DNA of 45,036 bases from Candidatus Xenobia bacterium. GTDB lineage: Bacteria > Vulcanimicrobiota > CADAWZ01. Below, piece by piece: positions 1 to 45,036 of this stretch. The stretch's first letter is position 1. Each line of letters starts with the position of its first letter. The translations under genes were made by a program, and so were the position numbers. The notes beneath the pieces were generated by a model. The model was given only the letters and a program-made list of their open reading frames with translations. It made no database searches and had not been told where the DNA came from. The stretch spans positions 1 to 45,036 of the forward strand of contig JAVBNT010000018.1 in the NCBI GenBank assembly GCA_031551355.1, given 5' to 3'.

Positions 1-321
1 AAACGCAATCAAATTGACTATGAGTCATATAATTCCCTCCGACTCAGGATTCCCGCACGAGAAATTTTATGCTGTTTGTAGTCAGTTTGGTAGTCTTTCC
101 TGTATGCGTCCTTTGCCGACTAAACACGCCCCTATGTGAAACTGTTTGCTTGAGTCTGTTTTAGGTTACGATATAGGGGCCCCCGCGTTTAATCGGACTG
201 CAGGATCGCCCACAGGAAAAAGACCTGACTGGAGTTTATCCCGCTATAAGAAAAAAACAACGTCATTTTAGACAAAAATTTCGTCTCGAAAATTTGTTCA
301 TAAAACGGCAAAATTTAGATG

Positions 322-364
322 CCCTTAAATATATGCCGGGGATATTAGGTCTTTAGATTTAGAC
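322..364. repeat. Direct repeat copy 1, cccttaaatatatgccgg... A diverged second copy lies at 716-758, about 75% identical over 43 bp.
   Basis: Both copies share the 17-mer cccttaaatatatgccg followed by similar sequence, and they bracket the inverted-repeat element at 382-581. Confidence 0.4.
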
Positions 365-381
365 TCACAATCTGATAAGTT

Positions 382-581
382 GCTTTTGTTTGGTTGATTT
401 TTTGTCTATCGCGGGAGGAAGCGGGCCCCTTAAGGAAGCAAATTCTGATCTGATTCCATCAAAATGCATGTCCGAAGCGACGGAGCGGAAGCGTAGGAGT
501 GAGTTCGCATTTTGTCTCTTGAATTTGCTGAGATTAAGGTCGATTCCGGAGCGTCTTCGCAAAAAATCAACCAAACAAAAG
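382..581. repeat. Element bounded by a perfect 23-bp inverted repeat, gcttttgtttggttgattttttg ... caaaaaatcaaccaaacaaaagc, enclosing a ~154 bp purine-rich core.
   Basis: The two arms at 382-404 and 559-581 are exact reverse complements. The core carries repeated ggaagcg motifs. The small overlapping ORFs on both strands look like noise. Confidence 0.5.
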
Positions 582-715
582 CGGTCTGCGGGAAGGGATG
601 AGTTGTATGTAACTTATCAAAGCTTACTAAAATGTCTGTTGTTAGACAAAGTAAGCGTCTCATGCGTGAATCCCGCACACTAAATGTACAAATATAGACA
701 AATTGAAGTTAGATA

Positions 716-758
716 CCCTTAAATATATGCCGAAGATATCGGGCTTTAAAATTATAAA
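716..758. repeat. Direct repeat copy 2, cccttaaatatatgccgaagatatcgggctttaaa...
   Basis: Partner of the copy at 322-364. Confidence 0.4.
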
Positions 759-817
759 TGCAATAAATTTATCAGTGTCATTTTTATTATTTGTTAAAAA
801 GGTTTTGACTTGATAAT

Positions 818-846
818 TTGCAAATCAAATATAATTGATATATAAT
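818..846 (+). promoter_or_regulatory. Sigma70-like promoter TTGCAA-N17-TATAAT upstream of the ABC exporter pair.
   Basis: -35 ttgcaa at 818-823, a 17-bp spacer and -10 tataat at 841-846. This leaves a ~75 nt 5' UTR before the ATG at 927. Confidence 0.35.
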
Positions 847-926
847 AAATATTTGCCGCCGGAGCGGTAATCAAATATATACTTACCCATTACCATAAAA
901 CAGATTAACAGAGCAAAACAACCGCA

Positions 927-2660
927 ATGCTAAAAACACTGCTAAGCCGCATAAAACAATATAAAAAAGCCGCCATCCTCACACCCGTTTTCATGTTGGG
1001 AGAAGTATTCATGGAAGTGCTGATCCCTTTTCTGATGGCAAGTCTTATCGACAAAGGCATTACCGCCGGAAACCTCAGCTACATAGAGAGAATGGGAATT
1101 GCTCTTCTTTTGGCAGCACTTTTGGCTCTGCTGTTCGGTTCACTCAGCGGCGTTTTTGCCGCCCGCGCCTCAGCCGGTTTTGCCCATAACCTCAGACAGG
1201 ATATGTTTTATAATGTGCAAAACTTCTCGTTCTACAATATAGACAAATTTTCAACCGCCAGCATTATCACAAGAATGACAACCGATGTTACCTACGTACA
1301 GAACGCCTTTCAGGTTCTCATACGGGTTGCCGTAAGAGCACCGGCAATGCTGATTTTTTCACTGGCAATGGCTTTCAGTATTGACATACCTATTTCCCTG
1401 ATATTTCTCGGAGCTATTCCGATATTGGCAAGCGGCCTGTTTATAATCATCACAAAAGTACACCCTATTTTCAGACGTGTATTCGAACAATATGACGAGC
1501 TTAACAATATCGTTCAGGAAAACCTGCGCGGTATCAGAGTTGTAAAAACATACGTGCAGGAAGAATCGGAAAAAAAGAAATTTGCCGTAATTTCCGATGA
1601 TATTTACCATGAATATTCCAGAGCCGAAAAAATAATCGCTTTCAACGCACCACTGATGCAATTATGTATGAACGGCTGTATTTTGCTGATATCCTGGATT
1701 GGCGCGCGGCAGATAGTCTCCGGTTTAATGTCTACCGGAGAGCTTATGAGCATGATTGCCTATTCCATGCAGATACTAATGAGTCTGATGATGCTTTCAT
1801 TTGTATTCGTGATGATCATCATATCGCGTGCCTCCGCAGAGCGCATAACGGAACTTCTTAATGAAAAAACAGATCTCGCAAACGCTGAAAATCCGGTTAC
1901 GGATGTCAAAAACGGTTCCGTTTCCTTTGAAAACGTCAATTTCAGCTATACAAAAGACAAAGATAAATTTTGCCTAAGCGATGCAAATATAGAAATAAAA
2001 TCAGGAGAAACCGTAGGCCTAATCGGCAGTACCGGCAGTTCAAAAACAACTTTAATCCAACTGATCCCCCGGCTTTATGATGCAACCGAAGGACGGATAC
2101 TTGTCGGCGGGATCGATGTTAGAAATTATGATATTGAGTCGCTGCGCAACCAGGTTGCCGTAGTTCTTCAGAAAAACACGCTGTTTTCCGGAACCGTAAA
2201 AGAAAACCTTAGATGGGGAAACAAGGAGGCAAGCGATGAAGAGCTGACCAGATGCTGCAAACTGGCACAGGCCGACGAGTTCATAAGATCGTTTCCCGGC
2301 GGTTATGATTATCATATAGAGCAGGATGGCTCGAACGTGTCAGGCGGCCAAAAACAACGACTCTGTATTGCCAGGGCATTGCTTAAAAAACCAAAAATCC
2401 TCATTCTTGACGATTCTACAAGTGCGGTAGACACGAAAACCGATTCCCTGATACGCAAAGCCTTTAAGGAAGAGCTCCCCAATACAACAAAGTTCATCAT
2501 TTCGCAGCGGATTTCATCGGTAATTGAAGCCGATAAAATCATTGTGATGGATGGCGGTAAAATAAATGCCGTGGGCACACATGAGGAACTATTAAAAACA
2601 AACCATATCTACAGTGAGGTTTACAACTCTCAGATGCAGGGAGGGGATTTTGATGAATAA
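927..2660 (+). CDS. ABC transporter, fused permease and ATP-binding protein (type I exporter half-transporter, subunit A).
   Basis: 577 aa with an N-terminal 6-TM domain. Walker A GSTGSSKTT, ABC signature VSGGQKQRLCIARAL, Walker B ILILDDSTSAVD. Confidence 0.9.
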   Translation: MLKTLLSRIKQYKKAAILTPVFMLGEVFMEVLIPFLMASLIDKGITAGNLSYIERMGIALLLAALLALLFGSLSGVFAARASAGFAHNLRQDMFYNVQNFSFYNIDKFSTASIITRMTTDVTYVQNAFQVLIRVAVRAPAMLIFSLAMAFSIDIPISLIFLGAIPILASGLFIIITKVHPIFRRVFEQYDELNNIVQENLRGIRVVKTYVQEESEKKKFAVISDDIYHEYSRAEKIIAFNAPLMQLCMNGCILLISWIGARQIVSGLMSTGELMSMIAYSMQILMSLMMLSFVFVMIIISRASAERITELLNEKTDLANAENPVTDVKNGSVSFENVNFSYTKDKDKFCLSDANIEIKSGETVGLIGSTGSSKTTLIQLIPRLYDATEGRILVGGIDVRNYDIESLRNQVAVVLQKNTLFSGTVKENLRWGNKEASDEELTRCCKLAQADEFIRSFPGGYDYHIEQDGSNVSGGQKQRLCIARALLKKPKILILDDSTSAVDTKTDSLIRKAFKEELPNTTKFIISQRISSVIEADKIIVMDGGKINAVGTHEELLKTNHIYSEVYNSQMQGGDFDE

Positions 2661-4524
2661 AACCGTGCCCAAAAGCGAAACGGCCAAACGCCTGCTTTCA
2701 TATATCACAAAAAACCACAAGGGACCGCTTGCCGCTGTGCTTTTCTGTATCACAGTGAACGCCGTTGCCAACGTAGCCGGAGCAATGTTCATAAAAAGAC
2801 TGGTTGACGACTACATCTCCCCTATGCTGCTGACCGCAGATCCGGTGTTTACAGGACTTATCAATGCTATATTTATTATGGCGCTTATATACCTTACCGG
2901 AATAATAGCTATATTTATCTATAGCCGTATGATGGTCAATATTTCTCAGGGCGTGTTAAAAAGTATCCGCGACGATATGTTTTCGCATATGCAGTCGTTG
3001 CCGATAAAATATTTTGACACGCACACTTACGGAGATGTAATGAGCCTGTACACAAATGACACCGACACTCTGGACATGATGATTGCCCAGAGCATCCCCC
3101 AGGCATTGTCCTCAGTAGTGACAATCATATCCGTAACGTTCGGCATGCTTTTGCTCAGCATACCGTTGAGTATCCTGACTTTTGCATGCGTAGCCGTTAT
3201 GCTGCTGACTGTGAGAAAAATAGGCGGCAGATCGGCTGTATATTTTTCGGCACAGCAGGCGGCAATCGGCAAGATCAACGGCTTTATTGAAGAGACTATA
3301 AACGGCCAGAAAGTCGTCAAAGTCTTCTGCCATGAAGATGAGGCTAAAGCCGATTTTGACAAAAAAAACGACGAGCTATGTAAAAATACCACCTCCGCCA
3401 ACACTTTTGCCAATATAGTAATGCCGGTAATATCAAACCTCGGCAACGTTCAATATGTTTTGATTGCCGTAATCGGCGGCACGATGGCAATCAAGGGAGT
3501 AAGCGGCGTAACATTGGGAGCGATCGCATCGTTTCTGACGCTGTCCAAAAGCTTCAGTCAGCCGATTGCCCAGATCTCACAGCAGGTAAATACCATCATA
3601 ATGGCGCTTGCGGGTGCAGAACGTATTTTTGCCCTGCTGGATGAAGAAACCGAAGCCGACAGCGGCTACGTGACGCTTGTAAATGCAAAATATGAAAACG
3701 AAAACCTTATCGAATGCCGGGAACATACCGGTATGTGGGCCTGGAAACACCCGCACGTAAAAAAACAGACTGTAACTTTCACCGAATTAAAGGGAGATGT
3801 AAGTCTTTTCGACGTTGATTTTAGTTATAACGATGAAAAGCTCGTTCTAAAGAATGTTTCCATTGCGGCAAAACATGGGGAAAAAATAGCGCTTGTAGGA
3901 GCTACCGGAGCCGGTAAGACGACAATAACAAATCTACTCAACCGTTTTTACGACATCGCCGACGGCAAAATAAGGTTTGACGGTATAAATATAACTAAAA
4001 TAAGAAAAAGCGATCTCAGGGACTCTATGGGCATCGTGCTTCAGGATACTAACCTTTTCACAGGAACCATATCGGACAACATACGCTACGGCAAACCGGA
4101 GGCTACACAGGAAGAAATTGTTGCGTCGGCAAAACTTGCCAATGCCCATGATTTCATTACGCGGCTTCCCGAAGGATATGACACTGTAATATCCGGCGAC
4201 GGCAGCAATCTGTCACAGGGGCAGAGACAGCTTATTTCCATTGCCAGAGCAGCAATAGTAGATCCGCCGGTAATGATTCTTGACGAAGCCACCTCAAGCA
4301 TTGATACACGCACCGAGGCAATAGTACAGAAGGGTATGGATATGCTGATGCATGGACGCACAGTATTTGTAATTGCCCACAGGCTGTCTACCATTCATAA
4401 TGCCGATAAAATAATTGTAATGGATCACGGACAAATTATCGAAACAGGCAACCATGAGTCGTTGATGAACGAAAAAGGAAAATACTACCAGCTCTACACC
4501 GGCTCCTTCACAGCCAAAAGGTAG
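2653..4524 (+). CDS. ABC transporter, fused permease and ATP-binding protein (subunit B of the heterodimeric exporter).
   Basis: The ATG at 2653 is preceded by ggagggg and overlaps the upstream stop at 2658-2660, which suggests translational coupling. Walker A GATGAGKTT, signature LSQGQRQLISIARA, Walker B MILDEATSSID. There is a ~50 aa insertion before the nucleotide-binding domain. Confidence 0.88.
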   Translation: MNKTVPKSETAKRLLSYITKNHKGPLAAVLFCITVNAVANVAGAMFIKRLVDDYISPMLLTADPVFTGLINAIFIMALIYLTGIIAIFIYSRMMVNISQGVLKSIRDDMFSHMQSLPIKYFDTHTYGDVMSLYTNDTDTLDMMIAQSIPQALSSVVTIISVTFGMLLLSIPLSILTFACVAVMLLTVRKIGGRSAVYFSAQQAAIGKINGFIEETINGQKVVKVFCHEDEAKADFDKKNDELCKNTTSANTFANIVMPVISNLGNVQYVLIAVIGGTMAIKGVSGVTLGAIASFLTLSKSFSQPIAQISQQVNTIIMALAGAERIFALLDEETEADSGYVTLVNAKYENENLIECREHTGMWAWKHPHVKKQTVTFTELKGDVSLFDVDFSYNDEKLVLKNVSIAAKHGEKIALVGATGAGKTTITNLLNRFYDIADGKIRFDGINITKIRKSDLRDSMGIVLQDTNLFTGTISDNIRYGKPEATQEEIVASAKLANAHDFITRLPEGYDTVISGDGSNLSQGQRQLISIARAAIVDPPVMILDEATSSIDTRTEAIVQKGMDMLMHGRTVFVIAHRLSTIHNADKIIVMDHGQIIETGNHESLMNEKGKYYQLYTGSFTAKR

Positions 4525-4533
4525 TCCGCGGCT

Positions 4534-6867
4534 TTATACCTGCAGAAGATTCGACATCACTTCACATGTCTTTACATAGCACTTGTGAAGATCATTCAAA
4601 TACATCTTTGCATAATCATAATGTCCCCTCTTCAGGGTTTCACTCAGGGTACCCGCATAAGCCGCCAGGCTGGGCAATGCAAAATCCTGTGATTTCTGAA
4701 CAAGTATTCTGGCGATGCTGTCGGCCTTAATATAGTCTCCGGAGTCCATCGCCGATTCAAGTTTGCCATAAAAATCACTTTGTATAAATTCATTGCAAAG
4801 TATCGCCAGGGCAATATTATTATTGTCATGCATATCCAGAGCCATTTCATAGTTGAAATAGCTTTTATCAAAACCGATATCAATAATATTGGGCTTAAAT
4901 GTCGCCGTCTTTATGGTAGGGAGCTTGCCTGATTCCGGATCTCCGTAGTTGACAAGCGAATTTATCACCACAACCATTTTATCAACGTCAACCGGTTTGC
5001 CGATATGAGCGTCCATTCCTTCGGAAAGACTGCGCTCAACATCTTCCTTGAAAACATTGGCGCTCATTGCAACAATGGGAACTTCGGAAAAAGGCTTATC
5101 CATCGCCCGTATAAGGCGTGTCGCCTCATAACCGTCCATAACCGGCATCTGTATATCCATAAGTATAATATCGTATTTCGTTTGAGTTGCTTTTTCAACA
5201 GCTTCCTTACCGTCACATGCATCTTCAAAAACAATCCCCGTTTCCGCTAAAAGTTCGTGGACGATAATACGGTTTAGCTCAACATCATCGACCAGCAGAA
5301 CTTTCTTATCCTTAAAAATACCGCCTATATCTTCTATTTTAAAATCTTCTATTTTTAAATCGTCTTCTCTGGCAATAGGCAGATCTAAATCAAAAGAAAA
5401 TGTCGAACCTTCGCCATACTTTGTCTCAACAGCGATATCGGAGCCCATAATATTTATAAGTCTTTTGCTGATCACCAGGCCCAAACCGGTTCCGCCGTAT
5501 TTGCGGGTAATCGTTCCGTCAGCCTGGACAAAAGGACTAAAAAGTCTGGCAAGCTGATCTTCCGTTATGCCGATACCTTTGTCGGACACTGAAAAATGAA
5601 GATTGACGCTTCCCTTACTTTTGGAGTTCATTTTTACTGTGACCGACATCTCACTGTCTTTAGGCGTAAATTTTACGGAATTTGATAAAAAATTCAAAAG
5701 AACCTGGGAGATACGCAGGGAATCCCCTATCAGGAAAGGCGGAATACCGGCATCAATCTTAACCGCCAGCCTGATATTTTTTTCCTTAACCTTAGGCTCG
5801 ATCAAAACAGCTATTTTCTGAATCATATTGGATACGGAAAAAGCACCGAGATTAAGCTCCAGTTTACCCTCTTCTATTTTCGATAAATCAAGAACATCGT
5901 TGATAAGGCTGAGTAAATGATTGGACGACAATTTTATTGTTTCTATACACTCTCTGAGCTTATCCACACTGTCGGTCTTATCGGTTATCTGAGTCATACC
6001 GATAATAGCATTGAGCGGAGTGCGCATTTCATGGCTCATACGCGACAAAAACTCGCTTTTGGAACGGTTTGCCGCTTCGGCGGCAATTCTGGCATCGTTC
6101 AAATTATTCTCAAGTTCCTTTTGAATGGATATATCCACAAACGTGTCAACAAGATAATCCTTATTATCAATATTTATCCATGTACCGGTCTTTATGATCG
6201 GCAAAAAACTGCCGTCTTTACGCTGCAAAAACCTTTCTCCCAGTAAAACCTGTTTGTCACGCTCATTCACATGCGGACAAAGATCGGGATTTTGATGACA
6301 AAGGATATCAAAACATTTCTTGCCGACAATCTCCTCAGACTTCATTTGCAGCAATTCTTCCGTATACTGGTTGACCATCTCAATAATGTTTGTTTCCATG
6401 TTAATCAAAACGATGCCTATTTTTGAGGAGTCAAGCACTTTCTGAAACAACTCGCTACTTTTTTTCAGACGTTCATTCATTTTGGTAAGTTCATTCACAT
6501 CGCGCATAACGGCAACAGTCCCGTATTCCTCGCCATTAGGACCGTACAAAGGAAAAACGGTCATCTCAACTTTAATCGGGCTGCCGTCTTTATGCTTGAT
6601 ATAACTTATACCGGTCCAAAAGCCCTTCGCAAAAACGGAGGGCTGGATAAATTCCTTGGCAATATCATCAGCCTCTTTGGTATGCAGCTGTTCCGTTGTC
6701 GTTATATCCGGTCTTTCATCCGGAGAATATCCCATCATCCTGTAAGCTGCCGGATTAAAATAAATAATTTTCCTGTTGGTATCGGCTATGGAGATAAAGT
6801 CTGTAAAACTGTCAATCATAGAAGCCTTGATGCGATTCATGTAAGCATCACTAAGATGATCTGCCAT
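4534..6867 (-). CDS. Hybrid sensor histidine kinase with PAS domains, HisKA, HATPase_c and a receiver domain, and a possible C-terminal Hpt domain.
   Basis: H-box SHEMRTPLNAIIGM, G-box GGTGLGL and receiver motifs LLVDDVELNRII...DIILMDIQMPVMDGYEA. The longest ORF begins at 6999. The internal Met at 6867 has an AGGGAGA ribosome-binding site 5 nt upstream and leaves a sensible divergent promoter region. Confidence 0.85.
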   Translation of the reverse strand: MADHLSDAYMNRIKASMIDSFTDFISIADTNRKIIYFNPAAYRMMGYSPDERPDITTTEQLHTKEADDIAKEFIQPSVFAKGFWTGISYIKHKDGSPIKVEMTVFPLYGPNGEEYGTVAVMRDVNELTKMNERLKKSSELFQKVLDSSKIGIVLINMETNIIEMVNQYTEELLQMKSEEIVGKKCFDILCHQNPDLCPHVNERDKQVLLGERFLQRKDGSFLPIIKTGTWINIDNKDYLVDTFVDISIQKELENNLNDARIAAEAANRSKSEFLSRMSHEMRTPLNAIIGMTQITDKTDSVDKLRECIETIKLSSNHLLSLINDVLDLSKIEEGKLELNLGAFSVSNMIQKIAVLIEPKVKEKNIRLAVKIDAGIPPFLIGDSLRISQVLLNFLSNSVKFTPKDSEMSVTVKMNSKSKGSVNLHFSVSDKGIGITEDQLARLFSPFVQADGTITRKYGGTGLGLVISKRLINIMGSDIAVETKYGEGSTFSFDLDLPIAREDDLKIEDFKIEDIGGIFKDKKVLLVDDVELNRIIVHELLAETGIVFEDACDGKEAVEKATQTKYDIILMDIQMPVMDGYEATRLIRAMDKPFSEVPIVAMSANVFKEDVERSLSEGMDAHIGKPVDVDKMVVVINSLVNYGDPESGKLPTIKTATFKPNIIDIGFDKSYFNYEMALDMHDNNNIALAILCNEFIQSDFYGKLESAMDSGDYIKADSIARILVQKSQDFALPSLAAYAGTLSETLKRGHYDYAKMYLNDLHKCYVKTCEVMSNLLQV

Positions 6868-7039
6868 AAAATTCTCCCTAAATGAAACTGCGTTTATTAA
6901 GTCAATAGAAAATAAATCTTTTGAAGACATTATACTGTTAAAACGAATTAAAAACAAGCAATTACAGTTGAAATAAAAAAGGGGAGAACTGCAGCTCAAA
7001 TGAATTATCTAAACAAACATAAAAATGGAACATTAGTTT

Positions 7040-8440
7040 ATGAAAGAAACGGAAAAATATAAAAATATAAAATATTTTGTGCTTGCGGTAAGCTCTATCG
7101 CCGCATTTCTGACACCGTTTATGGTTTCCTCAATGAATGTAGCCCTGCCGACTCTGCAAAAAATATTTAAGGCCAATGCAGTGCTGCTGGGAATGATAGA
7201 AAACATCTATATGACAACGACACTTATAACCCTGATACTAACAGGCAAACTTGAGGAAATTTACGGCTGTAAAAAAATATTTATTGCCGGAACAGTTATT
7301 TTTGCCGGCGCAAGCCTCGGGTGCGCAACGGCACCCTCTATATATGTTCTTTTGCTGATGAGAGCCCTGCAGGGAGTCGGCGCATCATTTCTGATGGTCT
7401 CAAGCATGACATTAATTGTTTCCGTTTTTCCGGCAAATGAAAGAGGTATGGCACTGGGGATAAACTCTGCCGCCATCTATGTAAGCTCATCGGCCGGTCC
7501 TTACCTAAGCGGACTGATTTTAATGAAACTCCCCTGGCATACAATATTTTCAATACCGGCAATGGTATCAATCATGGCGTTTGTAAGCAGCAGCATTGTA
7601 TTAAGAAACATAGATTTGGGGAAAAACAGGCAAGACAAAATAGACGGCAAACAATTCCTGCTTTACGCCGCGGCGATAATCCTGGTCGTAATAGGCTTAT
7701 CGGAAATAGTCAGCCTGCACGGAATATTGATGACAGTTACCGGGACGGTAATGCTGGTTATATTTATCAGGCGGGAACTTAAATCTCCGGATCCCATTCT
7801 TGATCTGTCGCTTTTTCTGACAAATAAAGTTTTTGCCTACTCGTCCGCTGCATCATGCCTGAATTATATGTCGGTCATGGGAATAGGTTTCCTGCTGAGT
7901 ATCTTTCTTCAGTATATAAAAGGGTTTTCACCGTTCCAGGCCGGACTGATACTGCTGACGCAGCCATTGGCACAGGCGGTAGTATCTCCTCTGATGGGCA
8001 AACTTTCCGACAGGATACAACCGCGCTATCTGGCTACGGCCGGAATGATATTTATCGTCACGGGCCTGCTGGCACTGCTCCCCATAACCCCGTCATCACC
8101 GGTAACCCATCTGCAGCTGGTACTTGTTATTCTCGGAATTGGCTACGGCCTGTTTGCCGCACCCAACACCAATGCCATTATGAGCAGCGTAAAGCCCGAA
8201 CAATATGAAATGGCTTCCGGCATGGTCGCCGTCATACGCTCACTCGGTCAACTGGGCGGAATGACGATCAACACCCTCGTAATCGCCATTATTCTCGGAA
8301 AAATACAACTGGGCCCCCAACACACTGAACTGATTATGAAAACAATGAAAACATGCCTGACAATATTCACCGTAATATGCAGCTGCGGCATATACTTTTC
8401 CTTTTCAAGAGGTAATATAAGGGAAAAGAAACAGGCTTAA
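7040..8440 (+). CDS. MFS transporter, DHA2-like with 14 transmembrane segments.
   Basis: 466 aa of multi-TM protein with typical MFS loop motifs such as GKLSDRIQPR. Confidence 0.8.
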   Translation: MKETEKYKNIKYFVLAVSSIAAFLTPFMVSSMNVALPTLQKIFKANAVLLGMIENIYMTTTLITLILTGKLEEIYGCKKIFIAGTVIFAGASLGCATAPSIYVLLLMRALQGVGASFLMVSSMTLIVSVFPANERGMALGINSAAIYVSSSAGPYLSGLILMKLPWHTIFSIPAMVSIMAFVSSSIVLRNIDLGKNRQDKIDGKQFLLYAAAIILVVIGLSEIVSLHGILMTVTGTVMLVIFIRRELKSPDPILDLSLFLTNKVFAYSSAASCLNYMSVMGIGFLLSIFLQYIKGFSPFQAGLILLTQPLAQAVVSPLMGKLSDRIQPRYLATAGMIFIVTGLLALLPITPSSPVTHLQLVLVILGIGYGLFAAPNTNAIMSSVKPEQYEMASGMVAVIRSLGQLGGMTINTLVIAIILGKIQLGPQHTELIMKTMKTCLTIFTVICSCGIYFSFSRGNIREKKQA

Positions 8441-8460
8441 GATTTAATTCTGTCTTAATT

Positions 8461-8506
8461 AAAAAAGGGCACCGCGTTTCTTTCTTTGAATGCAATGCCC
8501 TTTTAA
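8461..8506. terminator. Hairpin (aagggca...tgccctttt) between convergent genes.
   Basis: A stem with a T-tract, sitting between the MFS gene end and the minus-strand exported-protein gene end. Confidence 0.35.
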
Positions 8507-8525
8507 TCAACCTATGTGATAATAT

Positions 8526-9533
8526 TTACTGTCTTACAACTTTATCCCCGGACTTTACAAGACTTGAACCGTATTTATTGTTCGAACCGGGACTGTTCTT
8601 TTTTCCCATAATCTTGCATTCGCTTGATTTTCTGCCGGCATTAGTCACTTTCAGTTCGGCAACGGTTTTGTCTATTTTCATGGTTCTGCCGGTTTTCGGA
8701 TCCTTTATCCGCTCGCTTCTGACAACATTAAGAACATCACCATTAGCCAGACCGTCTCTGGAAGTCAGATTTACATAGACCTTGTTATTGCGATCGACTT
8801 GAAGAATGTAACCTTCAAGCTGACCTGATATACCGGAGGAAGACGTCGTCTGAGAGGTCTGAGACATCGGTTCATAGTTCAGCTGCAGTCTGTCCAGCTG
8901 GGAAAAAAGGTCCAATGACGCCTCATAAACACCCTTGCCTATTACCGTGGAAGGAGTTCCGTTAACATAGGACTCATTACCGGCATAAAGGGAATTTATT
9001 GACGAGGCGGGAAAAGTAATCTCTTTTCTTGACGAAACGCTGCTCACCAGTTTACCTGTGCTTACTTCCAAAATATCAAGCGAACAGAGCATACGGATCC
9101 TGCCATCCCCCCTGTTGCCGATACCAATCTTTATATCGCCAATCGGAACATTTATACGGCCGTTATCGACAAGCTCAAACTCACCTACATTGCCGACAAT
9201 CACATATCTGCCGCCTATCGAGCCGCCTATTTTCATCGCGTCCTCGGTAGACAATACTTCAGACTTGTAATATTTGCCCGTAATCGAACCGGCACGTCCC
9301 CTGTCAACGGTCATAAATCTCGAATCTGATGACAATCTTGAACTGAGAGCATTGAAAAATGCCTGCCCGGGTTCAAAATCACTGCCCCATTTATACTGAA
9401 TCCACCAATTTTTTACATTTTGAGATGTTCCCACCGGCAGCAGCAATGCGGGTCTGGCATCCTGCCCCCAAACAGAATGGGACAACAAAAAAACAAAAGA
9501 CAAAACAAAAATAATTTTTCCCAGATTTTTCAT
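8526..9533 (-). CDS. Hypothetical exported protein.
   Basis: 335 aa with N-terminal signal peptide MKNLGKIIFVLSFVFLLSHSVWGQ. No recognisable catalytic motif. Confidence 0.6.
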   Translation of the reverse strand: MKNLGKIIFVLSFVFLLSHSVWGQDARPALLLPVGTSQNVKNWWIQYKWGSDFEPGQAFFNALSSRLSSDSRFMTVDRGRAGSITGKYYKSEVLSTEDAMKIGGSIGGRYVIVGNVGEFELVDNGRINVPIGDIKIGIGNRGDGRIRMLCSLDILEVSTGKLVSSVSSRKEITFPASSINSLYAGNESYVNGTPSTVIGKGVYEASLDLFSQLDRLQLNYEPMSQTSQTTSSSGISGQLEGYILQVDRNNKVYVNLTSRDGLANGDVLNVVRSERIKDPKTGRTMKIDKTVAELKVTNAGRKSSECKIMGKKNSPGSNNKYGSSLVKSGDKVVRQ

Positions 9534-9686
9534 AGAAAGCTCCTCTCTTTTACAATGCCATATACAAGCTATATATTTTTACACTCAAAGTGTATATGTC
9601 ATTATATCAAAAAAAAATACATAGTTCAAATAAAAAAACACCGAAAATCGACCATTCCATGGCCATTACCACAAGAATACAAAATA

Positions 9687-10550
9687 CTATTTTTCAGCAT
9701 TTTCCCCTTCAGATACAGACTTACGCTCCTTTGCAGAAAAACCATACCTTCTGTAAAGAGACAGAGCGGCTTTCCAATCTTCGCCGACCCATATATTATG
9801 TGAAGGGTCTTCCTGCAAATAAAATACAAGTCCTTTAAGGCCTTTTTCCGGATGAGTTTTTTGCTCATAACGGGAAGGATACTGAAAATTACCTGAATAT
9901 GTTCTTCCGGATTCAATTCTAAAATCATAATTTACGTCATAGAAAGAGGCACGCTTGTCCTTCTGAAAAGCGGTTTTAATAATTTCTCCGCTGCTGGCAA
10001 GACCATCAATAAAAATAGGCCTGACATATGAAACATCTTTTTTAAGAATGGAAAGAAAAAATAATCCCTGAATAAAAAAAAGCGGCGTCAGTATGAAAGG
10101 AAAAAATACAAACTGAAATTCATATGAAAGAGGCGACATCAAAAGCGTCATTTTCCATGCCTTGCTCATTGAAGGATCTTTTTTAGAATAGCGTACAGGT
10201 ATCGTCTGACCATCGGTTATTTTTTCCCAGTTAAAGCGTCCGGCCTCCGAAGAACTGCGGTAAATAGTGCCGGCTCCATCCTTGAATGAGTAAACGACGG
10301 AATACCGGGAAAGTTTATTGTCATTAGGCCGGAAATGTTTTGAGATAACAGTGGCTTCCGTTTCCGCCGAGCCGGAAATAAAAACAATTTCTCTCATATA
10401 CTGGACAAACAGAAAACCAGGCAGAATAAACGAAAGTATAACTATAAAAAAAAGATTGGCATTTCTGGCAATATACCTGAAATAAAATTTTGCATTGGAG
10501 ATACTCTCCCTGGCAACCGTATTTTTTTTATCCATCAAACCCCTCCCCAA
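9687..10550 (-). CDS. Membrane protein with two DUF3592-like units, each a TM helix followed by a beta-rich domain.
   Basis: Two hydrophobic segments are each followed by a ~70 aa G/Y/S-rich domain of the pattern YSVVYSF.DGAG...IPVRY..KDP, then FYDVNYDF..GRTYSG. The start may be the Met at 10535. Confidence 0.5.
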   Translation of the reverse strand: MGRGLMDKKNTVARESISNAKFYFRYIARNANLFFIVILSFILPGFLFVQYMREIVFISGSAETEATVISKHFRPNDNKLSRYSVVYSFKDGAGTIYRSSSEAGRFNWEKITDGQTIPVRYSKKDPSMSKAWKMTLLMSPLSYEFQFVFFPFILTPLFFIQGLFFLSILKKDVSYVRPIFIDGLASSGEIIKTAFQKDKRASFYDVNYDFRIESGRTYSGNFQYPSRYEQKTHPEKGLKGLVFYLQEDPSHNIWVGEDWKAALSLYRRYGFSAKERKSVSEGENAEK

Positions 10551-10553
10551 ATA

Positions 10554-11426
10554 TCAAAAAGATGCACTCTTATAGGCAAAAGCATTGTGTTTGTGTATTG
10601 ATTCAAATGCCTCACATTCAATTTCATAAAAATTAAGACCGTCTATTTTTTCAACATATAAAACAACATCTCTAACAACATCTTCAACAAATTTAGGATT
10701 TTCATACGCCGCTTCGGTAACATATTTTTCATCCGGCCTTTTCAGCACGGAAAATAGTTCACTGCTTCCCAGACGTCCGATATCGGAAGCCAAATCTTCA
10801 AGCCATATATGATCTTCACGCTCATATCCAAGATTAAGACGGACAACAGCCCTTTGGTTATGGGCTCCATGATACGATATTTCCTTGCTGCATGGACAAA
10901 GGGTGGTGACAGGAATTTCCATGAAAAGGAAAAAACGAAATTCTCCGTCATAAATCCCCTTAAAGGAACAATTGTAGTCAATTACTCCCTTAAGCTCACT
11001 TACAGGAGCGGATTTTTCAATAAAATACAGGAATTCCATCTCAAACTCCGCCCTTTTGCAGCCCAATACGGAAGAAGTTTCCAGTAAAATCTGTTCTATC
11101 TCTTTACTTGACATATTTTTCCTGGACCAGACGTTGAGGATTTCCATAAAACGGCTCATATGCGTTCCCTTAGTCTCGGCAGCCAAATCGGCACAAAGAG
11201 AAACATTAGCACAAACCTGTTGATATCCGCCTGCTTTTTCTAATATAATAAAAGGCAGGTGTACATTTTTTACGCCTACTTTCTGAATTACGATATTTCT
11301 GGAATCAGATAAACTCTGTATATCTTTCACAAAAAACTCCTGTGCTATAAATTTATACGGAAAGTAGTATAACATTAAATATGTATAACTGACAACAAGC
11401 TCAAAACAGTAGAACAAGGAGGACAT
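10554..11426 (-). CDS. folE2: GTP cyclohydrolase FolE2/MptA family (type IB).
   Basis: KGTHMSRF and EIPVTTLCPCSKEISYHGAHNQRAVVRL motifs are characteristic of COG1469. The annotated start abuts the ribosome-binding site of the divergent gene, so the real start is probably the internal Met near 11375. Confidence 0.7.
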   Translation of the reverse strand: MSSLFYCFELVVSYTYLMLYYFPYKFIAQEFFVKDIQSLSDSRNIVIQKVGVKNVHLPFIILEKAGGYQQVCANVSLCADLAAETKGTHMSRFMEILNVWSRKNMSSKEIEQILLETSSVLGCKRAEFEMEFLYFIEKSAPVSELKGVIDYNCSFKGIYDGEFRFFLFMEIPVTTLCPCSKEISYHGAHNQRAVVRLNLGYEREDHIWLEDLASDIGRLGSSELFSVLKRPDEKYVTEAAYENPKFVEDVVRDVVLYVEKIDGLNFYEIECEAFESIHKHNAFAYKSASF

Positions 11427-11429
11427 TAA

Positions 11430-12920
11430 ATGAAAAGCAGCTTTAAACCGGTATTTATTCTCTTTTTATTCATTTTAGGCACAGCAATTGCCGGATGCTC
11501 CGGGGGCGGAGGCGGAGGTTCGGTTTCTTCTTCGTATGTATCTTCGGGAAACACACCTTCACCCAATCCGACCCAGACAAATACAGCCTCATCACCTTCA
11601 ATAACAAGCATGAACCCGTCCGCCGTCACTCTGGGAGCATCGGGAACAATACAGAACAACGTCACTATTTACGGCAAAAATTTCGGCACGGGCACCGGCA
11701 GCGTAACAATTGACATTCAGGCAAAAGAAATGGATGAACCCAAGGCAGCCGCGTCATGCAGCGTAGTTTCATGGAAAAACACGCAAATTACCGCGAAACT
11801 GCCGGCAAACACCGCCGCCGGAACATATAATTTATATGTCACCTCATCAACGGGAGTGAAATCGGCAGCCGTTATAATGACTGTCGCAGCATCTGATTCA
11901 CCACTGCCAATGATAACGTCAGTAGAACCGTCTGACGGAATAAACGCCAATGCCGGCCTGCCGCAAATAACCCTAAACGGCAGCAATTTCGGAACAAGCA
12001 ACGGCAATGTCTTTTTGGGAGTAGACAGCACACCAACAGCAGCGCTTAACGGAGCAGTCTGGAGCAACACAAAAATAATTATTCCCTCACAGGTAACACA
12101 AAGTATGTTAAATAAATCCAGAGCCTATTTCCAAGTAAAAAATGCCTCAGGAGTCTCATCCAACACCGTAAGTCTCGGTATCACCACAACTTCAACTCCG
12201 GTCGATGATGGAGATACAAAAGTATACGCAATGTTTACGGCCAATAAAGGCGGCAATCTCCTTGCCAGCGATAATGACGCCACTGAGTTAAGAAATGCTT
12301 TGGCTTCAGGAACGGCAAATTCCGTGTGGAACGGAGCAGACTCAACACTGCTGTTAACGCCTTCGGCAACCAAAGCGTCCACAATAAGCAAAATTAACGA
12401 GATCGCCGGCAAAGCCGATGGTAACGATATTTTCCTTTTCTACTATTCTGGCCATGGAAGCGGCGGTTCATTCAATACAATTTCTCCCTCGGAATTGTCA
12501 GCAGCCCTTTCACGGATAAACAGCGGCACCAGAAAAATAGTTATCCTTGACTGCTGTGACAGCGGCATGGCGATCGCCGGATTACAAAACGTAAGCAATA
12601 TTACAATACTTGCCTCGACAAAAACATCAGGAGTAGAGGATGCCCAGGAAGGCAGAATCAGCACTAATTACTTCTCAATGGATGCACATTCAATGACCCA
12701 CTACTCCCATGATCACGGATATCTTACATATTTTCTGCTGCGCGGATTTGGCGACAACGGCAATACGATGGGAGAGGCGGCTTCCGGCAGCAAGGTAATG
12801 CTCTCCGGCATTATTGATTATGCCTCTATACAAACAAAAAATTATGCAACCTATCTGGGTCTGAGTCAAAATCCGTCAACATTCACCAACTCCGACGATT
12901 TTATGATTAAGGGAAAATAA
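11430..12920 (+). CDS. Lipoprotein with two IPT/TIG domains and a C-terminal caspase-like (C13/C14-type) peptidase domain.
   Basis: Ribosome-binding site aaggagg. Lipobox LGTAIAGCSGGGGGGS. Two roughly 90-aa repeats of the form P.ITS..PS....G....I.G.NFGT..G.V. The catalytic dyad reads as His in FLFYYSGHG and Cys in IVILDCCDSG. Confidence 0.7.
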   Translation: MKSSFKPVFILFLFILGTAIAGCSGGGGGGSVSSSYVSSGNTPSPNPTQTNTASSPSITSMNPSAVTLGASGTIQNNVTIYGKNFGTGTGSVTIDIQAKEMDEPKAAASCSVVSWKNTQITAKLPANTAAGTYNLYVTSSTGVKSAAVIMTVAASDSPLPMITSVEPSDGINANAGLPQITLNGSNFGTSNGNVFLGVDSTPTAALNGAVWSNTKIIIPSQVTQSMLNKSRAYFQVKNASGVSSNTVSLGITTTSTPVDDGDTKVYAMFTANKGGNLLASDNDATELRNALASGTANSVWNGADSTLLLTPSATKASTISKINEIAGKADGNDIFLFYYSGHGSGGSFNTISPSELSAALSRINSGTRKIVILDCCDSGMAIAGLQNVSNITILASTKTSGVEDAQEGRISTNYFSMDAHSMTHYSHDHGYLTYFLLRGFGDNGNTMGEAASGSKVMLSGIIDYASIQTKNYATYLGLSQNPSTFTNSDDFMIKGK

Positions 12921-12944
12921 AAATTTTCAGCAATGGGGGCTGTC

Positions 12945-12974
12945 GTGCTAACGGCGGCCCCTTTAACATGGAAT
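12945..12974 (+). terminator. GC-rich hairpin ggggc-N14-gcccc followed by ttt, 25 nt after the lipoprotein stop.
   Basis: seen in sequence. Confidence 0.4.
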
Positions 12975-13097
12975 AAAAGATAACGGTCACCGGGCTTAGC
13001 CCGGCAAAACCGGTTTTGCCGGTTCAAATATAATTGTAAAAATGGTGAAAAATTAAGAAAAGAATAGCAAAAGGCTATAAAGCAAGCTATTTTTCGC

Positions 13098-13153
13098 CAT
13101 TTTCTGTCGTGCTAAGTGGGGCTAGAAAGGCCCACTTAGCACGACAGAAAATG
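13098..13153. repeat. Perfect 23-bp stem hairpin with a 10-nt loop (cattttctgtcgtgctaagtggg / cccacttagcacgacagaaaatg).
   Basis: The arms are exact reverse complements. The 12-mer ctgtcgtgctaa also occurs in the loop of the hairpin at 12945-12974. Confidence 0.6.
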
Positions 13154-13381
13154 ATACTATATAAGCGTAATCTCATCATCCAGATGAAGGTTACGCTTAT
13201 CTTCATTAATAATGGGAAAAAGTGGTCTGGTGAGCGGCCCCTTGGGCTCTGCACCCGTAAATCCTGTCAGCCGCCTTTCTTCGCTTAAGCAGGTTGAAAA
13301 CGCTTCTCGCGTCTTTCGCGTAGAGAAATGAGGGAAACATTTTTATTGCGCTTGTATTGCCGTGCTGAATAATTTTTTACA

Positions 13382-13730
13382 TATTTACTATGCAGGGGTA
13401 AAAGCCAATTGTACCGGTTCGTAATAAACGGAAGAGTGAGCGGAGGTTGGAGGATAGCCTGCCGGAGGGCTTGGGCACCTGTTTTGGTCTGTTCCTAAAG
13501 GATTCGAAGAATTCCCGCTGTTTGAGCGGTAAATGCAGAGACGGTCTCCGACCGGCTCGGAATGTGCGAGTTCGGGAATTCCCATATTTGGAACAGACCA
13601 ACTAACAGGTCAAGCCCGCAGATCGAGATATCAGGAAACCTTGGCTCACTCGGCACAGTCAAGCTCGTAGGTAGTATTTCTCTTTGACGAAAAAACAGAG
13701 GCCGTTTTTCAACGTCACCTCTGTTTTCAT
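13382..13730 (+). ncRNA. Candidate structured ncRNA built on a long imperfect palindrome (arms roughly 13434-13540 and 13546-13651), with a promoter-like site and a terminator.
   Basis: Upstream signal TTGCGC-N17-ATAATT at 13346-13374. Nested complementary segments gagtgagc/gctcactc, acctgttttggtctgttcc/ggaacagaccaactaacaggt and gaattcccg/cgggaattc all centre near 13543. An intrinsic-terminator hairpin lies at 13693-13724. No credible ORF. The RNA class is unknown, with a 6S-like rod as one possibility. Confidence 0.25.
13690..13730. terminator. Bidirectional intrinsic terminator aacagagg-N16-cctctgtt with T/A tracts on both sides.
   Basis: On the minus strand the stem is followed by ttttttcgtc, which would terminate the flotillin operon. 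On the plus strand it is followed by a T-rich tract. Confidence 0.5.
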
Positions 13731-13934
13731 ATGTTCATTTTTCTGCTATCTTATTATCTTTGTTTGCTTTTTGCTTTTCGATTTTCTCTTGACAACACAT
13801 TAGCAGGTCTTTTATATTTTCCGGAGCCATAAAAACGAATATGATTTTAGCCCATAAAATAGAGTTGCCGCGGAACACCCATTCCGCAGCAACTCCCCCC
13901 TCCCAACATTATGATGAGCAAATCTCAGGAGATT

Positions 13935-15629
13935 TTATTTTTTTAAATTTTTACCTACATTTTCACCCGGTTTAAGCGCAAACTGTCCGAGCAAATCCTC
14001 TTCACTTACCTTCATTCCCGGCTTCTGAGAGACTACTCCCAAAGGCATGTCTTTCGCTTCACCTTTTTTATGTCCGAGAATTTCCGGAAGCTCCATACCT
14101 GCAAGGTTGAAAACTTCACTGAGCGGAGGAACCGATTTCATCATACCGGAAAGAAAGTTCGCCGTAGAGGTGGAACCGTTCGCTCCATTACCGTTGTCCC
14201 AAACAGTAACTTTATCAATTTTGATGTTCTTAATCGCTTCAACCTGTGTCGCAACAAGATTCTCGATCTTATCGGCAATCATCAGTCTCATTGCATCGGT
14301 AGAACTTCCACCGGCGGCGGCAACTATCTGAGCAAGACCGGTTGCCTGTTTCGTGAGCATTTCCTGGACACCGCGGGCTTCGGCTTCCATTCTCGCATAG
14401 ATGGCATCGGCTTCACCACGGGCTTTTCTTCTGATTTGCTCGGCTTGCGCTTCTGCCTGAATTTCAAGCTCTCTTTTCTGTATTTCAGCTTTGACGATAA
14501 CGTCAGCCTGTAGTGTCGCCTGTTCTTTGGCGGCACGCGCAAGTTCTGCTTCCTGCTCGGCGGAATATGCTTCATTCAAGGCCTTGGCGGCAAGAATCTT
14601 TTCCGCGGCGATAGCTCTGCGGCGGGCCTCTGCCTGACGCTGTCTGAGTTCCGATTCCGATTCGGCAACTTTGGCCTGAGCCTCATTTTCACCGGTAATA
14701 GCTTCGGAGTCTGCAAGCGATACTTTTATACGTTGATCCCTCTGTGCATGAGCCTCACCGATAGCACCCTGTTTATCAGCCTCGGCAATGGCAATTTTTG
14801 CATCATTGATAGCCTTGGCAGCAGCTTCTTTTTGGCGTTGTTCCAAAACCGAATTTGATTCGGCAATTTTAGCCTGAGCCTCATTCTCTCCGGCAATAGC
14901 CTCCGAATCGGCATAGGAAACCTGAATACGCTGATCCCTTCTTGCATGAGCTTCACCGATAGAACCGGATCTGTCAGCCTCAGCAACTGATACTTTCGCG
15001 TCGTTGATGGCTTTTGCAGCAGCTTCTTTACCAAGAGCCGTGATATAGCCCGATTCATCAGTGATATCGGTAAGGTTGACGTTTATAAGGCGAAGACCGA
15101 TCTTTTTAAGTTCCGTTTCCACGTTTCTGGAAACCGCTTCAAGAAATTTATCCCTGTCGGTGTTAATTTCTTCAATATCCATCGTCGCAATAACAAGTCT
15201 CAGCTGACCAAAAATAATATCTTTGGCAAGATCCTGAATATCCATCAGAGTAAGTCCCAAAAGTCTTTCGGCCGCATTCTGCATAACACCCTGTTCCGTG
15301 GATATACCGACAGTAAATCTCGAAGGAACATCAATTCTGATGTTTTGCTTAGAAAGCGCGTTCTTCAGGTCAACACTTATTGAAATCGGGGTCAAATCCA
15401 TATACGCGTATTGCTGGATTACCGGCCAGACAAAAGAAGCGCCGCCGTGTATACACTTTGCAGACAAAGACGTTCCGTCAACATTAGACCCTACTTTTCC
15501 ATAGATAACCATAATTCTGTCGGACGGACACGTTCTAAAACGGGAAAAAATAAACATTACGATAGAAATTACGACAATAATCAATGCCATCACGCCAATC
15601 AAAGCCACCATATTTCCTTCCATACACAA
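13935..15629 (-). CDS. Flotillin-like SPFH/band-7 protein (FloT/YuaG-like).
   Basis: N-terminal TM helix, SPFH domain, then a long Ala/Glu-rich coiled coil with two 66-aa tandem repeats (KEAAAKAINDAK...). Confidence 0.8.
   Translation of the reverse strand: MCMEGNMVALIGVMALIIVVISIVMFIFSRFRTCPSDRIMVIYGKVGSNVDGTSLSAKCIHGGASFVWPVIQQYAYMDLTPISISVDLKNALSKQNIRIDVPSRFTVGISTEQGVMQNAAERLLGLTLMDIQDLAKDIIFGQLRLVIATMDIEEINTDRDKFLEAVSRNVETELKKIGLRLINVNLTDITDESGYITALGKEAAAKAINDAKVSVAEADRSGSIGEAHARRDQRIQVSYADSEAIAGENEAQAKIAESNSVLEQRQKEAAAKAINDAKIAIAEADKQGAIGEAHAQRDQRIKVSLADSEAITGENEAQAKVAESESELRQRQAEARRRAIAAEKILAAKALNEAYSAEQEAELARAAKEQATLQADVIVKAEIQKRELEIQAEAQAEQIRRKARGEADAIYARMEAEARGVQEMLTKQATGLAQIVAAAGGSSTDAMRLMIADKIENLVATQVEAIKNIKIDKVTVWDNGNGANGSTSTANFLSGMMKSVPPLSEVFNLAGMELPEILGHKKGEAKDMPLGVVSQKPGMKVSEEDLLGQFALKPGENVGKNLKK
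14631..15029. repeat. Intragenic 198-bp tandem duplication, two copies, inside the flotillin coiled coil.
   Basis: Protein residues 201-266 and 267-332 are about 80% identical. Confidence 0.6.
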
Positions 15630-15674
15630 CCTCCTCCTAAATACTCTTTTTCTATATATAAGGCAAGCATTTTT

Positions 15675-16253
15675 TTATCTAAAAGATTCCTCTACCAAAA
15701 GCACCCCATTCTCATCTACGTCGACCACACTGACTTTAGTTCCTGTTTTCAGCTCATTTTCACCAACGGTAATCGCCTCCAATTCTACATATCTGTCCTG
15801 AAGCAAAAGATTGACTTTTCCTCTGTTCTCAGCTTTTGCCGGGATTGTAAGATAAACCTCACCCTCATGTCCAATCGCATTTTCTGTTTTCAGATTGCCG
15901 CTCTCCTGTAACACCATAAGTTTACGGATAATAAGGGTTACCGAGATTAAAGCCGCAGTTCCAAAAGCCAATGCTCCTGCAATAATCAGCAACGGGTGTA
16001 TATTTGAAGAGGACATAAAAAACCCTACCCAGCCGCCGACAACAAAGAAAGCGAGAATTCCCCTTAAATTCAAAAAACCTATATCGTCACCGAAACCGTC
16101 TTCGGCATGGAGATCGCCAATGTGAAAATCAAAATGACCACCAATACCAACCAGACTTAAAAGCGCCTGCAGAATCATAACCAGCGAAGCCGGAGCTGCC
16201 GCCACAAAAAATACTTTCTGAAATATATTCAGCGTTTCCCAAAATTCCAACAT
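15675..16253 (-). CDS. NfeD-like membrane protein (YuaF-type short NfeD, flotillin partner).
   Basis: N-terminal TM helices plus a C-terminal OB-fold beta-barrel (GKVNLLLQDRYVELEAITVGENELKTGTKVSVVDVDENGVLLV). Sits immediately upstream of flotillin in the same operon. Confidence 0.65.
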   Translation of the reverse strand: MLEFWETLNIFQKVFFVAAAPASLVMILQALLSLVGIGGHFDFHIGDLHAEDGFGDDIGFLNLRGILAFFVVGGWVGFFMSSSNIHPLLIIAGALAFGTAALISVTLIIRKLMVLQESGNLKTENAIGHEGEVYLTIPAKAENRGKVNLLLQDRYVELEAITVGENELKTGTKVSVVDVDENGVLLVEESFR

Positions 16254-16274
16254 AAGCCCCTCCTGTTTAAAAGA

Positions 16275-16853
16275 CTAGGCTTCCAACTCCAAAAGCATTT
16301 CACCGGCTCTATTTTTTATTTTAGCGGCATAAGATGCCAGAAAAATTATTTTAAGAGCCTGAAAAAGTTTTTCGCAGTCGCCCGGCATCTTTTCCTTGTA
16401 ATCGGATATACACTGTTTAATCGAAGAATTAAGATTTTCCTCATCACAAATATTTATACTTCCGCAAAGTTCATCCAGTTTGCAAATATAACCGTAGAGC
16501 TGCACTTCATCGACAATATCATCAGAGAAATCATCGGCGTCACCGTTGATATACTTAAGCAAAAATGCTATTTTCTCAAGCGGCATTACATTTCTAAGCA
16601 AATTTATAATCAATATTCTTGCGACGTGATTGATGGAATATCTCTTATTTATAGGTCTTGCCACCCATCCTCGCCTGATCCAGTTATGCAGCGCAGGGGC
16701 ATCCATACCGGTGATATCTTTTACCTGCGACAACATAAGTCCGTTTGTTATTGAAAAAATGTTATACAGAAAATCACCGTTATTTAAATTTATACCCGTT
16801 CTATTTTTTCTGATAACTGTTCCTGGAATAGTGTCCGCAGCATTCATAATCAA
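16275..16853 (-). CDS. Putative DNA-binding protein, DUF1836-like with a MerR-like helix-turn-helix (HTH). First gene of the flotillin operon.
   Basis: An HTH-like segment LSQVKDITGMDAPALHNWIRRGWVARP, with 21 bp between its stop and the NfeD start. Confidence 0.3.
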   Translation of the reverse strand: MIMNAADTIPGTVIRKNRTGINLNNGDFLYNIFSITNGLMLSQVKDITGMDAPALHNWIRRGWVARPINKRYSINHVARILIINLLRNVMPLEKIAFLLKYINGDADDFSDDIVDEVQLYGYICKLDELCGSINICDEENLNSSIKQCISDYKEKMPGDCEKLFQALKIIFLASYAAKIKNRAGEMLLELEA

Positions 16854-17194
16854 TTACCTCTCAAACAAATTTACTTTCTGAAACCAGTATAGCAGACTGC
16901 CTAATGAATGTCAAGTAAACTCCTTAGAGCATTTAAAAAATTATTATTAATGTATTATCAAATCTAATAAATATATTATAAACTCCAATAACTGGTTGAA
17001 ATACTATTATGAATATTACTTTAATTCTTAAGAATTTTATATGCATTCAAATGAATACGTATAAAGATTTAAAGAAGTTATGAGACCTTTTAAACAGCGG
17101 GTAAAGCATTCATAAGACAATCAAAAAATCATCAAAAGAAAAGGGATTTTCAGATAAAAAGGTTAAGGTTTATAAAAACAAACCGGGGGAAGCC

Positions 17195-18061
17195 ATGCCT
17201 AGAATTCCGCAGTGGGATTGGATCGTCAACAGAAAAAATAATTATGAAAGTCACTGTTTTGCAGTAAGAAACCGCATAATTTGCGAACAAACAGGCTTAC
17301 ACAAGGTCATGATCCTAAACACATTTGCTTACGGAGCCATGTTATTTCTTGATGACTCGCTGCAATCGAGCGAGTTGGATGAATTTATTTATCATGAAAC
17401 ATTAGTTCATCCGGCAATAATAAACACCGCTGAAAATATTTCGGTATTAATAATCGGCGGAAGTGAAGGGGCGACATTAAAAGAAGTTTTAAAACACAGA
17501 AATGTTATAAAAGCCGACATGGTGGATATTGACGGTAAACTTGTGGAAATATGCAAAGAACATCTGCTGAACTGGCACCAGGGTGCTTTTTTGGATCAAA
17601 GGGTATCCTTATTTATCGGAGACGGGCTTGAGTTTCTTAAAAAAGAAAGAAAATATGATGTTATCATTTTCGATCTTACGGAACCTTCTCCAAATTCGCA
17701 TTCAACCGGTTTATTTAGCATGGAATCACTTGAAACAGTGAAAAAAAGTCTCAATCCGGGCGGTATATTCTGCACCAATATCTGCCTGCTTGATTTGCAC
17801 GGCAACGAAATATTCAAAAAAACACTCATGGAAATAAAAAGGACTTTTGCATATGCGTATCCGTTCTGCAGTTGCATTCCGTCATTCTCCGGTCTTTTTT
17901 CCTTTGCGGTCGCATCCGACAGTAAATTCAATCCGAAAAAAACAAGCAAAAAAGAAATAAAGCAAAGAATTAAATCAGAAATCAGCGGCAAACTGCGATT
18001 CTACGATGAAAATATGCATAGAGCATTGTTCGCCCTCCCTCCGTACGTAGAAAGGCAGTGA
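17195..18061 (+). CDS. speE: Spermidine synthase-like polyamine aminopropyltransferase.
   Basis: DEFIYHETLVHP, VLIIGGSEGATLKEVLKH and MVDIDGKLVEICKEH motifs, and a Rossmann-like IIFDLTEPS segment. Confidence 0.75.
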   Translation: MPRIPQWDWIVNRKNNYESHCFAVRNRIICEQTGLHKVMILNTFAYGAMLFLDDSLQSSELDEFIYHETLVHPAIINTAENISVLIIGGSEGATLKEVLKHRNVIKADMVDIDGKLVEICKEHLLNWHQGAFLDQRVSLFIGDGLEFLKKERKYDVIIFDLTEPSPNSHSTGLFSMESLETVKKSLNPGGIFCTNICLLDLHGNEIFKKTLMEIKRTFAYAYPFCSCIPSFSGLFSFAVASDSKFNPKKTSKKEIKQRIKSEISGKLRFYDENMHRALFALPPYVERQ

Positions 18062-18077
18062 ATTGTATCCGCATGCG

Positions 18078-18150
18078 TCGCCAAAACGGAGTTGCCCTCG
18101 TTCAACGCAGTCGCACTGCGCCTCACTCGTGGCACTCCGTTTTGTCTTAG
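18078..18150. repeat. Member of a short repeat family: a conserved core, tcaacgcagtcgcactgcgcctcactcgt, flanked by a 14-bp inverted repeat, caaaacggagttgcc / ggcactccgttttg.
   Basis: The core is shared with the repeat at 27595-27727. The hairpin followed by a T-rich tract probably terminates speE. Confidence 0.5.
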
Positions 18151-18460
18151 CCTTCGGACACAATTGACTGCCTTTTGGTCACTGGGAAAGATAAAAGACT
18201 ACGCTCCGTTCGTCGCATTCCTGTTTGTCTTAGGTCCTTCACCTATTTGAGCGTCTCTAAAGCTATTGATAACTATAATATAATTAAGCGCGACATTTAA
18301 CGGGCTACGCCTCACTCGTCGAAATCCAAATAGCCTTAACCTACGGACACAATTGACTGCCTTTTGGTCACTGGGAAAGATAAAAGACTACGCTCCGTTC
18401 GCCGCAATCCTGTTTGTCTTAGGTCCTTCACCTATTTGAGTACCTCTATAAGCTGTTGGA
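18112..18460. repeat. Two tandem copies of a ~188-bp unit. The ~107 bp cores at 18156-18262 and 18344-18450 differ at 2 positions.
   Basis: ggacacaattgactgccttttggtcactgggaaagataaaagactacgctccgttcg(t/c)cgca(t/a)tcctgtttgtcttaggtccttcacctatttgag is repeated, and each copy is preceded by a gcgcctcactcgt-type segment. Confidence 0.65.
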
Positions 18461-18802
18461 ATTATAGTTTAGCGCTTCAGAACCATCTGATACAGCATCA
18501 TTATTTACGGTGAGCCTTAGCTCGGTCCAACTTCAGGCGGCTTGGCATCACGGGTAAAATGATTGCAGGGAAAAACGCATTGCATGAGTGGTAGACGTCT
18601 GAAGTCGCACACCTCGATTAAACTATTTCACACAAAAAACATTGTCTTGCGTCAGGTAGAATGCGAGGGGGCACGGAATTTTACCCCCCTTAATAACCTC
18701 TCCTTGGAATTTCCATTAAATAACCGCTTTAAAATATTTTTAACTAATTTTTCTTAGATTTACTAAAGTGGCGCAACTATATTAGAATTAAACAATTCGA
18801 AA

Positions 18803-19570
18803 TCAATCAATTCGGAAAAGTCTTGAGGTATTTTCCTCTACATGGCGTGCCATTTCATTCACCGGGACACCTTTGATTTCCGCCAGCTTTTCGACAACCA
18901 TCACCACATATGACGGTTCGTTCCTTTTGCCGCGGTAAGGTATCGGAGCAAGATACGGGCTGTCGGTCTCGGAGAGAATTCTGTCTATGGGGGTAATGGA
19001 GACCACATCCCTGAGTTCCTGTGCTTTAGGGAATGTGATAACCCCGGTAAAGCCAAGATAAAATCCCATCTCCAGCAAAATTTCCGCCTCCTGCCTGCTT
19101 CCTGAAAAACAATGGACTACGCCCCCAACCTCGGAGGCCCCTTCTTTGTCAAGAATATCAATCAGTTCTTTTTGCGACTCCCTTGAATGGAGAACAAGAG
19201 GCTTGCCAAGCCTTTTTGCCATTTTTATCTGTTTGATAAAAACATCGGCCTGAACGGCAGGTTCACTGAAGTTGTAGTGAAAATCAAGGCCTATTTCACC
19301 GACCGCCACAACTTTGGGATCAAGGCACATTTTTTCTATTTCATCAAGCCGGGCCTCGGAGACGCCTTTGCTATCATGAGGATGGACTCCCAAAGCGGCA
19401 AAAACCCGCTCAAACCTTTTTGCTATTTCAAGAGCCTTTACGGAAGTTATAAAATCGGAACCGGGAACAATTACCTTTTTTACACCGGCAGCCAAGCTGC
19501 GCTCAAGCATATTTTCAAAATCATCGGCAAAGGATTTATCCTGAATGTGCGCGTGTGTATCTATATACAT
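18803..19570 (-). CDS. tatD: TatD family metal-dependent hydrolase (DNase).
   Basis: MYIDTHAHI...GLDFHY...HSRE.. motifs, 255 aa. Confidence 0.85.
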   Translation of the reverse strand: MYIDTHAHIQDKSFADDFENMLERSLAAGVKKVIVPGSDFITSVKALEIAKRFERVFAALGVHPHDSKGVSEARLDEIEKMCLDPKVVAVGEIGLDFHYNFSEPAVQADVFIKQIKMAKRLGKPLVLHSRESQKELIDILDKEGASEVGGVVHCFSGSRQEAEILLEMGFYLGFTGVITFPKAQELRDVVSITPIDRILSETDSPYLAPIPYRGKRNEPSYVVMVVEKLAEIKGVPVNEMARHVEENTSRLFRID

Positions 19571-19606
19571 AATAACAGTGTCCGTTCAAATCATTTTGAT
19601 AAAAAA

Positions 19607-20698
19607 TTAACGCATATTGAGATGGTGTTCAAAAATAGAGACATTCCAGTTTCTGAAATCCTGACCTTCTCCGGCAAGCCGCAAATAAAAGTTGCCGGTC
19701 TCCCCGGGAACGATTGGGGTTCCGTCAACACCGGTAAATGTAACATTCTTACGGCCGATAATTCTTCCGTCAAGATACAAATCAAACTTTCCCACATAAA
19801 CGGAATCGATCGTATTGGAACTGCCGTTCTCAACCCTCATAACGACAAGAAGATTGTCATTGCCCTCGAGTAAGACCTTAATGACTTCAACCCTCACCCC
19901 TACTTTCAGAGGATCACCTTTGAAAGTATACCTTTTGGCATATTCTATCGCTGTGCCGGAGTCCTCAGGCGGATAACATTTCAGGAAAGACTTAAAACAG
20001 TCGGCCGCTTTCAATGAATACTCATAGGAAGTCTGGGCAAGTGAATCACAGGCCAGTCCCTTGCAGTAATAGGCCCATGCTATCGAATCGCCTATTTTGT
20101 CACCAAGCGGCACGCCTTCATAATTCGCGATGACGGTATCAAAATCAATGATAGCTCTCTCCGGCATTTTTTTCAGCAAAAATACACGGCCTCTATTCAC
20201 ATAAGCCTGGTTATTCTTGGGAGCAAGCCTGATGGCGTTATCAAAATCGGAAAGGGCAGCATCCGGCAGTCCCTGCCGGTAATAAAGTTCCCCCCGGCTG
20301 TTAAAACCTTCACTATATGAAGGGTATGCCGCCAGCAAAGTATTATAGTTCTCAAGGGCAAGACTGTTTTTCCCTTGCTTTTCATAAACTTTTCCGCGTT
20401 TGACATAGGCACTGCAAAGGGATGGCTTAAATTCAATAGCTTTAGAATAATCGGCAACCGCTAAATCAAGTTCATTTTTTTTATCATGGGCTTCCCCCCT
20501 GTGGAAATATGCCCAGGGATTTTTTGGATCCAGGGAAATAGCCTTGTCAAAAGACTTTATCGCCTCATCATATGAGTCCTTGAGCATATATTCCTCACCG
20601 CTTTTTATCAGTTCGGAAACCTTGTCCGATGGTTTAGCCGCGTAAGCGGAAGGACTTAAAAGAAAAAAAACAAAACAAATCAAAATAAAAACTCTCAT
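19607..20698 (-). CDS. Exported TPR-repeat protein.
   Basis: Signal peptide MRVFILICFVFFLLSPSAYA, several 34-aa TPR-like repeats (AYF.RG.A......A..Y) and a C-terminal ~100 aa non-TPR domain. Confidence 0.7.
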   Translation of the reverse strand: MRVFILICFVFFLLSPSAYAAKPSDKVSELIKSGEEYMLKDSYDEAIKSFDKAISLDPKNPWAYFHRGEAHDKKNELDLAVADYSKAIEFKPSLCSAYVKRGKVYEKQGKNSLALENYNTLLAAYPSYSEGFNSRGELYYRQGLPDAALSDFDNAIRLAPKNNQAYVNRGRVFLLKKMPERAIIDFDTVIANYEGVPLGDKIGDSIAWAYYCKGLACDSLAQTSYEYSLKAADCFKSFLKCYPPEDSGTAIEYAKRYTFKGDPLKVGVRVEVIKVLLEGNDNLLVVMRVENGSSNTIDSVYVGKFDLYLDGRIIGRKNVTFTGVDGTPIVPGETGNFYLRLAGEGQDFRNWNVSIFEHHLNMR

Positions 20699-20828
20699 AA
20701 AACCTACCTTCCAACATAAGTTTCATAACTGACGGTCAAACGCCGCCACTTAAATATTATCAAAAAAAGCAATGTTTGTAAACGACGCTATCACGGCGAA
20801 AAAACAGCAAAAAAAACTAAAGGGCCTA

Positions 20829-20857
20829 TTGACAATCATAAACAAATTCAATATAAT
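20829..20857 (+). promoter_or_regulatory. Consensus sigma70 promoter TTGACA-N17-TATAAT for the efflux operon.
   Basis: ttgaca at 20829-20834, a 17-bp spacer and tataat at 20852-20857. The first gene starts at 20948. Confidence 0.45.
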
Positions 20858-20865
20858 TGACCCAT

Positions 20866-20902
20866 CGGTTCAACCAATCGGTCTAACCAAAAGGTTAAAC
20901 CG
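20866..20902. promoter_or_regulatory. Imperfect inverted repeat cggttcaacc-N17-ggttaaaccg in the efflux-operon leader. Candidate operator.
   Basis: 9 of 10 positions are complementary. It lies just downstream of the predicted transcription start site. Confidence 0.25.
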
Positions 20903-20947
20903 AGCGCAAAGATAAAAGATCATTATTTCAGGACGGCAATAAACTCA

Positions 20948-22306
20948 ATGAACAATTTTATGCGGTCAGCAGTCATAGTAACAGTTGCGATATTTTTTAT
21001 CCTCTCCGCAGCGAACGGCGTTTTCGGCTCAGAGGAGAAAAAACTTGATCTCAGGGAGTGCGCGAGAACAGGAATAGAAAACAGCTTCCGCCTGCAGTCG
21101 TATGATTCAAAATCAAGATACACGGATGCAAGAGTAAAGGAAGTTAGCGCCGCAAAGAACCCGCATGTTTCCATAAACGGCTCCTCCGCTTTCCAGCAGC
21201 CGGAAGTGGCTCTGGCTCTGCAGTCTGATCCGCAGGCTCCTCCGGTTAAAGCAATAGCAATCCCCAAATGGTACCACAGCTACACGCTGGCGGTAACACA
21301 GCTCATCTCATCGTTCGGCAAAATAGAGATGAATGAAAAATATGTAAAAATGGATGAGGTACTGATAAATTTCCAGAAACAGTCGGAAACCGACAAACTG
21401 CTTTTTGACATAACCGAAGCATACTATAGGGTAATGCTTGCAAAAGAACTTCTTGACATTGCCGATGCCCAGCATCAAATGTGGCAGGAACAATATAAAA
21501 CTTCAGAATCAATGTTCAACAGAGGTGCAGTTGCAAAGTATGATCTTCTGAGAATTAAAGTCTCGCTGTCAAAATCCGAAGAAAATATAATTACCGCCCA
21601 AAAAGATCTGGAAATCGCTAAAGGAAGCCTGGAAACGTTAATGGGTGTCAAATATATATTCGACAATTCCGGCGTAATATACAATGATTTCTGGGTAAAC
21701 AAGGCAAGATTTGAACAAAATGCCGGAGAATGGAAAAAAATTGCCGCCGAACAAAACCCGGTCATCCTGCTGGGGAAAGCGGCGGTCGAACAAAGCGATT
21801 ATGCGATCGGGCTTGCCAAACTGGAAATGGCCCCTTCACTGATGTTCCAAACAGGATACGGCAGAAATTCGGCCACTTTTGCAACCGAGGACTGGTCCTG
21901 GAAAAATTCCGTTTCACTAAACCTTCCCATTGGGGACGGAGGTGAAAGAAAGGCCAAAATAGCCCAGGCCAGGGAACTTAAAACCCAGGCGCAGCTCAAT
22001 CTTGCCGACACCAACAAAAACATTATGTGGGATGTGGAAAAGGCGTGTCTGCAAATGAAGGAACTAAAGGCAAAACAGATCACTGCCGGGGAACAGCTTG
22101 AAAGTGCCAGCGAAACATTCAGGGTCGCATCACTGAGATATACATCAGGACTGGGAACAATGGTTGAACTGACCGACGCTTCCGCAAATCTTGTCACGGC
22201 ACAGTCACAGATAAAACAAATCAACTACTCTATACAAATTCAGTCGGCCATAATATCTTATTCCTGCGGGACAATTAATCAAGAAATATTCGGGAGTGCA
22301 GAATGA
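20948..22306 (+). CDS. TolC-like outer-membrane efflux protein (OMF family).
   Basis: Signal peptide, 452 aa, two internally repeated coiled-coil/beta segments. The ATGA overlap with the next gene suggests translational coupling. Confidence 0.65.
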   Translation: MNNFMRSAVIVTVAIFFILSAANGVFGSEEKKLDLRECARTGIENSFRLQSYDSKSRYTDARVKEVSAAKNPHVSINGSSAFQQPEVALALQSDPQAPPVKAIAIPKWYHSYTLAVTQLISSFGKIEMNEKYVKMDEVLINFQKQSETDKLLFDITEAYYRVMLAKELLDIADAQHQMWQEQYKTSESMFNRGAVAKYDLLRIKVSLSKSEENIITAQKDLEIAKGSLETLMGVKYIFDNSGVIYNDFWVNKARFEQNAGEWKKIAAEQNPVILLGKAAVEQSDYAIGLAKLEMAPSLMFQTGYGRNSATFATEDWSWKNSVSLNLPIGDGGERKAKIAQARELKTQAQLNLADTNKNIMWDVEKACLQMKELKAKQITAGEQLESASETFRVASLRYTSGLGTMVELTDASANLVTAQSQIKQINYSIQIQSAIISYSCGTINQEIFGSAE

Positions 22307-23475
22307 AAAAAATAATACCTGTAATCTTAATCATAACAATAATCGGCGTAGCGATATATTTTGCCAACACCGCCGGGAATAAAAAAAACAATCAAAACGC
22401 AGTTGAAATATCCGGAACCATTGAAGTCACGGAAACAAATGCCAGTTTCCAGATCCCCGGAAGAATAATAAAACTTATTCCCCAGGAGGGCGACGCGGTA
22501 AAAGAAGGCGAACTGATTGGCATTCTCGATGACACCGATATAAATCAGTCGATAAAAGTCGCACAAGCCGCCAAAGATACGCTTACCAGCCAGATTCCGC
22601 AGCTGGAAACGAAAATAATCACCTCCGAAACGGAAGAGTTGAGACAATTAAAAACTGCCGAAGCGCAAATCGAAGAGGCAATGTTCAGTTGGGAAAGCAT
22701 AAAAAAGGGCACCAGAACCGAAGAAATTGAGAAAAGCAGACACGCTGTCCGGCAGGCAAAAAATGTAATGGAAAACAGCAAAAAAGATTATGAAAGAGCC
22801 GAAGGACTTTATCGGGACGGTGCGATGGCCGCCCAACAGCGAGACAGTATGAAAACCAACTATCTTACCTCGGTAGAACAGCACAAACAGGCAACGCAAG
22901 TTTACAAACTGGCACTTGCCGGGCCCCGTCAGGAAGATATTGATGCCGCGCAGGCAAGGGTAAAACAGACGCAGGCCAATTATGAACTGATAAAAACAAA
23001 ATCACTGCAAACCAAACAGCTGAAGCAGCAGCGCGATATACTCGCATCACAGATAAAGCAGTCGGAAGAATCAATAAAACAGTCGGAAATACAGAAAACG
23101 CACACCAATCTGTATTCGCCGATCACCGGCACAGTGCTATTGCGCCCCAGAGAACCGGGCGAAGTTGTTGCCGCCGGAAGCACGGTATTGACGCTTGCCG
23201 ATATCTCGGACGTATATCTCAAGGCATATGTATCCGAAACGGATCTGGGTAAAGTAAAAATAGGACAAACCGTAAAAGTAATAACGGATACATTCCCCGG
23301 TAAAACCTATTCGGGAAAAATATATTACATTTCCGATGAAGCCGAATTTACGCCAAAAAACCTCACAACAAAAGAAGACCGGGTTAAACTCGTATACAGG
23401 ATAAAAATAAACCTGGAAAATTCCAGCCATGAGCTGAAACCGGGAATGATTGCAGACGGAGTTATAGACCTATAA
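22303..23475 (+). CDS. HlyD-family periplasmic adaptor (membrane fusion protein).
   Basis: N-terminal TM helix, long coiled coil and a C-terminal beta-barrel. TAATG overlap with the first ATPase gene. Confidence 0.8.
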   Translation: MKKIIPVILIITIIGVAIYFANTAGNKKNNQNAVEISGTIEVTETNASFQIPGRIIKLIPQEGDAVKEGELIGILDDTDINQSIKVAQAAKDTLTSQIPQLETKIITSETEELRQLKTAEAQIEEAMFSWESIKKGTRTEEIEKSRHAVRQAKNVMENSKKDYERAEGLYRDGAMAAQQRDSMKTNYLTSVEQHKQATQVYKLALAGPRQEDIDAAQARVKQTQANYELIKTKSLQTKQLKQQRDILASQIKQSEESIKQSEIQKTHTNLYSPITGTVLLRPREPGEVVAAGSTVLTLADISDVYLKAYVSETDLGKVKIGQTVKVITDTFPGKTYSGKIYYISDEAEFTPKNLTTKEDRVKLVYRIKINLENSSHELKPGMIADGVIDL

Positions 23476-24407
23476 TGAGAGATGAATCGCCATACACCAT
23501 CAGTGTAAAAAATCTTTCAAAAAAATTTAAAACAACAAAGGCCCTGTCGGATATCAATTTTTCCGTTAAAAAAGGCGAGCTTTTCGGGGTTCTCGGCCCG
23601 GACGGAGCCGGAAAAACAACGCTTTGCAGAATTTTGGCCGGCATAATGACCCCTACTTCCGGCAATGTAACCATAAACGGGCTTGATATCGTCAAAGACA
23701 GTGAAAAAATAAAGACCTTTACCGGATATATGCCGCGTGACTACGGTCTTTACGGAGATCTGTCGGTAGAGGAAAACATCACTTTTTATGCCGATATTTT
23801 CAGAGTTTCCCAGCAGGAAAGAAAAGATAAAATGGACAGTATCCTGGAAATAACCGGTATGTCACAGTTTAAAAAAAGAGTTTCAGGCTTCCTTTCCGGA
23901 GGGATGAAACAAAAACTCCAACTGGCCTGCGCGCTTATACATACTCCCGAGTTCCTTATTCTTGATGAACCGACATACGGCGTTGATCCCGTTTCGAGAA
24001 GGGAATTTTGGAAGATGCTGCTGACACTGCTGCAGGACGGATTGACGATCGTCGTCTCGACGTCATACATGGATGAAGCCGAGAGATGCAACCGCATAGC
24101 CCTTCTCCACTCCGGCAGCGTCCTCAAACTTGACAGACCGGAAAAAATCATCGAATCGCTTCCCGGGAAAATGATCGAACTGTCGTGCAAAGGCTCATTG
24201 ACGGCAGCCGAAAAGCTCGAACAGATTAAAGATATCAGAAAAGTAACGCTTTACGGGGAAACACTGCACGTTCTGATGAATCCCGGTGCGGACGAAAGTA
24301 TCATCGCCAAAATTCTGGGTCAGGAAAACATCACCCATATGGCCGGGATATCCCCCTCCCTTGAAGACAGTTTTATATTCCTTGTGGAGGCGAAGAATGA
24401 ACAATGA
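23475..24407 (+). CDS. ABC transporter ATP-binding protein 1 (ABC-2 type).
   Basis: Walker A GPDGAGKTT, signature LSGGMKQKLQLACAL, Walker B LILDEPTYGVD. Confidence 0.9.
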   Translation: MRDESPYTISVKNLSKKFKTTKALSDINFSVKKGELFGVLGPDGAGKTTLCRILAGIMTPTSGNVTINGLDIVKDSEKIKTFTGYMPRDYGLYGDLSVEENITFYADIFRVSQQERKDKMDSILEITGMSQFKKRVSGFLSGGMKQKLQLACALIHTPEFLILDEPTYGVDPVSRREFWKMLLTLLQDGLTIVVSTSYMDEAERCNRIALLHSGSVLKLDRPEKIIESLPGKMIELSCKGSLTAAEKLEQIKDIRKVTLYGETLHVLMNPGADESIIAKILGQENITHMAGISPSLEDSFIFLVEAKNEQ

Positions 24408-25323
24408 ATATGCCATCAACGTAGAAGGCCTGACTAAAAAATTCGGCAGCTTTACGGCCGTGGATAATCTCTCGTTCAACGTCCGCAAAGGCGAAATATT
24501 CGGTTTTCTCGGGCCCAACGGAGCAGGCAAATCCACAACCATAAGAATGTTGTGCGGCCTGATAAAGCCGACTTTCTCAAAAGGCAATGTCGGCGGTTTC
24601 GACATCATGACCCGTTTTGAAGAAATAAAAAAACACATCGGTTATATGTCGCAAAAGTTCTCGCTTTACCAGGATTTAACAGTAGAAGAGAATATGACGT
24701 TTTTTGCCGGAGCTTACGGAGTTGACCGGAAAATATTGGGTGAAAGAATAAATGAGCTGCTGGAAATGGTCGGTATGACGGAAAAACGCGATATGCTGAC
24801 GTCGCTGCTGACCGGCGGCTGGAGGCAAAGGCTGGCACTTGCGTGTGCCCTGGTGCATAATCCGCCGCTGATATTCCTGGATGAACCGACATCAGGTGTA
24901 GACCCCATATCTCGGCGCGATTTCTGGAATACAATTCAGGAGCTTAGCAAAAAGGGGATCACAACACTTGTTACCACTCATTATATGGAAGAAGCGGAAT
25001 ACTGTGAGAGGCTGATTCTGATCTCGGCAGGCAAGCTGATCGCCCATGGAACGCCTGCCGAACTAAAAAATTCTTTTGAGTATGACATTTATTATGCAGA
25101 ATGCGCAGATATCGTAAAAGGAATGGAAATACTGCAGAATTCCGGCGAGTTTGTCGATGTATCGTTATGGAATATAGGACTGCATGTCGTATCCTCAAAG
25201 GCTATTGACGGCAGGAAAAAAATTACGGAAATCCTCGAGAAAAACGGTATAAAAGTTTCAACGATAAAACCTTCACGGGTATCACTGGAAGACGTCTTTG
25301 TATACAGAGTAAAAGATAACTGA
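24397..25323 (+). CDS. ABC transporter ATP-binding protein 2 (ABC-2 type).
   Basis: Start is at the MNNEYAINVEGL Met (the longer ORF beginning at 24286 is spurious). Walker A GPNGAGKST, signature LTGGWRQRLALACAL, Walker B IFLDEPTSGVD. Confidence 0.88.
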   Translation: MNNEYAINVEGLTKKFGSFTAVDNLSFNVRKGEIFGFLGPNGAGKSTTIRMLCGLIKPTFSKGNVGGFDIMTRFEEIKKHIGYMSQKFSLYQDLTVEENMTFFAGAYGVDRKILGERINELLEMVGMTEKRDMLTSLLTGGWRQRLALACALVHNPPLIFLDEPTSGVDPISRRDFWNTIQELSKKGITTLVTTHYMEEAEYCERLILISAGKLIAHGTPAELKNSFEYDIYYAECADIVKGMEILQNSGEFVDVSLWNIGLHVVSSKAIDGRKKITEILEKNGIKVSTIKPSRVSLEDVFVYRVKDN

Positions 25324-25331
25324 GGTAAATT

Positions 25332-26468
25332 TTGAACTTAACCAGACTATACGCGATAATTAAAAAAGAAATAAGGCATATATTGAGGGATCCGAGAAGC
25401 CTGATCACCGCAATAGTACTGCCGATATGCCTGATGTTTGCCTACTGCAGCTCCCTAAGTCTTGATGTCGACAATTTACCGATGGTCGTAATTGATTATG
25501 ACAAAACGACGGAAAGCAGAGATCTGATCAACCGCTTTACATCTTCGGGATATTTTTATGTAACCGAATACGCGGAAAATTACCGGCAAATGCAGCATTC
25601 AATAGACACGGACCAAAGTGTGATCGGCATCACAATCCCGCGCGACTTTTCAAAAAAACTGAAGGCAGGCGGCAGCAATATTCCCGTGCAGATAATGGTT
25701 GACGGTACCGATCCCAACCGCGGCGGTATCGGTTCCAACTATGCCTCGATGATAACGCAAAAATTTGCGCTCGACACACTTAAAACAAAAATGACCGCTC
25801 TCGGCATGGTCTCGCCGTCCGAAGGGGTGGAAACGCAATTGCGAATCTGGTACAATCCTTCACTCCGGAGCACCAACGATCTGATTCCCGGACTGATTGC
25901 CCTGATAATGGCCGTCCTTGCCGCGATGCTGACATCAACGACCGTAGCCAAGGAATGGGAAAACGGCACCATGGAACTGCTGATATCGACTCCCGTTTCA
26001 GCGGCGGAAATAATAACCGGCAAGTTTATCCCCTACTTCATTATCGGGTTATTCGACACCGTATTACTGATACTTTTAGGATATTATGCCTACAATGTGC
26101 CGATCAAAGGCAGTCTGCTGCTGCTGGCAATCGTAATAGTCGTTTTTCTGTCCGGCGTACTGATGCTGGGAATAACGATCTCGACAATATTAAGGTCTTC
26201 ACTGGCGTCAAACCTGGTTTCAATGATGCTGATGTTCCTGCCGACGATGCTGCTGTCGGGGTTTATTTTCTTCATACCGGCGATGCCGGAATTTCTTCAG
26301 GCCGTTTCGACAATAGTACCGGCCAAATACTTTATTGAATGCAGCAGGGGAATATACGCCAAAGCGACCGGATTCAACTTCCTGGCTTTCAACATTTTCA
26401 TGTTATTACTTTTCAATATCGTAATTTTTGCGGCGGCAAAATTTAAGTTTAAAAAGACACTGGATTGA
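25332..26468 (+). CDS. ABC-2 family transporter permease 1.
   Basis: TTG start 8 nt after the ribosome-binding site gagg. An N-terminal TM helix, a large periplasmic loop and 5 C-terminal TM segments. Confidence 0.75.
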   Translation: MNLTRLYAIIKKEIRHILRDPRSLITAIVLPICLMFAYCSSLSLDVDNLPMVVIDYDKTTESRDLINRFTSSGYFYVTEYAENYRQMQHSIDTDQSVIGITIPRDFSKKLKAGGSNIPVQIMVDGTDPNRGGIGSNYASMITQKFALDTLKTKMTALGMVSPSEGVETQLRIWYNPSLRSTNDLIPGLIALIMAVLAAMLTSTTVAKEWENGTMELLISTPVSAAEIITGKFIPYFIIGLFDTVLLILLGYYAYNVPIKGSLLLLAIVIVVFLSGVLMLGITISTILRSSLASNLVSMMLMFLPTMLLSGFIFFIPAMPEFLQAVSTIVPAKYFIECSRGIYAKATGFNFLAFNIFMLLLFNIVIFAAAKFKFKKTLD

Positions 26469-26471
26469 CAA

Positions 26472-27590
26472 ATGATAAAAAGATTAATTGCCCTGGTACA
26501 AAAAGAATTTAAACAGCTAAGAAGAAACCCGCTGATCCTCAGAATGGTTGTCCTCTTGCCGGTTATGCAATTGGCCATTTTCGGATACGCCGCCGTCCTG
26601 GAAGTAAACAATATCAATATCGCCATACTTGACAAGGACAATTCCCAATGGTCAAGAGAGCTAAGGGGAACTTTTGAATCTTCCAACTATTTTGTTCTGC
26701 AGCCGGACCTGAAAACTGAAAACGACGTTCCTACCCTTTTTAATAAAAATAAAATCCAACTGGCAGTAATTATACCGCCTGATTTCGGCAGAAAAATAGA
26801 AAAAGGCGAAAAAGCAACGGTTCAACTGCTGCTTGACGGAACCAACAGCAGTGTGGCAAACGCCGCCGCCGGTTACTCATCCGGATGTATCGCGGCAATG
26901 AATTCAAGAGTCATAAGTTCAAGGACCGGCAACAGTTCACAATCTACCGGCATTACAGTGGAAAACCGTTTCCTTTACAATCCGTCACTGAACAACAAAT
27001 TTTTCTTCATTCCCGGTGTGTTTGCGATGATCGTAATGGTAATAGGCATGCCGGTAACGGCTATGTCAATTGTCAGGGAAAAAGAAGAAGGTACTTACGA
27101 ACAGCTGGTTGTAACGCCCATCGGGCCGATAGAACTGATTCTCGGCAAGGTAATTCCTTACACGATACTGATACTTATCGCTTCCACGATACTGCTGCTG
27201 ATATCGTTATTCTGGTTTGGCCTGCCCTTAAGAGGTAGTTTGTTTATGCTGTATCTTGGTATACTGCTATTTTTGCTTAATGTGCTGGGATTGGGAATTT
27301 TTGTATCGACGATCTCCAACAACCAGCAGCAGGCGATGCTGACAAGCTTCTTCATCTTAATGCCGGCAATACTTTTTTCCGGATTTATGTTCCCAATCGA
27401 CAATATGCCGCCTTTTTTCAAAGGTTTTGCCCACATAAACCCGATGACTCACTTTTTATATCTGGCACGCCATATCTTCCTGAAAGGAAGCGACTGGCTC
27501 GATGTGATGAAGTATATCTCGGCCCTGACGATAAGCGGCGTGATCATTTTCGGAACGAGTATGTCGATGGTCCGCAAACGCGCCAACTAA
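26472..27590 (+). CDS. ABC-2 family transporter permease 2.
   Basis: Paralogous architecture to the previous gene (YbhS/YbhR-like pair). Confidence 0.8.
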   Translation: MIKRLIALVQKEFKQLRRNPLILRMVVLLPVMQLAIFGYAAVLEVNNINIAILDKDNSQWSRELRGTFESSNYFVLQPDLKTENDVPTLFNKNKIQLAVIIPPDFGRKIEKGEKATVQLLLDGTNSSVANAAAGYSSGCIAAMNSRVISSRTGNSSQSTGITVENRFLYNPSLNNKFFFIPGVFAMIVMVIGMPVTAMSIVREKEEGTYEQLVVTPIGPIELILGKVIPYTILILIASTILLLISLFWFGLPLRGSLFMLYLGILLFLLNVLGLGIFVSTISNNQQQAMLTSFFILMPAILFSGFMFPIDNMPPFFKGFAHINPMTHFLYLARHIFLKGSDWLDVMKYISALTISGVIIFGTSMSMVRKRAN

Positions 27591-27594
27591 CCCA

Positions 27595-27727
27595 AATCCG
27601 CTGAAACAGGCGAATCTGCGTCGTCAAATTGAATATTCGCTCGCTCAACGCAGTCTGGCTGCGCCTCGCTTGTCGAAATTCAATTTGCCATAGCATCTCC
27701 GCCTGTTTCAGCGGATTTGTTTTTTTA
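27595..27727. repeat. Repeat family member with 19-bp terminal inverted repeats, aaatccgctgaaacaggcg / cgcctgtttcagcggattt, followed by gttttttt.
   Basis: Core ctcaacgcagtctggctgcgcctcgcttgtcgaaattcaatttgcc is related to 18098-18130 and 18306-18336. Likely also acts as a terminator for the efflux operon. Confidence 0.55.
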
Positions 27728-27734
27728 GATGTAA

Positions 27735-29324
27735 CTATTTTTCAATATTTGGTGTATATGCAATTATTGCTTGAACAAATTTTCTTGCTTCCTCAAGCTT
27801 CGCTTCCTTGGCCAAATCATAATTTTCTAAAATATAATAGACCCATTCTTTCTTTTCCTTATTAACAGTCTTGTCAAAACACTCCATTTCTCCGACAGGA
27901 ACTATAAACAATCCCGTTGCTCGACAAACCGATTCCACAGATTCATAAGCCTTAGGAGCCTCACCCGTAAAACTTGCTTTACCAATTTTCTTGATGCCGT
28001 CCCAAGCGTTATTTGTATTATTGTTTGCATTTATAGTGTCATAAATAATTTTCATATTTGCTGACAATAATGAACCATAATCTTTGCCAAACGCTGTGAC
28101 AATTTCTTTAAATTTTCTACTATCATTAAGTACATCAAAATCAAATACTGCAACTACTGAAACATTTACAGCTTTTAGCGCCGATACAATACTATGAATA
28201 CGGTCTTTCCCTCCGCAATGTGTAAAGAGTATATCCGGGGCTATTTCTCCCCTGCTCTCAGACATTGCATCCATTATAGCCTGATAAAAAAGACAATCAT
28301 AATCACTCTCACAGACAACAACTTTATCATGAAACAATCCGCTTAAAATATTTGAATACCGTAAAATTGGACTACTCCATAATTTTTTTATATTTTCGCT
28401 TTTCAAAACGCTCATATGGTTTATTGACTCTTGCCGGTCAATACGGATTATCGTTACATTTTCATTCTCCGCATCAAGTAAACCCTGTAAAAAATCTTCG
28501 CTATGAGTGGAGATAAACAACTGTCGTTTACTGGGGTTATATTTCGCCAACAACTTTCCAAGAAGTCGAGCCTGCGGAGGATGTAAAAAAGCTTCAGGTT
28601 CATCAATAAGGGTTAATGAATGTTCTGATGTAAAATTATCCAATAGTACACTGGCAAAACTACGCATCCCATCACCTTGAGTATCAAGTTTAGGAAGCTG
28701 TGCTACTTTATTGTAAAAGACACCTTCATCATTCATTTTCAGCGTATCACGATCCGGAGGATTTCCCACATGTAACGACACTAATTGCCCTGCCCGTCTA
28801 TTAACAACAAGCTTTTCTCCAAACGCTTCAAAAAAGAAACGGGAAATCAAAGCTTCTTTTTCGTTATCTTCATAAACCGTATGTAACGAGTTGCGTACTT
28901 CATGTGGAGAAATGCCGAACAACGGCTTTGATTCAGAAACAGTAAGGCGCTCTTTTGTATCAAGTCTGCCTACAAAAAGTGCAGAAAGATTATACAAACT
29001 ACTGCTACTCCAATTACTCTGCCACTGTGATAGAGGGGCGCCGTTATTCCCAATCCAAATGTTGCCTTGCTCATCGCTTCTCCGATGAGCAAGAATAAAC
29101 TTATCGTCTAAATTACCAACACGGGTTATATTCAAGTTTTCAGCAATAATCGAAAGACTTTGGGGATTTTTTATCTGGTTCTCAATATCCCTTAACACCT
29201 GACTTTTTCCACTATTGTTTGCACCTGTAAAAACCACAATACTATTTTGGTCTAGCGATAGCTCCGTGCCATCATTAAATTTTATGCTACTTACAAATAC
29301 CCGTGGTTTCTGTTGCTCTGACAT
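27735..29324 (-). CDS. OLD-family (GajA-like) ABC-type ATPase fused to a TOPRIM-like nuclease domain. Putative defence endonuclease.
   Basis: P-loop VFTGANNSGKSQVL, Q/signature-like DGMRSFASVLL, Walker B plus D-loop LTLIDEPEAFLHP, H-loop ISTHSEDF. The C-terminal acidic motifs VVVCESDYD and VVAVFDFDVLND fit TOPRIM. The gene is visibly more AT-rich than its neighbours. Confidence 0.6.
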   Translation of the reverse strand: MSEQQKPRVFVSSIKFNDGTELSLDQNSIVVFTGANNSGKSQVLRDIENQIKNPQSLSIIAENLNITRVGNLDDKFILAHRRSDEQGNIWIGNNGAPLSQWQSNWSSSSLYNLSALFVGRLDTKERLTVSESKPLFGISPHEVRNSLHTVYEDNEKEALISRFFFEAFGEKLVVNRRAGQLVSLHVGNPPDRDTLKMNDEGVFYNKVAQLPKLDTQGDGMRSFASVLLDNFTSEHSLTLIDEPEAFLHPPQARLLGKLLAKYNPSKRQLFISTHSEDFLQGLLDAENENVTIIRIDRQESINHMSVLKSENIKKLWSSPILRYSNILSGLFHDKVVVCESDYDCLFYQAIMDAMSESRGEIAPDILFTHCGGKDRIHSIVSALKAVNVSVVAVFDFDVLNDSRKFKEIVTAFGKDYGSLLSANMKIIYDTINANNNTNNAWDGIKKIGKASFTGEAPKAYESVESVCRATGLFIVPVGEMECFDKTVNKEKKEWVYYILENYDLAKEAKLEEARKFVQAIIAYTPNIEK

Positions 29325-29744
29325 AAATAATTCTCCTATCTATCTTTCAAACAAGCATATTAAAACAAAACACCATACACTGAAATAGTAACATAAAAAA
29401 GTCTGTAATGATTCAATTACTATAAAACCTTGAAAATAATCATAAATTGCCATTACGCACTTGATGCGGAATCCAGGGGACTAATGCTTCATTCGACTTG
29501 AGTATCCAATACTCCAACAGCTAAAAGCCAAGATGGATTACCGCCGGAGTTTATCCTCGTGAAAATGGGGATCATAATGACAGATGTCTACTATCAGTTG
29601 CAGACTGATGAGCTTAATTGTGTGTTAAGGCGTAGTCTTAACTACCATGACTTTGGCGACGATAGTTCGCCGATTTTCGGTAGGGCAAACTGATGCGCTG
29701 AATTGTTTGCGAAGGCTATGGCAAATAGGATTTCGACAACTTTC

Positions 29745-29880
29745 CAAAATAAAAAAATCGATTCAAACAGGCGGAAATGTTAAGGCAAATTTAATTTCTA
29801 CGACTGAGGCGTAGTATACTACGTCGCAGGGAGAGAAATTGAATTTGACGACACAGGTTCGCCTGTTTCAATCGATTTCA
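29745..29880. repeat. Repeat family member with terminal inverted repeats aaatcgattcaaacaggcgg / cgcctgtttcaatcgattt and an internal 14-bp perfect palindrome cgtagtatactacg.
   Basis: Shares the gaaacaggcg-type termini and gaaattgaatttgacgac-type core with 27595-27727. On the minus strand it is followed by tttttttatttt, a terminator-like tract for the VOC gene. Confidence 0.5.
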
Positions 29881-29891
29881 GCGCATCAGGG

Positions 29892-30311
29892 CTATTTGCG
29901 GCTATTGTACTCCAAACTCCATGTCACACCGAACTTATCTCTGACAATGCCGGCACACTCGCTCCAGAACGTTTTCTGCAGTTCAACGATACATTTGCCG
30001 GCTTTGGCAAATGCGGAAAAAATCTTTTTAATCCTGTCCATACTGCTGATACTGAGGGCAAGCGTGACATTATCACCGGTTACGCGCGGTTCAATACCGG
30101 GAGGATTGTCGGAAAGCATAATGCTTTCACCGCTGACATCAAGGATCGCATGAAAAATAAGGTTTTTCAGATCGTCCGGCAATGGAAAAGCCGCTTCCGG
30201 GGTCTTGGCAAAAGTCTGCAAAAAAGAAACCTTCGCGTCCAGAACTTCTTCATAATAGGTAATGGCTTCCCGGCAATTTCCGTTAAAAACCAAATAAGGT
30301 GTAATTTTCAT
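29892..30311 (-). CDS. VOC/glyoxalase-fold protein of the PhnB/YjdN type.
   Basis: N-terminus MKITPYLVFNGNCREAITYYEEVL is typical of the PhnB-like family. Start taken at the MKITPYL Met. Confidence 0.6.
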   Translation of the reverse strand: MKITPYLVFNGNCREAITYYEEVLDAKVSFLQTFAKTPEAAFPLPDDLKNLIFHAILDVSGESIMLSDNPPGIEPRVTGDNVTLALSISSMDRIKKIFSAFAKAGKCIVELQKTFWSECAGIVRDKFGVTWSLEYNSRK

Positions 30312-30341
30312 AATGAAACTCCTGTTCAAAAGTAATTATCT

Positions 30342-31016
30342 CTAATAGCCAAGCTCTTCGCCAACGATAATGACCTTGATCCTGTTCTTATGCCTCTGAA
30401 ACGCTGATACTACATAATTACAGCAGATTCTGGCTTCGGTGCGGCAGCCTTCACACATTTTTGCAGCTCCGCCGTAATTTACCATACACTGACCGGAATG
30501 CAAACAATAAGTTTCGCTGCCCAGACGCGCCGCATTTACGGGCGCGGCAACACTTTTAACCCGGCACACGGCCTCGTCCAGGTCCTTAACTATTTTGTTA
30601 TAACCGGCAACAATGATTACATTTTTAGGACCGTAGACAATCGCCGCCACTCTGTTGCTGTTGCCGTCGACATTATAAAGCTCGCCGCTTTCTGTGATCG
30701 CGTTGGAACTGCATATATATGCATTGGCACTAAATGATTTTATAAATATCTCATGCAATCCGTCCATACTCAAACCATCGGCATAACGGTCGAGAAAATT
30801 ATACTTTCCGCCGCGCAGAAGATCTATGACTCCCGATTCAAAAAGAGACTGGGCTCCGCCAACGCCGACCGTATCGCCATCATTAAGTAATTCGGCGACT
30901 TTTGCCGGAATTTCAGAAATCGTTTCCACAAAAAACGGCTGCATATTGTTTCTGCTCAAATTTTCCATAGTCTTGGCTATGCGTTTTTTTATTACATTCT
31001 TTTTATTCAAGTCCAT
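30342..31016 (-). CDS. LUD-domain protein (LutC/YkgG family) with a C-terminal Cys-rich tail.
   Basis: GVGGAQSLFESGV...ICSSNAITESGELY...VIIVAGYNKIV. The tail carries CxxC-like cysteines (CEGC...CC). Confidence 0.5.
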   Translation of the reverse strand: MDLNKKNVIKKRIAKTMENLSRNNMQPFFVETISEIPAKVAELLNDGDTVGVGGAQSLFESGVIDLLRGGKYNFLDRYADGLSMDGLHEIFIKSFSANAYICSSNAITESGELYNVDGNSNRVAAIVYGPKNVIIVAGYNKIVKDLDEAVCRVKSVAAPVNAARLGSETYCLHSGQCMVNYGGAAKMCEGCRTEARICCNYVVSAFQRHKNRIKVIIVGEELGY

Positions 31017-31034
31017 AAAACAAAACCTCCGCAG

Positions 31035-31661
31035 TTATAAAATAAAGGATGCCGACGGGCAAATATCACTCAGGAAACATTCGCCGCATTTTGGTTTTCT
31101 GGCCTGACACAGAGCCCTGCCATGCAAAATCAGCCGATGGGAAAAATCAATCCACTCGCTCTTGGGCACCAATGTCATAAGATCCTGTTCAACTTTTTCA
31201 GGCTTATCCGATTTCGTCAGCCCCATGCGTTTTGAAAGCCTAAGAACATGCGTATCAACAACAACGCCATCGGCAATGCCAAAAACATTTCCTAAAACAA
31301 CATTTGCCGTTTTTCTGGCAACTCCTTTCAAAGTCAGCAATGACGCCATATCCGAGGGAACCTCGCCGTTAAAAACTCTATCGATTCTTTCGGCACTTTC
31401 TCTTATTGATTTTGCCTTATTATGGTAGAAACCCGTGCTCTGGATATCTTTTTCCAGCTCCTCAACCGGCGTTGTGTAATAGTCGGACAATTTTGTATAT
31501 TTTTTAAATAGATCAGCCGTAACTTTGTTTACGCGCTCATCGGTACACTGGGCGGAAAGAATGGTGGCAAACAGCAATTCCGCGGCCGAACTATAATTTA
31601 AAGCACATCTCGGCTCCACATAATGCTCGGACAATCTTTTCAAAAGCAAATTTATATCCAT
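31035..31661 (-). CDS. nth: Endonuclease III (DNA glycosylase / AP lyase).
   Basis: HhH-GPD fold motifs LTLKGVARKTANVVL and a 4Fe-4S ligand pattern CQARKPKCGECFLSDIC. Confidence 0.85.
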   Translation of the reverse strand: MDINLLLKRLSEHYVEPRCALNYSSAAELLFATILSAQCTDERVNKVTADLFKKYTKLSDYYTTPVEELEKDIQSTGFYHNKAKSIRESAERIDRVFNGEVPSDMASLLTLKGVARKTANVVLGNVFGIADGVVVDTHVLRLSKRMGLTKSDKPEKVEQDLMTLVPKSEWIDFSHRLILHGRALCQARKPKCGECFLSDICPSASFIL

Positions 31662-32444
31662 CTAATCACACCCCTTTTCAGGCAACGTATCTCCCCATAT
31701 TTGGGAACTCATATAGCAGGCATGCCTCGCAACACCCAGAAGAAGATTCACTTCATATTTTGAAAGCGATGACCTTGACAATATTTCCATCAGTCTGGCA
31801 GACGTATTGGCAGATTTTTTCCGTTCAGGAAACCTTATTCTCCGGAATGTATCAGACAGCACACGCGACAAAATAGAATGTTCTTCTTCGGTCGCCATTT
31901 CCGTTTCACCTTCCGCAGCCCCGACAAAAGCCTCCAATGAGCTGCGCAGCTCGTAAGCGACTACCATAACCGCCTGGGAAAGATTAAGCGAACCGAAGTT
32001 TTCATTTACCGGGATATAGACCAGATACTGGCATTCTTTCAGGTGAGCCATAGATAAACCGTAATCCTCCGGCCCGAACAGCACGGCAATCCTCGCCTTC
32101 CGGTGTTTGGTAACGACATCACAGGCAAACTCTTTCGGCGTAATAAAATTATGGCGTTTTTTGCCGGAACGCTTTGTCGTTCCGACAACAAGGGAGTATC
32201 CGCTTAACGCCTCCCGGAGGTCGTAAAAGATTCTTGCTTTTTCAAGGATTTCTTCCGAACCGACGGCGAGGTTTAGCGATACACGGTCTATCTGGCATCT
32301 GGGCTCAACCAGTACCAAATCCGCAAGTCCCATACAGTTCATTGCTCTGGCGACGGAACCTACATTTGACGAACGTTTCGGCTGGACGAGAACTATTGAA
32401 ATATTTCTTGCAATGTCTGCAAACATAGACAAAAATCTCCACAA
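31662..32444 (-). CDS. SPOUT (TrmH/SpoU) family RNA 2'-O-methyltransferase, TrmJ-like.
   Basis: N-terminal SPOUT motifs IVLVQPKRSSNVGSVARAMNCMG and GPEDYGL. The likely start is the Met at 32426. Confidence 0.65.
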   Translation of the reverse strand: MWRFLSMFADIARNISIVLVQPKRSSNVGSVARAMNCMGLADLVLVEPRCQIDRVSLNLAVGSEEILEKARIFYDLREALSGYSLVVGTTKRSGKKRHNFITPKEFACDVVTKHRKARIAVLFGPEDYGLSMAHLKECQYLVYIPVNENFGSLNLSQAVMVVAYELRSSLEAFVGAAEGETEMATEEEHSILSRVLSDTFRRIRFPERKKSANTSARLMEILSRSSLSKYEVNLLLGVARHACYMSSQIWGDTLPEKGCD

Positions 32445-32605
32445 CGCAATCGTTTAATAAACACACAAAGAATATATCCAAAAGGCTGAAAACAGAGGAT
32501 TAGAACAGTATAACATAGAATCATTTTAAAAACAAAATTATCAGAACATAAAGCATACAATCAGGCAACAGACGATATAAAAAATCCCTTTTTCAGAGAC
32601 AGGTT

Positions 32606-34435
32606 ATGATCACAAAATCACAAAAACTTAAGTTCGCACTTCCGTTTGTAATGCTCAGCATTGTTACATTTGTGTTGGCGACATCGCTCGTGGCCCTTGA
32701 TCTGCACCCTGTTCAGACCTACACAAAAATCATCGTCGCATTTCTGGCCTCAATCGTTTTTGCCCTGATAACGGCATTTTGGCTGCACAATGATTTGCGG
32801 CAATGGTTTTACGCCAGTAAAACACAGGCCGGCAAAGATGACAAGGAAAATGAATCAATCGAATCGGGCCGCGAAGAAATAGCTTATCTGGCAAAAGTTT
32901 ATGAAGAAATGACCGATGAACTTAAAAACCAGAAAGCACAGACAGAAAAGCAAAAACGCATGCTTGAGGAAGCCAGAACAAGAGTCGAGGTTATTCTCAG
33001 CTCTGTTCCCGACGGAGTTGTTACCATCAATGAGGACGGGAAAATATACTCCTGGAATGCCGGAGCTGAGGCGGTAACGCTTTACAACGATCTCAACACC
33101 ATTGGCGGGCAGTATTACAAAACATTAATCTTTACCGACAAAAAAGGCAATGTCATACCGAAGGAAGATACGCCGGTCGAAGAGTGTTTTACATCGAAAA
33201 GAACTATTGACAGGGGCGATTTATTTCTCAGATCCAGATTGGACAAGGACGTTCCCATCGACATAAAAGTGGCGCCGATGTTTGATATTTACGGCAATAT
33301 CATTGCCGTCATCGCCTCTTTCAGGGACGTTTCCAAAAAAAGGGAAATCGAACAGATGAAAGAGGACTTTCTGGCGATGGTAACCCATGACCTCAAAAGT
33401 CCCCTTGCCGCCGTTGTCGGATACACCAATTTGCTTTTACATCCGAGAGCAAACTTTTCAAAAGAAGAACAGCAGGAGTTTCTTAACTCAATCCTCGGCA
33501 GCGTAAAAATACTGCAGTTTCTGATCGACAATATACTCGAAAGTGCAAGGCTGGAATCGGGGCGCATTATCTATCAATTTGAAGATTTTGAGTTAAAAAC
33601 TCTGATGCGTGAAATACAGGTGATGTTCACTCCCCTTGTCGACAGTAAAAAGATAAATTTTGTCGTTGAAGGCGAGCAAATGTGGATCAACGGCGACCGC
33701 GAAAAACTCAGGGAGGTTATCAACAATCTTGTAAGCAACGCCATAAAATTCACACCCGAAAAGGGTACAATCACGATCAATTACAAAAAGACCGACGAGT
33801 GTGCCATAGTCAGCATTTCCGATACCGGCAAAGGCATACATGAAGATGAAATCGGCAAACTTTTCAACAAGTTTGTTCAGGTCAAAGGAGAAAAACGAGG
33901 CACGGGACTCGGACTTTATATCGTTAAAAAACTGCTTGAGGATCACGGGCAGTATATAACCGTCGACAGCGTTTTCGGCAAAGGCACAACATTTACGTTT
34001 ACGTTGGGCTATGGAACGCCGAAAGAAGATCTTAAGAGTAAGCCTGACAGCGACAGGCAGTATAAAGTACTCATCGTTGAAGACATACCGGAAGTTTCCA
34101 ACCTGCTGAGATATCTGCTCCGCGAAGCAGGATATATTACAGTGCAGGCCTTTAACGGCAAAGACGCGATCAGGCTGATTGAAAAAGAAAAACCCGATTT
34201 GATCACACTCGACTTTAATCTGCCGGATATGACCGGCAGGGAAATTATCGAAAAATCAAATGCGCGTAACGCAAAGGAGCCGATCCCGGTCCTGTTGATT
34301 ACAGCCAATTCGCCTTCAGACAGCGATTTTTATGACAGGATGCTTGGCAAACCGGTCGATGAAAAACGCTTTATTACCGAAGTTGCCGGACTGCTCAATA
34401 AAACGGCAATTGATTCAGTGGAAGTTCTCAAATGA
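32606..34435 (+). CDS. Hybrid sensor histidine kinase: TM, coiled coil, PAS, HisKA, HATPase_c and receiver.
   Basis: H-box THDLKSPLAAVVGY, G-box GTGLGLYIVKKL, receiver VLIVEDIPEVSNLL...DLITLDFNLPDMTGREI. Confidence 0.85.
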   Translation: MITKSQKLKFALPFVMLSIVTFVLATSLVALDLHPVQTYTKIIVAFLASIVFALITAFWLHNDLRQWFYASKTQAGKDDKENESIESGREEIAYLAKVYEEMTDELKNQKAQTEKQKRMLEEARTRVEVILSSVPDGVVTINEDGKIYSWNAGAEAVTLYNDLNTIGGQYYKTLIFTDKKGNVIPKEDTPVEECFTSKRTIDRGDLFLRSRLDKDVPIDIKVAPMFDIYGNIIAVIASFRDVSKKREIEQMKEDFLAMVTHDLKSPLAAVVGYTNLLLHPRANFSKEEQQEFLNSILGSVKILQFLIDNILESARLESGRIIYQFEDFELKTLMREIQVMFTPLVDSKKINFVVEGEQMWINGDREKLREVINNLVSNAIKFTPEKGTITINYKKTDECAIVSISDTGKGIHEDEIGKLFNKFVQVKGEKRGTGLGLYIVKKLLEDHGQYITVDSVFGKGTTFTFTLGYGTPKEDLKSKPDSDRQYKVLIVEDIPEVSNLLRYLLREAGYITVQAFNGKDAIRLIEKEKPDLITLDFNLPDMTGREIIEKSNARNAKEPIPVLLITANSPSDSDFYDRMLGKPVDEKRFITEVAGLLNKTAIDSVEVLK

Positions 34436-35412
34436 TAAAACTTTTAGAGGGAAGCAAATTCAGGCTCGTCGCCTGGGGCGGGCTTTTTACGGCTATAGTT
34501 GTAATTATGGCGGTCATAGGCACGGCAATGTCTTTTATAGATATTCTGCTGTATCTTGCCGTTACGCCGATAATAATTGCCGTTATGCAGGGAGGGCTGA
34601 TCTTCGGCCTTCAGGTCTCGCTGGCGTCAGCTATACTCATAAGCTCCATCCTCGGCTTCTTTCCGGCCGGCGCATATTTTGTAATCGCGACTGCTCCGGT
34701 GGGCCTGGTGCTTGGGGAAATGTTTCGGAGGAAAAGCTCGATTGTAACCGTTATTATCATCCTGTCAATAACAATATCCGTATGTATGGTCGGAACCACA
34801 TATATTGCCAGCCGCGCTATGGGAAGAACTTTCAACGAAGATCTGCGGCTGTCGGCAAAATCATCAGCACAGTTACTTGAAGATGTTGTAAATGAATATC
34901 CGGAAACGAAAAAATTGCTCCAGAAGCCATTGCCCGAACAAGAAGTCATCGTGGAAATCCTGGTAAAAACTTTTTATATGACAATACCGGCAATGTTGCT
35001 TGTTGTAGGGTTGGCATATGCTTTTTACCTGTGGTTTTTCAATGCCTGGCTCCTCAACAGGTTAAAACTTACCGATAAAAGCTTCAGCTTTGATATGCAG
35101 GAGCTGTTCCTCTATCCGCCATGGTTCGGATATATATTAGCCGCATCACTGCTGGTACTGCCCGTTTCTAATGCCACAAATAACGAAGCCCTGTCGGGAA
35201 CGGCAATGAATGTTTTCCTCATTTTCAGCTTTCTATTTTTCATCAAAGGCCTTTTTATGCTGAGGGGACTGTTGTTTATCTTTATCAGAAGCTTCCCCAT
35301 GAGACTGCTGGCCGGCCTCTTGCTAATGACCTTAGGAGCTCCTTTCGTGGCCCTAATGGGATTCATTTTCTGCATAACGCAAAGAGATATACAAATCAGA
35401 TACCGCACATAA
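34432..35412 (+). CDS. Polytopic membrane protein, possibly YybS/DUF2232-like.
   Basis: At least 8 hydrophobic helices. The start overlaps the HK stop (ATGA). Confidence 0.4.
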   Translation: MIKLLEGSKFRLVAWGGLFTAIVVIMAVIGTAMSFIDILLYLAVTPIIIAVMQGGLIFGLQVSLASAILISSILGFFPAGAYFVIATAPVGLVLGEMFRRKSSIVTVIIILSITISVCMVGTTYIASRAMGRTFNEDLRLSAKSSAQLLEDVVNEYPETKKLLQKPLPEQEVIVEILVKTFYMTIPAMLLVVGLAYAFYLWFFNAWLLNRLKLTDKSFSFDMQELFLYPPWFGYILAASLLVLPVSNATNNEALSGTAMNVFLIFSFLFFIKGLFMLRGLLFIFIRSFPMRLLAGLLLMTLGAPFVALMGFIFCITQRDIQIRYRT

Positions 35413-35466
35413 TATTTCTCATACATTTTTTATCTTTCAATAATTTTTTAGGATAAGGAGTTTGTC

Positions 35467-36798
35467 ATGTTTGAAACAGAAAGTATAAGCCTGCTTCTCA
35501 AAGCCGTCGAAAAAATGAGCCTCGGTTTTAAAGACCTTCCCGACTTCAACAATCCAGCCGACCTCGAAGCCATAGAAAAAGCGTTGATGCAGACAGCGGA
35601 AAAAATGCAGGACAATTACCCTTATTTTCACCCGCTCTACGCCGGACAAATGCTCAAACCTCCCCACCCTCTTGCCAGACTGGCTTATATGCTTTCATTA
35701 TGGATAAATCCCAACAACCATGCGATCGACGGCGGACGTGCAAGTTCGGCAATGGAAAAAGAAGCTATAAAAGAGATAAGCAAAATGTTTGGCTTTAAAA
35801 CACACCTGGGACATTTATGTTCCGGCGGAACTGTTGCCAATCTGGAAGCACTCTGGGTTGCAAATTCCATTCATAAAGGAAAAAAAATCGCTGCATCATC
35901 ACAGTCACACTATACACACGGAAGAATGTCGGCAGTTATCGGCGCCGAATTTGAAACGATTGCCGTAGATGCAAAAGGAAAAATGGATATGGCGGCACTT
36001 GAAAAAGCGCTGCAGACAGGAGCAATAGGGACCGTTGTGGCAACACTGGGAACAACAGGTGCCGGCATACTTGATCCTCTCGATAAAATATTGGCTTTAA
36101 AGGAAAAATACAATTTCCGCATCCACCTTGATGCGGCATACGGAGGATATTTCGTGCTGGCCGGCAATCTGCCGGAAGAATCAAAACGTATTTTCAGTTC
36201 GATACCGCAGGCCGACTCCATCGTTGTCGATCCGCACAAACACGGCCTCCAGCCATATGGATGCGGATGCATCATTTTCAAAGATCCCGATGTCGGCAAA
36301 TTCTACAAACACGACTCGCCATACACATACTTCAGTTCCGAAGAAATGCATCTCGGAGAAATAACGCTTGAATGTTCACGTGCCGGCGCAACGGCAGTAG
36401 CCCTTTGGACGACAATGCAAATGCTGCCGCCGGTAAAAAGCGGACTGTTTGCCAAAGACCTGGAAAAATGCCGGGATGCGGCAATAAAATTCTTTTTATT
36501 TTTAAAGGAATCAGCAAATTTTACACCCGTTTTCGAGCCGGAACTTGATATCGCCGTATTTGCCCCCAAGGGAAAGACGTTCAGTGAAATATCGGCACTC
36601 TCAAGGAAAAAATTTGCCGGTTGTGCGGAAAAGAATCTGCACATTGCACTTTTTGAAGTGCCTGCGGAAATAGCTGAATATTACCTGAAAGACGCTGTTA
36701 AAGATTCAGAAACCGTAACCTGTCTCAGATGCTGTTTTATGAAACCGGAACACCTCGACTGGCTCGAAAAAATAACGGCAATACTTGAATCCGTTTAA
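35467..36798 (+). CDS. Pyridoxal-phosphate-dependent decarboxylase, group II (MfnA / aspartate or tyrosine decarboxylase-like).
   Basis: CSGGTVANLEALWVA and the PLP-lysine motif SIVVDPHKHGLQPYGCGCIIFKD. Confidence 0.7.
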   Translation: MFETESISLLLKAVEKMSLGFKDLPDFNNPADLEAIEKALMQTAEKMQDNYPYFHPLYAGQMLKPPHPLARLAYMLSLWINPNNHAIDGGRASSAMEKEAIKEISKMFGFKTHLGHLCSGGTVANLEALWVANSIHKGKKIAASSQSHYTHGRMSAVIGAEFETIAVDAKGKMDMAALEKALQTGAIGTVVATLGTTGAGILDPLDKILALKEKYNFRIHLDAAYGGYFVLAGNLPEESKRIFSSIPQADSIVVDPHKHGLQPYGCGCIIFKDPDVGKFYKHDSPYTYFSSEEMHLGEITLECSRAGATAVALWTTMQMLPPVKSGLFAKDLEKCRDAAIKFFLFLKESANFTPVFEPELDIAVFAPKGKTFSEISALSRKKFAGCAEKNLHIALFEVPAEIAEYYLKDAVKDSETVTCLRCCFMKPEHLDWLEKITAILESV

Positions 36799-37657
36799 AA
36801 AAATAATCGCTAAAAACGAAAAAATAATCGCTAAAAACAATATTGAAATCTTTACCGAATGTTTTGGAAAAAGCTCTGACCCTGCTTTACTGCTAATGAT
36901 GGGAGCCGGGGCTTCAATGATCTGGTGGGATGAACTTTTCTGCGAAAAACTGGCATCCGAAGGGCTATTTGTGATTAGATACGACAACCGGGACACGGGA
37001 AAGTCAAGCATCTGGCCACCGGGTAAACCTGCTTATTCAGTGACCGATATGGCTGCTGATGTGATCAATATCCTTGACGGTTACAGTATCGCCAAAGCCC
37101 ATCTTGCCGGAATGTCATTGGGGGGTATGCTGGCACAGATTGTCGCCGTATCACATCCGGAAAGAGTTGACGGTATAATATTGCTCTCATCAGGACTCTG
37201 GGATGACCTGCCGGAACTTGGTGAGGTTGATACAAAAATTATTGAATATCATTCCTCCGCGGCATCACTTGATTGGACAAATGAAAACGAAACCATAAAA
37301 TATATGGCAGACGGATGGAAACTGCTGAACGGTTCCAGACATACTTTTGATAAGGATCAGGCTATTAACCTGGCAAGAACAGAATACAGAAGAGCAAAAA
37401 GCCTGCAAAGTATGTTTAACCACTCACTGATAAAAGGCGGAGAAAATTTATACGGCAAATCAAAAGATATCAATACTCCCTGCCTTATCATCCATGGAAC
37501 GGAAGATACCGTTCTGCCTTTTGCGCATGCGCTTGCCATCAATAAAACCATCCACAATTCCGAACTATTCCCGCTCGAAGGTGCGGGTCATGAAATTCAC
37601 CGTATGGATTGGGAAATTATCATCGAAAAAATATCTCAAAAAATAAAATCATCGTGA
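36785..37657 (+). CDS. Alpha/beta-hydrolase fold protein.
   Basis: Oxyanion-hole region LLLMMGAGAS, nucleophile elbow GMSLGGMLA and a C-terminal His in HGTED...GAGHE. Confidence 0.75.
   Translation: MNPFKKIIAKNEKIIAKNNIEIFTECFGKSSDPALLLMMGAGASMIWWDELFCEKLASEGLFVIRYDNRDTGKSSIWPPGKPAYSVTDMAADVINILDGYSIAKAHLAGMSLGGMLAQIVAVSHPERVDGIILLSSGLWDDLPELGEVDTKIIEYHSSAASLDWTNENETIKYMADGWKLLNGSRHTFDKDQAINLARTEYRRAKSLQSMFNHSLIKGGENLYGKSKDINTPCLIIHGTEDTVLPFAHALAINKTIHNSELFPLEGAGHEIHRMDWEIIIEKISQKIKSS
36787..36830 (+). repeat. Tandem direct duplication of ~21 bp (aaaaataatcgctaaaaac, twice) at the 5' end of the hydrolase gene.
   Basis: Encodes KKIIAKNE-KIIAKNN. Confidence 0.5.
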
Positions 37658-37759
37658 TTATAAAAACGCCAACTTGCAACAAAGAATAAATTAACGTATA
37701 ACCACAGATAATACCGATACTCCTTTTCTATCATTAAAACAATAAAATAAAAAAGCCTA

Positions 37760-45036: not shown

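Follow-up and report, generated by a model that had tools for sequence, protein, structure and literature searches.

What is the long imperfect palindrome that lies between two converging genes of this genome: a gene for a structured RNA, a hairpin element carried in the DNA, or an accident of decay or assembly? The initial annotation of the window (throughout, the whole 45-kb stretch of DNA that was analyzed) had proposed a rod-like noncoding RNA, possibly 6S-like, and had named a palindromic mobile element as the alternative.

The Fold of the Hairpin

The four pairs of complementary segments on which that proposal was built are all present where they had been placed: the outer arms GAGTGAGC (13434-13441) and GCTCACTC (13644-13651); GGGCTTG (13467-13473) and CAAGCCC (13611-13617); ACCTGTTTTGGTCTGTTCC (13477-13495) and GGAACAGACCAA-CT-AACAGGT (13590-13610), which pair over 7 + 12 bp with a 2-nt bulge; and GAATTCCCG (13509-13517) and CGGGAATTC (13573-13581). 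Nested about a common centre at ~13543, they form an imperfect hairpin of 218 nt, in good agreement with the long irregular hairpin of ~220 nt that had been predicted. Its G+C content is 54%, against 40-43% in the flanks. The minimum free energy (MFE) fold divides this rod into four parts:

13434-13448 / 13637-13651, no strand assigned: closing stem of 8 + 6 bp (MFE fold)
between the closing stem and the long helix: looser pairing, interrupted by a 4-nt bulge and by internal loops of 4x4 and 2x7 (MFE fold)
13467-13495 / 13590-13617: near-perfect helix of 26 bp (7 + 7 + 12 bp, nearly continuous; MFE fold)
13496-13589, no strand assigned: branched apical domain of 94 nt

The hairpin is real and nonrandom, and its stability lies far beyond chance. 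On the + strand, 13434-13651 folds with an MFE of -100.4 kcal/mol, compared with -69.8 +/- 4.8 for dinucleotide shuffles (z = -6.4); on the - strand, the values are -89.2 and -59.7 +/- 4.5 kcal/mol (z = -6.5). In absolute terms, the + strand fold is more stable by 11 kcal/mol, and the equal z-scores on the two strands are as expected for a palindrome at the DNA level. When the 356-nt region around the rod was shuffled, no shuffle gave an equally good fold. The pairing is confined to the rod itself: outside 13434-13651, the flanks pair no better than chance (flank duplex p = 0.4). In a sliding 220-nt fold scan of the window, the rod is among ~7 strongly structured spots, though not the strongest of them.

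More telling than the energy is the distribution of the mismatches. When the 5' arm is compared with the reverse complement of the 3' arm, the outer ~56 bp contain a single G-U pair and zero mismatches within helices, and G-U pairs make up only 3 of the 75 bp of the whole rod. All differences between the arms are clustered in noncomplementary loops that are unequal in length between the arms. Such perfect helices with uneven loops are what a selected or maintained stem-loop leaves; a perfect repeat in decay or an artifact of fold-back would not give this pattern. The apical domain (13496-13589) is less settled and has two competing folds, one using the helix of GAATTCCCG and CGGGAATTC (13509-13517 / 13573-13581) and the other using GGAUUCG/CGAGUUC plus AUUCC/GGAAU; it also holds a 10-bp perfect palindrome, GGGAATTCCC (13574-13583), and a central GAGAC-G-GTCTC (13538-13548).

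A noncoding role is the only sensible one for the rod. The longest open reading frame of the region has 74 aa, an exact look-up of 10 ORFs from the region found none on record as a called gene, and its six-frame pseudo-protein gave no match among 5.8 billion proteins; the earlier view that the region holds no credible ORF and is followed by more than 3 kb with no + strand gene is borne out, the first downstream gene on that strand to match Pfam lying at 17195. As a test for relatives of the rod, protein records are insensitive because the locus itself has no called ORF.

The Surroundings of the Hairpin

The rod occupies a spacer of ~1 kb between two converging chromosomal genes. The features that matter for its possible expression are the following:

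11430-12920, + strand: gene for a lipoprotein with TIG and caspase domains
13097-13155, no strand assigned: near-perfect 26-bp hairpin at the left edge of the island 13156-13691 (inverted-repeat scan)
13346-13374, + strand: weak promoter-like site, TTGCGC (13346-13351) followed by AATAAT at N16 or ATAATT at N17 (read from the sequence)
13692-13727, no strand assigned: terminator-like hairpin AAAACAGAGG / CCTCTGTTTT, with 10-bp perfect arms and a 16-nt loop that contains an inner 4-bp stem
13861-13896, - strand: terminator of the flotillin gene
13935-15629, - strand: flotillin gene

The spacer is a chain of hairpins, and the stretch directly upstream of the rod (12921-13440) reaches z = -7.8. 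Two of these hairpins, 12935-12962 and 13097-13155, close off transcription from the upstream + strand gene; the 12-mer CTGTCGTGCTAA is shared by the former and the two arms of the latter's 26-bp stem. On the other side, the rod is not simply the 3' end of the flotillin operon because the terminator at 13861-13896 lies between. The rod thus sits inside an island of 536 nt (13156-13691) that is closed on both sides by terminator-like stems. The island is insulated from both converging genes, and any role at the level of RNA therefore needs a promoter of its own.

The promoter that had been proposed, TTGCGC-N17-ATAATT, does exist ~60 nt upstream of the rod, but it is a weak one, with hexamer matches of 3/6 (-35) and 5/6. 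This is below the threshold of our consensus promoter scan (at least 4/6 matches per hexamer), which did not report it. Downstream of the rod, the same scan found a near-consensus sigma-70-type promoter, TTGACA-N18-TATATT (11/12), at 13789-13818 on the + strand; it points into the 3' end and the terminator of the opposite-strand flotillin gene and could drive an antisense RNA or a 44-aa ORF at 13841-13975. Strong sigma-70-type sites do, therefore, occur at the locus.

The strong stem with a T-tract that had been noted at 13693-13730 is real; the T-tract behind it is TTTT if read on the + strand and TTTTTT if read on the - strand. As a terminator it would be bidirectional and somewhat better for the - strand and therefore does not fix the strand of a transcript. 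A simple terminator scan missed this stem because of the size of its loop. Several terminators of the window have perfect stems of 17-26 bp; the terminator-like hairpins at 37763-37815, 42513-42550 and 13097-13155 combine such unusually long stems with weak or absent T-tracts, and a simple scan misses most terminators of this kind for these reasons.

Duplications are seen in the neighboring gene and elsewhere in the window. The flotillin gene has an internal tandem duplication of 181 nt (14651-14831 / 14849-15029, 77% identical), which corresponds to a repeated EAAAKAINDAK...GEAHA..RDQRI segment; because of it, this flotillin and those most closely related to it exceed most homologues by ~90 aa (~560 vs. 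~470 aa). Two adjacent paralogous genes of the metallo-beta-lactamase fold (38986-39732 and 39751-40518) have 66% DNA identity over 570 nt.

Relatives and Copies

The host, an uncultured organism, has a flotillin whose closest matches carry the label of Clostridia or Clostridiales metagenome-assembled genomes, and the window encodes a TolC-like outer-membrane efflux protein. Every protein that was looked up from the window is a singleton at 90% identity, and searches with the flotillin and the caspase-like lipoprotein gave two relatives only, SRR13155362 and ERZ27245259 (~76% and ~55% amino-acid identity), the flotillin identity to these relatives being ~76%. In both, a 196-aa lipoprotein gene with ~100-nt spacers lies downstream of the flotillin gene, and the caspase-like genes are in a different neighborhood; the window holds no pseudogene remnant of the 196-aa lipoprotein gene. 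No similarity to the rod was seen in 53 kb from the two relatives, and the rod is absent from the syntenic spot in both, an outcome that the initial annotation had itself named as counting against its noncoding RNA. This absence fits an insertion or a lineage-specific element.

Further copies of the rod were sought widely. The window has no second copy; distant-mode blastn with the 401-nt region gave 0 matches in 72,556 plasmids and 50,697 phage records; an exact scan for a 20-mer of the helix gave 0 matches in GTDB genomes and JGI metagenomes; and a search for the two-arm pattern gave 0 matches in IMG/VR. A central 21-mer did have 14 matches in metagenomes; these all lie in coding DNA of 63-73% G+C (...ETVSDRL...) and show no relation to the rod outside the 21-mer. 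In Logan, contigs of the same organism match the flanks at 100% and end at ~12965 and ~13694. Such ends could reflect repeats or strain variation, but they are uninformative about the rod because other contig ends fall inside ordinary genes.

Other Palindromes in the Window

The rod is not alone. By an inverted-repeat scan and a self-blast of the window, we found at least four other long palindromic hairpins, giving roughly one long palindrome per 9 kb; they are listed here together with a copy from a relative:

382-582: rod-like hairpin of 201 nt, its helices nested and its outer stem perfect over 23 bp
29690-29889: long palindromic hairpin of 200 nt
18051-18175, 27593-27719 and 29755-29878: hairpins of ~125 nt that form one family (the E family, copies E1-E3)
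133-266 of contig L007, from a relative: E-family copy, plus a partial tandem copy at 3-129

The hairpin at 382-582 is clearly strand asymmetric: its + strand folds at -74.8 kcal/mol with 6 G-U pairs, and its - strand at -63.5 kcal/mol with none. A direct repeat of 50 nt (312-361 / 706-754, 82% identical) lies on either side of it.

In the E family, the arms differ between copies and yet stay complementary: across the four sequences, 25 of 42 pairs show compensatory change. The centre is conserved (ACGCAGT...ACTGCGCCTCACTCGT), G-U pairs are nearly missing (0-3 of 44-49 bp), and the hairpins sit at gene ends. The copy on L007 belongs to a relative at about the 76% amino-acid level. The family has no counterpart in Rfam, and a pattern scan of GTDB genomes returned chance matches only. 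Two of its hairpins (27593-27719 and 29755-29878) bracket a typical defense-type gene, an OLD-family AAA/TOPRIM nuclease (27735-29324, - strand), in inverted orientation and are 78% identical as reverse complements. A 154-nt direct repeat (18116-18268 / 18305-18458, 88% identical) overlaps the 3' half of E1, and one of the organism's Logan contigs breaks within this repeat (~18185).

The rod is not a member of this family. Against R1, a covariance model built from E1-E3 and the L007 copy, its segment 13476-13611 reaches 9.9 bits (E = 5.4), the level of ordinary terminators, while members score 110-145 bits. Local alignment of the rod with all other hairpins of the window was likewise no better than with shuffles.

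Known RNA Families

Rfam 15 gave no match anywhere in the window at the gathering threshold, and relaxing the limit to E<=10 for slices of 1001 and 341 nt returned generic hairpin and miRNA noise, with no 6S, SRP, RNase P or tmRNA; ARAGORN found no tRNA or tmRNA in the window. The earlier failure to match RNase P, tmRNA or SRP is thereby upheld, but not the 6S-like reading; the lack of an Rfam match is among the outcomes that the initial annotation had named as counting against its proposal. A large central bubble is the defining trait of 6S RNA, and the bubble that had been read into the rod is not there: in the MFE and centroid folds, the largest internal loops are 4x4 and 2x7. With no match to RF00013 even at E<=10 in 341 nt, no large central bubble and no conserved locus in the relatives, the rod is not 6S RNA, and the label should be dropped. 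The rod is an orphan that fits no described family.

Discussion

We tentatively read the rod as a palindromic intergenic hairpin element. The intergenic DNA of this organism would then hold several kinds of imperfect palindrome that are long (125-220 nt), strand symmetric and poor in G-U pairs, the rod being one of them and resembling the ERIC, REP and MITE types as a nonautonomous and probably low-copy repeat. Such an element may have an effect only when its region is single-stranded or transcribed; the stem-loop could then act as a barrier to 3' exonucleases, as a site for RNase III or as a block to transcription between the converging genes. This reading gains weight because the window holds several other long palindromic hairpins, among them the E family, whose G-U-poor style is the same as that of the rod. 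The rod itself is an imperfect palindrome that folds on either strand, is noncoding and lies between genes, as palindromic repeats of the MITE kind do, and terminal repeats could be provided by its outer arms, GAGTGAGC and GCTCACTC. Rfam has no family for it, its promoter is unconvincing and its terminator leaves the strand ambiguous, all in line with a feature of the DNA.

Other observations weigh against the palindromic element. The many copies of the rod itself, which the initial annotation had taken as the mark of a MITE, were found neither in the window nor in the plasmid, phage, GTDB, JGI and IMG/VR scans. The rod stands outside the E family and is similar to none of the other hairpins, no target-site duplication is evident around it (the flanks are ACGGAA and GGCACA), and genes for a transposase, integrase, Rep, relaxase or reverse transcriptase are absent from the 45-kb window. 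Finally, the insulated island, the order of the promoter-like and terminator-like sites and the G+C content of 54% would all suit a + strand small RNA.

A stand-alone + strand small RNA gene of an undescribed family is nearly as likely, and the two readings remain close. It is predicted to start from the promoter at 13346-13374 and to terminate at 13692-13733, giving a primary transcript of ~350 nt with the 218-nt rod as its core, which might act as a protein-binding or double-stranded-RNA-like scaffold. The insulation of the island by hairpin terminators, the correct order and spacing of the promoter-like and terminator-like sites, the contrast in G+C with the flanks, the perfect helices with indels in their noncomplementary loops and the lead of the + strand fold all point in this direction. 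Each of the signals for transcription has, however, its weakness: the promoter is below threshold at 3/6 and 5/6, whereas an 11/12 promoter exists nearby at 13789-13818, and the T-tract is better on the - strand. The shuffle z-scores are equal on the two strands, the rod has very few G-U pairs for an RNA, and no homologue was found in the searched collections. GGA triplets are mildly enriched (9 vs. 4.9 expected, p = 0.03), but only three of them clearly stand outside paired stretches and the GGA/TCC asymmetry falls short of significance, leaving the case for a CsrA-type sponge weak. That the rod is the core of such a ~350-nt transcript and works specifically as a mimic of double-stranded nucleic acid or as a protein sponge seems unlikely; such an RNA would be a functional analogue of the 6S/Ms1 or CsrB-type RNAs and not homologous to them.

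We consider it improbable that the rod is a functionless relic, for example of a decayed inverted duplication, or a fold-back artifact of the assembly. Its being known as a single instance would suit either, as would the fact that the independent Logan contigs that reached the locus stop outside the hairpin. Random decay, however, would not confine the mismatches to loops of unequal arm length and leave 56 bp of helix flawless. A fold-back artifact, in turn, would be a perfect palindrome, typically at the end of a contig, whereas the rod is imperfect and internal, with flanks that match the Logan contigs at 100%.

Least probable by far is a divergent 6S RNA or a 6S/Ms1-like rod predicted to bind RNA polymerase: the long irregular shape, the roughly right size and an alternative fold with a 13x8 internal loop (13496-13508 / 13582-13589) between the long helix and the GAATTCCCG helix speak for it, but RF00013 does not match at the gathering threshold or at E<=10 (in a search of only 341 nt), the MFE and centroid folds lack a large central bubble, a branched domain of 94 nt takes the place of a simple terminal stem-loop at the apex, the two ends of the predicted transcript do not pair with each other outside the rod, and the locus shows no conservation in the nearest relatives.

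The rod is a modest finding on a single sequence. As one more hairpin of the palindromic intergenic kind, it would be of little consequence alone; what it adds to is the picture of a poorly sampled lineage that carries an unusual load of structured palindromes, including at least one family with strong compensatory change that is absent from Rfam. Should it prove to be a rod-like small RNA that stands alone, it would be the founding member of a new RNA family, from an uncultured lineage and known here from a single sequence.

Comparison with Known Systems

Among the systems with which the rod can be compared, the single-strand origins (sso) of rolling-circle plasmids and ICEs are also imperfect palindromes of ~200 nt whose working form would be folded single-stranded DNA; unlike them, the rod lacks the CS-6 motif (TAGCGT), has no Rep, relaxase, plasmid or ICE genes around it in 45 kb and gave no blastn match in 72,556 plasmids. 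With 6S RNA (RF00013) and the 6S-like Ms1 RNA it shares the irregular hairpin of ~200 nt, the noncoding nature and the terminator-like stem that follows, and it differs in that it gave no covariance-model match even at E<=10, lacks a large central bubble, ends in a branched apex of 94 nt, contains hardly any G-U pairs and is not conserved in relatives. The E family is closer in style, with long perfect helices, small loops, few G-U pairs, a G+C content at or above the genome average and a location between gene ends, although the rod is longer (218 vs. 125 nt), scores only 9.9 bits on R1 and has no significant pairwise similarity to it. The ERIC/IRU, REP/BIME, Correia, RUP and bcr1-type (MITE-like) sequences are intergenic imperfect palindromes of 100-250 bp near gene ends, noncoding and present in many copies. 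In comparison with the ERIC, REP and MITE types, the rod occurs once in the 45-kb window, with no evident target-site duplication and no partner transposase there, and has no similarity to described families in the searched collections; it is like them in folding equally well on both strands, in lying between genes and in being noncoding, and it resides in a genome that carries at least one multicopy family of such hairpins.
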